Source of the DNA: Lytechinus pictus
Lineage: Eukaryota
Direction of reading: 5' to 3'
NCBI RefSeq assembly: GCF_037042905.1
Contig: NC_087251.1
Span: 31,870,001-31,934,000 of the forward strand
Length of the DNA stretch: 64,000 nt
Shown: positions 1-64,000 of the stretch, one piece after another
How positions within the stretch are numbered: position 1 is the stretch's first letter
How the letters are laid out: the number at the start of each line of letters is the position of its first letter
The notes under the pieces: model-generated
What the model saw: only the letters and a program-made list of their open reading frames with translations
Database searches by the model: none
Told to the model about the DNA's origin: nothing
Program-made: the position numbers and the translations under genes

Positions 1-185
1 TTGACGATGCTAATATTCATTCTGAGCAACTGAACGTGAATGCTTACGACCAGCACTGGTCGAGGCAGAGTCCACGCGCATGCGTACTCTTAATCCGAAG
101 ACGCAAGTCATGAATATTCATATGTTGGTCCAGAACTCGGTGGGAAAAATAATTTCGCGGCCGGGCTCTTGCCTCCCCCACCCCC

Positions 186-555
186 AAAAAGGGGAGAATG
201 GAAAGGGGAGGAGGAGAGAGAGAAGGAGAAAGAAAAGTAGAAGAAAGGTGAGGGGAAAGAAAATGAAGGGGGAAAGGAGGGGGAGAAGGAAAGAAAGGGA
301 AAAGAGAGGGAAAATGATTATAAGAAATTAAGGAGAGAAAGAGGGAAGGAAAAGAAGGGAAACAACGAGAAGAAAGAAAATGTAGGAAACAAGAGACCGA
401 AAGATAAGGAATAGAAGGGTAAAGGGAGAGAGTAAAGAATGTGACGAAAAAGAGAGAAAAGGAGAGGCAAAAGAAGGGACAAGGGAAGGAACAGAAAGAG
501 AACAGAGTTAGGAAGAGAAGCAAAACACTGGTAATAAAAACAGAGAAAATAAACG
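186..555. repeat. GA-rich polypurine low-complexity tract
   Basis: Almost entirely A/G on the + strand. Confidence 0.85.
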
Positions 556-632
556 AAGGGCTCCCTAAGCGCTTTTAACTCTTAAAAACAATTTTTTATT
601 ATTGTTTTTTTTTCTTATTTTTTCCACAAAGG

Positions 633-2620
633 CAGTGGCGTAGCTACGGGGGGGGGGGGCATGGGGGGCACGTGCCCCCCCCTGAGATTTGGTGTGCCCC
701 CCCCCCCCCCAGGTGCCCCCCTGAAAAAAATTGACGGAGCCTAAAAAAGGGAGAAAGAAGAAAAGAAAAAGAAGGGGTAAGACAGAAGGATAAAAGAAGA
801 GGAAGACGAGTGAATAAAATAATTTTTGGGGAAGACTTGTAAAAAAAATCTTTCATGTTACTAAATAAAATTTTCTCTCGCGCTTCGCGCTCGATAAGAT
901 TCATATCTTGCTCAATAGGCTGATATGGAGCTTAAAAAATATCAAGTTTTGAAGTCAATGTACAAAACATATTTCAGCTCGGACATCGAGCTTTCATAAT
1001 ATTTTTTACATTTACAAATTTAATGCACTCTGTAAAATGTTCGTTAATATGGTCTACATATCAACATTTTAAGCTCACGCTGCGTGGTCGCATTATTTGA
1101 TTTGTCAAGTTCCTATTGTCTTTGTGTATTCCATAAAGTTTTCAAAATATCAATTTTCAGATGTGACTGTCAAAACGTATATAGGCCTATTTAGCGCTGC
1201 ATGCGCGCTCGCATTTTGATTGGTGAGTGCTCTATATCAATTCTATATAAGCAAACAAAACCCCAGCATTACATTTTATTTTTTTAAATTCAGCTCGCGA
1301 TTTGCGCTCGCATTAATTGTTAAAAATGTATTAACCATTGTAATGCGTATTCATAATTCAAAAATGCTTAAAAATTTCTAGTTTTCAAGCCTTAAAACCA
1401 ACAACTTCCAACTGTCACTACGCATATTAGATTAACAAATAAGAAAATATCATTTTCATGAATTCCTATTAACTAATTTGGGTCTTTTCAGAATGGAATA
1501 TCGACAAGCTTAGGAATAATAGGAAGATAGTCATCATTTTCATATGACAAAATCTCCTTAGAATGTCCCAGTCCTTTGTTAAAACAATAACAAAAAATAT
1601 CAACTTGCGCTTCGCGCTCGCATCATTCATTAAGTGTGATCCACATCCACTTCTCAATTTTCCTACACAGTACTTGAAATAGTGTTTAAATTGACCTTTT
1701 TCAGATTGTAATATCAAATGTTTTCAGCTCGCGCTTGCATTATTGATCTTCATGATTAAAAAGATGTATTCAGAATGCCCAGATTCTAGGTCTAAATCGA
1801 GAAATAAAACGCGCGCACGCATGTTTATTGAGACAGCCTGCATGTTCTTTATTTAAAATATGCTTAAATTATCCAGTTTCAGATCAGATTATCAATAATT
1901 GTCTGCTCGCGCTTCACGCTCGCATTATTAATGATACACAATTAACCATATCATATTCATGATTTACAAAATATGAATAGATTGTCCTGCTTTTAGGTCT
2001 AATATCTCAATTTTCTTCCGGCGCTCGCATTTATTGTTTAGTTACATACCTATCCAATTAATGATTACAAAAAGTGCTTAGAATGTCCATTTTTTAGGTT
2101 GGAATGTCAAAGAGTTTTAGCTCGCGCTTCGCGCTCCCATTATTGAAATATGTACCGTATTTGTGGGTAGCTGTAAACAGTCCTTAACAGGTCCCTTTCC
2201 GATCATGCTAGAACATTTATTAAAAATTTCTGCTCACGCTTGGCGTTCGCAGTAATTATTTAGTTACATACACATCTTGTTCAGGGTCACAAACATTGCC
2301 CAGAATGTGAAATTTTCAGGACAAAATAGATGAAAGATTAAAAAAAAAACATCGCTCGCGCTTCGCACTCGCACTTTTTTATATTGGGCTTATGAGATTA
2401 TTTCATATTTATGTTGTTTTATAAGAATAAAGCTAAGAAGCGACTGATCAGGGAAATTATAGGTGAAGATAATTTTGGGCCCCATCCCCTATTGGCGAAA
2501 GTCGGATCCGCCCTTGTGACACATACACACACACACACAGAAAAAAAATGTGCCCCCCTGAAAAAACAAGGACCCCCCAGTGCCCCACAGGAAATAAATC
2601 CTATAGTAGCTACGCCACTG
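633..2620. mobile_element. Non-autonomous hAT-like DNA transposon (about 2.0 kb) with internal degenerate ~115-bp repeats
   Basis: Perfect 15-bp TIR CAGTGGCGTAGCTAC (633-647 / 2606-2620); 8-bp TSD CACAAAGG (625-632, 2621-2628). Confidence 0.88.
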
Positions 2621-4946
2621 CACAAAGGAGCCAGGAAGTCTAGTAATGAAAAAAGAGAGAAGTGCATAGGAATTTTGAGTGCGAAAGGGCCTTGTTTCGG
2701 CAGCCGTGGATCAAGAATGGTCGGGCGAGAGCGGTCCTTGCCCACCCCCCCCCCCCCAAAAAAAAGGAGAAAAGAATGAGAAGTAGATGGGAACAAAGAA
2801 ATTAAACATGCACTCTTGGGAAAAATTGTTCGAATAAGAACACTTTTGTTACGTATTTGGAGACCTCAAGAAAAGGATTCCAAAAAGGTTATTTACGTGC
2901 TCAAGAACCTTAAAGAGAAAGTTCACCCTTAATAAAAGTTTTATCGAGAAATAACGAAAAAAATAATAAAACTTATTGGTGAAGGTTTGAGAAAAAAAAA
3001 CATCAAACGTTAAGGAAGTTATTAGAATTTTAAATTGTTTGATTTGTGACGTAAAAAAACGAGCAGCTGCCCATATATATTATGCAATAAAAGATACATA
3101 AAATTGAACTTTGTATATGGTTCATAATGACTCAATATTTTGTTCTGTCAGAAGCTGGTGTAAAATAATTTGTCTGTTAATACACTGAAGGTACAATAAA
3201 AACATTTTCAATATTTCGAGAAAAATTACATGTCATTTAATTTCACTACTCGATGAATGGGGGAGCTGTTCGCATATACGTCACCAAAGAAAAATTCTAA
3301 AAAGTTTTTCAATCTTTACCAATATTTTTAAATTGTATAAAGAACCTGAAAATGTTCCAAAATTGCTGTTTAAGGCAATTTAGAACCTTTTAGGGAACCT
3401 CTAAAGGTTATATGAGTGAAGTAAAAAGAAGAAATATAAATGAAGGAGGAAGAAAAAAAACTGTGTCAAAATGACCCTGCACCCGTTCCCTCTAAAAAAT
3501 CCAAAGAGGGAAATATAAATGAATGAGTATATTGCCGAAAAGGGGGAGAGAAGAGAATAAGAAGGCAAAGAAAAAGAATAAAGAGACAAAAGTACGTAAA
3601 ATGTTCAGATTCAGATCTGAATATCAAAAATGTTCATCTCGCGCAGATTCAGATTGGTATATAAAAAAAGCTCTGCTCTTTGCTTTCGTATAATTATTTT
3701 AAATAGGCCCTAGCTATATGTAGATCCTTTTCATGGTTACAAAAAGTGCCATTTTCATTTCTAAATCTCATTTGTTTCAGCTCGCGCTTCGCCCTCGTGA
3801 TTATTGAGATACATATATCGTTTCTTTAGGAAAAATTACCATGACTTATATAGCCATTGACTTTATACGGTTAGGTTTATGTTTCCATTGAAGGCAAACG
3901 TCCGTTGCACTCCCCATACTATACATGTATACTAAATATTGATGTATAATCTTAACCATTCATCTACCAAACAGTACTATCAAAAGTCCATTTCCTTGAC
4001 TTACCTCTTGAAAAAAAATCCTTGCTAAGGGTCTATTAACATGATTTTTAAAAGTAATAAGTAATTGAAATATAGCTACTCAATTGTAGTTATAAATCTA
4101 CTTAATCGGAATGTTAGAATTACTTAAATTTTCTTAAATGTATATAATTCAAAGACACATACATTTTGAGTTATTTGGATTATTTTATGTCACGAAAACA
4201 ATGCCTTTTCAAATTCAAATCTACCATAGGTGTCGATGGAGGGGGGGGGGGGGAGAGGATGGATCCCAAATATTTCAGGGTGGGGGTGGCCGGTATTAGG
4301 ATGAAATGCTTATTTTCATGTTTTTACAAATGACTTTTTTTTTTTAATTGACCCCTTTGACCCGTTCCCACGACCAAGCGCTCGCATTATATCCAGTCAA
4401 AACGAAGTAACAAGATTAGATAGTCTTGTTGTAATAATAAAGCTTACATGTGCTTAAAGATTCATTGTTATGGATTACCCTACCCCAACAGGTGGAAAGG
4501 GGAGGGGGCTTAGGGGGCCATGGACCCCAAAAGTTTGTCGACTCAGAAACAAAAACAGAGAAAAGAAAAAAAAATGAAAGGAAAAGGGTGTAATATGATA
4601 TTATTATTTTTTAATGGTCAAAATCTATCACAAAATTCGATCGAAAATTGGGCTCATTGTGTTACTGGCCCTTTACCCCTCCCAGCCCCTCTAAACTAAA
4701 ATAAAAAGAAAGAAAAAAAATCCTTCATTGTCATTGTGTCAGCCATCCGCCCAACCATCAATAGCGATCGACATGCATCCAAAATAATGTACGTAAAAAA
4801 AATCAAGCAATAAGTAAAAAATGAGCACATTTTATTTTATTTTTTTAACACTGTGGTAAAGGCAATAAAAAAATTGCCTCTGAGCCTAGGAGTTTGTTTT
4901 AGATGAGCAGTTTTAGATATTCAAAACTATGCTTTATCACTGTAGT

Positions 4947-6131
4947 CAGTGGCGTAACTACGGGGGGGGGGGCATGGGGGGCACGTGCCCCCCCCCCCCA
5001 ATCGGCTGGCAAAAAAAAAAAAACGCGGAAAAGAGAAAAAGAAGGAGAAAGGAAGAGAAACGTAGCGGGAAAGAAGGAATTATTGTTCATTATAATTATA
5101 ATAATAATTATGATATGTTATATTACATAAGAAACATTTTTTCATAGCTTTATGAAACATAATTTGCTCAGGGCCTATGTCTGCATTGTTCCTGGTGCTC
5201 GCATTGTCTGTTTAACGAGATATATAACCTTGTTGTATTAAAACCTCCCATTTTCAAGTCAATTTACACCAAATATATTTCCTCGCACTTCGAGTTATTA
5301 TTGTTTTATGTAATGACATATACTTCTTTTCATGACTACTTAACGTGATTGCCCTACTTTAAGGTCTTAATAATATAAAACATTTCCTGTCCGTGCTTAC
5401 GTTCGCATTAGTGGATTGGTGATATATGCCTGCTCTTCAATGAATTCCTAAAATCAGTCCTTAAAATGTCCCTTTTTCTAATCTGAATATAAAAAATTTT
5501 CAGCTCGCACTTCGCGCTCGCATCATTCGGTTAGTGAAATATATATGGTCTAAGTGAATTCCTACAAACAAGCCTTAGAATGCCCCTCTTCAGGTCTGAA
5601 TTTCCTAAATATTCAGCTCGCGCTTCGCGCTCGCAATATTTGATTAGTGAGATGCGTATGATAATCATGATTACAATGACTACAAAAAGTGCTTCGTGTG
5701 TTTAGATGCATGTAATTCTAACAAAATCAACAGGCGCTTGGCACTCGCATTAGATGAATATGGTGAGATATATGTACTCTTAATGGATTCCTTAAACAAA
5801 CGTCCTTAAACTATCCGTTTGGGGTCAATATATACAGAAATTTCAGCTCGCGCTTCGCGCTCGCATTGTTTGTTTAGCGAGACAGGTACGAATCATGATT
5901 ACAAAATTTTGCTTATAATGTCCCTTTTTAGGTCTGAATGTAAAAAAAGTTTAGCTCGCGCTTCGCGCTCGCATTATTTGATCAGTGACATACATATCCG
6001 TTTAATGGCACTGTCCTTAAAATCTCTTAGGTCAGTATACCTAGCAACTGAGCGCGCGAAGCGCGCTCACTAAGTGACTCATTTTTTTTGCTGGTGCCCC
6101 CCCCAATACCTTGACCCACGGTACGCCTCTG
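4947..6131. mobile_element. Non-autonomous hAT-like element related to 633-2620
   Basis: TIR CAGTGGCGTA / TACGCCTCTG (1 mismatch); 8-bp TSD ACTGTAGT (4939-4946, 6132-6139); shares the GCTCGCGCTTCGCGCTCGC internal repeats. Confidence 0.85.
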
Positions 6132-6994
6132 ACTGTAGTTGAAAGAATGTGATGTACTTTCAGTTAAACGGCCACTCTAAAATATCAAAAGCGGTTCAAT
6201 AGTTTACCACAGGCGAATATTCTCTTATCAACTGGAATTTACTTGTATATAGATAGGCCCTGTTTAATGGCAAATCAATTTCTTTGATATAATTATTTAC
6301 AAGCAAAAACAAAAAAGACAAGAGTTTACCAATTAAGGTAAACAAAATATACTAAGGATAGGCCCCGGATATATAGGCCTATCATTATGCAAGAAAATAG
6401 AAAATAAAAAATCTGAATTCCTGGCATGTTGCATATCGTGTCAAAGCACTAGCGTAATGAGCTAAAAAGATTTGAAGGCGAACGGGGCAAAATTTCTTTA
6501 AAAATAAAAGAAATTTAAAAAATGAAAGAAACTTTATTCAAATTCTATCGGGGGATATATTAGGAAATAATATTCAGGAAATTGTATCACATTTCACCGT
6601 TTTTCCTTTTTTTCTTTCTCTTTTTTCGGGGGGGGGGATAAAATTTTCGGGGTCCATGGCCCCTCAGCCCCCCCCCCCCATCTGTACGCATGTGTATTAG
6701 AGCGCATAAAAATCTGAAAGGGGAACATGATTACGATGCGTGGTTGTAAAAATAAATTGATGATAAATAATAAGGGGAAGCCCCGTGCGATCATTTTAAA
6801 TCAAAGTACAGAGGATTATGCATATCCCAAATTCATCTCTTATTCTTGCAAAGTGATGACAATTCCCAAGTAGGTCTACTAATAGTGTTACGAAGCTCTT
6901 GACCTACTCAAAATTCGAAGCACCCCCCCCCCCCCTCCTGTACAAGATGTTCTTCCAAGTTGTGTTCTGGTACCAGTCTCTGAATTTAAAGGAA

Positions 6995-7090
6995 CCGGAA
7001 GTTGTGGTGTATTATGCAATTATGACAAGAACAAAATGCGAATATTCTTAATCAAAATCTCAAGCGAGGAAGCGAGTTAAAATGGCTGCA
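6995..7090 (+). promoter_or_regulatory. Likely ISCA2 promoter/5' end with an ETS/GABP-type site
   Basis: CCGGAAGT at 6995-7002, about 85 nt before the ATG; YY1-like AAAATGGCTGC over the start codon. Motif match only. Confidence 0.45.
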
Positions 7091-7161
7091 TGTAGTTACC
7101 GATTGATGAGCACTTTCACAGGGGCTTGCAGACGTTCATCATCAGTGCTAACCCGTAACAG
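7082..7161 (+). CDS. ISCA2: ISCA2 exon 1 ([26 protein letters not shown])
   Basis: ATG in AAAATGG context; donor AG|GTACCG; phase 2 matches exon 2; presequence-like composition. Confidence 0.8.
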
Positions 7162-10100
7162 GTACCGTATATCTTCTTGTATAGATCTAGATGATGCATT
7201 TGTTGTAATTTAGAATTTAGATTTCAGTCCCATCTGTTATATTTTGTGTGGGCAGGGTAACCAGATTTCACAAAATGAAATATACCCAGTTGTTGTGTGT
7301 CCGGACAGGTTGTGTGTCCGGACGATCAATTTTAGAAAGTCATTTGGAAAAATTTACAAGCGAAGTTTCATCAATTTTTAGTACAAAATGTTAGAAAATA
7401 TTATAGACAACAAAATAGAAGATGATTACAACTATTGAATTCGTGGCCAAAAAAGAAGGCTTCAAAAATATTAAAGTGTCCGGACACCCGACCCCCCATC
7501 CTACGGGACAATCGACAAAGTACGCTGCATGAGCGGATCGACTGAGTCAGGTCTTAATAAAAAATTAAAAAAAAGAAGGCTACAGTGTTAGACAGACTTG
7601 TGAAAAAAATATAAAGAATTGGAAGGGAGGGTGAACGAAAGAATGAAGGATAGAATGAAAAGACGAAAGAAAAGAGATGAATTGAGAAGAAAGAAAGTAA
7701 GAAAAAGAACTGAAGGGGAAAATGAAGGACAAAATAAAAAAAATGAATGTTAGAATAAAAGAAGGATGAAAGAAAGAAAAGGTTGAAAAAGGTTTTCGTC
7801 ATTCTTTTAAATGAATAAAGAAAGGGAGGAAAAATGAATAAATGTGTGAACGAAACAATAAGGGAGAGAAAGGAAAAAAATAAAGTAAGAAAAAAGGAGG
7901 AGGAAAGAAAGAATTAAGGAAAGAAAAATGTTTCCTTCATTCTTTGAAAGAAACAAACAAAGAAAGACTGAGAAAAACAGGAAGGAAGGGAGGGATCGAG
8001 GGAAAGAAAGAATAAGGGAAAAGAATCAAGGAATGAAAAAAATAAAATAAAGAATGAAATAAAGGATGAAAGAGAGGGAGGAAAGAATGAAGGGAGGAGA
8101 GAATGAAAAAAAAAAGAAAATAATGGAATGAGAGAAAGAACGAAAAGAAAAGGGAGAGGAAGGGAGAAAGAAGCAAATAAAATTTTAAGGAAAGAAAAAT
8201 GAAGGAATTAAAAAAGGAAATTTTATTAAAAGAAGGAAAGAAAGAAAAATGAGCAGAGAGAGAAAGGAACATCGCGGTATCATACACGGGCATCTCTCCC
8301 ATCCCATTTCAAGTTCGCACCAATCACAACAAGACTCAAAAGGAAAGCTGAAACAACTAGATCTAGTTATGAAAACTCAATAACTTGTTACTCCGATTAC
8401 ATCACCAAATCAGTAATCTGAGAATCTGGAGAATCCATAATATAATTATAAAGATTTCCTGCCGATTTTGTGATTATTTTGGTGGAAAAACTGTTTATTT
8501 CATGTGAGATTGTTTGCACCATTGAGAATCTGCTCCGATCCTACATGCCTAACTAGTAGCCTGCCACAAACAGGAAGGAGGTCAGTTCGTTTGCAATGTA
8601 TTGGGTTAGCAAGAAAATCACCGCAGAACTTGCAATAGTTTACACTTTACAGTTATCGATTTTATTGTTGTCTCTGCTTCGTCATCTGTTGAGTGTTGGT
8701 TATTTTTCACTTTCAAATGTTTTAACTATATTTTGTTCAAAAGTCTAAAATATGGGACAAATAGGCGTCTCGGGAAGGGTATGTCGGGACGCCGGGACAA
8801 AGTAGCAAAATACGGGACCATCCCGGAAAATACGGGACGTCTGGTCACCCTGTGTGTGGGTCCAGTAGTAGAAATGTCATTGACGTGAGCTGAGCGTTGT
8901 ATTGTTTTATAGTCTGGGTCTTTGGATACTTACTTTACTTTATGTCCACGATGCTGTAGTGTAGGCATGAGTGCCTTATCATCGATCATAGGGGATGGTT
9001 GCCAGATGTCAGAAATTGTCAAATAAAACCCTGAAAACGCATGAAACGGTTTGAAACAAGTCGGGTAACTAATAAGTGCAAAATGAATATGCAATAATAA
9101 GAAGAAGGCAGATAAAATATCACTTAAACAGTAATTGGCAAGAATGTGGTAGTAAGTAAAACTGCCATATACCACTTTACTCCAGTACAAAAGAGCAGGC
9201 TTGGCAAGGGAATAAGTGTACATCGAGATCAAAGCCTCGCTACTTAATGCCAACAAACCGAGAGAAAAGGGAGGTGCTACAAGAGCTGATTCTGAGTTAG
9301 ATAGAGGGAATGTTTTAAGTGACCCAAAGTTCACCCTGAGAAATACTGGTGAAGGTTCAATTAAAATCCATCCAAAAATAAGAGAGCTGAGAGGTGAATG
9401 TTTAAAATTCGGGAAAGAGTTCCCTATGCACCCCCCACCAAAAATAACAAAAGATTGTTGAGACTTCCGTTTCGTTCACTTCAGATTTTTCTATCATTTT
9501 TTTACTGTTGCTTACCTTAGTTGGGACTCGAACTCACCTCGATTTATCTGCAGTCAAGACCTCTTACCGCTATGCTAGCGAGAAGCGCTGATACTGGAAG
9601 GGGTATTTTAACGATTATCAGCCGATAGTTCGACTAGTCTTGACTCACAGACCCTTTACTGACTAAATAAACCGATGTCTAAGGACAATCACACATGCAT
9701 GCGAGGTTAGCTACTAACCTTGCACAACGCATGTGATTTGACTATGGATTTTTCATTTATCACACGAATGTGAGGGAATAAAACGCCAAAACCTACATTT
9801 ATTCACTACATAAATTTAAATCTTATTAAATAACTTAATTCTAAAAATATAGTCGAAATTATTTATAAAAATGATTATTAACGCTTACCTCCAAATCTCG
9901 GCCAAGATACTCCGTCGGAAGATTCTTGATACTACGGTGGAAATAACGCAAACAATAATCGAAAAGCGAATTTTTCCTATCGAACAGTCTCGATTCAAGT
10001 CGTCGGCGCATAATAGGAAATTTTCCCAAAAAAATCAACAAGTTGCATCTCATGTATATACTTATAGGTGAAGTATGTCATCTTTTGACAAGATGATGAT

Positions 10101-13100
10101 GAAAGTGGACTGAACGAGCAAGAAAATAATGCTGAGTGCCTAGAATGCAGCTAGCAGTACAAGCTTCAGAACCGTAAACAAACCGGCTTATAAATAATAT
10201 CGCGTGTCCTCTTTAGGCCAAAATTGATTTCGTCGCTGATCGAAGGGCATGTACGTGAAGATCAAGAAAAAATTCCTTTTTTTTATAAAAAAAACAGCAA
10301 AGAGAAGTCACCAAAGGATCCATATGGTTCGGTAAGTGTCATAGCACAATGTGAAATTCTAGCTTTAATGTAATAATCCAAGTAATATAATCTTTTATTT
10401 GGGCAAAAGCCCATGAAAGATTTGCATGTGTCGCGTCATCATGTGCATTTGATATTCCTTCGCACACAAGATGAAATGAACCCATGGGTGTATTTTGGTA
10501 AGTATTTCCACTCCCCCATCATATATGTTCTATATTAGGGCTAGATATATATTATTTTGAACCTTTTCCATGTTTTTATTTTCAATTTTAGTGGGGGGTG
10601 CATATGGAACTTTTGCCAAAATGTGTTAATTTGTGACCTGTGCAAGCAGCACCACGTATCATGTATTATAAAAAAATTATTAAATTCAACTTTTTATTAA
10701 TAAACCATGAAATTTTTTTTTATAGAAGGGAGTATGAAATGATGTGTCTGGTAATATACATGTATCTACTGCACAAATAAAATCATGTTCAATTTTTTAT
10801 GAAAAAGGCATTTTGGCTAATTCATTCGTCATGTTGGACTATAAAGTATATATCCTCTTGAATAAATATGACTAATCACACATAGCCTTCTTTTTATAAA
10901 TTTTCTTTGTAGAATTCAGCAATGGAAAGCGCCCTCGACCAGTGTATCTAGGATTAGATTCAAATCAACAGGAGCCGAAGTGAAAGAATCAAACCAACCT
11001 GACATCAAATTGAGTGATAGCTGTGTAAAGGTGAGAGTCAACTCTGTTATAAAAGTATTGTGAACATTATGCTTTGTTAGCACTGACCCCACTAGAAGCT
11101 TTTTGTTTCACCAACCAGAGGTAAAGGCGAGTCTTAGGGATCGAAATGGCGTCTTTCCGTCCCTTGTCCATCAGCCACCCGTTATTAGTACATGAGGTCG
11201 CCTATATATATTTACAGATTGGCCTTGGTGGCCAGATAAGTAGGGTCGGACAATATTGTGGATAATCATGGTGACATAATTTCGTTGATAAAATTTGTGG
11301 ATCTACAACTAGTAAAATATGAACCTTAAATTGCCTTGCACCCTGGGATCATTCTCTACATGGCCTGTTATACACTCATGGATTTCAGAAAGAAGTAATC
11401 TTTTAAGTGCAGAAGTTACTGATTAAGTACTGAGTAATTGTATTTTATCCAATCTGCAGAGCAGGAAACACAGAAGAAAGAAGACAGAGAATGGGTATGC
11501 ATATATGAACATAATTCATGAATTAACAGCTTGAAATTGGGATAATTTTAGAATTTTCTGACTATGCATCTTTGAAGAATTTATATCATGCTGATGGCAA
11601 AGTGAGCTGACCTATTTTGTCAATTTGAAAAGGCAAATAAAAAAATTAAAAATAAAATAGGATTATCAGAAAATCATAACTAGAAAAACATGAAGCCGCT
11701 CTTTCAGCACCATTTACAAATGAAGGTAGAATTTGCATGCCATTAAGGGTTGCTAAATGCTGGGTGGGAAATAATTTTTGTTAGGGGCTATATTTTTTCC
11801 ACTTTGGGCAATTACTGAATTTTTGGGACTATTTCTTAAATTTCAAGGGCTACTTTTGTGTTTAATAAGCAATTATGCTTCTAAAGCATTTCTACTTATT
11901 CTTTTTTATGTATTAGATTGTTTTTTCTAATAAACCTACTTGAATATCATCTATCGTGGATCTTAGGGTAATTTGAGAAAAAATGTTTGCCCCAGCGGCC
12001 AGAGCCGGTGATTAAACAGTTCACAAACTTTGGTGGAGCGGTTGTAAGCGTTTTCCGAGCGGACACGGGATTGCTGGAACGGTGCTGGGCGTTAAAGTAG
12101 CGATCCATTGCGGTGATGAACCTTGGTTTAGCGTTGGTATGGAGGTGTCGGAGCGGTACCAGAATTTTGCTATAAATACGGGGAGAAATGAATAAGGAGC
12201 TCATTTGGAATCAAGCTGCAGGTTAATATTTTTTCAGATTTTAAAGTATTTTTTTAATCTAATGATCATTTTGATGCCATAGAATTATTTTCAGGATCTC
12301 ATACACACTTTTTAGGCATGTGAGAAGCATAAACTAACATTCACTCTGATCAATCTTAAAGTAACACATAACACAAAGTTTATATACTTCACATTGTTTA
12401 GCGTAATTTTTCTTTTCACAGATAGGTTTTAAGCAGCCAATCAAAATTTGGTATCAAAGTGACGTCATATGGGCTTTAAATTATGTTCAGTCGATTCTAC
12501 GCCCAAAATTACCCTTAATCTACATGTTAAAGTAAAAATATAACACGGAAAATAATTTTGGCGCACTTTCAACTCATTCTGGCCCACTGTGCGACACCCG
12601 CATGCGCAGAACTCCGCTCTATCAACGCTCGAGTCACCGCTAAACCAACGCTCGCCACCGTTAAACCAACGCTAAAGCTACGCTGGCTTCAGCGGTGCAC
12701 CGCTAAGGCAATGCCCATGTTTTCGATTTTTTTTCCCCAATTTTGTTTGCGGTGACGAGCGTTGTCGAAATTCGACCCTCTCTCCCTACCGCTCCACGAC
12801 CGCTCCAACAACGCTCGGGTGGTGTGACCAGGCCTTTAGGGTGCAAGTTCTGGAATCGTCAACAGAGCATTGGTGGGAAGCAGGCAATATGGATAATAAC
12901 TCTACCCCTCCCACCTCAATATGGATTTCCATTTTGTGGTTATTAATTTTGTTGAAATATGTATATCAATACAACAAATATTTTCTGCCTTGTGATCATG
13001 ATTTTAGCTGGTACATTGTATGTGAGTTTTGCAAAATCAGAAGTGAAATTGGTTTCAAATGAAAGTGGATATACATGTAGATGTTGAACGACCAAGAGAA

Positions 13101-16100
13101 TACTAAGTGTTGATGAGATGAATCTATTCAACGGGTTGTAAAACTCATTTTATCTGTAGGCATTGTAAGCCTTTTATAAAAAAGATTTGTTAATGCTTTG
13201 CCTTGTAGCACCATGATGCCCACCTGTAACTTTCAGGATATTTAGAGCTAAATTGAGAAATTGTTAATGAAATTTCAATTTCAGTAATTGTGAATGTAAC
13301 CATGCCCATTAGGCCTACATGTAACCTATCCAAACTATTGAAAATTTTTACCAATATGAATTAGTCACTTTTTCCCACTGTTTTTTTTTTTTTTTTTAGA
13401 AATGTCAACTGTAATGATTTTGATATTCACAGTATGTTAATATTTTTGGCAAAATATGTACATTCATAGTAGGCTCCTAAGAAAGTGCTGTATCACACCA
13501 AATTCAGTAAATCACCAACACTAATTTTCAGACAAAAGTACCACACAGTAATATAATATTTTCATTTCATTTTCAACATGTTATTCAGGCATACCTGTTA
13601 GTCATTTTCCTTCACTGCACTGGGAATCTGCAAAATAGCATGAAATATCAATATTTAGAACGTTTGAATTATACAGATATCTCCTCCCCAGCTATTCCAA
13701 TAGTGAGTTTGGCACTTGTTCCCCGCCTTGTTCCATATAGGCTTGTTCATCAATATTCAAAGTGACTTCAATTTTATGAATGTGAATACGATGAATTTGA
13801 ATTTGAACTCGATATGCTTTATCATTCCATTTTCAGCAATTGCACAAGCTTGGTGGAGAGGACAAAAAGTTTCTGAGGATCCTTGTTGAAGGAGGAGGAT
13901 GTTCTGGTTTTCAGTACAAATTTGAATTGGATTCTGAAATGACAGATGATGATAGGTAAGATTATTACTGGAGACTTCAATTTGTTTTGAATTTTTTATC
14001 GAAGATCAGTGTGTATGGAAAAACTCTATAAAAAGAATGTTAAATATTGGATGCACTTGAATGGTATATCAGATGTTTATGTACATTTATCAGTTTGAGT
14101 CCAATACATGTATATCTGATATACCACAAAAGAAATCCAATGTTGTTATTATTATCATTATCATTAAACCACTTTCTATGACAGCAGCAATGCATTTGGT
14201 TTAGACAAAGGCGACTTGTGTGTAGTTCTTTATGACTACAGTTGCACATGTCTATTTCACGCATTTGTATTGTGTAATGGCTTTGCAGAGTTGAATATTG
14301 TAACAATAATGCACTATTTTTTTTCTCTCTTATGATATGGGTAATGTAAACTGCAAAGGACAGGTAGGGGAAAGCGGGGCAAGTTAAGCCACCATCACCC
14401 CAGGCTAATAATGAATGAGTCGGACATTGTGGTGGTGTCTTGTATTGATGACCCATTGCATAACCCCTAACCCCACCACATTGTTTTCAACTTTGAAACA
14501 AAAAGTACTGTTTTAGAGGGAAATATACAAATTTCAGCCAAAAAAGTAAAAAAGGGTGTGAAATAGAAGTGCTTTTTACACACACACACACACACATGTC
14601 TTTAAATATGATAAAGACATAAGAACAACATTGTTAGTCCAGGTATGGATCTTCATTCTTGTCATAGTCTTTTACATGATGGATGCATAAGAAATGTGTG
14701 GATGCAAAATTATCGCATTAAGTTCGGACTAGGGTAAGTTGAGCCAGTCAACATGGGGCAAGTTTAGCCATGGTACTTCTTATTGTAATGTATATAAAAA
14801 AAACCTTAAAAAGCCATCGATATGCAGGCAGAAAGGAGCAGATTTACATGACTGTTCTTTTCCTTTTAGAGGATGTTTGTATTTATAGAGAATTAGCAAG
14901 TGAAAAGACTTTAAATGAAAAATTGACATGCTGGTTCTTCCCCCCATACATTTTGTACATAGTTTTTGTAGCTCAACTAACCCCAGAAGGCGGCTCAACT
15001 TACCCCACAGATGGGGCAAGTTGAGCCATTTGACATCTCTTTTTTCAAAGGTGACAATGACTTTCAGTGTGGGGGTAGAAATTTATATATAGGTGAAAAA
15101 AATTTCAGAAGAATTGAATTTTAAGGCAAGGTACTTATACCTACAAGATTATTAATCATATCAATTCTAACATGCAAAGAGCAAAAAGTGTCACAACTTA
15201 CCCCGCCTTCCCCTACATGTAATATGCTAACAATATTGCATACAGGCAACTGAGACAAGCAATCTTAACATGCCACATTAATTTGTATTGAAAAATCATG
15301 GATTTTCTCTAAATCTTTTTAGAAAAATATGGAAAGGCCTTGCTTGGTATAAATAACTGGAAGATAATCCACATACAACATCCAAGAATCATTGTTGTTT
15401 TGCAAAGCTTGTCCCACTAGCATTAACGAGATTACGATTGCATAGATAATAAATAAAATTGCACAAAAATGTGTATACCTGTGGCACGCTAAAGGTTAAT
15501 ACAAGGTTTAGATGTTCGTGGATACTAATAATTCATGGTATTCATGAACCAAATTGTTGGTCATGTGTAATAAACATGTAACATGATATTTTGGGTATAA
15601 TTCAAAGCAATCCAATACAGGCTTTATCCTATTTATTAAAGAAATAAAGGTGCACTGGGCTAAATGAATTTGCAGTTACACTGTAGCCTACTTACTGTGT
15701 ACAGCTTGTACACTGTATGGGCCTTTTTCTACATGTTTGAGATAAATTGAATGTGTAAGTTGTCTCTTGGAAAAATTAAACTTGAAAATATTATCTTTGA
15801 TAACAGTAAATAAATACTGGAAATTGATCATCATTATGTATTCACTTGTTAAATGGAATGTAATCATGTAGATCTTATAGCTTTTTCTTTGCACATCTAA
15901 TCTTGATTATGTCAAATCGGAAATAATACCTAAGCCAAAACATTGTTTAGACTTTATTCTATGTGATGTGTGTTTGTTCACACGTGTCTATGCTATGTCA
16001 GATGGCAATGGATTGACTATGGTATACTTGCCTTCAGGGCCATGTCTTACAAAGAGTTGTGATTGATCCAATCAACCACAACTATGGAAAGCCAGTAGTA

Positions 16101-16745
16101 TCAACATATAAATGCATGTTTGTTCAAACTGTTTTCTCGATATATATATATTAATATATTCAATGTTTTTTTTAACAATTCGGTAGTATGCTCCTCTTTG
16201 TTTGCAAAATGAAAAAGACATTGTGTAAATTTCCATTAGGAAAAATTATAAAAAATATAACACTGATTGATTTCCATATATACAGGTAATTCTGCCGAAG
16301 TCAACCTTTCATAAGTCAAGTAATCACCTAAGTCAAGCAATTTTTTTAGACCAGATAATGCAAAATCTTTTGTTTTATGTACATGTATCTCTTACAAGTT
16401 GAATTTCTCATAATTCCAACAGAAAGCTATGGTCCAAAAAGATTTAACTTACATTTAGGTGGAGTTACCTGTAGTTGAGGTTGCTTTGATCAATCACAAC
16501 TCTTTGTAAGACGGAACCTAGGTATGCCTAGATGTGTAATGAGAGCATAATGGCATTTGTTTCTATGTAGGGTGTTTGAGAGAGACGGTGCTAAGGTAGT
16601 AGTGGATGATGTATCATTAGAATACATCAAGGGTTCAACCATAGACTACCATGAAGAGCTCATCAGGTCGGCCTTTAGGGTGATGGACAATCCTGGAGCA
16701 GAGATGGGCTGTTCCTGCGGCGCTTCGTTCTCTTTCAAACTCTGA
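7082..16745 (+). CDS. ISCA2: Iron-sulfur cluster assembly 2 homolog, mitochondrial (4 coding exons, 163 aa)
   Basis: Exons 7082-7161, 10913-11030, 13837-13955 and 16571-16745 join through GT-AG introns into a 492-nt open frame. The protein has an R/S-rich N-terminus resembling a mitochondrial presequence, then [26 protein letters not shown] and [10 protein letters not shown]...GCSCGASF, giving the three conserved Cys of the HesB/IscA family with ISCA2-type motifs. Confidence 0.93.
7253..8852. mobile_element. Non-autonomous hAT-like element in ISCA2 intron 1 with an internal purine tract
   Basis: TIR CAGGGTAACCAGA / TCTGGTCACCCTG (1 mismatch); 8-bp TSD TGTGTGGG (7245-7252, 8853-8860); subterminal GGGAC and GTCCGGAC repeats. 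Confidence 0.87.
10913..11030 (+). CDS. ISCA2: ISCA2 exon 2
   Basis: ttttctttgtag acceptor; AAG|GTGAGA donor; ends [10 protein letters not shown]. Confidence 0.9.
13837..13955 (+). CDS. ISCA2: ISCA2 exon 3
   Basis: ttttcag acceptor; AG|GTAAGA donor; encodes [21 protein letters not shown]. Confidence 0.95.
14364..15216. mobile_element. MITE in ISCA2 intron 3
   Basis: ~22-bp TIR GTAGGGGAAAGCGGGGCAAGTT / AACTTACCCCGCCTTCCCCTAC; internal copies of GGGGCAAGTTGAGCCA. Confidence 0.72.
16035..16520. mobile_element. MITE containing a nested TA-flanked Tc1/pogo-like MITE (16283-16471)
   Basis: Outer TCTTACAAAGAGTTGTGATTGATC inverted ends; an uninterrupted relative lies at about 52038-52310. Inner element reads TA-CAGGTAA...TTACCTG-TA. 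Confidence 0.65.
16571..16745 (+). CDS. ISCA2: ISCA2 exon 4 (terminal)
   Basis: atgtag acceptor; encodes [35 protein letters not shown]...[12 protein letters not shown]. Confidence 0.95.
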
Positions 16746-19274
16746 CCAAAAAAGCCCCCAAATAAACTGTTGGAAGGACTTCAGCGTGATGTCTTCAAGA
16801 AATTAGGATCACAATGGATTGTTATTATCTATAATAATGTGTGAATGGGGATAGCATTGATGATGATGGTTTCTTGGAAATCACCACTGCCCGCTACGTT
16901 CTGTCTGTGCTCCTAGAACTTGTTCTGATTCATGTGATCCACTATACATGCCAACAGGCTAGATTGCCCTGCATGTCAGCTTACCCGCATTCATCAGAAA
17001 TTGTGGTTTAACCCATTTCCTATTTAGTTCTTATGGGAGGACATTTCCACAGTGAACTGTGAAACATTTGAAAACTAACCGATGAAGTTCAATTTAAAGG
17101 TGTTGTGTGCAGCAATGAAGAATAAAGTTGTATTTTAAGTGAAATATTTATACACTAGATCAATATTTGTGCAATGTATATGAAGGAGACTTAAAGATAT
17201 CAGTTACTTGTACAAGAAGAATGATTGCATGGAGACTCTGAGTGATTTTGCCCTGGAAATGCTAAAAAAGAGCCCTGGAAAAAAAAAAGGAGCCCCCAAA
17301 ATCCTAATTCATTGCAGTGTTAAAGCTTATACCTAATGTTGCAGTTTTGAAAGTAGGCCTAGCCCCTATAATAATACAAAAAAGTAATAATTTTTTGCCT
17401 GACTTCTATGTTCTACCATACACTGTATGTACTGTATGTTAGCATGCAATACACTGCCTTGAAGTCTACTACTTAACAGGGATACTCATGAATAGAGGCT
17501 CACCCCCACTCCCTGTGTTTTTTTGTTCTTCTTTTTAATGGCATTCAATATATATGTATTTTACTTTTTATTTGCAGGCTGATGTTGGCAAATATCCTTT
17601 TGCTTACATATTTGCATGTAATGATTATTGTAATCTTTATGCCAAACTTTAATATCCTTGGACTATATACATTTACAGTGTGTGTTCAACTATAGTCAAT
17701 CTTTTTTCTCTACTAAACGTTAATTGGTTAGTAGTGCTCAGTTTAATTCTATAACTCATTTTTGAACCATTAGAGGCATAAGAGCTTGTTATTTCATGAT
17801 ACTTTTAAATGTGAAGTAAAAAGGCGATTGAAATGTCAATATGATTACAACTTACATACCGTTAATATACTTTTCAGTATGGGGATGAAATGTACTGATG
17901 GACATTTGACATAATTCTTGCCAGAACATATGCAATGATTGTGGTATCATTAAATCAATAATGATTATAATCCATCAAATTGGTAATATCATTTGTTACT
18001 GGATTTTGAACAGTGTAGACAAATCAATGATTTCTCCTTTTCTGGTAAGTGGCTTAGATAAATTTGACTACCACCAATGTTGAATGCATTGATAATTACA
18101 GATGGTATTACATATTATTATTACAAATCATTATGTGTAAGGAAACAAATCAATATAGCCGATGTGAATTTATTAAATCCCCCCCCCCCAAAAAAAAAAA
18201 AAAGTGAATTTCTTACTTTTGGGTGGAATTCTTTTAATCTTGAAAATATTCTTCTGCAGTTTGGTATTGTTTATAATAATTAATATAGTGGTCAGTCAAT
18301 AAATAATTGTATTTTTATGATGGAAACTTAATGAATTAAAACTTGGCAAAATTATGTGTTAACACACCAGCTGTTTACAGATGTAGAACTGTAAATAAAA
18401 TATTAAAGTTAATTATATTTAAATCACTCTTTGTGTTTCAGAATTGATTTTTTAAGTCAAAGTAAGTGAAATATAGAATAGATATAGTTAAATAAAAGAA
18501 ATGATAAACAACAAGATGAGATAGATACATGTAGCTAAAATGAATTCATACATACAGTAAGTAAAGATTTAATAAATAAATAGATAGATACATGTATATT
18601 AATAAATAAGTAAACACGCCGGTATATAAATAAATAATAAATAGATGAATAAATATGCTAAATATATGAATGAATGAGCAAATGTTTAAATGTATCAATA
18701 AATGAATGAATGAATGAATGAATGGATGGATGGATGGATTGGTGATTGAGTAATTTGAGTGCAATTGAAATAAAGTATAATATTTGAAGCTTTAACTATA
18801 ATTTGGGGAGGGTCTAAAGGGAAATAATTCAAAGCAGTTGAAGAGGAGATATAAATTTTGAAGATCAGTCATTAAAACTAAATTGTCAATTCTATCGCTT
18901 AACTTTCAAGCTAAATTGGCTCACCTTCCATATACCATGAACCAACTAAAATTAATGAAATCATGTTTTTTTAAAAATTTGTTTAATGTTTTTATTTGTT
19001 AAAAGATTATATTTTCCATGAAATGTTGTGTTGAAATTCAATTTTATGTGTGACGTACAAACTATTTTGATATGAAAGGTAGATATTTCATTCTGATTTC
19101 TGTGCAAAAGTTAATGAAATCATTTTTTTTTTAATGTTTACAGATTATATTTTCCTTAAAAACATTTAGGTAGAAATTAATTTTCATGCTTACATATTTG
19201 CCATTCCACTAACTTAAAGTTAGAGATAAGTTTTATTACTGGCAGGACTGGGCAAATTTCTAGTTACTGAATAC

Positions 19275-19873
19275 TTAAAGGACAAGTCCACCCCAACAAA
19301 AAAATGACTTGAATAAAAAGAGAAAAATCCAACAAGCATAACACTGAAAATTTCATCAATATCGGATGTGAAATAAGAAAGTTATGACATTTAAAATTTT
19401 CGCTTAATTTCACATCCTGATCGGTATGCAAATGAGGAGACTGATGACGTCATCCACTCACTATTTCTTTCGTATTTTATTACCGGTATATGAAATATGA
19501 AATATTCTAATATTCTCCTCATTGTCACAAGAAACAATGGGTATTTCCTCCATGAACATGTGGAATTAGCATTGTTTAATACTATATGGTTCAGTCAAGT
19601 TGGTCCTTATTGTCAAATCTGTAAAAAATGAAATATTGTATAATTCAAACAATAGAAAACAAAAGAAATAGTGAGTGAGGGACATCATTGACTATCTCAT
19701 TTGCATGACACCGAGTTGTGCATATCACTGTTTTGTGAAAATAAGCGAATCTTTGAAATGTCATAACTTTCGTATTTTACATCCGATTTTGATGAAATTT
19801 TCAGTCTTATGCTAGTTTGATTTTTCTCTATTTATTCAAATCAACCCTTTTCTGGAGTGGACTTGACCTTGAA
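19275..19873. mobile_element. TTAA-flanked fold-back MITE (Kolobok-like), family A
   Basis: TTAAAGGACAAGTCCAC...GTGGACTTGACCT with long imperfect TIRs; other copies at 24712-25300, about 62419-63001, and partial at about 55219-55555. Confidence 0.75.
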
Positions 19874-19930
19874 GTTTCATATTGATTTGTTAATTCTGTA
19901 CATGTTGAATTGTTAAGCCTACCAGTATAA

Positions 19931-22344
19931 TTTTTGTCTCACCTGCATAGCAGAGTGAGACTATAGGCGCCGCTTTTCCGACGGCGACGGCGGCGTCAAC
20001 ACCAAATCTTAACCAAAGGTTAAGTTTTTGAAATGACAGCATAACTTAGAAAGTATATGGACCTAGTTCATGAAACTTGGCCATAAGGTTAATCAAGTAT
20101 TACTGTACATCCTGCCTGAGTTTCAGGTCACATGATTAAGGTCAAAGGTCATTTAGGGTCAATGAACTTTGGTCAAATTGGGGGTATTTGCTGAATTATC
20201 ATCATAACTTCGAAAGTTTATGGATCTGATTCATGAAGCTTGGACATAAGAGTAATCAAGTATCTTTGAACATCCCGTCCGAGTTTCAGGTCACATGACC
20301 AAGGTCAAAGGTTATTTAGCGTCAATGAACTTAGATCATTTTGGGGGAATCAACATCAAAATCTTAACCTAAGGTTAAGTTTTTGAAACGTCATCATAAC
20401 TAAGAAAATATATGGACCTAGTTCATGAAGCTTGGACATAAGAGTAATCAAGTATCTTTGAACATCCCGTCCGAGTTTCAGGTCACATTACCAAGGTCAA
20501 AGGTTATTTAGCGTCAATGAACTTAGATCATTATGGGGGAATCAACATCAAAATCTTAACCTAAGGTTAAGTTTTTGAAACGTCATCATAACTTCGAAAG
20601 TTTATGGATCTGATTCATGAAGCTTGGACATAAGAGTAATCAAGTATCTTTGAACATCCCGTCCGAGTTTCAGGTCACATGACCAAGGTCAAAGGTTATT
20701 TAGCATCAATGAACTTAGATCATTATGGGGGAATCAACATCAAAATCTTAACCTAAGGTTAAGTTTTTGAAATGTCATCATAACTAAGAAAATATATGGA
20801 CCTAGTTCATGAAACTTGGACATAAGAGTAATCAAACATCACTGAACATCCTGCGGGCATTTCAAGTCACATGACCAACATCAAAGGTCAATGAACTTTG
20901 GCCATAATGGGGGTATCTGTTGAATTACCATCATAACTTCGAAAGTTTATGGATCTGATTCATGAAGCTTGGACATAAGAGTAATCAAGTATCTTTGAAC
21001 ATCCCGTCCGAGTTTCAGGTCACATGACCAAGGTCAAAGGTTATTTAGCATCAATGAACTTAGATCATTATGGGGGAATCAACATCAAAATCTTAACCTA
21101 AGGTTAAGTTTTTGAAATGTCATCATAACTAAGAAAATATATGGACCTAGTTCATGAAACTTGGACATAAGAGTAATCAAACATCACTGAACATCCTGCG
21201 GGCATTTCAAGTCACATGACCAACATCAAAGGTCAATGAACTTTGGCCATAATGGGGGTATCTGTTGAATTACCATCATAACTTCGAAAGTTTATGGATC
21301 TGATTCATGAAGCTTGGACATAAGAGTAATCAAGTATCTTTGAACATCCCGTCCGAGTTTCAGGTCACATGACCAAGGTCAAAGGTTATTTAGCGTCAAT
21401 GAACTTAGATCATTTTGGGGGAATCAACATCAAAATCTTAACCTAAGGTTAAGTTTTTGAAACGTCATCATAACTTAGAAAATATATGGACCTAGTTCAT
21501 GAAACTTGGACATAAGGTTAATCAAGTATCACTGAACATCCTGTGCAAGTTTCAGGTTACATGATTAAGGTCAAAGGTCATTTAGGGTCAATGAACTTTG
21601 GTCAAATTGGGGGTATTTACTGAATTACCATCATAACTTTGAAAGTTTATTGGTCTAGTTCATAAAACTTGGACATAAGAGTAATCAAATATCACTGAAC
21701 ATCCTGTGCGCATTTCAGGTCACATGACCAACATCAAAGGTCAATGAACTTTGGCCTTAATGGGGGTATCTGTTGAATTACCATCATAACTTCAAAAGTT
21801 TATGGATCTGATTCGTGAAGCTTGGACATAAGAGTAATCAAGTATCTTTGAACATCCCGTCCGAGTTTCAGGTCACATGACCAAGGTCAAAGGTCATTTA
21901 AGGTCAATGAACTTTGGCCATGTTGGGGGTATTTGTTGAATTACCATCATAACTCTGTAAGTATATTGGTCTAGTTCATAATACTTGGACATAAGAGTTA
22001 TCAAGTATCACTGAACATCTCATGCGAGTTTCAGGTCACATGACCAAAGTCAAAGGTCATTGAACTTTGGCCATTTTAGAGGTAATTATTAGATTGCTGT
22101 CATAACTTTCAAAGTTTATAGATATAGTGTATAAAATGCGGATATAGGGGTAATCAAGTATCATTGACAAGTTATAGGTCACATGATGAAGTTAAAATGT
22201 CAATGAACGTAGTATTGTATCGTATCATTATATGAATGGTGTTTTTTGTGAATAATTATTTTATAGTAGTTTTCAAAGTCAGCACTGCTGCTATATTGAA
22301 TCGCGTGATGCAGGTTAGACCGCCAGAGGCGTTCCACTTGTTTT
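19931..22344. mobile_element. Helentron/DINE-like non-autonomous element with an internal tandem array
   Basis: Subterminal IR GTCTCACCTGCAT (19936-19948) / ATGCAGGTTAGAC (22308-22320); 3' hairpin CGCC-AGA-GGCG; T-rich flanks; about 13 units of 153, 163 or 192 bp. Degenerate relative at about 54010-54590. Confidence 0.75.
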
Positions 22345-22496
22345 GATAACATCTGCAAAATTGATTTCAAAAGTATGTTTTGCCCAAATTTGCCATGTGT
22401 TCTGATGTGCTTTGGCAGTTTATATTTAATGTATATCATTTCAAATCATGGCCATGTATTTCAGATTTAATCTAAACTCTGGTCTAAAGTTGTGGT

Positions 22497-23092
22497 TTAA
22501 AGGGATGGTCCGGGCTGAAAATATTTATATCTTAATACATAGAGTAGAATTCACTGAGCAAAATGCCGGAAATTTCATCAAAATCGGATGACAAATAATA
22601 AAGTTATTGAAGTTTAAAGTTTAGCAATATTTTGTGAAAAGAGTCGTCATGAATATTCATTAGGTGGGCTGATGATGTCACATCCCCACTTTCCGTTTTC
22701 TTATGTTATTACATGAAATTATAATTTTTTCATTATTTCATACTTGTGTGAATAATATGTCTCCCTTATAATGAAATAAGTTGCAGCAATAAATATCTAA
22801 TGCACTAAATCAGTTGTCAATCAAATTTTTCTAGTTCTTGGAGGAAAAACTTTGAATAAACCTAATTTCATATACCGGTAATAAAATACAAAAGAACAAG
22901 TGGAGATGTGACATCATCAGCCCACCTAATGAATGTTCATGACGACTGTTTTCACAAAATATTGCTAAACTTTAAAATTCAATAACTTTGTTATTTGTTA
23001 TCCGATTTTGATGAAATTTTCGGCATTTTGCTCAGTGAATTCTACTCTATTTATTAAGCTATAAAAACTTTCAGCCTGGACCATCCCTTTAA
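22497..23092. mobile_element. TTAA-flanked fold-back MITE, family B
   Basis: TTAAAGGGATGGTCC...GGACCATCCCTTTAA; relatives at 40782-41380 and truncated at 60663 to about 61062. Confidence 0.8.
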
Positions 23093-24711
23093 GTACATGG
23101 TTAGCCATTTGTGACAAAATCTTTTACCTGTTCAATAACATCATCTCTTACTCATGTCATTCATAACTGTCTGGGGAAAATAACTGAATATTTTATTTTC
23201 ACCATTGTATCACTTAGAAGAGCACAGTAAACATAAGAAACATACAATCTTGACAAAATTGGAACTTTCTTGGCTTCCCACAGCACAGATTTAGACCATG
23301 GCCTATAAATGAAACTGGACTTTAAGATACATGCCATTGTTTTTACCTCTTCTGTTTGAAAGACCAACTCATTACCCGTTACCTGTTCAAAGCCTGATAA
23401 TTTTTGACAATATAATATTGCTTACTTCTGCTATGAACCATTCTTAGGTAACAAGGGTGAAAGACAATCATATTTTGTATCTGATAAGAAACTGATTATC
23501 TTCCAAGAAATCCAATGCCATGTCAGTCAAGACAAAATACTGAGTCATACCTACTCTAGGTCCTTTCAATGATAGATCTCCTCCTTCCCCCCCCCCCCGA
23601 GTGACTTGGTTAGTGCATGCTGAATAGATCAAAGCCAGGACAGCGTATCCACCCCCTCTATGGACCGTCTGAGGCACCTCCCCCTAAAACTGTCAACAAA
23701 CCTTGGATTTGTTATAGGTAGCTATGCAAGCAATTACTTCTGAACTATTTTCTCAAGACACTGTGTATTGTGATGTGCGTGTGTTGAATGTGTGTACAGT
23801 GAGTGGATTTCTTTTCATTACTTTTTGTAAACCTTTGAGAAGGAAGGTTTCGAATGATAAATTGACCATGCAGGACCCTTTACAAGTGGAAGAAAGTTCA
23901 TCATGATCAGCTTGGATAAACTTTGGAAGATGTTTTTATCTGGATATTGGACAAGATTCTGATTTGATGAATTCAAGCTTGAAGTTGGATCACTTTATAA
24001 GGAATATAAGAAGCATCATATGTCATCTTTCTCTGTCTTCAGGTTTCAAAATATATATACGTGAACATTTTTTTGCTGATTGGTAAGTTATCAATATTTC
24101 TATTTTCTTACCACTATATAATGTTTCATATTGTTTTCTTATCTACATCTCGTATTCCCCATCTCCTTACCATCCAATTTATGCAATTTCTTAATTTCTT
24201 GCCATATAAACTTCAATTTGTTTTTATTTTGATGAATTTTAAAGGAGTACAGTATGTGTTTATGAAATTATATTTCAACTAAGACTAATACATGTATATG
24301 TTTTGCAGACAAGTTTTTTAACATACTTTTAATTGATAATTATTTGTTATATATACAACTATTAATTTGTATTGTTATTCACCTTATTATCAAATCTTAT
24401 AATTTACACTGATAAGGACCCCATTGAAGAACAGTGTGTGAATGTCACTAAGATAGGATATCCACCATTGCAAATATTTCTTGACTTTCATGCATTTACA
24501 TGCATTTACATGCATTTTATTCATGATCTTTCATATGGAAATAAAAACAAATAAAGAAACAACCCCTACTTTGACACAAGTAACTCCTTCCACAGAATGA
24601 GACAACAAACTTGAAGGAGCTGAGATTGGAGAGGATGCATTATTGCTTTCCGTAGCAATTTGTTTGAATTTGTGTAGTAAAGTACCAACAATCATTCTAA
24701 AAAAAACTTTG

Positions 24712-25300
24712 TTAAAGGACAAGTCTACCCCAACAAAGAGTTGATTTGAATAAAAAGAGAAAAATCCAACAAGAATAATACTGAAAATTTCATCAAAATC
24801 GGATGTAAAATAAGAAAGTTATGACATTTTAAACTTTCGCTTAATTCCACAAAACAGTTATATGCACATCCTGGTCGGTATGCAAATGAGGAGAATGATG
24901 ACGTCATCCACTGACTATTTCTTTTGTATTTTATTATATGAAATATTCTATTTTTCTCCTAATTGTCAAGTGAAACAACGATCAATTCATCTCTGAACAT
25001 GTGGAATTAGTATTGTTTAATGCTATATGGTTCAGTCAAATTGATCCTTATTGCCAAATCTGTAAAAAATGAAATATTGTATAATTCAAACAATAAAAAA
25101 CAAAAGAAATAGTGAGGGACATCATCGACTCCCATTTGCATGTCACTGAGTTGTGCATATCACTGTTTTGTGAAAAATAAGTGAAACTTTAAAATGGCAT
25201 AAGTTTCTTATTTTACATCTGATTTTTATGAATTTATGCTAGTTTGGTTCTTTTCTCTTTTTAGTCACATCAACATTTTCTGGGGTGGACTTGACCTTAA
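24712..25300. mobile_element. TTAA fold-back MITE, family A copy, about 400 bp upstream of the TPC3 ATG
   Basis: Near-colinear with 19275-19873. Confidence 0.78.
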
Positions 25301-25700
25301 AAAATCTAGAGGTGCTCCTGTCCTACTCCCCCTTTTCCCCAAGCCACCATCAATTAATGCTGGTAGCCTGTAATGTAGATTACTTTAAAGCAAAGAATTG
25401 TTGACCTTCATAGGCGTGCTCTTAGTTCATTTTCATATCATAGTTGTTTATCCCCACCTTCTCTGTTAATGCTGTAGATATCCAGGTGGGTGTTTCATAA
25501 AGCTGTTTGTAAGTTGCAAATGACTTGACAAACAACGAGTGATCCTTTGTTAGGAACTACATCAACACCTGAGAATATCTTGTGTGTATCATTTAACAAA
25601 AACGTACAAACAGGTATATGAAACACGCACCAGCTTAACAAAAATTTAATCTGAATTATGATGATTCTCAGCAGAGTTGTATTAAAGAACCCAGCCAAAG

Positions 25701-26039
25701 ATGGAGGCTCCTAAGGATTATGTTGATAGCTACATGCCAAAGAACAAGATCAAGCAGTCAGATGCAAAGACATCAGACAAATCCAAGGCATCGGGCAGCA
25801 CCAAGACTTCAGACGACACCAAGACAGTAGACACCGCCAAGACATCAGACAATAAAACGGACAATGCCCCGTCATCAGATAATAACAACAGTGAGGAACC
25901 GTGGTCTCCTGCGATGTCCTTGTCAGCATCACCTATGGATACAAATCTAGGAGGAGAATCAATTGAGATGGAAGTCAACGCTAATGGAAGGGCTAAAGGA
26001 AGACAATTTAGCACATCGTTACATCCTATCAAGGAGCTG
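25701..26039 (+). CDS. TPCN3: TPC3 coding exon 1
   Basis: AAGATGG start; CTG|GTGAGT donor; phase 0 joins DLLLAATYIKDA. Confidence 0.8.
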
Positions 26040-29000
26040 GTGAGTTTTCATTTTCATTGAAACTTTTTTTTTCAGTGGGACAGATGAATTTCAAAAAGAA
26101 ACAATTGATATTGACTTAAAGGGAAATTCCTTTTAACAATAAAATTAATGATTAGATTTAGAGAGGATACTAAGCGCTGTTAACGGCATAAATGAGTTAA
26201 GGTTTATAGTTTTACTGGTGTGTTTTAAAGGAAACCAAAATACAAGGAGAAATATATCTAAGTATCAGAAAGAATAAAATGAGAGGAGCAATCCAAAACT
26301 TGTTTTATCAAAATCGGTTATAGAATAAGTGAGTTACGGAAGTTTGAAAATTCTTGTTGTACCTTAATGGGGATCCTCAAATTGGCAAATGTGCTTCAAA
26401 ATGGCTGATTTTGTGGACAACTCTCCATTTGTTTTGTACACAAATTTTCAGATTTTCCTCATTATCTTTCAAATTGCATCTTGCCTCCTTCTGAGCACAA
26501 CATATGTCATGGGAAAATATAATTCACACCACATGTGTCAAGGTCAGGAGGAGATAATGTAAAATATGTAAAAGAATAATAATAATCATTTTGATGAAAC
26601 TTGTTTTAAATTGTTCCTCTCATTTTAATCTTTCCAATAAGATTGATTCTCTTCTTGGGTTTTGGTTTCCTTTAAGATGCTTATTGAGGAGGTCAATAGA
26701 GGAAATGTTTTAAATAGTTGGAGGGAGTTTATTCCAAGGGGGGGGGCATGAGGTTGAAAAGAATTGAAGCCAGTCTGTTTTCTGGATTTAGGAAAGACAC
26801 AGGAAGGAGCAGATGTAGAACAAACAGACTACATTGATCTTTGTTGCTGAAATAGTGAAGAAATGGGGGAAAGATGAAAAATAATAATAAATGTGCACAT
26901 GGAATTTAATACTTTTCATGTAGAATTGGAAAGATGTTGCAATTAAAACACCCACTACAAAGAATTGCTTCTCAGATGCCTTTATTTTTCAACCTAGTTA
27001 TTTATTTTAATCTATCATTTCATTTCATTTATTTAGTCTTTTTTTTCATATAGGGTAGCTTTGTTTTGTGGTCTTACATGTACACTGTTTTACAGATCTA
27101 TACAGAATGACATGTTACAGCACATTTTAGTAAACTATCCAATGAATCATTCCCGATATGAACATTCCTGGGTCCTGTAACACAAAGGTTAGAGATTGAT
27201 CATACGCTTGATTTTTACGATTCATTGTATATTATCAATGCAATCAAATGTAGAAAAAAATTTCTATGATCGATTGCCAAGCTTTGTGTTACTGAATTTC
27301 TTTTGAGGGGTAGGCCGGTGATTTTAATGCTTAAAAAGTATTCCGGGAATATGAAGTGTTTTTAATGAAAGCAGAAAAATTATAGAGAAATATTGGTGAA
27401 GGTGTGATAAAATTTCATAAAAGAATATCAAGAGAGATATATGATTTTTAAAGTTGTTTAATATGATGCCATATATGCAAGCAGCTCCCCAATATATCAT
27501 ATAATGTAAATTCCTTAAATTTCAATTTTGTTTTTGAACTTGATGAATAAGAATATATTGGAGTCGCTTTTCGTTCAGAAGTTTAAAAAAAGTACATTTA
27601 GAACAAAAAGCAACTCCAGGCAACTCCTGCAAACTATTGGCAAATCTTTCAAACATAAGTGTAATTTATCTACACCTTTGTCACATTTAATGCAAATGTT
27701 GGACTTTGCAATTTTTTTGCATTTGCGTCCATGCAAAACCTTTGCATAATGTTTGTGAGCCCTGTGAAAACGTCGCCTAATATTTTGACCCTATACATCT
27801 GAAATTTGTTTAATTTTGTAGAGCAGAAAAAATAGAACTTAGATTTAGAAGCAGAAAACCTTGGGCATCAATGCACTTGACCCAAAACATCTGAAATTAT
27901 TTGTGTAACATAATACATTCCAACAGTGCATTTGACTCTCAGCTCAGTCCACTTTAGTGATTAGAGTATGACTTTAGTGATTACCAAATTATCCTATACA
28001 TCATTTTCTCTGATGCAATGTCAACTTAAGGCACTGGCGTACAGATGGGGGGGGGGGGGTGGGGCTTGGGGGCCATGGACCCAGATATCTTTTCACAACC
28101 AAGAGAAATAAGAGAGAACAGGAAAGAAAGAGCCCTGGTAAAAATAAATATCTTCTGGAGATAATGTTCTGGCTTCAAAACAAGATTTTTATCTCCTTCA
28201 CTTTTTTTTGGTGAGAGACTGCCTGATTAAAATAAAACAGTTAAAGTAAATTTTTGTATATAGACAAATGAATTTTAGGGCTAACATAAACTTACACTTA
28301 CAGTTTATTTTTATTATCCTAACCATTTCAACAGCAAGATTTATTTCCATGTCTATCGATATAATCTAGCCTACTGTGTTTGCTAAATTTTCAGTTTATA
28401 GCTCTGCTGCAATTACAATTTGATGGAGGTCCACTATAGATTGTTGTGAGGTGCAAATTATGTGAAGAAATAGATAATCTTTAGTTCTGAATATTTGACT
28501 AAGATACCCTAGATAAATCAAATAGCAAAGGTCACAATCCTGAAACTTATTCTACATAGCCTTATGACTGAACAAACACTTTGAATATATATGACTTGTT
28601 TTACAATCAGGGTAACCCAACTATACCATTTGACTAAAAAAAATTATATTTTTCCTCAATTGTTGTCTGTATGTGTTGTTGTAAACAAGTGTAATGATAT
28701 TGCTTTAAAATATTGAGGCATAAGGTCACCAACTTATTTTCTAATAGGGGTTCAATCTTTTTATTACGTGTTCTGTCAATTGCTTAATTTTTTTAAGAGG
28801 AAACCTTTGGATGGATTTGACAACATCTGAATGTGTATTGTCTAAAAAATAAGTGGATATGGGCAAAGTGAACAGTGTGTTGTTCTTATTGACCAAAGCA
28901 TTAATCAAGTATAGTCTAACTATACATAAAACACCAAATTTAGAGAGGACTTTTTAGACGATATTGGCATCCTAATTTTGTTAATAGTCACCCAAAAAAA

Positions 29001-32000
29001 AAATTTGGAGGGGTACAATTAAGTGTTGTCATTTTCATAATTGTGTCAAGCTATGGACAATGATCTTATTTATCAACTTGGAAGGAGGTAGATTTTAGCA
29101 TTACTTTTTTTATTGAAAATTACCAAAAAATACTTATGAAATCACTAGGAGAAAATGGGAGTTGTGATATCTGAATAGTTGTTATGCCTAACCTCTAAGA
29201 AGGCCTAAAACTTCATTACTTGTAAATGTTGTGACAGGGTCCTGGGAACATTTTTTTTTATCAGGGGGTGCTGGTTTAAATTTGACAAGCAAAAAAAAAG
29301 CGTTTTGCTAGAAAATGAAGGTCATTTTGGTCACAAGAAATCTGGCAAGAAAAAAAAGGTTTCGTTAGAAAATTAAAGTCATTTTGGTATTGAGAAATTT
29401 GACAAGCAAACAAAAAAGTTTTTATTACAAATTGTAGGTTTTTTTGTTACATTTCTGCTATTTAACACACCTGCCAGATTTTCAGGGGGTGCTGCCTATG
29501 GTGGATAACACACGCATCACCCCCAGCACCCCCACTTCCCAGGGCCATGTGTTGTGTGGTATATCATTGATGGCTCTATTGTAAGTATAGGAATTCAGTT
29601 ACATGTGAATTTGCATGCTTGAAATATATAAAGCTTGTTATACTTTTATCTTTATTTTGGGAGAGCTTATTAAACTTGAACCACAAAGATGGTCTTGTTA
29701 ATTCAATATTCATTAAAACATTGCCATTGTATGGTCTTTCCCGTGGCATTTTTCTTCATTTTAGGACCTGTTACTTGCAGCAACATATATCAAAGATGCA
29801 AAGTATGGACGCAATTTCAAATTCAAAACTTCAGAAAAACATTTAAGGTGAGTGGAATAGTTTGTGTTCAACATTATTTTATTGTTGATTGTTTAATGTA
29901 GGGTGAGGAACACACTGAATGGTATTCTGATAATCAAACCTATGTTTAACCCTAGTCTAAACTAGAATTTAGACTACACTTCTATGGCTTTACGATACTT
30001 CGTCCATATTCATGGCAAAGATAATGCACCAATTACTTCATAAAAATTGATTGTATGTTTGTATTTTCGTATTCTTCTCATTCCATAACACAAATTTAAT
30101 TTTTGACAATGTTTGCCTCTGGGTGAGAATAATGTTAATTTGATAAATGAGTTGACATTCACCATTCCATAAAAGTGTGGTCTAAGACTCTAAGGAGGTG
30201 TTGCAAGAAAATATTTGCAATCAATTGCAAATATTCTGTTGCAATTTTACAATTGTTTGATCAATTTTAGCTGTAGCTAATCAGATTACACTCCTTGTTT
30301 CAAGGAGCAGATTAGCAATCAGTTGCAAATTTGTAATTACCGGTAATGGCAAGACATATGCTTGATTTAGGGACTGAAATTATACTTGCAATTGATTGCA
30401 AGTTTCTTGCAGCACCCCATAAGACAATCCCGGTTTAACTAATCCGCAGTTATCAGAATAGCACCCGATGACATAAGGCAAAGGGAAAGCTGAAATGTAA
30501 AGGGAGTAGAAAATTTGCAAATTGAGTGAGAGACTGAGAGTATAGAGGGGGGGGGGGTAAATATTCCAACCGGTCTAGAACTCTATTGCGTATAAAGATT
30601 GAGTAATAAGGAATTAGCTGCCCTAGTAAAGCAATTAGATGCTAAAGGAAGAAGGGGATATATAAATCAGGGTTTTAGAGGAAGACTGTAATTTTATTAC
30701 ATGAGGGAGTGAAATAGAGAGAGGGGGAGAACATAAGGGGATATGTGGAATTTTTTGAAGTAGTTTTAACCTACACTTTGAAAGTGAGACTCTTGAGAAA
30801 AAAAAAATGTCTTGCATTTTTTCAATTGCTATTCTGTTTTATTTTTTTAAATGTATGTTGGGATTGTGAATTATCATGATATACAACAGTCTGCTGACCT
30901 GCCCTCTAATCCCAGTATAGATTTAGGGGTGCACCCTTAGATATGATATATATATGAACTTACTTTATTTCAATTATTTCATTTCCCTTTTTAAAGCTGC
31001 GTACTTCATCAAATATCTTTTCCCATTTATCTGCATATTATGTAGTATTGTCACTTTAATCACTTTAATCCTATTAGCCCACCCCCCTTAAATTTAAAAG
31101 ATACATGTATAAGAAAATATATTTAGTTAACATAGAAATGCATATTTTAATTGCAATTTGGCAGTTCCTGTCAAGTGTTTCCATGAAGCTGAATATTTTT
31201 TGAGTAATATTGATAAAACTAAAAGAGCAAAATATATACATGTATACGTCATTGCTTAAACATTTTTATACTTCTTTATTTATCGGTATATGATATTAAT
31301 AGGTACTATGTTTTTATTAAGGTTAACAAAATTTTCAGCTTATTAATGATACATCCATTTTAGATTCATATTCTTTTCATAAGAGCACCCTTTTCATTTT
31401 TTTTTACATACCGGTATGTTTTAATTCATATACAATCTTTTCTTATAATTTTCTTATCATTCTAGTTTTTGATGTTTTATTCATCTTACTCAGATACTAC
31501 CATTTGTACAACATGCCAATCTTCAGTTGGGTACTGTACCTATTTATAATCCTCAATCTGTCCTTGGCCATCTTTGAAGAGCCTGCTGTTGGAAACCTTG
31601 CTTTACCTTATTGGGTATGTACCATTCCTAGTAACCAGCATTCATTTCATTACCACACCTTTGCCAATATTTCCAAAAGAGGTTTAAATTGTAACATAGT
31701 ACAAAACCATGGACTATGCAGTTTTAAATTTATACAAATATACTGGGTATGAGAAAGTATAGTGGAAAAATTTTATCCGAGGTTGGTTCGGCATGTACTA
31801 TAATTTTGTTCTGAGGGGTGAAGCCCCGAGGGAAAATAGTAACATTGCCGGACCAACCGAGGAAAAATATTTCCAATACACTTTCGAAAGAAACGCCCAG
31901 TATATTTGTTTTTATATCCCTTCCATGTTAAAGTTTAAATGAAAAATATTGGCCCATCTCCATGATCTGGACAAAATCTAGATCGGGTTAGCTCTAATTT

Positions 32001-35000
32001 AAGTAAAATTGGCTTATCGTTCTAAGCTAGCCAGTACCTGAATAGACTGCGCGCAGCTACCGTTATAGATTAGATTACCTTTTAACAGTCAGTCATAAGT
32101 CATGTTTAATTATGATACATTGATATCCTCACTTGAATTTTAAAACCTTGTATTCAAATATTCTTAAATTATGAAAAACAGCTCCTCTTTTGCCTAAAAA
32201 GAGTTCTCTTCAAGAATTAGGAGATTGTTGCAGATCATATGAGCTGCCTTCAAAATTAATAAATATTGAAATATGTAGTTTTAACGCACCAGTTACGATA
32301 TCTAGCCTGGATAATAACAATTAAATGCATTGATCAAATACAGAATTATTTCCACAAGATTTATTTTTGTATGAGATAGCAGTTATTTGCAAATACTGTG
32401 CTAAATTTGGAAAGAACATTCATTTTTCAAGTTTGATTCAACCTATGAATTGGGATTGATAATCAGTTCATTAAGCTTTTTTACAGTGATCCTTTTCTTG
32501 TGGTTGACACACAAAAATTAAGGGCTCAAAGATTGTTGGGTGTTTTTTTATGCTGTATGACTGTGATATGAAAATGTTAATACTTTCAATGATATGAAAA
32601 TATCACTAATAGCCCATACGATTTATCTCATGATATGAAATGAATTGATCTGTGAATTCATATTGATTTGATTACACATCACTAGGAGCATGGTCATTAA
32701 TAATTTGCACTTCTCATACAACCAGACATGGTGGCTCAGGGTAGAGCGCCGCCTCTTGAACGGCGGGTTGTGGGTTCAATCTGCGGCCGAGTTATACCAA
32801 AGACTTTCAAAATGGGACCTTCTGTTTCTGTTTATGGTGATTCCCGTAGGAACTCAGCAGGACAGCATTTTTGCTGGTAAACGCCAAGCTGGTATATAAC
32901 CAATTACCTAGGAAACATTTTATGTCTAGGTTAATCAGTCATAGTGGCTGACTTTATAGACGACAGATATTACTCTTGGGCCTTTTCATTAAAGTGGAGA
33001 CAATAGCAGAGTGGGGATTCGAACTCACAACCTTGTGATTATGAGTCCAATGCTCTAACCACTGGACCACACGACCTTCTGCCTTCTTGTCAGGTGCTCA
33101 ATGTATGAGTATGGAGAAGGGCAGTACTAACATATTATGTTATGCAGGGCCCACTGGAAGAACAGCTGAAGTTGCTACCCTGGGTAAATAAGAGTTATTA
33201 TCATTATTGTTATCATTGTAACCAATGCCAAGTAACAAGTGCATTTTTGACAACGTTTTCACTTGTGTTTTCAGGCTTCCATGCTATTGGAGTGTGGCTG
33301 TTTAACCTACTTTTCCTTGCGACTATTACACAGCTACTACTGTGCCGCAGGGCAGTGGTTCAGGGATATGAAAAACATAGGAAGCATTACCGTCATTGTT
33401 GTAAGTATTGCCCGGTTTACTCTGAAAAGTATGGTTTACATGTCTATTACTTATTACTTAGACTGCGCTTTTCCCATTAGGCCCGAAGCGTTTACAATGA
33501 ATAAATGCAATTAAATTATGTCATCTTAAAACTAGGAATTACAAAAAAGGTGGGTTTTCACAATGCTTTTCTGAAAACTGCTAGTGATGGTAACTATCTA
33601 ATTGCAAGTGGCAAATAAAAAATGAGTTGTGATTAGTTGAAATTCAGCATGACACATTTGGCCTTTTTTTATTGAATACATTTAAATAAGCATTAAGGAG
33701 ACATTAAGCTGGGGAGTGTTAGGGGAAAGTAGGTCCATTCTGGACTTGATTGGCTTAGTTTTGATACTAGGATAATCTATACTAAGTGCCATGATTTATT
33801 GCCCTTAATGTTTCAAAATTTTGCACAAAGAGAAAGCAATCAATCAGACAGCTGATCATAAGGAAAGCAATTACAAGAAATGCTTACAGCTATATAGACC
33901 AAGCCTGATCTGTGAGGGGTGTCAGGTAACTTGTGCCAGTATGCATGGGAAAAGGAAGGGAGGATGGTTGGCAATAGACTGGCCAACCAAAAGTAAACTT
34001 CATTTTTCACTTTGAATCATACAGTATAATATACAGGGTGTGAGTTCTGTTTAATAGTAATGAGACCGGGGGGGGGGGGGGGGGGGGTGTTTTTCAAAGT
34101 TTTAAGTATGACTTAGATTTGCACTTACATAGATAGTTGCATGCAGTATAAAACACGTTTCTGCATTGGTCATCAAGCTGTCTGTAAGTCACACCCAACA
34201 AACGTAGAGGGCAGCAACACTGCTGTGTGTTGCTGCCCTCTACGTTCATTGGTCACACCTAACTCTTTGGAAAACACCCTCTCCCAGTAACTTTGACATC
34301 TCGACTTGAAAAAATTGAATATTTGATAATCAATGTGTTCTAAGCTCTATCTATTTTATTCAATATCACCATTATCATTAATCTTCTTCTCCCTGGTCAT
34401 TGACTGTTTAGTTGACCATTATTGACATGGTGATGTATGCAATGATGTATGAATTGGGTGCTGCAGACAAGGCTGTCCGATGGTCAAGACCACTCAGGCC
34501 AGTGCTGATGGTCACTTTTGCTGAAATGAAACTGGTAAGTACATGAGGACCTCAAAGACTATTACCTTTGATTTCTTTATCGGTTTGTCTGTTTCTATAC
34601 TGGCACCTACATTGCATGGGAATACACTAAGTTAAGGGTATCGAATCACTGTATTCTAACTTTTGGTCTTGAGAGTCTTCAGGGAAGCGTTTCATGAAAG
34701 GACTTCTCGGACATATCAAATGAGTCTGGTTTAATCCAACAGTTGCCATAGTAACAGTGTTTCTCAGCCAATCAGAATGAAGAAATGTTGTCCCATCTGA
34801 CAACTTGTCGGACAACAAATGTTGGTGTAAATGCTCCCCAGGGATAGCCTTCTGACAAGGAATTTTGGCAGAGGTCAATTCAGTTGCTCTTATAAACATC
34901 GAATCAGACAGGCTGTCCTGTTTAAAGGCTTCTTTTATAGGTTTAACTGATTTTGCACTTGAAGAGGGATCACTGCACCAGGGAAAGCAAGTCAGGATAA

Positions 35001-38000
35001 AATCAGAGGTACTGAAGTATTTCCTATTTTCATCATGACTTTGTCATGAACCAGTGATGGCCTGATAATGATGGGTTCTTGTAAAGCGCCGGTATCTGCC
35101 TCAGCTGGGCGCTCATGGTGCTTGCTCAAAAAATAGGAAATATCTCACAAATTTCCATGTCTTCAAACAGTGCTTAGGATCATCATTCAGTTCAAGTACT
35201 GTTCCAGTAATGCTACAATTGAGCCTGGTGCCTGATGGTAGACTTGCAGCATGGCACTCGGGTCAAGACTGGTTCGAGTCCCATTTGTTCCAATATTTTG
35301 TCTGATTCATTCATCAGATTGAATATGCTATCCAATTTACTACGTGCAAGCCAGAAATGTGATCTCATGTTTAATCTTGTCTACCAAGCCTTTAACATTC
35401 CAAGATGAATAAAGTATAAATAATTTTTTAACTTCCTTTTTTTAAAGCACAGACCTAAACCATGGTGTAAGTTAAATCAGATTTGTGAATATGGGTCAGG
35501 ACAGGGGCAGATCCAAAAGGAGAGGAGGCATGTTTGTTCTGCAAAAATTTAAGAAGCCAAAAAAAAAAAAACATAAAGAAGGGTCACCGGGTGTGCCCTT
35601 ACCTAGATCTTCTGCTGGGCCAATGTGTTCTATGTAAATATGTATAATTTCACTGATTTGATATAAAAGTTGGTGGTAATAAAATGTAGCCGATTGTGCA
35701 GTGTTGTCACCTGAATGATTTATCAGTGCTATGGGCAGTCTTGGGATTCTTCTCTGAAAGACCATCTTGACTAAAAGATGTTTTCACCATTCTTCTTGTG
35801 TGTCTCTTTAGGTTCGTCTAGCCTTCAGTAACATCCGCAAGACACTTCTTGAGATTCTTAATGTCCTCATCCTTCTTTTCCTCGTCATAGCCCTCTTTGC
35901 TCTTTTGGGTAGAGAGCTCTTTGGAAATGAGTAAGTCTTGCTTGATCACCCTCTAGATGAAATTCCACATCTCACCTCAATGTCCTGATCTTGCTCTTAA
36001 CCCCCAAAAGGCAGGGGGCAGGTCACTTTTGACATTAAATTTGCAACTTCCATGCATACAGTTCCGTATTAAAGTGTGTGTCAAACCCAAAATTGCTCAA
36101 AAACGTGATTTCATGTATGAATTAAATACAAAGTTTGTTTCTAAAATTAAACTAACATTCATATATGTATTAGTACTTTCAATTTTGACGATCCAAAGAT
36201 TCATGGCAAGTATTACTCAATCACTATCTAGCAATAACATCATATATCGTATTGAATCATTTTGAAGAAGTACCAATAATAACGCTAACACCAAGGTAAG
36301 GATACCTTTAAAAGACATTGTTTTCTCAAGAACAATATTATAATTTGTTAAATTATTTGATTAACACATCAAGAAAATCTTCACACTTATATGGCGATCT
36401 CCTGCATTCATTAACTAATGGTGTTTTTTGTATCCATTATGTGCTATGACTGTATTGTATATATAATGGATTATTTTGTATATTGCACATTTGATATTAT
36501 GTATTGTATTATTTGAAAGCAGTAATAATAACAAACAAATTTTGTCACTTGAATGGTCCTGCATCACTTCATTAAAAACATCTTTATGAAACAGTCCCTT
36601 GGTCAATATGCTCTGGTTAAATGTCAGAAATTTTGAACTTGTGATTAAGCAAATGGTCAACTCTCCTACGTGTATGTGTGTAGTTCTAATGAATCAGTAC
36701 CAAAGTGTAATTGACATCGAGTTTCATGATCAGAATCTGTGCTGTGTGATAATGTTTTAATTAGTCTTTTCATATCTTTTCTACTTTTCATGTTCAGTAA
36801 TCTAAAAAAGGTTGATGAAAAGTCACCATACTTCACAGATTTTTGGGAGATTTGGTGGGATCTTTATGTCCTTGTAACAACAGCAAACAGTCCAGATATC
36901 ATGTAAGTTTTAAAGAATACAATTTAAAGATTATTTATTCACTTCATTTTGATATGATAGTGCATGGTCCTAGATGTTTCTGAATGATGATGATGTTTGA
37001 ATGTTTACCATATTTCTCCAGGGATGTGTCACATTCTCTACCCTCCTTTTGGGAACATTCCATCAATGAACAAGTCAAGTAATCTGAAGATGCTTAGCAA
37101 CTACTATAGGCAGTGTTACTGTGTAAGAGAGAGAGAGAGAGGGGGGGGGTGATCTTTTTGCATATTTAGTTTTTTTTGTTTCTAATCAAATTGATTTGAT
37201 CCAAGATGTGGAATATTGCTCTTCATGTATATTGTATATTATGTATCTATATTAATCTTTATGCAAATGTATCTTTTATATGAGTCTGAGATATGTTCTC
37301 TTTTCTGTATCAAACCAGACATTTCATAAGATTTTTATGGAATTACCAATAAATACTTCTAACTACTCATTATCATTATCATTATCATTCAAAGCTATAT
37401 GATTTGACAATGACATCAATTTATTGATAAGATGATGCTCAAGAGAGGAAGAGGTTGAAGGAGGGAGTGTCATCATGGCGTGAGAGTTGGTAACTCTTCG
37501 TAGATAGAAAATGCTGACTGAAATAAATGATGATGATGGTGACATCACTACAAAGTTTTTGTCAAAAAAATTTGACAAGCGAGGGAAAAAAATTGTAAAA
37601 AAATAACAATTGAAAACTTAATAGACTTTATATTAGCGAATAGGGGGAATAGGAGGGGGAAAGATAGAGAGGGGGTGGATAAGGGGGCGGAAGATGTGGT
37701 GGGGAGACAGGGAGCTGACAGGGGGAGCAGGCTCACTTGTATCCACCATTGGAAATACTGCTTATCCAGTCAACCCCATCTGCTTAAATGTTTTTGAATA
37801 AATAACATTGTGTTTTTTTTTCTTTCCCTTTTCTAATGTAGGATGCCAGCTTATGATTTCAACCCTTGGTACATGCTTTATTTCATCACTTATATCTTCA
37901 TCTGTCTCTACATATTCATGTCTATCTTTCTCGCTGTCATCTACAAGAATTACCGGAAACATCTGAAGGTATAATATATCAATAAGAATTCTTTGATTTA

Positions 38001-41000
38001 TTTTGACTCGAGTGCACATTATATAATTATGCTCTTTGGAATAGGTGCATTAGTAATCACAATAATAGTAATAATGATGATAATAATGATAATCCTCATT
38101 CTATCAAAATCAAAATCATTAATAGAATTTCTCTGATAATTCATTTTGCCCTATTGATTGTGGGCCAAGCACAGGGTGCTTAATTCACACTTCTTGATAT
38201 TAAGGATACTGCATTAATGAACTAATATGAAAATGGTGAATAGGCATGAGTGTGCCTGTACAAGATTTAACACGAGGTGAAAGAAGGATACTCAATTCGA
38301 CGAGGCGCAGCTATTCCAAACCAAATGGGTCTATTGAATGATGGCTTGATAAGTGAAGTGGGACTGTGTTTATGATACCCAAACTGATAATATGTGCCAA
38401 TGTATTTCATATAAACTAAGTAAGAGTGCACTTCTACATCATCTCTGTAATCTGTAGAATGTTATTCACTTATGGTCACCTTTTGTTTCAGAACGAGGTT
38501 CAGAAGTCTGTCTTCAACAAGCGTCGTAAGCTGGCCAGTGCATGGGACCTGTTGAAGGAGTGGCACGGGGGCCATTTCCTCCTCTCGTGGGGTCGATGGA
38601 AGGAGATGATGGCTATGGTTGCCCCTAAGCTTAGCCTACCCCATGTACGTCTTCTATGGAGGGTCCTTGATCAGGACGGGCTCAATTTCATAAGTAAGTT
38701 CTGGCGGGTGTTTCGTAAAGCAGTTTTTAAGTAAAGCACATCTTTACGCGCAACTGGTACATATTCTTAAATTCTGAGTGTGCGCTACATAGAGATGTAT
38801 CATTATGCACAGGAAAGAGACACCGGTCGTGTGTTAAGTCATTTGTAACTTCCAAACAACTTATGAAACATCCCCTTGCTCAGTTAATTGCTACAGGTTC
38901 CAGTAGTTGAATTGCTCAAACTTGATTAGTTCTCAGCTGAACTAGGTATGTCATCGTGAACAGAGCCATACATGTTCTAGTAGTATTTGATTGATTTGTG
39001 ATTGAAATTCACCCTGTCGTAAATATACCAGATAAAATTTCAAAATAATAATGATGAAGGTTCGAGGAAAATCCACCAAAGATTAAGAAAGTTAGGAGAA
39101 TTTTTAAATTTTTCATTTGTGACGTATATCATATACAAGCAGCTGCCCATATGTTATGTTACATGTATATAAAATGCATAAAATTCCAATTTTTAATGGT
39201 TTATGATGACTAAACTTTTTTTCTTTCAAGTTTGGTTGTGAAATAATTTGTCTATTGATAAACTGAAGGTACAATAAAAATCCTTTTCATTATTATGAGA
39301 TAATTTTTTTTATTGATTTTTTACTACACACAATACGTGGGAAAGCTGCTCGCATATGACGTCAAAAAAAAAAAAGAATTCTAATAACTTATCTAATCTT
39401 TGCTGGATTTTCCTGAAACTTTCGCCAATATATTTTGTTATGCTTTCTTTCATTTTTACAATAAACCCTTTGGCAGGGTGAACTTCCCCTTTAAGTTTGC
39501 CAAAAATGTAGTTGAATAATCAGAACAGACAATTTGTTTTTGTTCAGGTTTGGGTAGGTATTCATCGTGGGTTAGGATTAAAGCAGATTATTTTTATTTC
39601 TTTCTGCAGATAAACGTACATTCATGAAGTTGGTCGACATCTTAAATGTGCCTATCGTACAGGTGGATACTCAGAAATCCTTGTCAGAGAGAAATTGCCC
39701 AGCATGTTACAACTCAAAAGCAAGTCTGTTTGTACGGACAGCCGTCAGTCACAGGTCAGTCTAAAAAGTGAAAACATTTCATTGTTAATGATTATCATCA
39801 GCGTTCATTGTTAATCATTATCATCATCAAGTTTGGTTTTCTCTCTTTCTGGGGTTGCAAAGTTCACTTCCCTGATGGCTCTCCTGAATGCTGTCCTGGT
39901 GGGTGTTTCATAAAGCTGTTCGTAAGTTAAGAGCGACTTTAAGAACGACTGGTGAACCTTTCTTACGTGCTAAATAATCACCAATGAACATTTAATGGTG
40001 AATATCATTTACCACAAGAAAGGATCACCAGTCGTTCTTTAAGTCACTCTTAACTTACGAACAGCCTTATGAAATGGCTCCCTGTAGTGTCATTTGGTAT
40101 CAATGTGGGTGATGTTTGACGCTGTTCCGTCTTCTATGATAATTTCCCCTAATATCTTGTCAGGTTTTCCACATGGAGGTGAATGATATACTGTTATTAT
40201 TGGCGGCGGAAGCCAAAAATTTTAGGGGGGGACCACAAATTTTTTTTGACAAGCAAAAAAAAAAAAAAAAAAAGTTCTCAACCAAAAATTTTAGGGGGGA
40301 CGCAGAAAAAAAAATTGACAAACAAGCAAAAAAAAAAAAAAAAAAAAAAAGGTTATCAACTAAAAATTTAAGGGGGGACCGTCCCCCCACCTAAAATTTA
40401 GGGGGGGACACGTCCCCCCCGCTTCCGCCGCCTATGACTGTTATCATTATTATTGTCATCATCAAATACCAGTTTTTATGTGTAGTTTGAAGTATTTGTT
40501 GTATTGGTAGTAGTATACTCAGAATAGCAGGCAACATGGACTGTGAAGAAGGATCTGATTGAAAGAAGACACAAAGGAACCCATTGAAAGGTTGGATATA
40601 TTAGAGGAAACTGTTATTATGGAAGTGGTTTGATGGGTCAAGTACTTAGGATCAGAGATGATCAACCTGTGAAAACAGCATGGGATCTGGAAGTAGATGG
40701 CATTAGAGGAAAAGATTTCATGGAAAAACACCCTAACCAACTCTACAAGTCAACAAAAATTTAACCCCCCCTAAGTAATTCTTAAAGGGATGCTCCGGAC
40801 TGAAAATATTTATATCCAAATAAATTCACAGAGCAAAATGCTGAGAAATTTCATCAAAATCGGATAGCAAATAAAGTTATTGAATTTTAAAGATTTGCAT
40901 TATGCTGGTGAAACAGTTCTAGGCATGTCTTTATGATATTTATTAGGTGGGCTGATGATGTCGCATCCCCAGTTTGCTTTTTCTTATGTTATTACATGAA

Positions 41001-44000
41001 AACATAATTGTTTCATTTTTTCATAAATGTGTAAATGATGTGTCTTCGTTATTATGAAATAAGTTGCAGCAAGGAATAACTAATGCACTTGATCAGTTGT
41101 CAATCCCATTGTTTTAGTTCTTGGTAGAAAAAAAATTGAATGAAAATAATTTCATATAATAAAATACAAAAGAACAAGTGGGGATATGACATCATCAGCC
41201 CACCTAATGAATATTCATGAAGACATGCCTAGAACTATTTCACCGGAATAATGCACATTTTAAAATTCAAAAACTTTGTTATTTGTTATCTGATTTTGAT
41301 GAAATTTTCAGCATTTTGCTCTGTGAATTTTACTCTATTTATTTAGATATAAATATTTTCAGCCTGGAGCATCCTTTTAATCTTCAACAAAGATTTAAAC
41401 ACCCTTATCAACTCTAGAAATCCAACAAAGATTTTATAGTCCTGCAGTTAGCCTGTCATTGCAATGATATCATTGCACTCAAATCCTAATTAGCTACCAG
41501 ATAATTTTATTCATTTTTTTTTGTTTGTGTTTCATCTTTTGTTGTTGACAGATACTTCACCTATTTGTTTGATTTGCTCATCATCATCAACGCATTCTTT
41601 GTGGGATTCAAACTAGATGAGGGAGAACCATACTTCCTTGCTCTGTTCTCCGTGGAGATTGTACTCAAGATGTATGCCCTTGGCTTTTATAAATTCTTCC
41701 ATAGTTTCTGGAATGTGTAAGTACCTAATGTGAAACTATAAGTGGACTCTCACATCTTACAAGATAGTTTGCATCATGGACTTTCTGGGGTCCATGTTTA
41801 TGAAGGAAGGAAGTAAGGAAGGATAATAGGAACCAGAAAATAGCATGAATTCTAGTCAAGCTTGGCCTCTTGTTGTTTAGGCAATTAATTAGTAACAAAT
41901 GAACAAGTCATTATATATTGTGAATCTACTGAACATAGTATGTAATACATGTGTATTATAAAGCTTTTTATGGTAATGAATTTGCAATAACAGTTAAAAG
42001 CTACTGAAATACTTTGACAATACTGATTGGCTGATAGTAAATTTGTTAGAGAAATTGTGTACTTCTTATTATAGCAATTCTTTGTAAAATGGGACCATGA
42101 ATTGTAATAATAATGTGAATATGAAATGTATAGCATCATTCTGTGAAAATAAATATGTATCTACATGTTGCAATAAGAAGTATTCTGTTCATTCTAATGG
42201 GTAGAGTTATATTTGGCCTTCTGTTGAGTGCATTTCATTCCATGTTTGTAACCACTGTAAATTAAAGTGGGGCAGAAGGCCTATTGTCACAGTTATGAAG
42301 TTGGCTATTTTCCCCTTGCATTCCAGGTGTGAATTTCTGTTATGTATACTCTTAATTCGATTCCATGACGTTTGCCTTTGAGACATTTGCTTCGATGGAA
42401 AATCTGCACATTAAGCCAAACATTAATCTAACCTCTAAAACTAAATAAACCCTAATTCTACTCTTCACATAATTCTGAACCAAAAACCCTATTACAATCC
42501 TAACTCTTACCCTATGCCCTCTAAGATATTAAGACCAGAGCAAATGTCACCGGAGCAGATTCATGTCACCCTTAATTCTGTGTTCTCTGAATCATTGTTT
42601 TTTTTTTTTTTCATTTGCTGAATAAATGATAAGTGTGACTTTAAGTCACACTTAAATCTGTATGAAACACCTCTGGAGTATAACACCATTCTAAATGGTC
42701 ATCTTACTGTAACGGGGGTGTTTCACAAAGATTTAAGTATGACTTAAAGTCGCACTTAAATGCTTCTTTGTGAAACACCCCCCTGATCTGTTAGTATTAG
42801 ATGAGGATATGGGGCATAATTATTTACCAAAACTAGCAATCAACTTGATTTTTCTACTTGATTTTGCAGATTTGATTTCCTTGTTATTGGAGCAGCTGTT
42901 GTTATCACTATCATAGAGGCTATTGTGAACAGCAGTAAGTAGATTGATTATGATGTGATGCTGAATTGCTCAAAGTGATGGTGATTTTATATTGACTCGT
43001 TTTCTTTTTTTTTACAGTAGCGTGGCTTGATCAAAAAGTGGCTGGACACTGTTCTCAAAAAGGAATGCAATAAAAATACAAATAGTGCAAATGAATTAAT
43101 ACATGTTCATGTATTAACAATGTAAACTGATGATGATGATGACCATGTTGTTGTTGATGATTGATAATGTTGATGATGATGATGATGATGATGACAATGA
43201 TGATGATGACGATGATGATGATAATGACGATGATGATGATGATGATGTTGATAATGATGATTATGATAATGACGATGATGACGAATTCAGAAATATTTCA
43301 TTATGCAGACCAACAGTCTAAGTCTATACTGAACATTTTTTTCAAGAAAATATAGTTATGGATATCTGGTAAGGAGTGGGTTTTCAGGATTCTCCAAACT
43401 TTTGCAAACAAAACCTCTCGCACAAGTTTTCTTTTTAAAAATTTGATTGCAAACTCATGACTAGGTTAATACCTAGGAATGCCAGGGTGGTGTTTCATAA
43501 AGCTGTTCGTAAAGTTATGCACAACTGGAATATGTTCTTAGGTGCCAAGTCAGCTACATGAGGGTTTATCATTAAGCACAAGAAATGGTCACAAGATGTG
43601 TATAAAGTCATGTGTATCTTGCATAAAACTTGATGAAACAGGCCCCAGGTTTTCCTCCATTGGTCGAATTCAAGCATTCAAACCAAGTTCAGTGCTGGTT
43701 GGAAGTTCCTCACCTTGTTTCTTACTACTTTGATACTTTATGTGATTACAGGTGAGACAGAGACCACGTTAGACATTCTTCTGATCCTTAGGGTACTCAG
43801 ACTGGTCAGAATTATCAACAACATAGAAAGGTATTACCACTTTGTTATGTAGACTCAAATCAGTTTTAGGTCAATATGCCATCATATGAGAATTTAAGGT
43901 CTGTTTAAGGCCTGTTTGTGGTTCAAGGTCACAGAGGTCGTTATATATATTAAAAAGCCTTGTACTTTTGAAAGCTCATTAACCATTTGAGGAATCAACT

Positions 44001-47000
44001 TCAAAACTGGAAGATGTATTTTTACTGGAGTGACAATGATTTGATTTGATTTGTTTGGGGGAACAGAGATCAAAGGTCACAGAGGTCATGCATCTTGAAA
44101 TTATCATTTTTGTGATAAGTCAAGAACTGTTTGGAGGAGTGACTTCAGACTTGGTCTATGAATGCAAGCATATAGCAAAGACAAAGATATTGTGGCTTAC
44201 TATTCTAGGAGAATAGCAAACTAGAACAGGAAATTAATTGGATAATTTCTCTGATCAAGCTAATTGGTGAATAAAAAAGTAGATTAGACTACAAATACTA
44301 TCAAGCACAAATACAGGATATTAGCCTCACTTCTCACCCCTATAAATTTATGCCTTTTTTCAGACCTTTTCTCATTCATGGAATGGGCTAAAAGTTTCTG
44401 GATATAATATATGTGGGTCATTTTTGTCTCGCCCACCAGAGGTGAAGGCGAGACTTAAGGATCCAAATGTCGTCTGTCGTCCGTACGTCACAAACCTTAT
44501 ATGACACATAACTCCACAACCGTAAGTCACTTTTCAACCAAACTTGGATGGTAGATGGACTTGGGGGACCTGCATGTTATGCTGCAGTCGGAGGTCACGT
44601 GGTAAGGTCAAAGGTAATTTTCAGGTCAACATTAAAGTTTACATGCAAGACTCTCTTATGACACCTAACTACGCAACCGTAAGTCACTTTTCAACCAAAC
44701 TTGGATGGTAGATGCATTTGGGGGATGTGCATGTTATGCTGCAGTTGGAGGTCACATGGTAAGGTCAAAGGTCATTTTCAGTTCAACGTTAAAGCTTACA
44801 TGCAAGACTCTCTTATGACACCTAACTCCACAAGCGTAAGGCACTTTTCAACCAAACTTGGATGGTAGATGTACTTAGGCAACCTGCATGTTATGCTGCA
44901 GTCGGAGGTCACATGGTAAGGTCAAAGGTCATTTCAGGTCAACGTTAAAATTTACATGCAAGACTCTCTTATGACACCTAACGCTACAACCGCAAGTCAC
45001 TTTTCAACCAAACTTGGATGGTAGATGGACTTGGGGGACCTGCATGTAAGGCTGCAGTCAGAGGTCACATGGTAAGGTCAAAGGTCATTTTCAGGTCAAC
45101 ATTAAAGTTTACGAGCAAGGCTCTTATGGCAAGTGTTATTCCATCCCAGTCATTTCACAATGAAATTTCGATACAATTCTGTTGCATGCCCTCGCAAATC
45201 ATGATATTTCTGGTTATTTTCATAAGTGGGCGAGACACAAAATCGCTTTTGCCTTGTTTGATTTGCAATCACTAAATTTGTAAACAAAATAAAAATATTA
45301 CTGAGATTTGACACTAGATGTTCAAGAAATTTTCAAGATTAAATGGCTAATCAAAATGATGCCCACTACTCTTTTTAAAGATGTTAGTATTAAATGATAT
45401 GTTAAATGAATTTCTTTGTGACAGATTTCATGTCATCGTAGCAACAGTGATGAATATTGGTCCTTCTATAATTACTTTTGGTGCAATTCTATTTGTAAGT
45501 ATCAAGTGCAAAGCGAACTGTTTATCTTTTTTTCTATTGACAGTCTACCCAAGTATAAATGAAACATTGCTAAGTTTATGCAGAATATATGTATATGGAT
45601 ACAGAACACAGAATATGTATACTACTCAGGTAGACTCATACTCAGTCAACCTTATAAGTGAAACATTGCTATTTATACAGAATATGTGTATTATTTTTTT
45701 GAGATGGGAACCTTGAATTTTTTTTCAAATCAAAATTGTTCTTATTGCAGAGACGTATTGATATTGGTTTCCTTGTTTATAGTGGATCCCGATGCGAAAT
45801 ATAAAACATATAATCACCTCCTGATTTCAGGTGACGAAGCAAGCTACCACTTCCTCGGCAAGCTGAATGTACCTGCTATCTTTCCTCAGCTTCACTTTGG
45901 AAAGATAGCTACATCCGGCTTGCCTCAGAATTGATATGTTTGTTTTGAAAGGTTACTTTATGGAATGACTCCAAACTGACGCGAGTTGATTTTTATGATT
46001 CTCATTTAGGTTGTATTTTACATCTATGCTGTGATTGGGATGGAACTGTACGCCGGTAAAGTCAACTACTATGGGTATGAGGTTGATGGTGCGGACCTGA
46101 CGGAGGATGAGCTTTATTGTGGCAACCCTCTCCTGCGTGGTTCGGATTTCTACCGAGATCATTACTGCAACAACAACTTCAACAACATCTTGAAGGCTTT
46201 CATTATCCTGATTGAGCTCATGGTCGTCAACCAATGGCATGATATCCTTTCAGTTATCACATTTCATAATGCTTGCAATATTAATCTTGAAAGAATTTTA
46301 AAGTGAATAGTAAATGACATTAAACTTGAACTATCACATGATTCTGATTTTTTTTTGTAAGCAATACATACCTCATAGGATAATAGATATTTAGCTATTC
46401 ACTAACAATCCAGTTAATTTGTGATATAATGTTATTTTTCATATTGATATTTTAACATATAGTGTCAGTATTCTAAAGCATGCAAAGCACCCCTCAAATT
46501 TTGAAAAGTTATAAAAAGTAATGATTCATTTTCCTGTATCTGTTTCAGATTTTGATAGTTAACTATTTCTTCCAATAAACCGAGACAAATGTAGATCAAT
46601 CTATTAACCTTAACAAAGTCACACTGATCTCTGAAGGATATGTGATAGTGACCAACAAGGCTTCTCGTCTATACTTCCTCTTCTTTCACATCTCTGTCGT
46701 CATTGTCATTATAAAGTAAGAAACACACCTTGTCTTTTACCTTGTCCTCATTTTAAATTATGAAACACACTATATGTTGACCTTTGAACCGATTTTGAAG
46801 TAGGAATCACACCATGTATTGACGGCAGCTTGGACCAGACTTGACCTCTCTATAAAGTAAGAACCACATGATATATTGACCTTTGACATCACTAATTTAA
46901 AACCATATCATATCTTGAACATAAATAAAGAATCACAGTATACCTGCACCACTGGCCTAAATATAAAGTAAGAACCACACAATATCTTGACCTTCGACCT

Positions 47001-49486
47001 CATTATGTAAGAATTTGACCTCATTTAGTACAAATCACACCATATCTTGACCTTTGGTATCATAAAGCAAGAATCAGAACATATCTTGACATTTGACCTC
47101 TTTGTAAAGTAAGAAAAGCTCCATATGTTAGTATTTGACCTCATTATAAAGTAGGAGTCACACTGTATAGTGACCTTTGACCTCTGATTAAAATAAGTAC
47201 CACACACTATCTTGACCTTTGACCTCTAGAAAGTAAGAATCACACCATGTTTCTCATTCCACCATGAATTTTAAACTTATGTTGACTATTGTATTTATTT
47301 TGCTCTGTTTGTTTTCTTCAGTATCTTTATAGCCTTTATCCTTGAGGTGTTCATGGTGGAATATTCCTTGTCAAAGACAGAGTATGAAAGTGCTCTAGAG
47401 AAAGTGGTAGAAGACCTTGGTCTGAGTGATAAAATGTGAGTATTTACCACATCTTTAGGGGGGAAGTGTTGTGGTTCTGTCTCTTGTCTTTCAACCTGAA
47501 AGTCAGTTTCAAATCCCTGGCTGCTATTCTCTCAAGCATTTTGCTTATGATAGCTGGCCACTGCATTTTGTTTTATTTGTTATTGCTTACATGTCTATTT
47601 ATGTAAATTATTCCTCTATTATGTAATCATCACAATTTGTAATTCTTTCATTTATTTTTGTACTTCTTTATATGCATTATGATTACTGTTATTATATTGA
47701 ATTATCAATAAATGCAGAAACAACTGCAAAAAAAAAAAAAAAAAAATCCCACTTTAGGTCAAGCATCCTTTTGGCAAGTTGTTAATATTCATTTGCCTCT
47801 CTCAATGTTGTTGGCTAAGCAATTTGAGTGACTGTAGAGCCTATTACTAGAATACTCCACAGGGAGTGGAAATGTTGCATTCACTGTGTGTGGGGGGGGG
47901 GGGCAAGCTAGAATATGATGGCCAGCTTAGTGAATAGTGATATATTTATAAAGCTCTTAATGGCATATTCCGCTATCCTATTAAGCACTATACAGTGGTA
48001 AAATAGACTTGTAGATGAGTATGATGATTGTTGGCAGAATTTAAAGTATATTTTTATTTATTTTATTTTATTTCTTTCAGAGACGTCTTAGAAGAAGCAA
48101 ATAGAAGGAGAAAGAAACCAGATCGCAAGGAGTTGGTGAATGAGATGGAAACGGAATACCCTGAAAACCCTGACGATAACCTCAAGTTTAGACTTGGAAA
48201 ACGTAGGTCTTAGCTGAATGCCATTTTGAAGGCTAATATGAGTGCAAACTTGAATACATGATTTTAAAAATAGGCCATATTCTGAGCCCGGTTTAACTTA
48301 AACATGACCCGTTGCATAAAAGTTACCATTATGCTAACTTTGCTATCCAATGGTAACTTGTCTGGAATCCTTGATTTTGATTGGTTGGTGATCAGCATTA
48401 CCATGGTAGTTACCATTGGATGGCAAAGTTACCATAATAGTAACTCTTATGTAACGTGGCCCTGGTGTAAGTCTGGGCTAAAATTATGGAAAGCTAAAAC
48501 TGTCATGAATTTTTGAACACAGTAAAATGCTTGTGTTTACCAGGTTCCTTCACATGTTTTGACACTAACTATCATAATTATCATTTCAAGGCAATTTTAT
48601 TGATTTTGAATGCCAAATGTGATGTTAAATTGATCATCTAATCATAGATATATCATATTTGTGTCTCATTTGGCTTCCCATATTTAAACTACAACTTTAG
48701 ACCATTGTTACAGTTAATTTGGAGTTCAGAATACGGTGTTTACCCCTTTCCTAGATGTATGCTCACATTTTAATAATCCATGTACCCATTCGATGCATTG
48801 CCAAACACTACAATCAATGTATAAAATTCATTATCACCATGAATCTTATTTTGAAGGGTGTAAGTGTTGAAAATTTCAAAATTATAAGTTTTGGCTCCTG
48901 CAACAGAAACATTATTCAAATAAGTTATTGAAGGCGGTTAGAAACCCAATTGTATCAATTAGAAACATTTCATTCTTTACCAAAAATAACCGGTTATAAA
49001 AAGTTTGAGTGTCCCTTAGTTGCCAACAGTAATTACTTTCATCACAAAGTGATGTCTTTATGCTCATTTTGAGTTTTGAATTTCTATCATAAACTAAACT
49101 CACATTTAAGAAAGCACAGGGTTTGTTCCATGGAGTGATTCGTTAGTGATTTAAACTGCTGCCTCAAGCATTTTGCCTAAATTCACAATGTTGGTTTTGA
49201 ATCGTTGGACTAAAACCATGGTTTACTATGCTTCATAAAACAGCACATATTTTGAGAAACCATCGCATAATGAATGAATTGTACGACATGATGTTTCTGA
49301 TAAAATCTGTTATCCATCTTATCTATTCATCGTGAAGGGCGGAAAGCAATGCAAGTGACTCTACAAAACATGTTCGAAGGTGAGCTTGACGATGAGGACA
49401 TAGGTCCGGAGGAGATCGATGATGTCGATGATATCCCAGACGTAGACATCATCCCCTTCCCATTGTCGGTGGATAACGTAGCTTAA
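25701..49486 (+). CDS. TPCN3: Two-pore channel 3 (endolysosomal cation channel), 19 coding exons, 858 aa
   Basis: The 19 exons listed below total 2577 nt in one open frame. Two 6-TM domains are present: S4-I RWSRPLRP, filter I TTANSPD, S4-II LRVLRLVRI, filter II VVNQW. TTANSPD and VNQW are typical of TPC3 rather than TPC1/2. Confidence 0.92.
26225..26675. mobile_element. TTAA-flanked MITE, family C
   Basis: TTAAAGGAAACCAAAA...TTTTGGTTTCCTTTAA. Confidence 0.7.
29235..29549. mobile_element. Small hAT-like MITE with internal ~60-bp repeats
   Basis: CAGGGTCCTGGGAA / TTCCCAGGGCCATG ends; TSD TGTTGTGA / TGTTGTGT (7 of 8 match). Confidence 0.6.
29765..29847 (+). CDS. TPCN3: TPC3 coding exon 2
   Basis: DLLLAATYIKDAKYGRNF; AG/GT boundaries. 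Confidence 0.9.
31494..31614 (+). CDS. TPCN3: TPC3 coding exon 3 (IS1)
   Basis: LSLAIFEEPAV...LPYW; AG/GT boundaries. Confidence 0.92.
32722..33218 (+). mobile_element. tRNA-derived SINE interrupted by an antisense SINE (about 32825-33076)
   Basis: A box TGGCTCAGGGTAG, B box GGTTCAATC and (ATT)-like tail on +. Second tRNA-like head on - (GGTCGTGTGGTCCAGTGG...GTTCGAATCCC). GACCTTCTG duplicated at 32816-32824 and 33073-33081. Confidence 0.7.
33275..33400 (+). CDS. TPCN3: TPC3 coding exon 4 (IS2)
   Basis: ASMLLECGCLTYFSLRL...WFRDMKN; AG/GT boundaries. Confidence 0.9.
34196..34251. mobile_element. 56-bp TIR-only hAT-like mini-element
   Basis: 25-bp TIRs (23/25 match) separated by 6 nt; 8-bp TSD GTCACACC (34188-34195, 34252-34259). 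Confidence 0.75.
34412..34534 (+). CDS. TPCN3: TPC3 coding exon 5 (IS3-S4)
   Basis: LTIIDM...VRWSRPLRPV; AG/GT boundaries. Confidence 0.92.
35812..35930 (+). CDS. TPCN3: TPC3 coding exon 6 (IS5)
   Basis: VRLAFSNIRKTLLEILNVLILLF; AG/GT boundaries. Confidence 0.92.
36798..36902 (+). CDS. TPCN3: TPC3 coding exon 7 (pore I)
   Basis: WDLYVLVTTANSPDI; AG/GT boundaries. Confidence 0.95.
37842..37968 (+). CDS. TPCN3: TPC3 coding exon 8 (IS6)
   Basis: MPAYD...YIFMSIFLAVIYKNYRKHLK; AG/GT boundaries. Confidence 0.95.
38492..38693 (+). CDS. TPCN3: TPC3 coding exon 9 (linker)
   Basis: NEVQKSVFNKRRKL...LLWRVLDQDGLNFI; AG/GT boundaries. Confidence 0.92.
39004..39494. mobile_element. Fold-back MITE, family D
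   Basis: TTCACCCTG...CAGGGTGAACTTCCCCTTTAA; related sequence at about 2909-3340. Confidence 0.6.
39610..39754 (+). CDS. TPCN3: TPC3 coding exon 10
   Basis: FMKLVDILNV...CPACYNSKAS...VSHR; phases 1/2 consistent. Confidence 0.9.
39897..40084. mobile_element. Palindromic ~185-bp MITE (GGGTGTTTCATAAAG family)
   Basis: Arms TTTCATAAAGCTGTTCGTAAGTTAAGAG / CTCTTAACTTACGAACAGCCTTATGAAA; relatives near 25486, 34085, 38707, 42714 and 43487. Confidence 0.7.
40198..40436. mobile_element. Small hAT-like MITE
   Basis: GGCGGCGGAAGC / GCTTCCGCCGCC TIR core; 8-bp TSD ACTGTTAT (40190-40197, 40437-40444). Confidence 0.8.
40782..41380. mobile_element. TTAA fold-back MITE, family B variant
   Basis: TTAAAGGGATGCTCCGG...TGGAGCATCCTTTTAA; colinear with 22497-23092. 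Confidence 0.78.
41552..41716 (+). CDS. TPCN3: TPC3 coding exon 11 (IIS1-S2)
   Basis: FDLLIIINAFF...FSVEIVLKMYALG...FWN; AG/GT boundaries. Confidence 0.93.
42870..42934 (+). CDS. TPCN3: TPC3 coding exon 12 (IIS3)
   Basis: FDFLVIGAAVVITIIE; AG/GT boundaries. Confidence 0.92.
43128..43282. repeat. (GAT)n imperfect microsatellite
   Basis: Directly visible; lies in TPC3 intron 12. Confidence 0.9.
43752..43830 (+). CDS. TPCN3: TPC3 coding exon 13 (IIS4)
   Basis: LDILLILRVLRLVRII; AG/GT boundaries. Confidence 0.93.
44421..45259. mobile_element. Second Helentron/DINE-like element with four ~157-bp tandem units
   Basis: Subterminal IR GTCTCGCCCAC (44426-44436) / GTGGGCGAGAC (45226-45236); (GTCC)-like microsatellite after the 5' block; unit starts near 44501, 44658, 44815 and 44971. 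A 5'-end fragment also lies at about 11100-11170. Confidence 0.75.
45425..45494 (+). CDS. TPCN3: TPC3 coding exon 14
   Basis: FHVIVATVMNIGPSIITFGAILF; AG/GT boundaries. Confidence 0.92.
46010..46241 (+). CDS. TPCN3: TPC3 coding exon 15 (IIS5-pore II), ends at a U12 AT donor
   Basis: YIYAVIGMELY...CGNPLLRGSDFYRDHYCNNNFN...ELMVVNQWH, followed by ATATCCTTT. Confidence 0.92.
46242..46624 (+). other. U12-type (minor spliceosome) AT-AC intron, 383 nt
   Basis: 5' site ATATCCTTT; branch site ACCTTAAC at 46607-46614, 10 nt before the terminal AC; removal restores the frame (NQWH-V-ISEGY). Confidence 0.92.
46625..46715 (+). CDS. TPCN3: TPC3 coding exon 16 (IIS6), begins after AC acceptor
   Basis: ISEGYVIVTNKASRLYFLFFHISVVIVII; donor AA|GTAAGA. 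Confidence 0.92.
46711..47250 (+). repeat. Degenerate ~42-bp minisatellite starting at the TPC3 exon 16 donor
   Basis: About 12 copies of AAAGTAAGAATCACAC...TTGACCTTTGACCTC-like units. Confidence 0.7.
47322..47435 (+). CDS. TPCN3: TPC3 coding exon 17
   Basis: (N)IFIAFILEVFMVEYS; AG/GT boundaries. Confidence 0.92.
48081..48202 (+). CDS. TPCN3: TPC3 coding exon 18
   Basis: DVLEEANRRRKKPDRKELV...LKFRLGK; strong acceptor; donor C|GTAGGT. Confidence 0.82.
49338..49486 (+). CDS. TPCN3: TPC3 coding exon 19 (terminal)
   Basis: RKAMQVTLQNMFEGELDDED...VDNVA*; phase 1 consistent; acceptor is a weaker aag. Confidence 0.8.
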
Positions 49487-50416
49487 AGAGATTTGTGATC
49501 TTTCAACTTCCAGTTTTGACATTGGGATATCGAGATATTATAATTAACAATCTGGTCTACGTAAGTTGACCTTTCCTTTGAAGTCAAAGTCATTTTTAAG
49601 ACCAGATTATGCAAGACCTGTGTTATTTACCTTCTGTCTGTCAAATTTCTCTGAAGGGGAACAGATTTCTGAGGTCCCAAGAGACTCTACTGAGGTAGGA
49701 TTACCTGTAATTCTGTTTCCTGACAGGACTGAAGGTACAGCCGGTAGTAATTTGGCAGATTTAATGATGCTTGGGCTCCATAAATGAGTTACAGAAGCAT
49801 TTTGTTAAGCCTTATTTACATTGCAGGTAACAAAGGAAATAAGTGAAACATTGTATCCCATGGACTTTTGGCACACAAAGAAATATTTCTGAGCTTTGTT
49901 GCGTCACGTCTGAATGAACCTCTATCGTGTTACTTTGTACATAGATGGTGTAATAGGCATATTTCAGACAGGTAGAGATTCGATATTTCACCCACTCTGA
50001 TTTTAGAGAGATTTATACTGACAATGGTGATCTAGATTGTATAAATTTGGGTGCATGGATAGATAGTTGATCAATTTTTTTCTTATGAAGATCTTTCAAC
50101 CAGTAGGCCAAAACAAAGATATAATTTTGCCAAATCTCAGATAAAAAATGGAGGGGGGGATAATAAGGTATAAATTCTTGCCAATTTTTCCTGACTCAGA
50201 AATGATCATGTGGTATAGACACGGCAATTGCTCCTCAGGTATCGGCAAATTCTATAAAAAATCAAGAGAGTAACTTTATTCACTTTCTAGTTAGTATATA
50301 GATACTGAGTCACTCATTAGTACTGTTAGCTGAACTCTTTGTATGCACTCAACCAAAGTAATATATTCACCTTTATATACTTGTAATTATTCCTTGATAT
50401 TAGTAAATTTATATAA

Positions 50417-51180
50417 CCCTATCTATGCTGGGGGGAGGGGCCTCGGAGGCCCCCCTTCAACGATTTGCGCAATATTTTCGCTGCGCGAATTTTTTTGACT
50501 GCGCCGCTTGCTGACTTTTTACTTTCAAGTCTTGCGCAACTTTTGAGACCAATTTTGCGTCACCCGGGTCCATGTTCCGAAACAACGCAACATTATGTAA
50601 GTGCATGTCAGACCAAAAATTGCTCAAAAATGATTTTGTGTACAAAGTCAATGCAAATTGTGTTTTCAACCAAAAATCATAAATGTATGATTATTTCTAG
50701 TTTTGCTGGTCTTAATCTATTTATTTTATGCGTTTTATGAACTCAGAAGAATCCCCAACAAATTTCATTGAAAAAACAATGATAAACAAAAGGTTAAAGA
50801 ACCAAAGAAATACATAAGAAATTGCTAAAAACAATATAATTCATAAGAAAATGATTTGATATCGCAATTTTGTTCATGTACACTTGCTAAGAACACCACG
50901 AAGAGTTTCTCTACCAAAATTTAGAACATTTGGAGCTTTATTTCGGGAGTTAGAGGAAAACGTATGATTTCGCATACCAGTTACGCATAAATTAGCATAA
51001 TCACTTAATAGCAATTCGCATTAAATAAATTACTATACAATTTTGTAGATTATGTCCCAGACAACCCGCGTGCCAATTTTTGGTGTGATCGCGCAGTCGA
51101 CGACCGAGATCTCAAGGGGGGGCCTGGGAGCCCCCCCCCCCCGCCGTATGACCTCCCAAAATATCCCGGTCTAGATAGGG
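50417..51180. mobile_element. piggyBac-like MITE downstream of the TPC3 stop
   Basis: (ATAA)CCCTATCTA...TAGATAGGG(TTAA); colinear with 63002-63811. Confidence 0.78.
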
Positions 51181-54100
51181 TTAATGATTTCACTAAAATT
51201 TTTGATCTAAATTTGAAATGTGAATAGAAGTTATTACACAGATAGTAAATGAATAATATTGATTTAACTGGTGACATTTCTTATATAATCTATTGTTTCT
51301 TTGTGGATAGTTTTTGAGCATATACAGTGTGTTACAGAAAAGCAAATGATAAATTGAAATGAGCATGTATGTATCCTGCAATTTTTTTAATACCAAAGTG
51401 TGCATTATGTGAATGTTGACGGCATAGATTTACCTCATATTTTTTTATTCTGTTTATTGCTATGCAGATACATTATACAATACTTGAAACTGTATCCCAA
51501 GAAATTGACTGTATACGAATATAGATAATAAAGAGATATTCAATGCAATAATAAAGTAAGACTTAAAAAAACATTAATGAAACTCTTTATTTACGGCTTT
51601 TCCTTTTGCAGAGATGTTTGGAATGTTGAGGGGGTTGTTATGGCCTCTGATGTAGAAAAGTTTTTCTTTTTATGTTAAAATCATTAGTGAGTTTTACTGT
51701 TTATTCTATTGAGTTAAAAGTTAAAGTTACAAATTTGTTTCAAAATTTGTGTTGTGGCTTTCATAGTTGCAAAATTACTTGCAAAATTGCCTTAGAAATA
51801 AGTTCTTTTCAGGCTCCAGATCTCAATAAATATCAAATTGACTGCTTTTTTTTTCATTCTTGCCAAAATGGAACATCAGGAAATATATCAGAACAAAGAG
51901 AATGTATGCATTGAATAATTTTCATAAGATGTCATATTATATTTGTTTTCTGATATAAGACTGTAATGTTAGGCAGCTTGAAGGGGATATACTATATCAT
52001 GATTTGATGATAGTGATCATTTTCAAATGATATGATCAGGGCCCCCGTCTTACAAAGAGTTACAATCAATCTGATCAAACTCAAGTATATAGAAATCCAT
52101 CAATACCATCATTTTTTTCTTCAGGAAATTTTGTACAATGTCATGTGTAAACAAAAAATACTGAATTGTCAAGAAAACAGTGAATATAGGAATATACATC
52201 ATATCTACAAAAAATATTGTTAACAAACAAGTGTTTTAGATGTTGACATTGCTGGCTTTCCATAGCTGTGGTTGATTGGATCAATTGTAACTCTTTGTAA
52301 GACAGGGCCCAATTATTGAATCTTGCTTTGTTGTAGCATTCATACTGGTAATTGTTCTTTAGGTAATATCACTTAAAAAATTGTTTAATCAATCTCTACC
52401 ATTTGAATTTTTTCTGCAAAGGGTCAAGTCAAGCATATATTAAACTGATGAATAGTAGGTTTTTCATGGTATGAATAACATAATTTATACATTGGAGCAA
52501 ATAATTTTTTTAAATAGATCTGATGAGATTTTTAATCCTTTTCACCATAAATTATAGAGCCAAAAGATGGATAAGATTTAATTTTGATTTATGATTCAGA
52601 ATGTTAGATCTGGCAACAACGGAGGTATATGTTTTCACCGCATTCAGTTGAAAATTATTTCAAAATTCTTTGTGTTTATATTACTTTTCTCTTTTTTTTG
52701 TAAAAAAACAAAGTAACTATTGAAATTATTGAACTATTAAAAATGAACCGTTAATAATGATAACTTAATCTTCATTTGAAAAGAAAATAAATACTGATGA
52801 ATGTTGTTATATCTTTATTATTTTCTAATAAAATAATTGAACCCGGTATATCAAGGTTGTAATTGTTTCTGTTATAAGATATGTTATCGGTGTATTGTGA
52901 AAAAAATGAGGTGTTTTGCATGGCGAAAGTACATTAAACCGTATCAGGAAATATCTCTTTCTGATAAGGTTACTAATCAAATGTTACTTGTCATTTTTTT
53001 TTATTGAGCAAGGGTGTGCATTGCAATATCAAATTTGATTTTTATTCACCCTAAAGATGAATATATATATGATTAGTTTTGCAAATCATTAGCATTAGAA
53101 CAATCCCTGAAGGGTTTCCTTCAGTTAAAAGAAATATATAATCTAAACATACCACAAAAGGTTACATCCTCAAAATCAAATGATTTAATTTTTTATTAAA
53201 AATTTGTTTGTTCTATGACTTGGTCGAATGTTCCTACACTAATTGACAAACTTCTGTAAAAATTAAATTGATATGTTGGGTCATTTTGGAAGCACATATA
53301 TATTGTAGAATATCATTGTATTCCGAGTCAGAAGACATTTCTGAATTTATTAAATTTTTTTAACTTGATGAATATTCAAGTGATGTAGTTGATTATTATA
53401 AATTGCTATACAAATTGTTGAGCAGAATTTTAGGCGAAATTTCTTATCTCAAGCTCTCTTAATCCATCCAATTTTGTTTGTTAGTAGTTGTGCATAGTAT
53501 CTGTTCAAGATAATGAGCGATTGATTGAAATAAATGGCAAAAAACGCTAGGACTAATTTGAATGTATATTTTTTATCGGGTATGAAATATTTCCTTTCAA
53601 GCTCTAAAAAATAGCAATCTGTCTCTATGTGCTCGCTCATTGTGTAGCTTACAAGATGAATTTCAATTTTATACAAAAGTTAGTAAATAAGTTTAGAAAC
53701 ACTTCAACCAAGTTGAAGGTTGGTTTCGCAACTGCGATGCAGAATGCTTTCGAGAACATAGAGAATGTATTGTCAAATGCCCGTCATGACAATGAAGTCT
53801 TTGTCGAGGGTTGGTAAATTGAATCAGCAATTTCGTCCCAGTGGATAAATGACATATTTGCAATTTTTCCTCAGCTCCAAAACTTAAAATGAAAGTGCGG
53901 TTCCGATTCATCAATTTTGGACAAAGACCTCCCTGCTTTTCATATTTGGCTTCCATTTTCAGTGCATTTGCTGTGTTCTATGATTCGTTTTGCGTCGAGG
54001 TGCAAAATTTCCCTTCTGGCGCATTTCCGACGGCGGTGGCATCGTAATCACGAATCTTAACCAAGGTATAGTGTTTGAAATTCGCCATATAACTGAGAAA

Positions 54101-57100
54101 GTATATGGACCTATTTCATGATTTTATTGCACGAGTTTCAGGTCACATGACCAAGGTCAAAGGTCATTTACTGACAATGAGTTTTGACTATGTTTTTGTA
54201 TCAAAATAGATCTTAAGCGCAACGTGCAGTTTTTGAAATGCCATAACTTTTAAAGTAACTTGTATAGTTATCATGAATTAAACTTAACATTACAGTATTC
54301 ATGCAAGTATCACGATGATCGTCTTGCATGAGTTCGAGGTGACATAATTAAGGTCAAACTTTATTTAGGGTCAATTAACTTTGACCATATTGGGGTATTT
54401 ATTGAAATGTCATAACTTTGAAAGTTTATTGATCTCGTTCATTGAAATTTGGACAGTAATCAAGAATTACTGCATGCATCGATTTCCACGAATTTGAGGT
54501 CATATAATCTAGGTCAAAAGTAAATTAGGGTCAATGAACTTCAATGTGGTTCTACCATTTAAATCTTTAATAACCAAGGTTTAGTTTTATAGAAATGCAT
54601 GCAATCATATAGAAAAATATGTTGCTCTTCGCGCTTGATTCATTTATTTTTCTAGATTTTAGTGAGATTCATATCCTCTTCACAATTTTTCTACATGCGA
54701 CACGGTGCTCAAAATGTTCCCTTTTGCGCCAGTATATTGGGGGGAAAAAGATTGCACTTCGTTCTCGCATTAATTGTTGACATCCATATAGATCATTCTT
54801 CATTTAAGAACATGCTTAGAATATCCAGTTTTGAAATCAGAAATAAAACATCTTCGATATAGGTCCCCGCCATGATTACAAAAAGTGCTTGGCATGTCCC
54901 GTTTTCAGTCTAAATCTTAAAATAAAACAGAAAAAAAAATCAGTTCGTTGTTATAAATCATTACGTATAACGAAGTCAGACAGATTAGAAGTCTATACGG
55001 TACCTAGAAGTTACATCCAACCGGATAGACCTTCTTCCCACTCTGATCCTGTCTGACATATGACTAGCGTATTACTCGCTGATTAACATGCCAGTCAGTT
55101 TCTCTTCGAATTGATAAAAATAGGTTGGTCGTTTGAGAACAACAAAAAAAAAGACCCCCAAAAAATGAAATACAAAGATTCTGAGAGTCGTTACATGATA
55201 AATGCAGTACACTAAACTTTAAAGGAGCTGAGTCCATCCAACAAAAAAGTTTAATTGAAGGAGAAAATTAGACAATAATTTTAAGCATAACATGAAAATT
55301 TAATCAAAATCGGAGATAAATTTAAGAGAGTTATGATATTTCAAAGTTTTAATCAATTTCGCAAAACAGTTACTTGCACATCCTGGCAAATGAGGGGACC
55401 GGTGACATTATATTCACTCACTATTTATTTTTGTATGTTATCATGAAATATATCTCATCATTGACACGTGAACAAAATCGAATTCCTCCCTGAACATGCG
55501 AATTGTACATGTATAGTATGTGATTCAAATCAATTGTTTTCTCGGGTGGACTTCAAAATTTAATTCAGGTCGTACAAACAGAGACAGGTGGCAAGGACAC
55601 ATTATACGAAGCAGAGGACGAACAAATTCAATAGATATGAGGGAGATATCGAAGAAAAATGGGGGCATATTAATTCTAAAACAATTTTTATTTTGCGCAC
55701 CCGTGATAATATCAATGGCCCTGGGAAGCGGGGGTGCTACGTTTATTATTTTCCATAGACAACTACACACGGCCCTGGAATTCTGATAGGTGTGTAAAAT
55801 TGAAAAAATGTATGGAAATTGCCAACATATTGCGTTGAAACCTTTTTTCCTTTTTTTATTGTCAAATTTACTCAAGCACCCCCAGCAAAAAAAAAAAATC
55901 GTTCCCATGGCCCTTATAATATCGATTTGGGCAGTTTTAAATGCAGACTCTTTACTCATGCAGTCTTTGCTATCATGAACGTTATATTTACTTTTTTATC
56001 CATAGAATCTCACATGTTTTCTCTCTCCCGTTTAATTTGATTGACAGCCTTTTCAAGGGGTTCGGACTTAGAGGTGACTTTATTATTTTTACAACGAAAA
56101 CTTTAATATCATTATCATGGCTACAAAACTCACCTGCCTACTGGCAATGCATTCCTCAACTTCTTTTCCTTATTTTTAAAACAAATTTTCTCTCCATTTT
56201 TCTTCGTGACATCGCCTTATGTTTCATCTTTTATAATGCTGCTTTCATGCGGGGTTTCATACACCATTTTTGTAAAGCCCCCACAATGTTAAAGAAAACT
56301 AACTTGACAGACGGAAATCAAGGGAGAGCGAAAAACCCTTTCTTTTCAGGATTTCACTCCCTCAAAACTATTACTTGCGGACGAAGACTGTTTAATCTCG
56401 ACAATAGGCATATCAATTAAAAGTTTCACTTTTGAAAAAGTCCCCGAAATTGATTGCCAACAAAAATACAACATTGGGGTGGTATATTTTCACGTATATT
56501 CTTGGGCTTTGGTCTCATCTTTCAGATGAAATTATAATTCTTGACAGAATGTATACGCTTAAGTGAACACTGTCCATTATTCTCAAAGCTTGCAGAAATT
56601 CGGTTTGCGCCAAACATGAAAACTAGCTGTACTGTACTGTGCGGTACTAGCTTTTTCTCTTTTGGGGGCATTTTAGTCTATGTAAATAAAAGCAGGTAAC
56701 TTTGGCATCCAGTATCCATGGTAACGCTAATCATCAGCCAATCAAAATCAAGGACTCCATTGCCATTGGATGCCAAAGTTACCATAATAGTAACTTTTAT
56801 GCAACGGGGCCCTGATACTTTATTTCTTTTTTAGGCATCTTTACTTGCCAGTATACATAACTTTTTGGTTGTTTGGTCGTATATATACCAATATACTCAG
56901 CTGTACATTTCTAAACACCCCCTTCCCAGAAAATCAAAGTCCATGCCCTTATATTTTGAGGCCCGTGGTTTGCAATATTATAAAAATTAAGAAAATAATA
57001 TGTTTTGGGGGTATATGTTATCAATTCAATTTCAATTCAATAGGGCGTAACATTAATTTCCAAAGGGTAAACATGAATAAAAACTAATCATGCTAATAAC

Positions 57101-57601
57101 GTATTAGTAGCGCGGATCCAGCCTTCGCCAATGGGAGGGGGGGGGGGGGGGTTTCAGCCACATTTTCCCCGCTCAAAATGTATTTTTGTGTGTTGGAAGG
57201 GGTAGTCCTAATAGTCACTTCTAAGCTTTATTCTTATAAATCAACATAAATATAATCTCATAAGCCTTTAATTACTTAAATAGTGCGAGCGCGAATCGCG
57301 AGCTATTTTTTATTTCATGTATTTTGTCCTAATTAATTTGAACATTCTGGGCAATGTTTGTGAACCTAAACAAGATGCGTATATAACTTAATAATTACTG
57401 CAAGCGCGAAGCGCGACTGAGCTGAAAAAAAATTGTGACCCCGACCTAAGAACTGGACATACGATTCTATATAGCCACTTTTTGTAATCATGAACAGGAT
57501 AGATATATAACTAAACAATTGATGCGAGCGAGAAAATGAGATTTACAGATTACAGTAGACCAAAAATGGGACACTTATTCATGTTTTGTAAATCGTTAAA
57601 A

Positions 57602-57902
57602 GGTGCGCCGTGGTGTAGCGGTTCTGACTCTCGCCTTGTAATCAGATGGGTCGTGTGTTCGAATCCCACCATGGCCTAGCGCCCTTTGGCAAGGCTTCAA
57701 TCCACACATTGCCACTCTCGATCACCCAGGTGCTAATTGGGTACCGGTAGGAAACAACCATTATTGTGGTTGGTTTAGCTTGAAATATGCTATGAATGCA
57801 TGCATATATGCAGTGACCGGGTAATAATAATTGTGAAGCGCTTTGAACAGTCGTAGATTGATAAAGCGCTATATAAATGCCAATTATTATCATTATTATT
57901 AT
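57602..57902 (+). mobile_element. Full-length tRNA-derived SINE with an L2-like 3' tail
   Basis: A box TGGTGTAGCGG, B box GTTCGAATCCC, core CACCCAGGTG...GGGTACC, tail AAGCGCTATATAAATGC(ATT)n. Confidence 0.8.
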
Positions 57903-57924
57903 GGGTAATTGATAATTTTCCTAT

Positions 57925-58940
57925 ACAGCGCGTTCCAAAAAAAAACGTCCCTCTGATATGCGGCTATATAAAGTACTTTCAAAAATAAAAATAAATCTCA
58001 ACGAAATGTATATAACTAGGAAGCTTATCTCATGTACTAACTTCTACGAAAATTTCATTGGTCTCGCTTCAGTGGTTTTGAATACACAGTCTGTTTGTAA
58101 CAGTGGTGCTTTGCAGCCCATTCCAAGTTTGCATGCATGCAGCACTGCTGTGTGTTCTGCACTTTCCAGCATATCAATCCCCTTTGACCATTTTGACCAA
58201 GGAAATTACCTGATCTGCCCAGGGAAATCTCCATGATCTAACCATGCAGGCTCATCAAATTACAACCTATATAGCATGTTCAGATACGAAGGGCAAAAAC
58301 AGTATTTGACAGATCATTTCATGTTTGATAATGGGGATGCACAGTGATTGAGATCGACAACAGTTCATGTCTGTTTCATGCCTAATTCCAACAATACATG
58401 TACTGCATTTTTGTTTTCATTACTTTTTTTTGTTACAAGCTACTGAGGTCAAGTTAATTCAATGTAACCTTTTAAAAGAAAAAAAGTCAAGTGTTTCTCT
58501 GGTAAAGTAGCTCGCAATAAAGGGTGATCAACTTGTGGATTCCCCTTTATTTTTCAGTTTATTTTACTCATCCATCAGTCACATTTTCATTCAAGTTGGT
58601 GCACAGCTGATTCCCTTTATCAATCAACAAACTTAATTTTTTAAAGTTTCTTGTCCTTCTGAAAGTACATGCCCAAGTTTATGATTTGACGAGCCTGTAT
58701 ATGATTAGGGAAATGTCTCTGCTCAGATCGATCCGCAGGATGTAAAAATGGGGGTTAACAGTATGCCATTGACAATGCAGAAATGCATCAATGCTGCAAA
58801 CTTGGAATGGGCTCAAATTCACCACTGTTCACGTAACAGAGTGTGTATTCAAAACCACCGAAGCGCGACCCATGAAATTTTCATAGAAATTAATTAGATC
58901 ATGAAGTGAGCTATTTCTCCTCATGAACATTTATTTGAGA
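57925..58940. mobile_element. Tc1-like fold-back element with long inverted arms; right end degraded
   Basis: TA-CAGCGCGT start; about 58030-58135 is the reverse complement of about 58790-58905 (AGCCCATTCCAAGTTTGCA / TGCAAACTTGGAATGGGCT). Confidence 0.55.
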
Positions 58941-59869
58941 AAATACATAAGACTTTGAGAATATATAAGCCTTATGAGAGCGCGAACTTTGTTGATATTA
59001 AGACCTGAAAATATGGACACTTTCGATCAGCACTTTGAAAAGGATGCATGCATGTATATTGGTCACATGTATTTTCTAACAGTGCGATCACGAATAATTG
59101 CTAGCCGAAATTAATGATAAAACCATAAAACTGTCATGAAAAGGGGAATTTTAAGTATAGTTTTCAAAATCAACTTATAGCTCACCATGATCCGCCTATA
59201 AAAAAAGCGTTTGCCATTTTCTTGTTTATTCATTAGCAAAAAAGAATGCCTATTGAAATTCCTGCATATAAATGTACCTCAACAAAAGTTCCAATGATAG
59301 ATGGACTCCCGCGCGGAGCGCGCGGAAAACCATAATTTTGTATATATACATACTATATATATAGATGTAAAAACCAAATTTTATACTGTATAAAAATTTG
59401 GTTAATTTGCCAATTTCTGCATATATAGTTTTCGTTCTTTTTGCACTTTTGCACAATTGGGGGCAAAACGCTATGATTGCCCCCAATTAATATTTTCGTT
59501 GGTGGGGTGATCGCCGCCTGCCGCGCTCCCCGCGGCCCCCAGGATCGACGCCTCTGTTGATCGTGATCGATCGGCACCGGCCCCGGCCGGCCATCAAAAA
59601 ATATAATTTGAGTGCCCCCCCCCCCCCCCCCCCCCCCTCCGGGGACCAGCCCTCGGACCAGCCCTATAGCTCCCACAAAGTGACCATTTAAAAGTATTTT
59701 GGCCTAAATATGCGAGAACCATTCTTTGGATGAAAATATTTGTATAGCATATGGACCTAGGCTATTGGTCCATGCAATAAACGACGCAATGGTTCTTTTA
59801 TTTACTTGCAGCATCAATAAACACAGAGCAAAAACTTTGGGCTAATTGGCTATCCACAATAAAGCATGC

Positions 59870-60036
59870 AGCTCGCGCATGCGTTACAGGTATGCACAGG
59901 ATCTCTAGATCACACAATTATCGTATTTATTCTGTTCAATATTTCATAGATGTTTGTACGCCAACTTCTTGGGCGCTTTCAAAGTGGGCAGGTTGTCAGT
60001 CATTTGAGGCGTTTTAGTAGTCAAAACTCAACAGCC
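59870..60036 (+). promoter_or_regulatory. Likely SELENOW promoter region with an NRF1-type site
   Basis: GCGCATGCG at 59875-59883, about 160 nt upstream of the ATG. Motif match only. Confidence 0.4.
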
Positions 60037-61955
60037 ATGGTTGTCAAAGTGAACGTAATTTATTGGTAAGAATGTAGAATTTCATATATTAATCACTTTA
60101 TACATCTCACTCGGCCAGAAACTAAGCAGTTCTGTGGCACTGTGCTGATGATTACCACGATGTTATACGGTAAATATAAAATACCGCCGGCGGTAGGCCT
60201 ACGTCTTCGACACCATATGATGCATGGCATGCACCAAATGCCGACCGTATACACGGTGCAGTGCCAGTGCAGTGGTGGCAGGAAAGTTGGGCTGAAGAAA
60301 GTTCATGGTTTAACCAAAGGCAACGTGTAGCATGTTAACGAAATACTCAAGTAGAAACCTATTGTTATTGTTAAGTCTTGACTCATAGTTCTTTTACTAT
60401 GTCTATGTTGCTAAAAGTAAAACAGTTAAAACTAAAAGTAAAATTATTTATGAGAAGCCAAACGTCAAAATTTGTTCACATGTCATGGTGTGTTTCTAAT
60501 GTTTACTGTGTGTTATTTTATAAAATATAAGTCTCACTTCAGTCTTTAATGGTGAAGTCTGAAGACACTCATCTTAGATCTATTTATCCTTCTCAGAAGA
60601 ATGATTAGAGAGTCAAATGAGCTGCTACTTTTTTGCTAGTGAGACTGTATAGTACATTGAACTTAAAGGGATGGTCCGGGCTGAAAGTATTTATAGCTTA
60701 ATAAATAGAGTAGAATTGACTGAGCAAAATGCCGAAAATTTCATCAAAATCGGATAACAAATTATAAAGTTATTGAAGTTTAAAGTTGAGCAATATTTTG
60801 TGAAAACAGTCGTCATGAATATTCATTAGGTGGGCTGATGATGTCACATCTCTACTTTCCGTTTTCTTATGTTATTACATAAAATCATTATTTTTTCATT
60901 ATTTCATACTTGTGTGAAAAATATGTCTCCCTTATAATGAAATAAGTTGCAGCAATAAATATCTAATGCACTAATTCAGTTGTCATTCCAATTTTTCTAC
61001 TTCTTGGAGGAAAAAATTTGAATAAACCTCATTTCATATAATAAAATACAAAAGAACAAGTGTAAAATATGATATTATTTTCTGAATATGTCAAAATCTA
61101 TCACAAAATTTGATATTGTAATAAAAAGTGGGAATATTTGCGTGCTCGCTTCGCTCGCTCACAACTTTTTAATACATTTTACCCGATCTGCCATATCTAG
61201 CTCCTTCAAAATTGACTCAATACACCATTGCCATTGAAAGACATGAATCCCTTCCCGTTTGTCCTGTCAAGCATATAATTAAACTTGAAAAATTGATTTA
61301 ATGTTGTAAATCGGATAATTAAATAATTCTCATCGATCACGGGTCAATGAACGATCGGCGGGACATCTTTTATAAGTATTTTTAGGTGCTAGCGATTTAT
61401 AATTATTGGAATAATCTCTTGATCTCGTACGATGCATCATCTTAAAGTCGCAAGTGCAATTAAAACGTAGTAGAAGTCGCAAGCATGCGCGATGATTCGG
61501 AACATGTTATTAAAATGTTTTGAGGAGCCTATCTTATTTATTGCTAATAAGTAATAGGGGTCTAGTAAATTCTGATTTTGTATTTGTTTTCTTTGTTTAA
61601 ATAGTATAATTTTACCTTTTACTATCGACATTGTATACATGTTAAGGACACCACTGGAAATAAGCTTTCCAGCTTTCGTGGGTCATTCTCACCCTGTGCA
61701 AGCCTGTTATTTTAATGCTACTGTATATGTTGTGGTGACTTGCCAAATAAAGTCAATAAAATAATCAGTTTGTATTGCAAAATTTTAAATCATGTTCAAA
61801 ACAGTATTGTAAAAAAAAACAGTCAAATAACCTAAGAAAGTAAAGAAAGTACATGTAGACTCTAGATTCTAATCCGTGTATTTATGTCTCATGATGTTAA
61901 TTATAATATTTCTCTAATTTTCTTTTGCAGTGGTGGATGAGGGTACAGGCCCAAG
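60037..61955 (+). CDS. SELENOW: Selenoprotein W-like (Rdx family), 5' part only: exons 60037-60065 and 61931-61955, with in-frame TGA (Sec) at 61938-61940
   Basis: GCCATGG start; 29-nt exon ending TG|GTAAGA; 25-nt exon between ttttgcag and AAG|GTAAGT. Spliced translation MVVKVNVIYCGG-U-GYRPK matches the SelW V-x-Y-C-G-x-U-G-Y-x-x-K motif. The remaining exons and SECIS were not found in the window. Confidence 0.9.
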
Positions 61956-63001
61956 GTAAGTACCATTAATACTGAAATGTAAAAAGTGTTTATAGAATCT
62001 TCAGTTGAAAGTAAGCAGAACACAAAATTTACACAATTTTCAGGAAACATAATTTCCTGACAAAAAAGTCTGAAGTTCAAAAAGTATGGTAAGGTTAGGT
62101 GCCCCTTGTCTGCGCGATTTTAGCAATAGAAGATACGCAGCGACCACAGAATTTACACATTCAATACATAGAAGATATTCATTAAAAAATCTGACTCAAA
62201 ATGGTGGAATAATAGTGAATTTCGGGCATTTCATGTTACAGCCTCAAAATGTAGCCTTTCTCATCAAAATCCCCATATCATGTGTATTAAAAGTGAATGG
62301 GTGCCCAGACATGGGGCACCATTTTTTGTTCAATCTGAAAATGACTGGCCAAGGTCTTTTTTTCCAAGAAAATCACATTTCTTTCAAATTTTTATGAGAT
62401 TTTTGGCACACTTACTAATAAAGGTTAAGTCCACTTCAGAAAAATGTTGATTTAAATCAATAGAGAAAAATCAGACAAGCATAATGCTGAAAATTTCATC
62501 AAAATCGGATGTAAAATAAAGTTATGACATTTTGAAGTTTCACTTATTTTTCACAACATAGTTATATACACAATTTAGTCGCATGCAAATGAGAGAATCA
62601 ATGAAGTCCCTCACTCACTATTTCTTTTGTTTTTTTATTGTTTGAATTACACAATATTTCAATTTTTACGGATTTGAGAATGAGGACCAACTTGACTGAA
62701 CCATAAAATGTTAAACAATGGTAGTTCCACATGTTCAGGGGGAAATGAGGAGAAAATTAGAATATTTCATATTTCATACAATAAAATACAAATGAAAGAG
62801 TGAGTGAGTGATGTTATCAGTTCCGTCATTTGCATACCGACCGGGATGTGCATATAACTGTTTTGTGAAATTAAGCGAAACTTAAAATGTCATAACTTTC
62901 TCATTTTACATCCTATTTTGATGAAATTTTCAGTGTTGTGTTTTCTCTTTTTATTCAAATCAACTTTTTGTTGGGGTGAACAGACAGTACTTGTCCGTTA
63001 A

Positions 63002-63811
63002 CCCTAATTCTCCGGGGGGGGGGGGGGCCATAATGCCCCCCCCCCTCGATAATTTTCGCGATATATCTGCTGCGCAAAATTTTTTGACCTGGCCGGCTGG
63101 CCGCTCACTGACTTTTTACTTTCAAGTCTCGCGCAAATTTTTTAGACCAAATTTGTGACGCCCGGGTACGCGGTTACGACATTACACAACATTATGTAAG
63201 CATGTCAGACCCAAAATTGCTCATAAACGTGATTTCATCTACAAATCCAATGCAAATTGTGTATTTAGCCAAAATTCACAAATGTATTTAGCCAAAATTC
63301 ACAAATGTATAATTATTTCTACTTTTACTGATTAAACTTAATTAATTTTGCCTTGTTTATGATCAGAATTAAGTCTGGAACGATTTCCACCGTAAAAACA
63401 ATAAAAAAACATAAAGTAAAAAACAAAGAAATACATTAGAAATTAAAAAAAACAATAAAATACATAAGAAATTGGTCTTGGTACCAGAATTTTTCTATTC
63501 ACAATTGTTAGGAATGCTCTAAAGAATATTTTCACCAAAAAATAGCATTCTAGGAGCTTTATTTAGTGAATCAGAGCAAAAAGTATGATTTCATGAATAA
63601 ATTAGCATAATTAATTCATATAAAATAAAAATATATGAATTCAGTGAAATTTACCAATGCAACTGCGTAGATTACGTCATTCTCTACCATCATGCAAATT
63701 TTCGTTGTGATCGCGCAATCCGCGGCTGAGATCTTAAGGGGGGGTCATAATGCCCCCCCCCCCCCCCCCCCCGGGAATTACAAGAATCAAAATACCCCGG
63801 GAGATTTAGGG
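63002..63811. mobile_element. piggyBac-like MITE in SELENOW intron 2
   Basis: TTAA-CCCTAATTCTCC...GGAGATTTAGGG-TTAA. Confidence 0.8.
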
Positions 63812-64000
63812 TTAAGAATTAAGAATATGAACATTATCAACTGAAAATTTTTGGGAAATAAAAAGAAATTCATGTTAAATCTTAACTTCAATAGTTAAGC
63901 GCGCAGACATGGCCCCCTTCATACATTGAAATAATGAAAAGCAAAGAAATATTGTTTTGAAAAAAAAATCTGCCCATCAAATCTGTTTGCTGTGTTGCTC

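What the first reader, a model, noticed from the sequence alone, without database searches (positions are those of the whole stretch)
60037..61955. Hidden selenoprotein: SelW-like CxxU motif split over two tiny exons with an in-frame UGA
Seen: a 29-nt coding exon and a 25-nt micro-exon with strong splice sites join to give ATG GTT GTC AAA GTG AAC GTA ATT TAT TGT GGT GGA TGA GGG TAC AGG CCC AAG. Known: SELENOW/Rdx-family proteins begin VxYCGxUGY with UGA read as selenocysteine; from memory, vertebrate SELENOW has the same short first two coding exons. Inference: TGA 61938-61940 is recoded as Sec. The gene is invisible to the ORF track and likely to be missed or mis-annotated.
Basis: partly seen in the sequence, partly recalled or inferred. 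Interest (0 to 1): 0.8.

Follow-up and report, generated by a model that had tools for sequence, protein, structure and literature searches.

The report
Expressed six-exon selenoprotein W gene
The two tiny exons are real and are spliced together in RNA as the start of a six-exon selenoprotein W gene, whose 13th codon (UGA) is very likely read as selenocysteine; this is a well-known, ordinary kind of gene.

Summary

RNA-seq raw reads of the same species label show junction 60065/61931 in 208 reads and 61955/68146 in 210 reads. Beyond the window they show 70071/75582 in 273 reads and 75678/77255 in 254 reads.

The gene has six exons over about 19 kb. Its frame encodes 84 residues, with Cys-Gly-Gly-UGA at codons 10-13.

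- **Homology:** exon 4 alone finds only mouse selenoprotein W (2npb) in the whole PDB (E 9e-5). Exon 5 has the same top hit (E 0.0013), and the two matches are collinear.
- **SECIS:** a type-2 candidate lies 32 nt inside the non-coding last exon. It scores 23.5 bits against Rfam SECIS_1, below that family's cut-off of 35.
- **Decoding machinery:** the genome has two tRNA-Sec loci.

Selenocysteine insertion itself is inferred, not shown. I could not assign the gene to SELENOW1 or SELENOW2. The gene is ordinary: a standard SELENOW-family gene, of interest mainly for annotation.

The parts
59972..60036 (+). 5'UTR part of exon 1 (minimum extent)
   Evidence: A contig of run X1 (241 nt) covers L014 472-564 = window 59972-60064 and continues across the joints (table 8). 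Depth is zero in all runs over window 59501-59834 (table 2). The exact start site is not resolved.
60037..60065 (+). Coding part of exon 1 (29 nt): start codon to the first two bases of the Cys-10 codon
   Evidence: Sequence. Donor gtaaga. Junction 60065/61931 in 208 RNA reads.
60066..61930 (+). Intron 1 (1865 nt, GT..AG). It contains a ~400-bp repeat at 60660-61062.
   Evidence: joint 'skips 1865, GT..AG'. Repeat copies.
61931..61955 (+). Exon 2, a 25-nt micro-exon: last base of the Cys codon, Gly, Gly, UGA, Gly-Tyr-Arg-Pro-Lys
   Evidence: Both flanking junctions are seen in RNA, in 208 and 210 reads.
61938..61940 (+). In-frame TGA, codon 13, predicted selenocysteine
   Evidence: Frame. It aligns with the residue-13 position of mouse SelW chain 2npb_A when read as Cys (weak, E 1.6). 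Decoding as Sec is inferred.
61956..64000 (+). First 2045 nt of intron 2. The rest of the gene lies beyond the window end. In coordinates that continue the window numbering (G000:C7 position = coordinate + 31870000):
- intron 2 runs to 68145 (6190 nt);
- exon 3 is 68146-68199 (18 codons);
- exon 4 is 69997-70071 (25 codons);
- exon 5 is 75582-75678 (23 codons, stop TGA 75651-75653, 25 nt of 3'UTR);
- exon 6 is 77255 to about 79214 (non-coding 3'UTR);
- the candidate type-2 SECIS is 77286-77355, with its AUGA core at 77294.
   Evidence: - **Intron 2:** joint 'skips 6190, GT..AG' in 210 reads.
- **Exon 3 end:** loose ends in 117 and 124 reads, whose consensus equals 69997-70026.
- **Later junctions:** 70071/75582 in 273 reads and 75678/77255 in 254 reads.
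- **Homology:** exon 4's only PDB hit is 2npb SelW, E 9.1e-5. Exon 5's top hit is 2npb, E 0.0013.
- **SECIS:** SECIS_1 at 23.5 bits, below the cut-off of 35; fold; descriptor scan.
- **3' end:** an X1 contig runs to L015 9414, and ATTAAA sits at 79184.

Best explanation
This is an expressed six-exon gene of the selenoprotein W (SELENOW, Rdx-fold) family, and its codon 13, UGA, is very likely decoded as selenocysteine.

**Shown.**
- The exons, their GT..AG junctions and their + strand transcription.
- A continuous 84-codon frame only if UGA-13 is read through.
- Similarity of the frame behind the UGA to mouse selenoprotein W.
- A SECIS-like hairpin inside the transcribed last exon.
- tRNA-Sec genes in the genome.

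**Inferred.**
- The hairpin would bind the SECIS-binding protein and recruit the Sec-specific elongation factor with Sec-tRNA to UGA-13, 280 nt upstream of the SECIS core in the mRNA.
- The product would be a small thioredoxin-like redox protein whose Cys-x-x-Sec pair forms a reversible selenenylsulfide.
- The second UGA, codon 85, terminates. It lies only 64 nt before the SECIS core. From recall, that is at or below the minimal spacing reported for recoding.
For: - **Sequence and splice sites:**
- **Junction reads in three RNA-seq runs:** 208, 210, 273 and 254 reads. All are GT..AG and on one strand.
- **Exon 3 to exon 4 link:** loose-end consensus in 117 and 124 reads, identical to the start of exon 4.
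- **Spliced frame:** 255 nt with TGA at codons 13 and 85.
- **Exon 4:** its sole PDB hit at E<=10 is selenoprotein W 2npb, residues 38-61, E 9.1e-5.
- **Exon 5:** top hit is the same chain, residues 63-84, E 0.0013.
- **Exon 2 frame with U read as C:** its sole PDB hit at E<=10 is the same chain, residues 8-20, E 1.6. The three matches are collinear.
- **Family models on exon 4 alone:** TIGR02174 at 21.9 bits, E 1.6e-4; Pfam Rdx at 14.4 bits.
- **SECIS:** SECIS_1 match of 23.5 bits with an intact AUGA...AAA...GA, 32 nt into exon 6. My descriptor scan expects about 0.6 hits per 94-kb strand from 20 shuffles, roughly 0.006 per kb.
- **tRNA-Sec:** two loci at 76.9 bits, called tRNA-SeC (tca) by ARAGORN.
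- **Copy number:** exon 4 occurs once in the genome at E<=10.
Against: - The SECIS match is below Rfam's gathering score (23.5 against 35). It did not appear in the 30-kb scan.
- The hairpin's folding energy is no better than that of shuffles (z 0.09).
- Exon 3 plus two intron codons found nothing in the PDB.
- Exon 5 matched no Pfam or NCBIfam family.
- Exon 4 alone is below the curated whole-protein cut-offs of both family models.
- The whole-genome Pfam Rdx search did not flag this locus, as expected for exons of 8 to 25 codons.
- I did not score or fold the whole spliced protein.
- No protein-level evidence of selenocysteine exists here.
Confidence: 0.93

Rival explanations
1. UGA-13 is a true stop. 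The transcript would be a decaying or non-coding remnant of a SelW gene that yields at most a 12-residue peptide.
For: The SECIS score is below Rfam's cut-off. There is no protein evidence. No relative was recovered from the large protein collection.
Against: All five coding exons stay in frame behind the UGA with no other stop until codon 85. The part behind the UGA still resembles SelW. Splicing is clean and well supported. The SECIS core and spacing are intact and lie in the transcript. The two coding differences between assembly and RNA are one synonymous and one Gly-to-Asp change, neither disruptive.
Confidence: 0.04
2. The TGA is an assembly error or a rare allele of a Cys codon, so the protein would be a Cys-type SelW homologue.
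For: Cys forms of Rdx proteins are common (MIEN1; passages of PMC13134290 seen).
Against: More than 200 RNA reads from other individuals cover the 25-nt exon in each junction set. No difference at 61938-61940 appears among the best-supported differences, while fixed differences elsewhere with similar depth are listed. A SECIS in the 3'UTR would be pointless for a Cys form.
Confidence: 0.01
3. The main product starts at the in-frame upstream ATG 59950. That would add 29 residues, rich in Arg and hydroxylated residues, resembling a mitochondrial presequence.
For: There is no stop between ATG 59950 and ATG 60037.
Against: - The X1 contig ends at 59972, behind that ATG.
- The summed depth over exon 1 is about what the roughly 80 junction-crossing reads alone would give for an exon of 90-110 nt (my estimate).
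- The upstream ATG has a weak context (T at -3), while ATG 60037 has GCC ATG G.
- About one random frame in five would stay open for 29 codons in this base composition (my estimate).
Confidence: 0.05

Closest known systems
Mammalian selenoprotein W (SELENOW / SelW1; solved mouse structure 2npb)
   Same: - It is the only or top PDB match of exons 2, 4 and 5, in collinear order.
- The Cys-x-x-Sec position is near residue 13.
- The product is about 85 residues long.
- The stop codon lies in the fifth exon and the SECIS in a separate non-coding last exon. That this layout holds for vertebrates comes from recall and from unchecked notes e1-7814257 and e1-9132124.
   Different: - It lies in an invertebrate-type genome beside a two-pore-channel-3-like gene, not beside the vertebrate synteny markers named in PMC13134290.
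- Exon 3 is too diverged or too short to match.
- Its terminator is also UGA.
SELENOW2 (paralogue group found in invertebrates, cyclostomes, amphibians and fishes)
   Same: PMC13134290 (passages seen) places the invertebrate genes of the SELENOW2/MIEN1 group in the SELENOW2 branch. From recall, the motifs around the Sec and at the exon 4/5 border look more like fish SELENOW2 than SELENOW1.
   Different: Not tested here: no SELENOW2 sequence could be fetched and no tree was built. TRPM7, the neighbour of vertebrate SELENOW2, was not seen among 80 open frames of 75 residues or more in window 1-60017.
MIEN1 (Rdx12) and other Rdx-fold proteins (SELENOH, SELENOT)
   Same: They share the Pfam Rdx / TIGR02174 fold family.
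   Different: Exon 4 did not match any MIEN1, SELENOH or SELENOT chain in the PDB at E<=10. The genome's other Rdx hit, on contig C3, is a different gene that looks SELENOH-like from recall.

Membership tests
SELENOW family (Rdx fold) | Cys-x-x-Sec redox motif near the N-terminus, with Sec encoded by an in-frame UGA | tested here: met
   Spliced codons 10-13 are TGT GGT GGA TGA. The join is seen in 208 RNA reads. The motif aligns to residues 10-13 of 2npb_A, weakly (E 1.6).
SELENOW family (Rdx fold) | Sequence similarity to SelW behind the Sec codon, in frame | tested here: met
   Exon 4 matches only 2npb, E 9.1e-5. Exon 5 has 2npb as top hit, E 0.0013. Exon 3 found no hit.
SELENOW family (Rdx fold) | Whole protein above the curated cut-off of Pfam PF10262 or TIGR02174 | tested here: inconclusive
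   Only single exons could be scored. Exon 4 scored 14.4 bits against a cut-off of 22.6 and 21.9 bits against 34.2. Exon 5 scored nothing. I did not hand the spliced protein to the tools.
SELENOW family (Rdx fold) | Thioredoxin-like beta-alpha-beta-beta-beta-alpha fold | not tested
   No structure prediction was run, because the protein exists only as a splice of five exons.
Eukaryotic SECIS-dependent selenoprotein genes | SECIS element in the 3'UTR of the same transcript | tested here: met
   AUGA core, 10-position helix II with 9 pairs, unpaired A run, 3' GA and 5-bp helix I. It lies inside exon 6 by 254 junction reads and strand-specific depth. Caveat: 23.5 bits is below Rfam's 35-bit cut-off.
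Eukaryotic SECIS-dependent selenoprotein genes | Selenocysteine decoding machinery in the genome | tested here: met
   tRNA-Sec at two loci, 76.9 bits against a cut-off of 47. ARAGORN calls both tRNA-SeC with anticodon tca. Protein factors were not searched.
Eukaryotic SECIS-dependent selenoprotein genes | Selenium actually incorporated at the UGA | not testable with these tools
   Needs 75Se labelling, mass spectrometry or ribosome profiling.
SELENOW1 versus SELENOW2 subfamily | Placement in a gene tree, or conserved neighbours (EHD2/RSPH4A for SELENOW1, TRPM7 for SELENOW2, per PMC13134290 passages) | tested here: inconclusive
   No tree was possible. The only Pfam hit among 80 upstream open frames is an ion-transport exon closest to two-pore channel 3. 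The region downstream of the gene was not scanned for genes.

The most novel reading that the evidence does not exclude
One mRNA uses UGA in two ways: as selenocysteine at codon 13 and as the terminator at codon 85, which lies only 64 nt before the SECIS core. The frame behind the terminator stays open for 60 more codons, running through the SECIS itself; only 2.7% of random frames here are that long. A fraction of ribosomes might insert a second selenocysteine and make a C-terminally extended two-Sec isoform. That would make this gene a natural ruler for how close to a SECIS a UGA can still be recoded.
Probability: 0.03. Interest if true: 0.6.

Novelty: already known. Interest (0 to 1): 0.22.

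Why it matters
The main value is for annotation. A gene whose first two coding exons are 29 and 25 nt long and whose 13th codon is UGA is easily truncated or missed by automatic pipelines. PMC13134290 (abstract seen) states that selenoproteins are often misannotated. The full six-exon model given here is backed by RNA.

The layout has the UGA on a 25-nt micro-exon, the stop in exon 5 and the SECIS in a separate last exon. If the recalled vertebrate layout is right, intron positions of this tiny gene would be conserved across deuterostomes. No new mechanism is implied.

Tried and rejected
- **Whole-genome Pfam Rdx search.** It found two other loci but not this gene, because the exons are too short.
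- **Regex and open-frame hunts for later exons.** The only regex hit, at 78196, lies in the 3'UTR and was a false lead. Splice-aware scanning then found exon 5.
- **Rfam scan of 30 kb downstream at E<=10.** No SECIS was found. It appeared only in a 3-kb scan.
- **The look-up of sequencing runs.** No RNA holder was listed. The RNA runs used came in through the same species label.
- **The search for homologous proteins.** The 43-residue open frame around exon 4, searched among longer proteins, gave 2 candidates and none at E<=10. That left me no SelW relatives for a tree, and it says nothing firm about annotation status.
- **PDB search with exon 3 plus two intron codons.** Nothing found.
- **Paper search for the vertebrate SELENOW exon structure.** Nothing useful was listed, so that comparison stays recalled.
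- **The search of earlier findings near the window.** Nothing found.
- **Continuation of the upstream channel gene.** Rejected, because RNA depth is zero over 59501-59834.
- **Not run.** Structure prediction, complex prediction and whole-protein family scoring, because the product exists only as a join of five exons.

Full report
**Observation.**
- ATG sits at 60037, in the context GCC ATG G.
- 29 coding bases run to 60065, followed by gtaaga.
- A pyrimidine-rich acceptor ends at 61930.
- A 25-nt exon runs 61931-61955, followed by gtaagt.
- TGA sits at 61938-61940.

Joined, codons 10-13 read Cys-Gly-Gly-UGA. The window is G000:C7:31870001-31934000 of an 812-Mb assembly. Earlier notes of this scan call the genome a sea urchin; I did not test that.

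**RNA evidence.** The look-up of sequencing runs listed no indexed RNA holder. It did add three RNA-seq raw-read runs with the same species label, X19-X21. About 6% of each run was read.

I laid them on window 59501-69500 (L014).
- Junction 60065/61931 is seen in 82+96+30 = 208 reads.
- Junction 61955/68146 is seen in 81+104+25 = 210 reads.
- Both are GT..AG on the + strand, and all reads are on the 'first mate on -' side. With the GT..AG orientation, this means a + strand RNA in a reverse-stranded library.
- One contig of run X1 carries both joints and reaches back to 59972.
- Depth over 59501-59834 is zero, so the transcript is not a continuation of the upstream gene.
- Reads end at 68199 with a loose end in 117 and 124 reads. 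Its 30-letter consensus is identical to 69997-70026.

The second lay covered 69801-79800 (L015).
- Junction 70071/75582 is seen in 122+120+31 = 273 reads.
- Junction 75678/77255 is seen in 90+130+34 = 254 reads, plus an X1 contig.
- Strand-specific coverage continues to about 79150. An X1 contig reaches 79214, just behind an ATTAAA at 79184.

**Gene model (coordinates continue the window numbering).**

| Exon | Coordinates | Content |
|---|---|---|
| 1 | about 59972-60065 | 5'UTR and 29 coding nt |
| 2 | 61931-61955 | 25-nt micro-exon with UGA-13 |
| 3 | 68146-68199 | 18 codons |
| 4 | 69997-70071 | 25 codons |
| 5 | 75582-75678 | 23 codons, stop TGA at 75651-75653, 25 nt of 3'UTR |
| 6 | 77255 to about 79214 | non-coding 3'UTR |

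- All introns are GT..AG, with lengths 1865, 6190, 1797, 5510 and 1576 nt.
- The coding sequence is 255 nt, or 84 residues if UGA-13 is read. The only stops in frame are UGA-13 and UGA-85.

**What the protein is.** I could not hand the spliced protein to the search tools, so each exon was tested on its own.
- **Exon 4 (25 residues).** It has exactly one PDB match at E<=10: mouse selenoprotein W 2npb, residues 38-61, E 9.1e-5. It matches TIGR02174 (SelT/SelW/SelH) at 21.9 bits and Pfam Rdx at 14.4 bits. Both scores are below the whole-protein cut-offs, as expected for a third of a domain.
- **Exon 5 (23 residues).** Its top PDB hit is the same chain, residues 63-84, E 0.0013. It matched no family model.
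- **Exon 2 frame, with U read as C.** Its only hit at E<=10 is again 2npb, residues 8-20, E 1.6. That places the UGA at the residue-13 position. Alone this is not significant, but it is collinear with the other two matches.
- **Exon 3.** Nothing found.
- **Copy number.** Exon 4 occurs once in the genome at E<=10.
- **Other Rdx hits.** The genome's other two Rdx hits are different genes.

**Recoding signal.** A 3-kb Rfam scan behind the stop codon gives one SECIS_1 match at 77286-77355 on the + strand: 23.5 bits, E 0.21, below the family's 35-bit cut-off. It was not reported in the earlier 30-kb scan.
- The match has the AUGA core and a 10-position helix II with 9 pairs.
- It has an unpaired A run 12 nt behind the core, a 3' GA and a 5-bp helix I.
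- The free fold adds a 6-bp mini-stem beyond the A run, which is the type-2 shape.
- The folding energy is no better than that of shuffles (z 0.09).
- My simple descriptor scan over 94 kb gave 2 hits on the + strand and 0 on the - strand. The mean was 0.6 per strand in 20 shuffles. A chance hit within the first kilobase of this 3'UTR is therefore improbable.
- The element begins 32 nt inside exon 6 and is covered by RNA.
- In the mRNA, UGA-13 ends 280 nt before the core. The terminator UGA ends 64 nt before it.
- The genome has tRNA-Sec at two loci, 76.9 bits, anticodon tca.

**Mechanism.** Transcription, splicing, the frame, the SelW similarity behind the UGA, the hairpin in the transcript and tRNA-Sec are shown. 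Three steps are inferred from established knowledge of eukaryotic selenoprotein synthesis and of SELENOW:
- the hairpin recruits the SECIS-binding protein and the Sec elongation factor to UGA-13;
- the product is a thioredoxin-like redox protein using a Cys-x-x-Sec selenenylsulfide;
- UGA-85 terminates because it is too close to the SECIS (minimal spacing recalled, not checked).

**Comparison with known families.** This is a standard SELENOW-family gene.
- SelW genes are reported in all six invertebrates surveyed in PMC3473315 (passages seen).
- PMC13134290 (passages seen) describes the SELENOW1, SELENOW2 and MIEN1 clades. It places the invertebrate genes of the SELENOW2/MIEN1 group in the SELENOW2 branch.
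- I could not fetch relatives for a tree, so the subfamily is open. From recall, the motifs look SELENOW2-like.
- The vertebrate synteny markers named in that paper were not seen. The only family hit among 80 open frames of 75 residues or more in window 1-60017 is a two-pore-channel-3-like exon at 46010-46303.
- Two unchecked earlier notes of this scan describe a ray SELENOW with its UGA on a 25-nt exon and its SECIS in a separate last exon. If correct, the exon layout here is the ancestral deuterostome one.

**Verdict.** The kind is already known, and interest is low to moderate, mainly for annotation. Whether public annotation misses the gene was not testable here.

Noticed in passing
window 60660-61062 (intron 1): A ~400-bp repeat. 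The own-genome search listed at least 40 copies at 95-98% identity, on many contigs. Most copies show a second, overlapping match of ~220 bp on the opposite strand, so the unit is partly self-complementary.
   Followed up: partly
window 46010-46303 (+): An exon of an ion channel. It scores 34.7 bits against Pfam Ion_trans, and its best PDB match is two-pore channel 3 (6v1q, E 4e-22, residues 555-634). This is the upstream neighbour on the same strand.
   Followed up: partly
window 59950-60036: An in-frame ATG 29 codons upstream of the start codon, with no stop between. The extension is Arg-rich and looks like a mitochondrial presequence. It lies about 20 nt upstream of the most 5' RNA contig end, so it is probably outside most transcripts.
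   Followed up: partly
window-equivalent 68183 and 75629 (L014 8683, L015 5829): Two fixed differences between the assembly and all RNA reads. G>A in exon 3 changes Gly to Asp at codon 31 (313 of 313 reads). T>C in exon 5 is synonymous, Ile (354 of 354 reads).
   Followed up: yes
window-equivalent 77772-78362 (L015 7972-8562), in the 3'UTR: A 591-bp element with terminal inverted repeats, flanked by TTAA on both sides. It is skipped by 53 RNA reads and one contig at a non-canonical joint. It is probably a MITE insertion present in the assembled haplotype and absent in the RNA animals.
   Followed up: partly
window-equivalent 72807-74142 and 70469-70802 (L015 3007-4342, 669-1002), intron 4: Very high same-strand RNA depth, up to about 2300 against about 60 on the exons. 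The joints are non-canonical and the loose ends are GCG-rich, and there are two similar copies in the intron. This is probably a highly expressed repeat family rather than part of the gene.
   Followed up: no
L009 5366-5618 (window-equivalent 69366-69618), intron 3: A long, nearly perfect hairpin. It matches the plant family MIR6217 at 68.6 bits, below its cut-off of 110, so it is most likely an inverted-repeat transposon.
   Followed up: no
window-equivalent 75654 onwards, spliced: The reading frame behind the terminator UGA stays open for 60 codons, through the SECIS. Only 2.7% of random frames in this region are that long.
   Followed up: partly
G000:C3:42131240-42131332 (L012): Another Rdx-family exon (Pfam 30 bits) in a 97-residue open frame. 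From recall it looks SELENOH-like. A weaker hit lies on C1.
   Followed up: partly
G000:C2:54020026-54020111 and C25:889015-889100: Two identical-scoring tRNA-Sec genes (76.9 bits). The one on the small contig C25 may be a haplotype duplicate.
   Followed up: no
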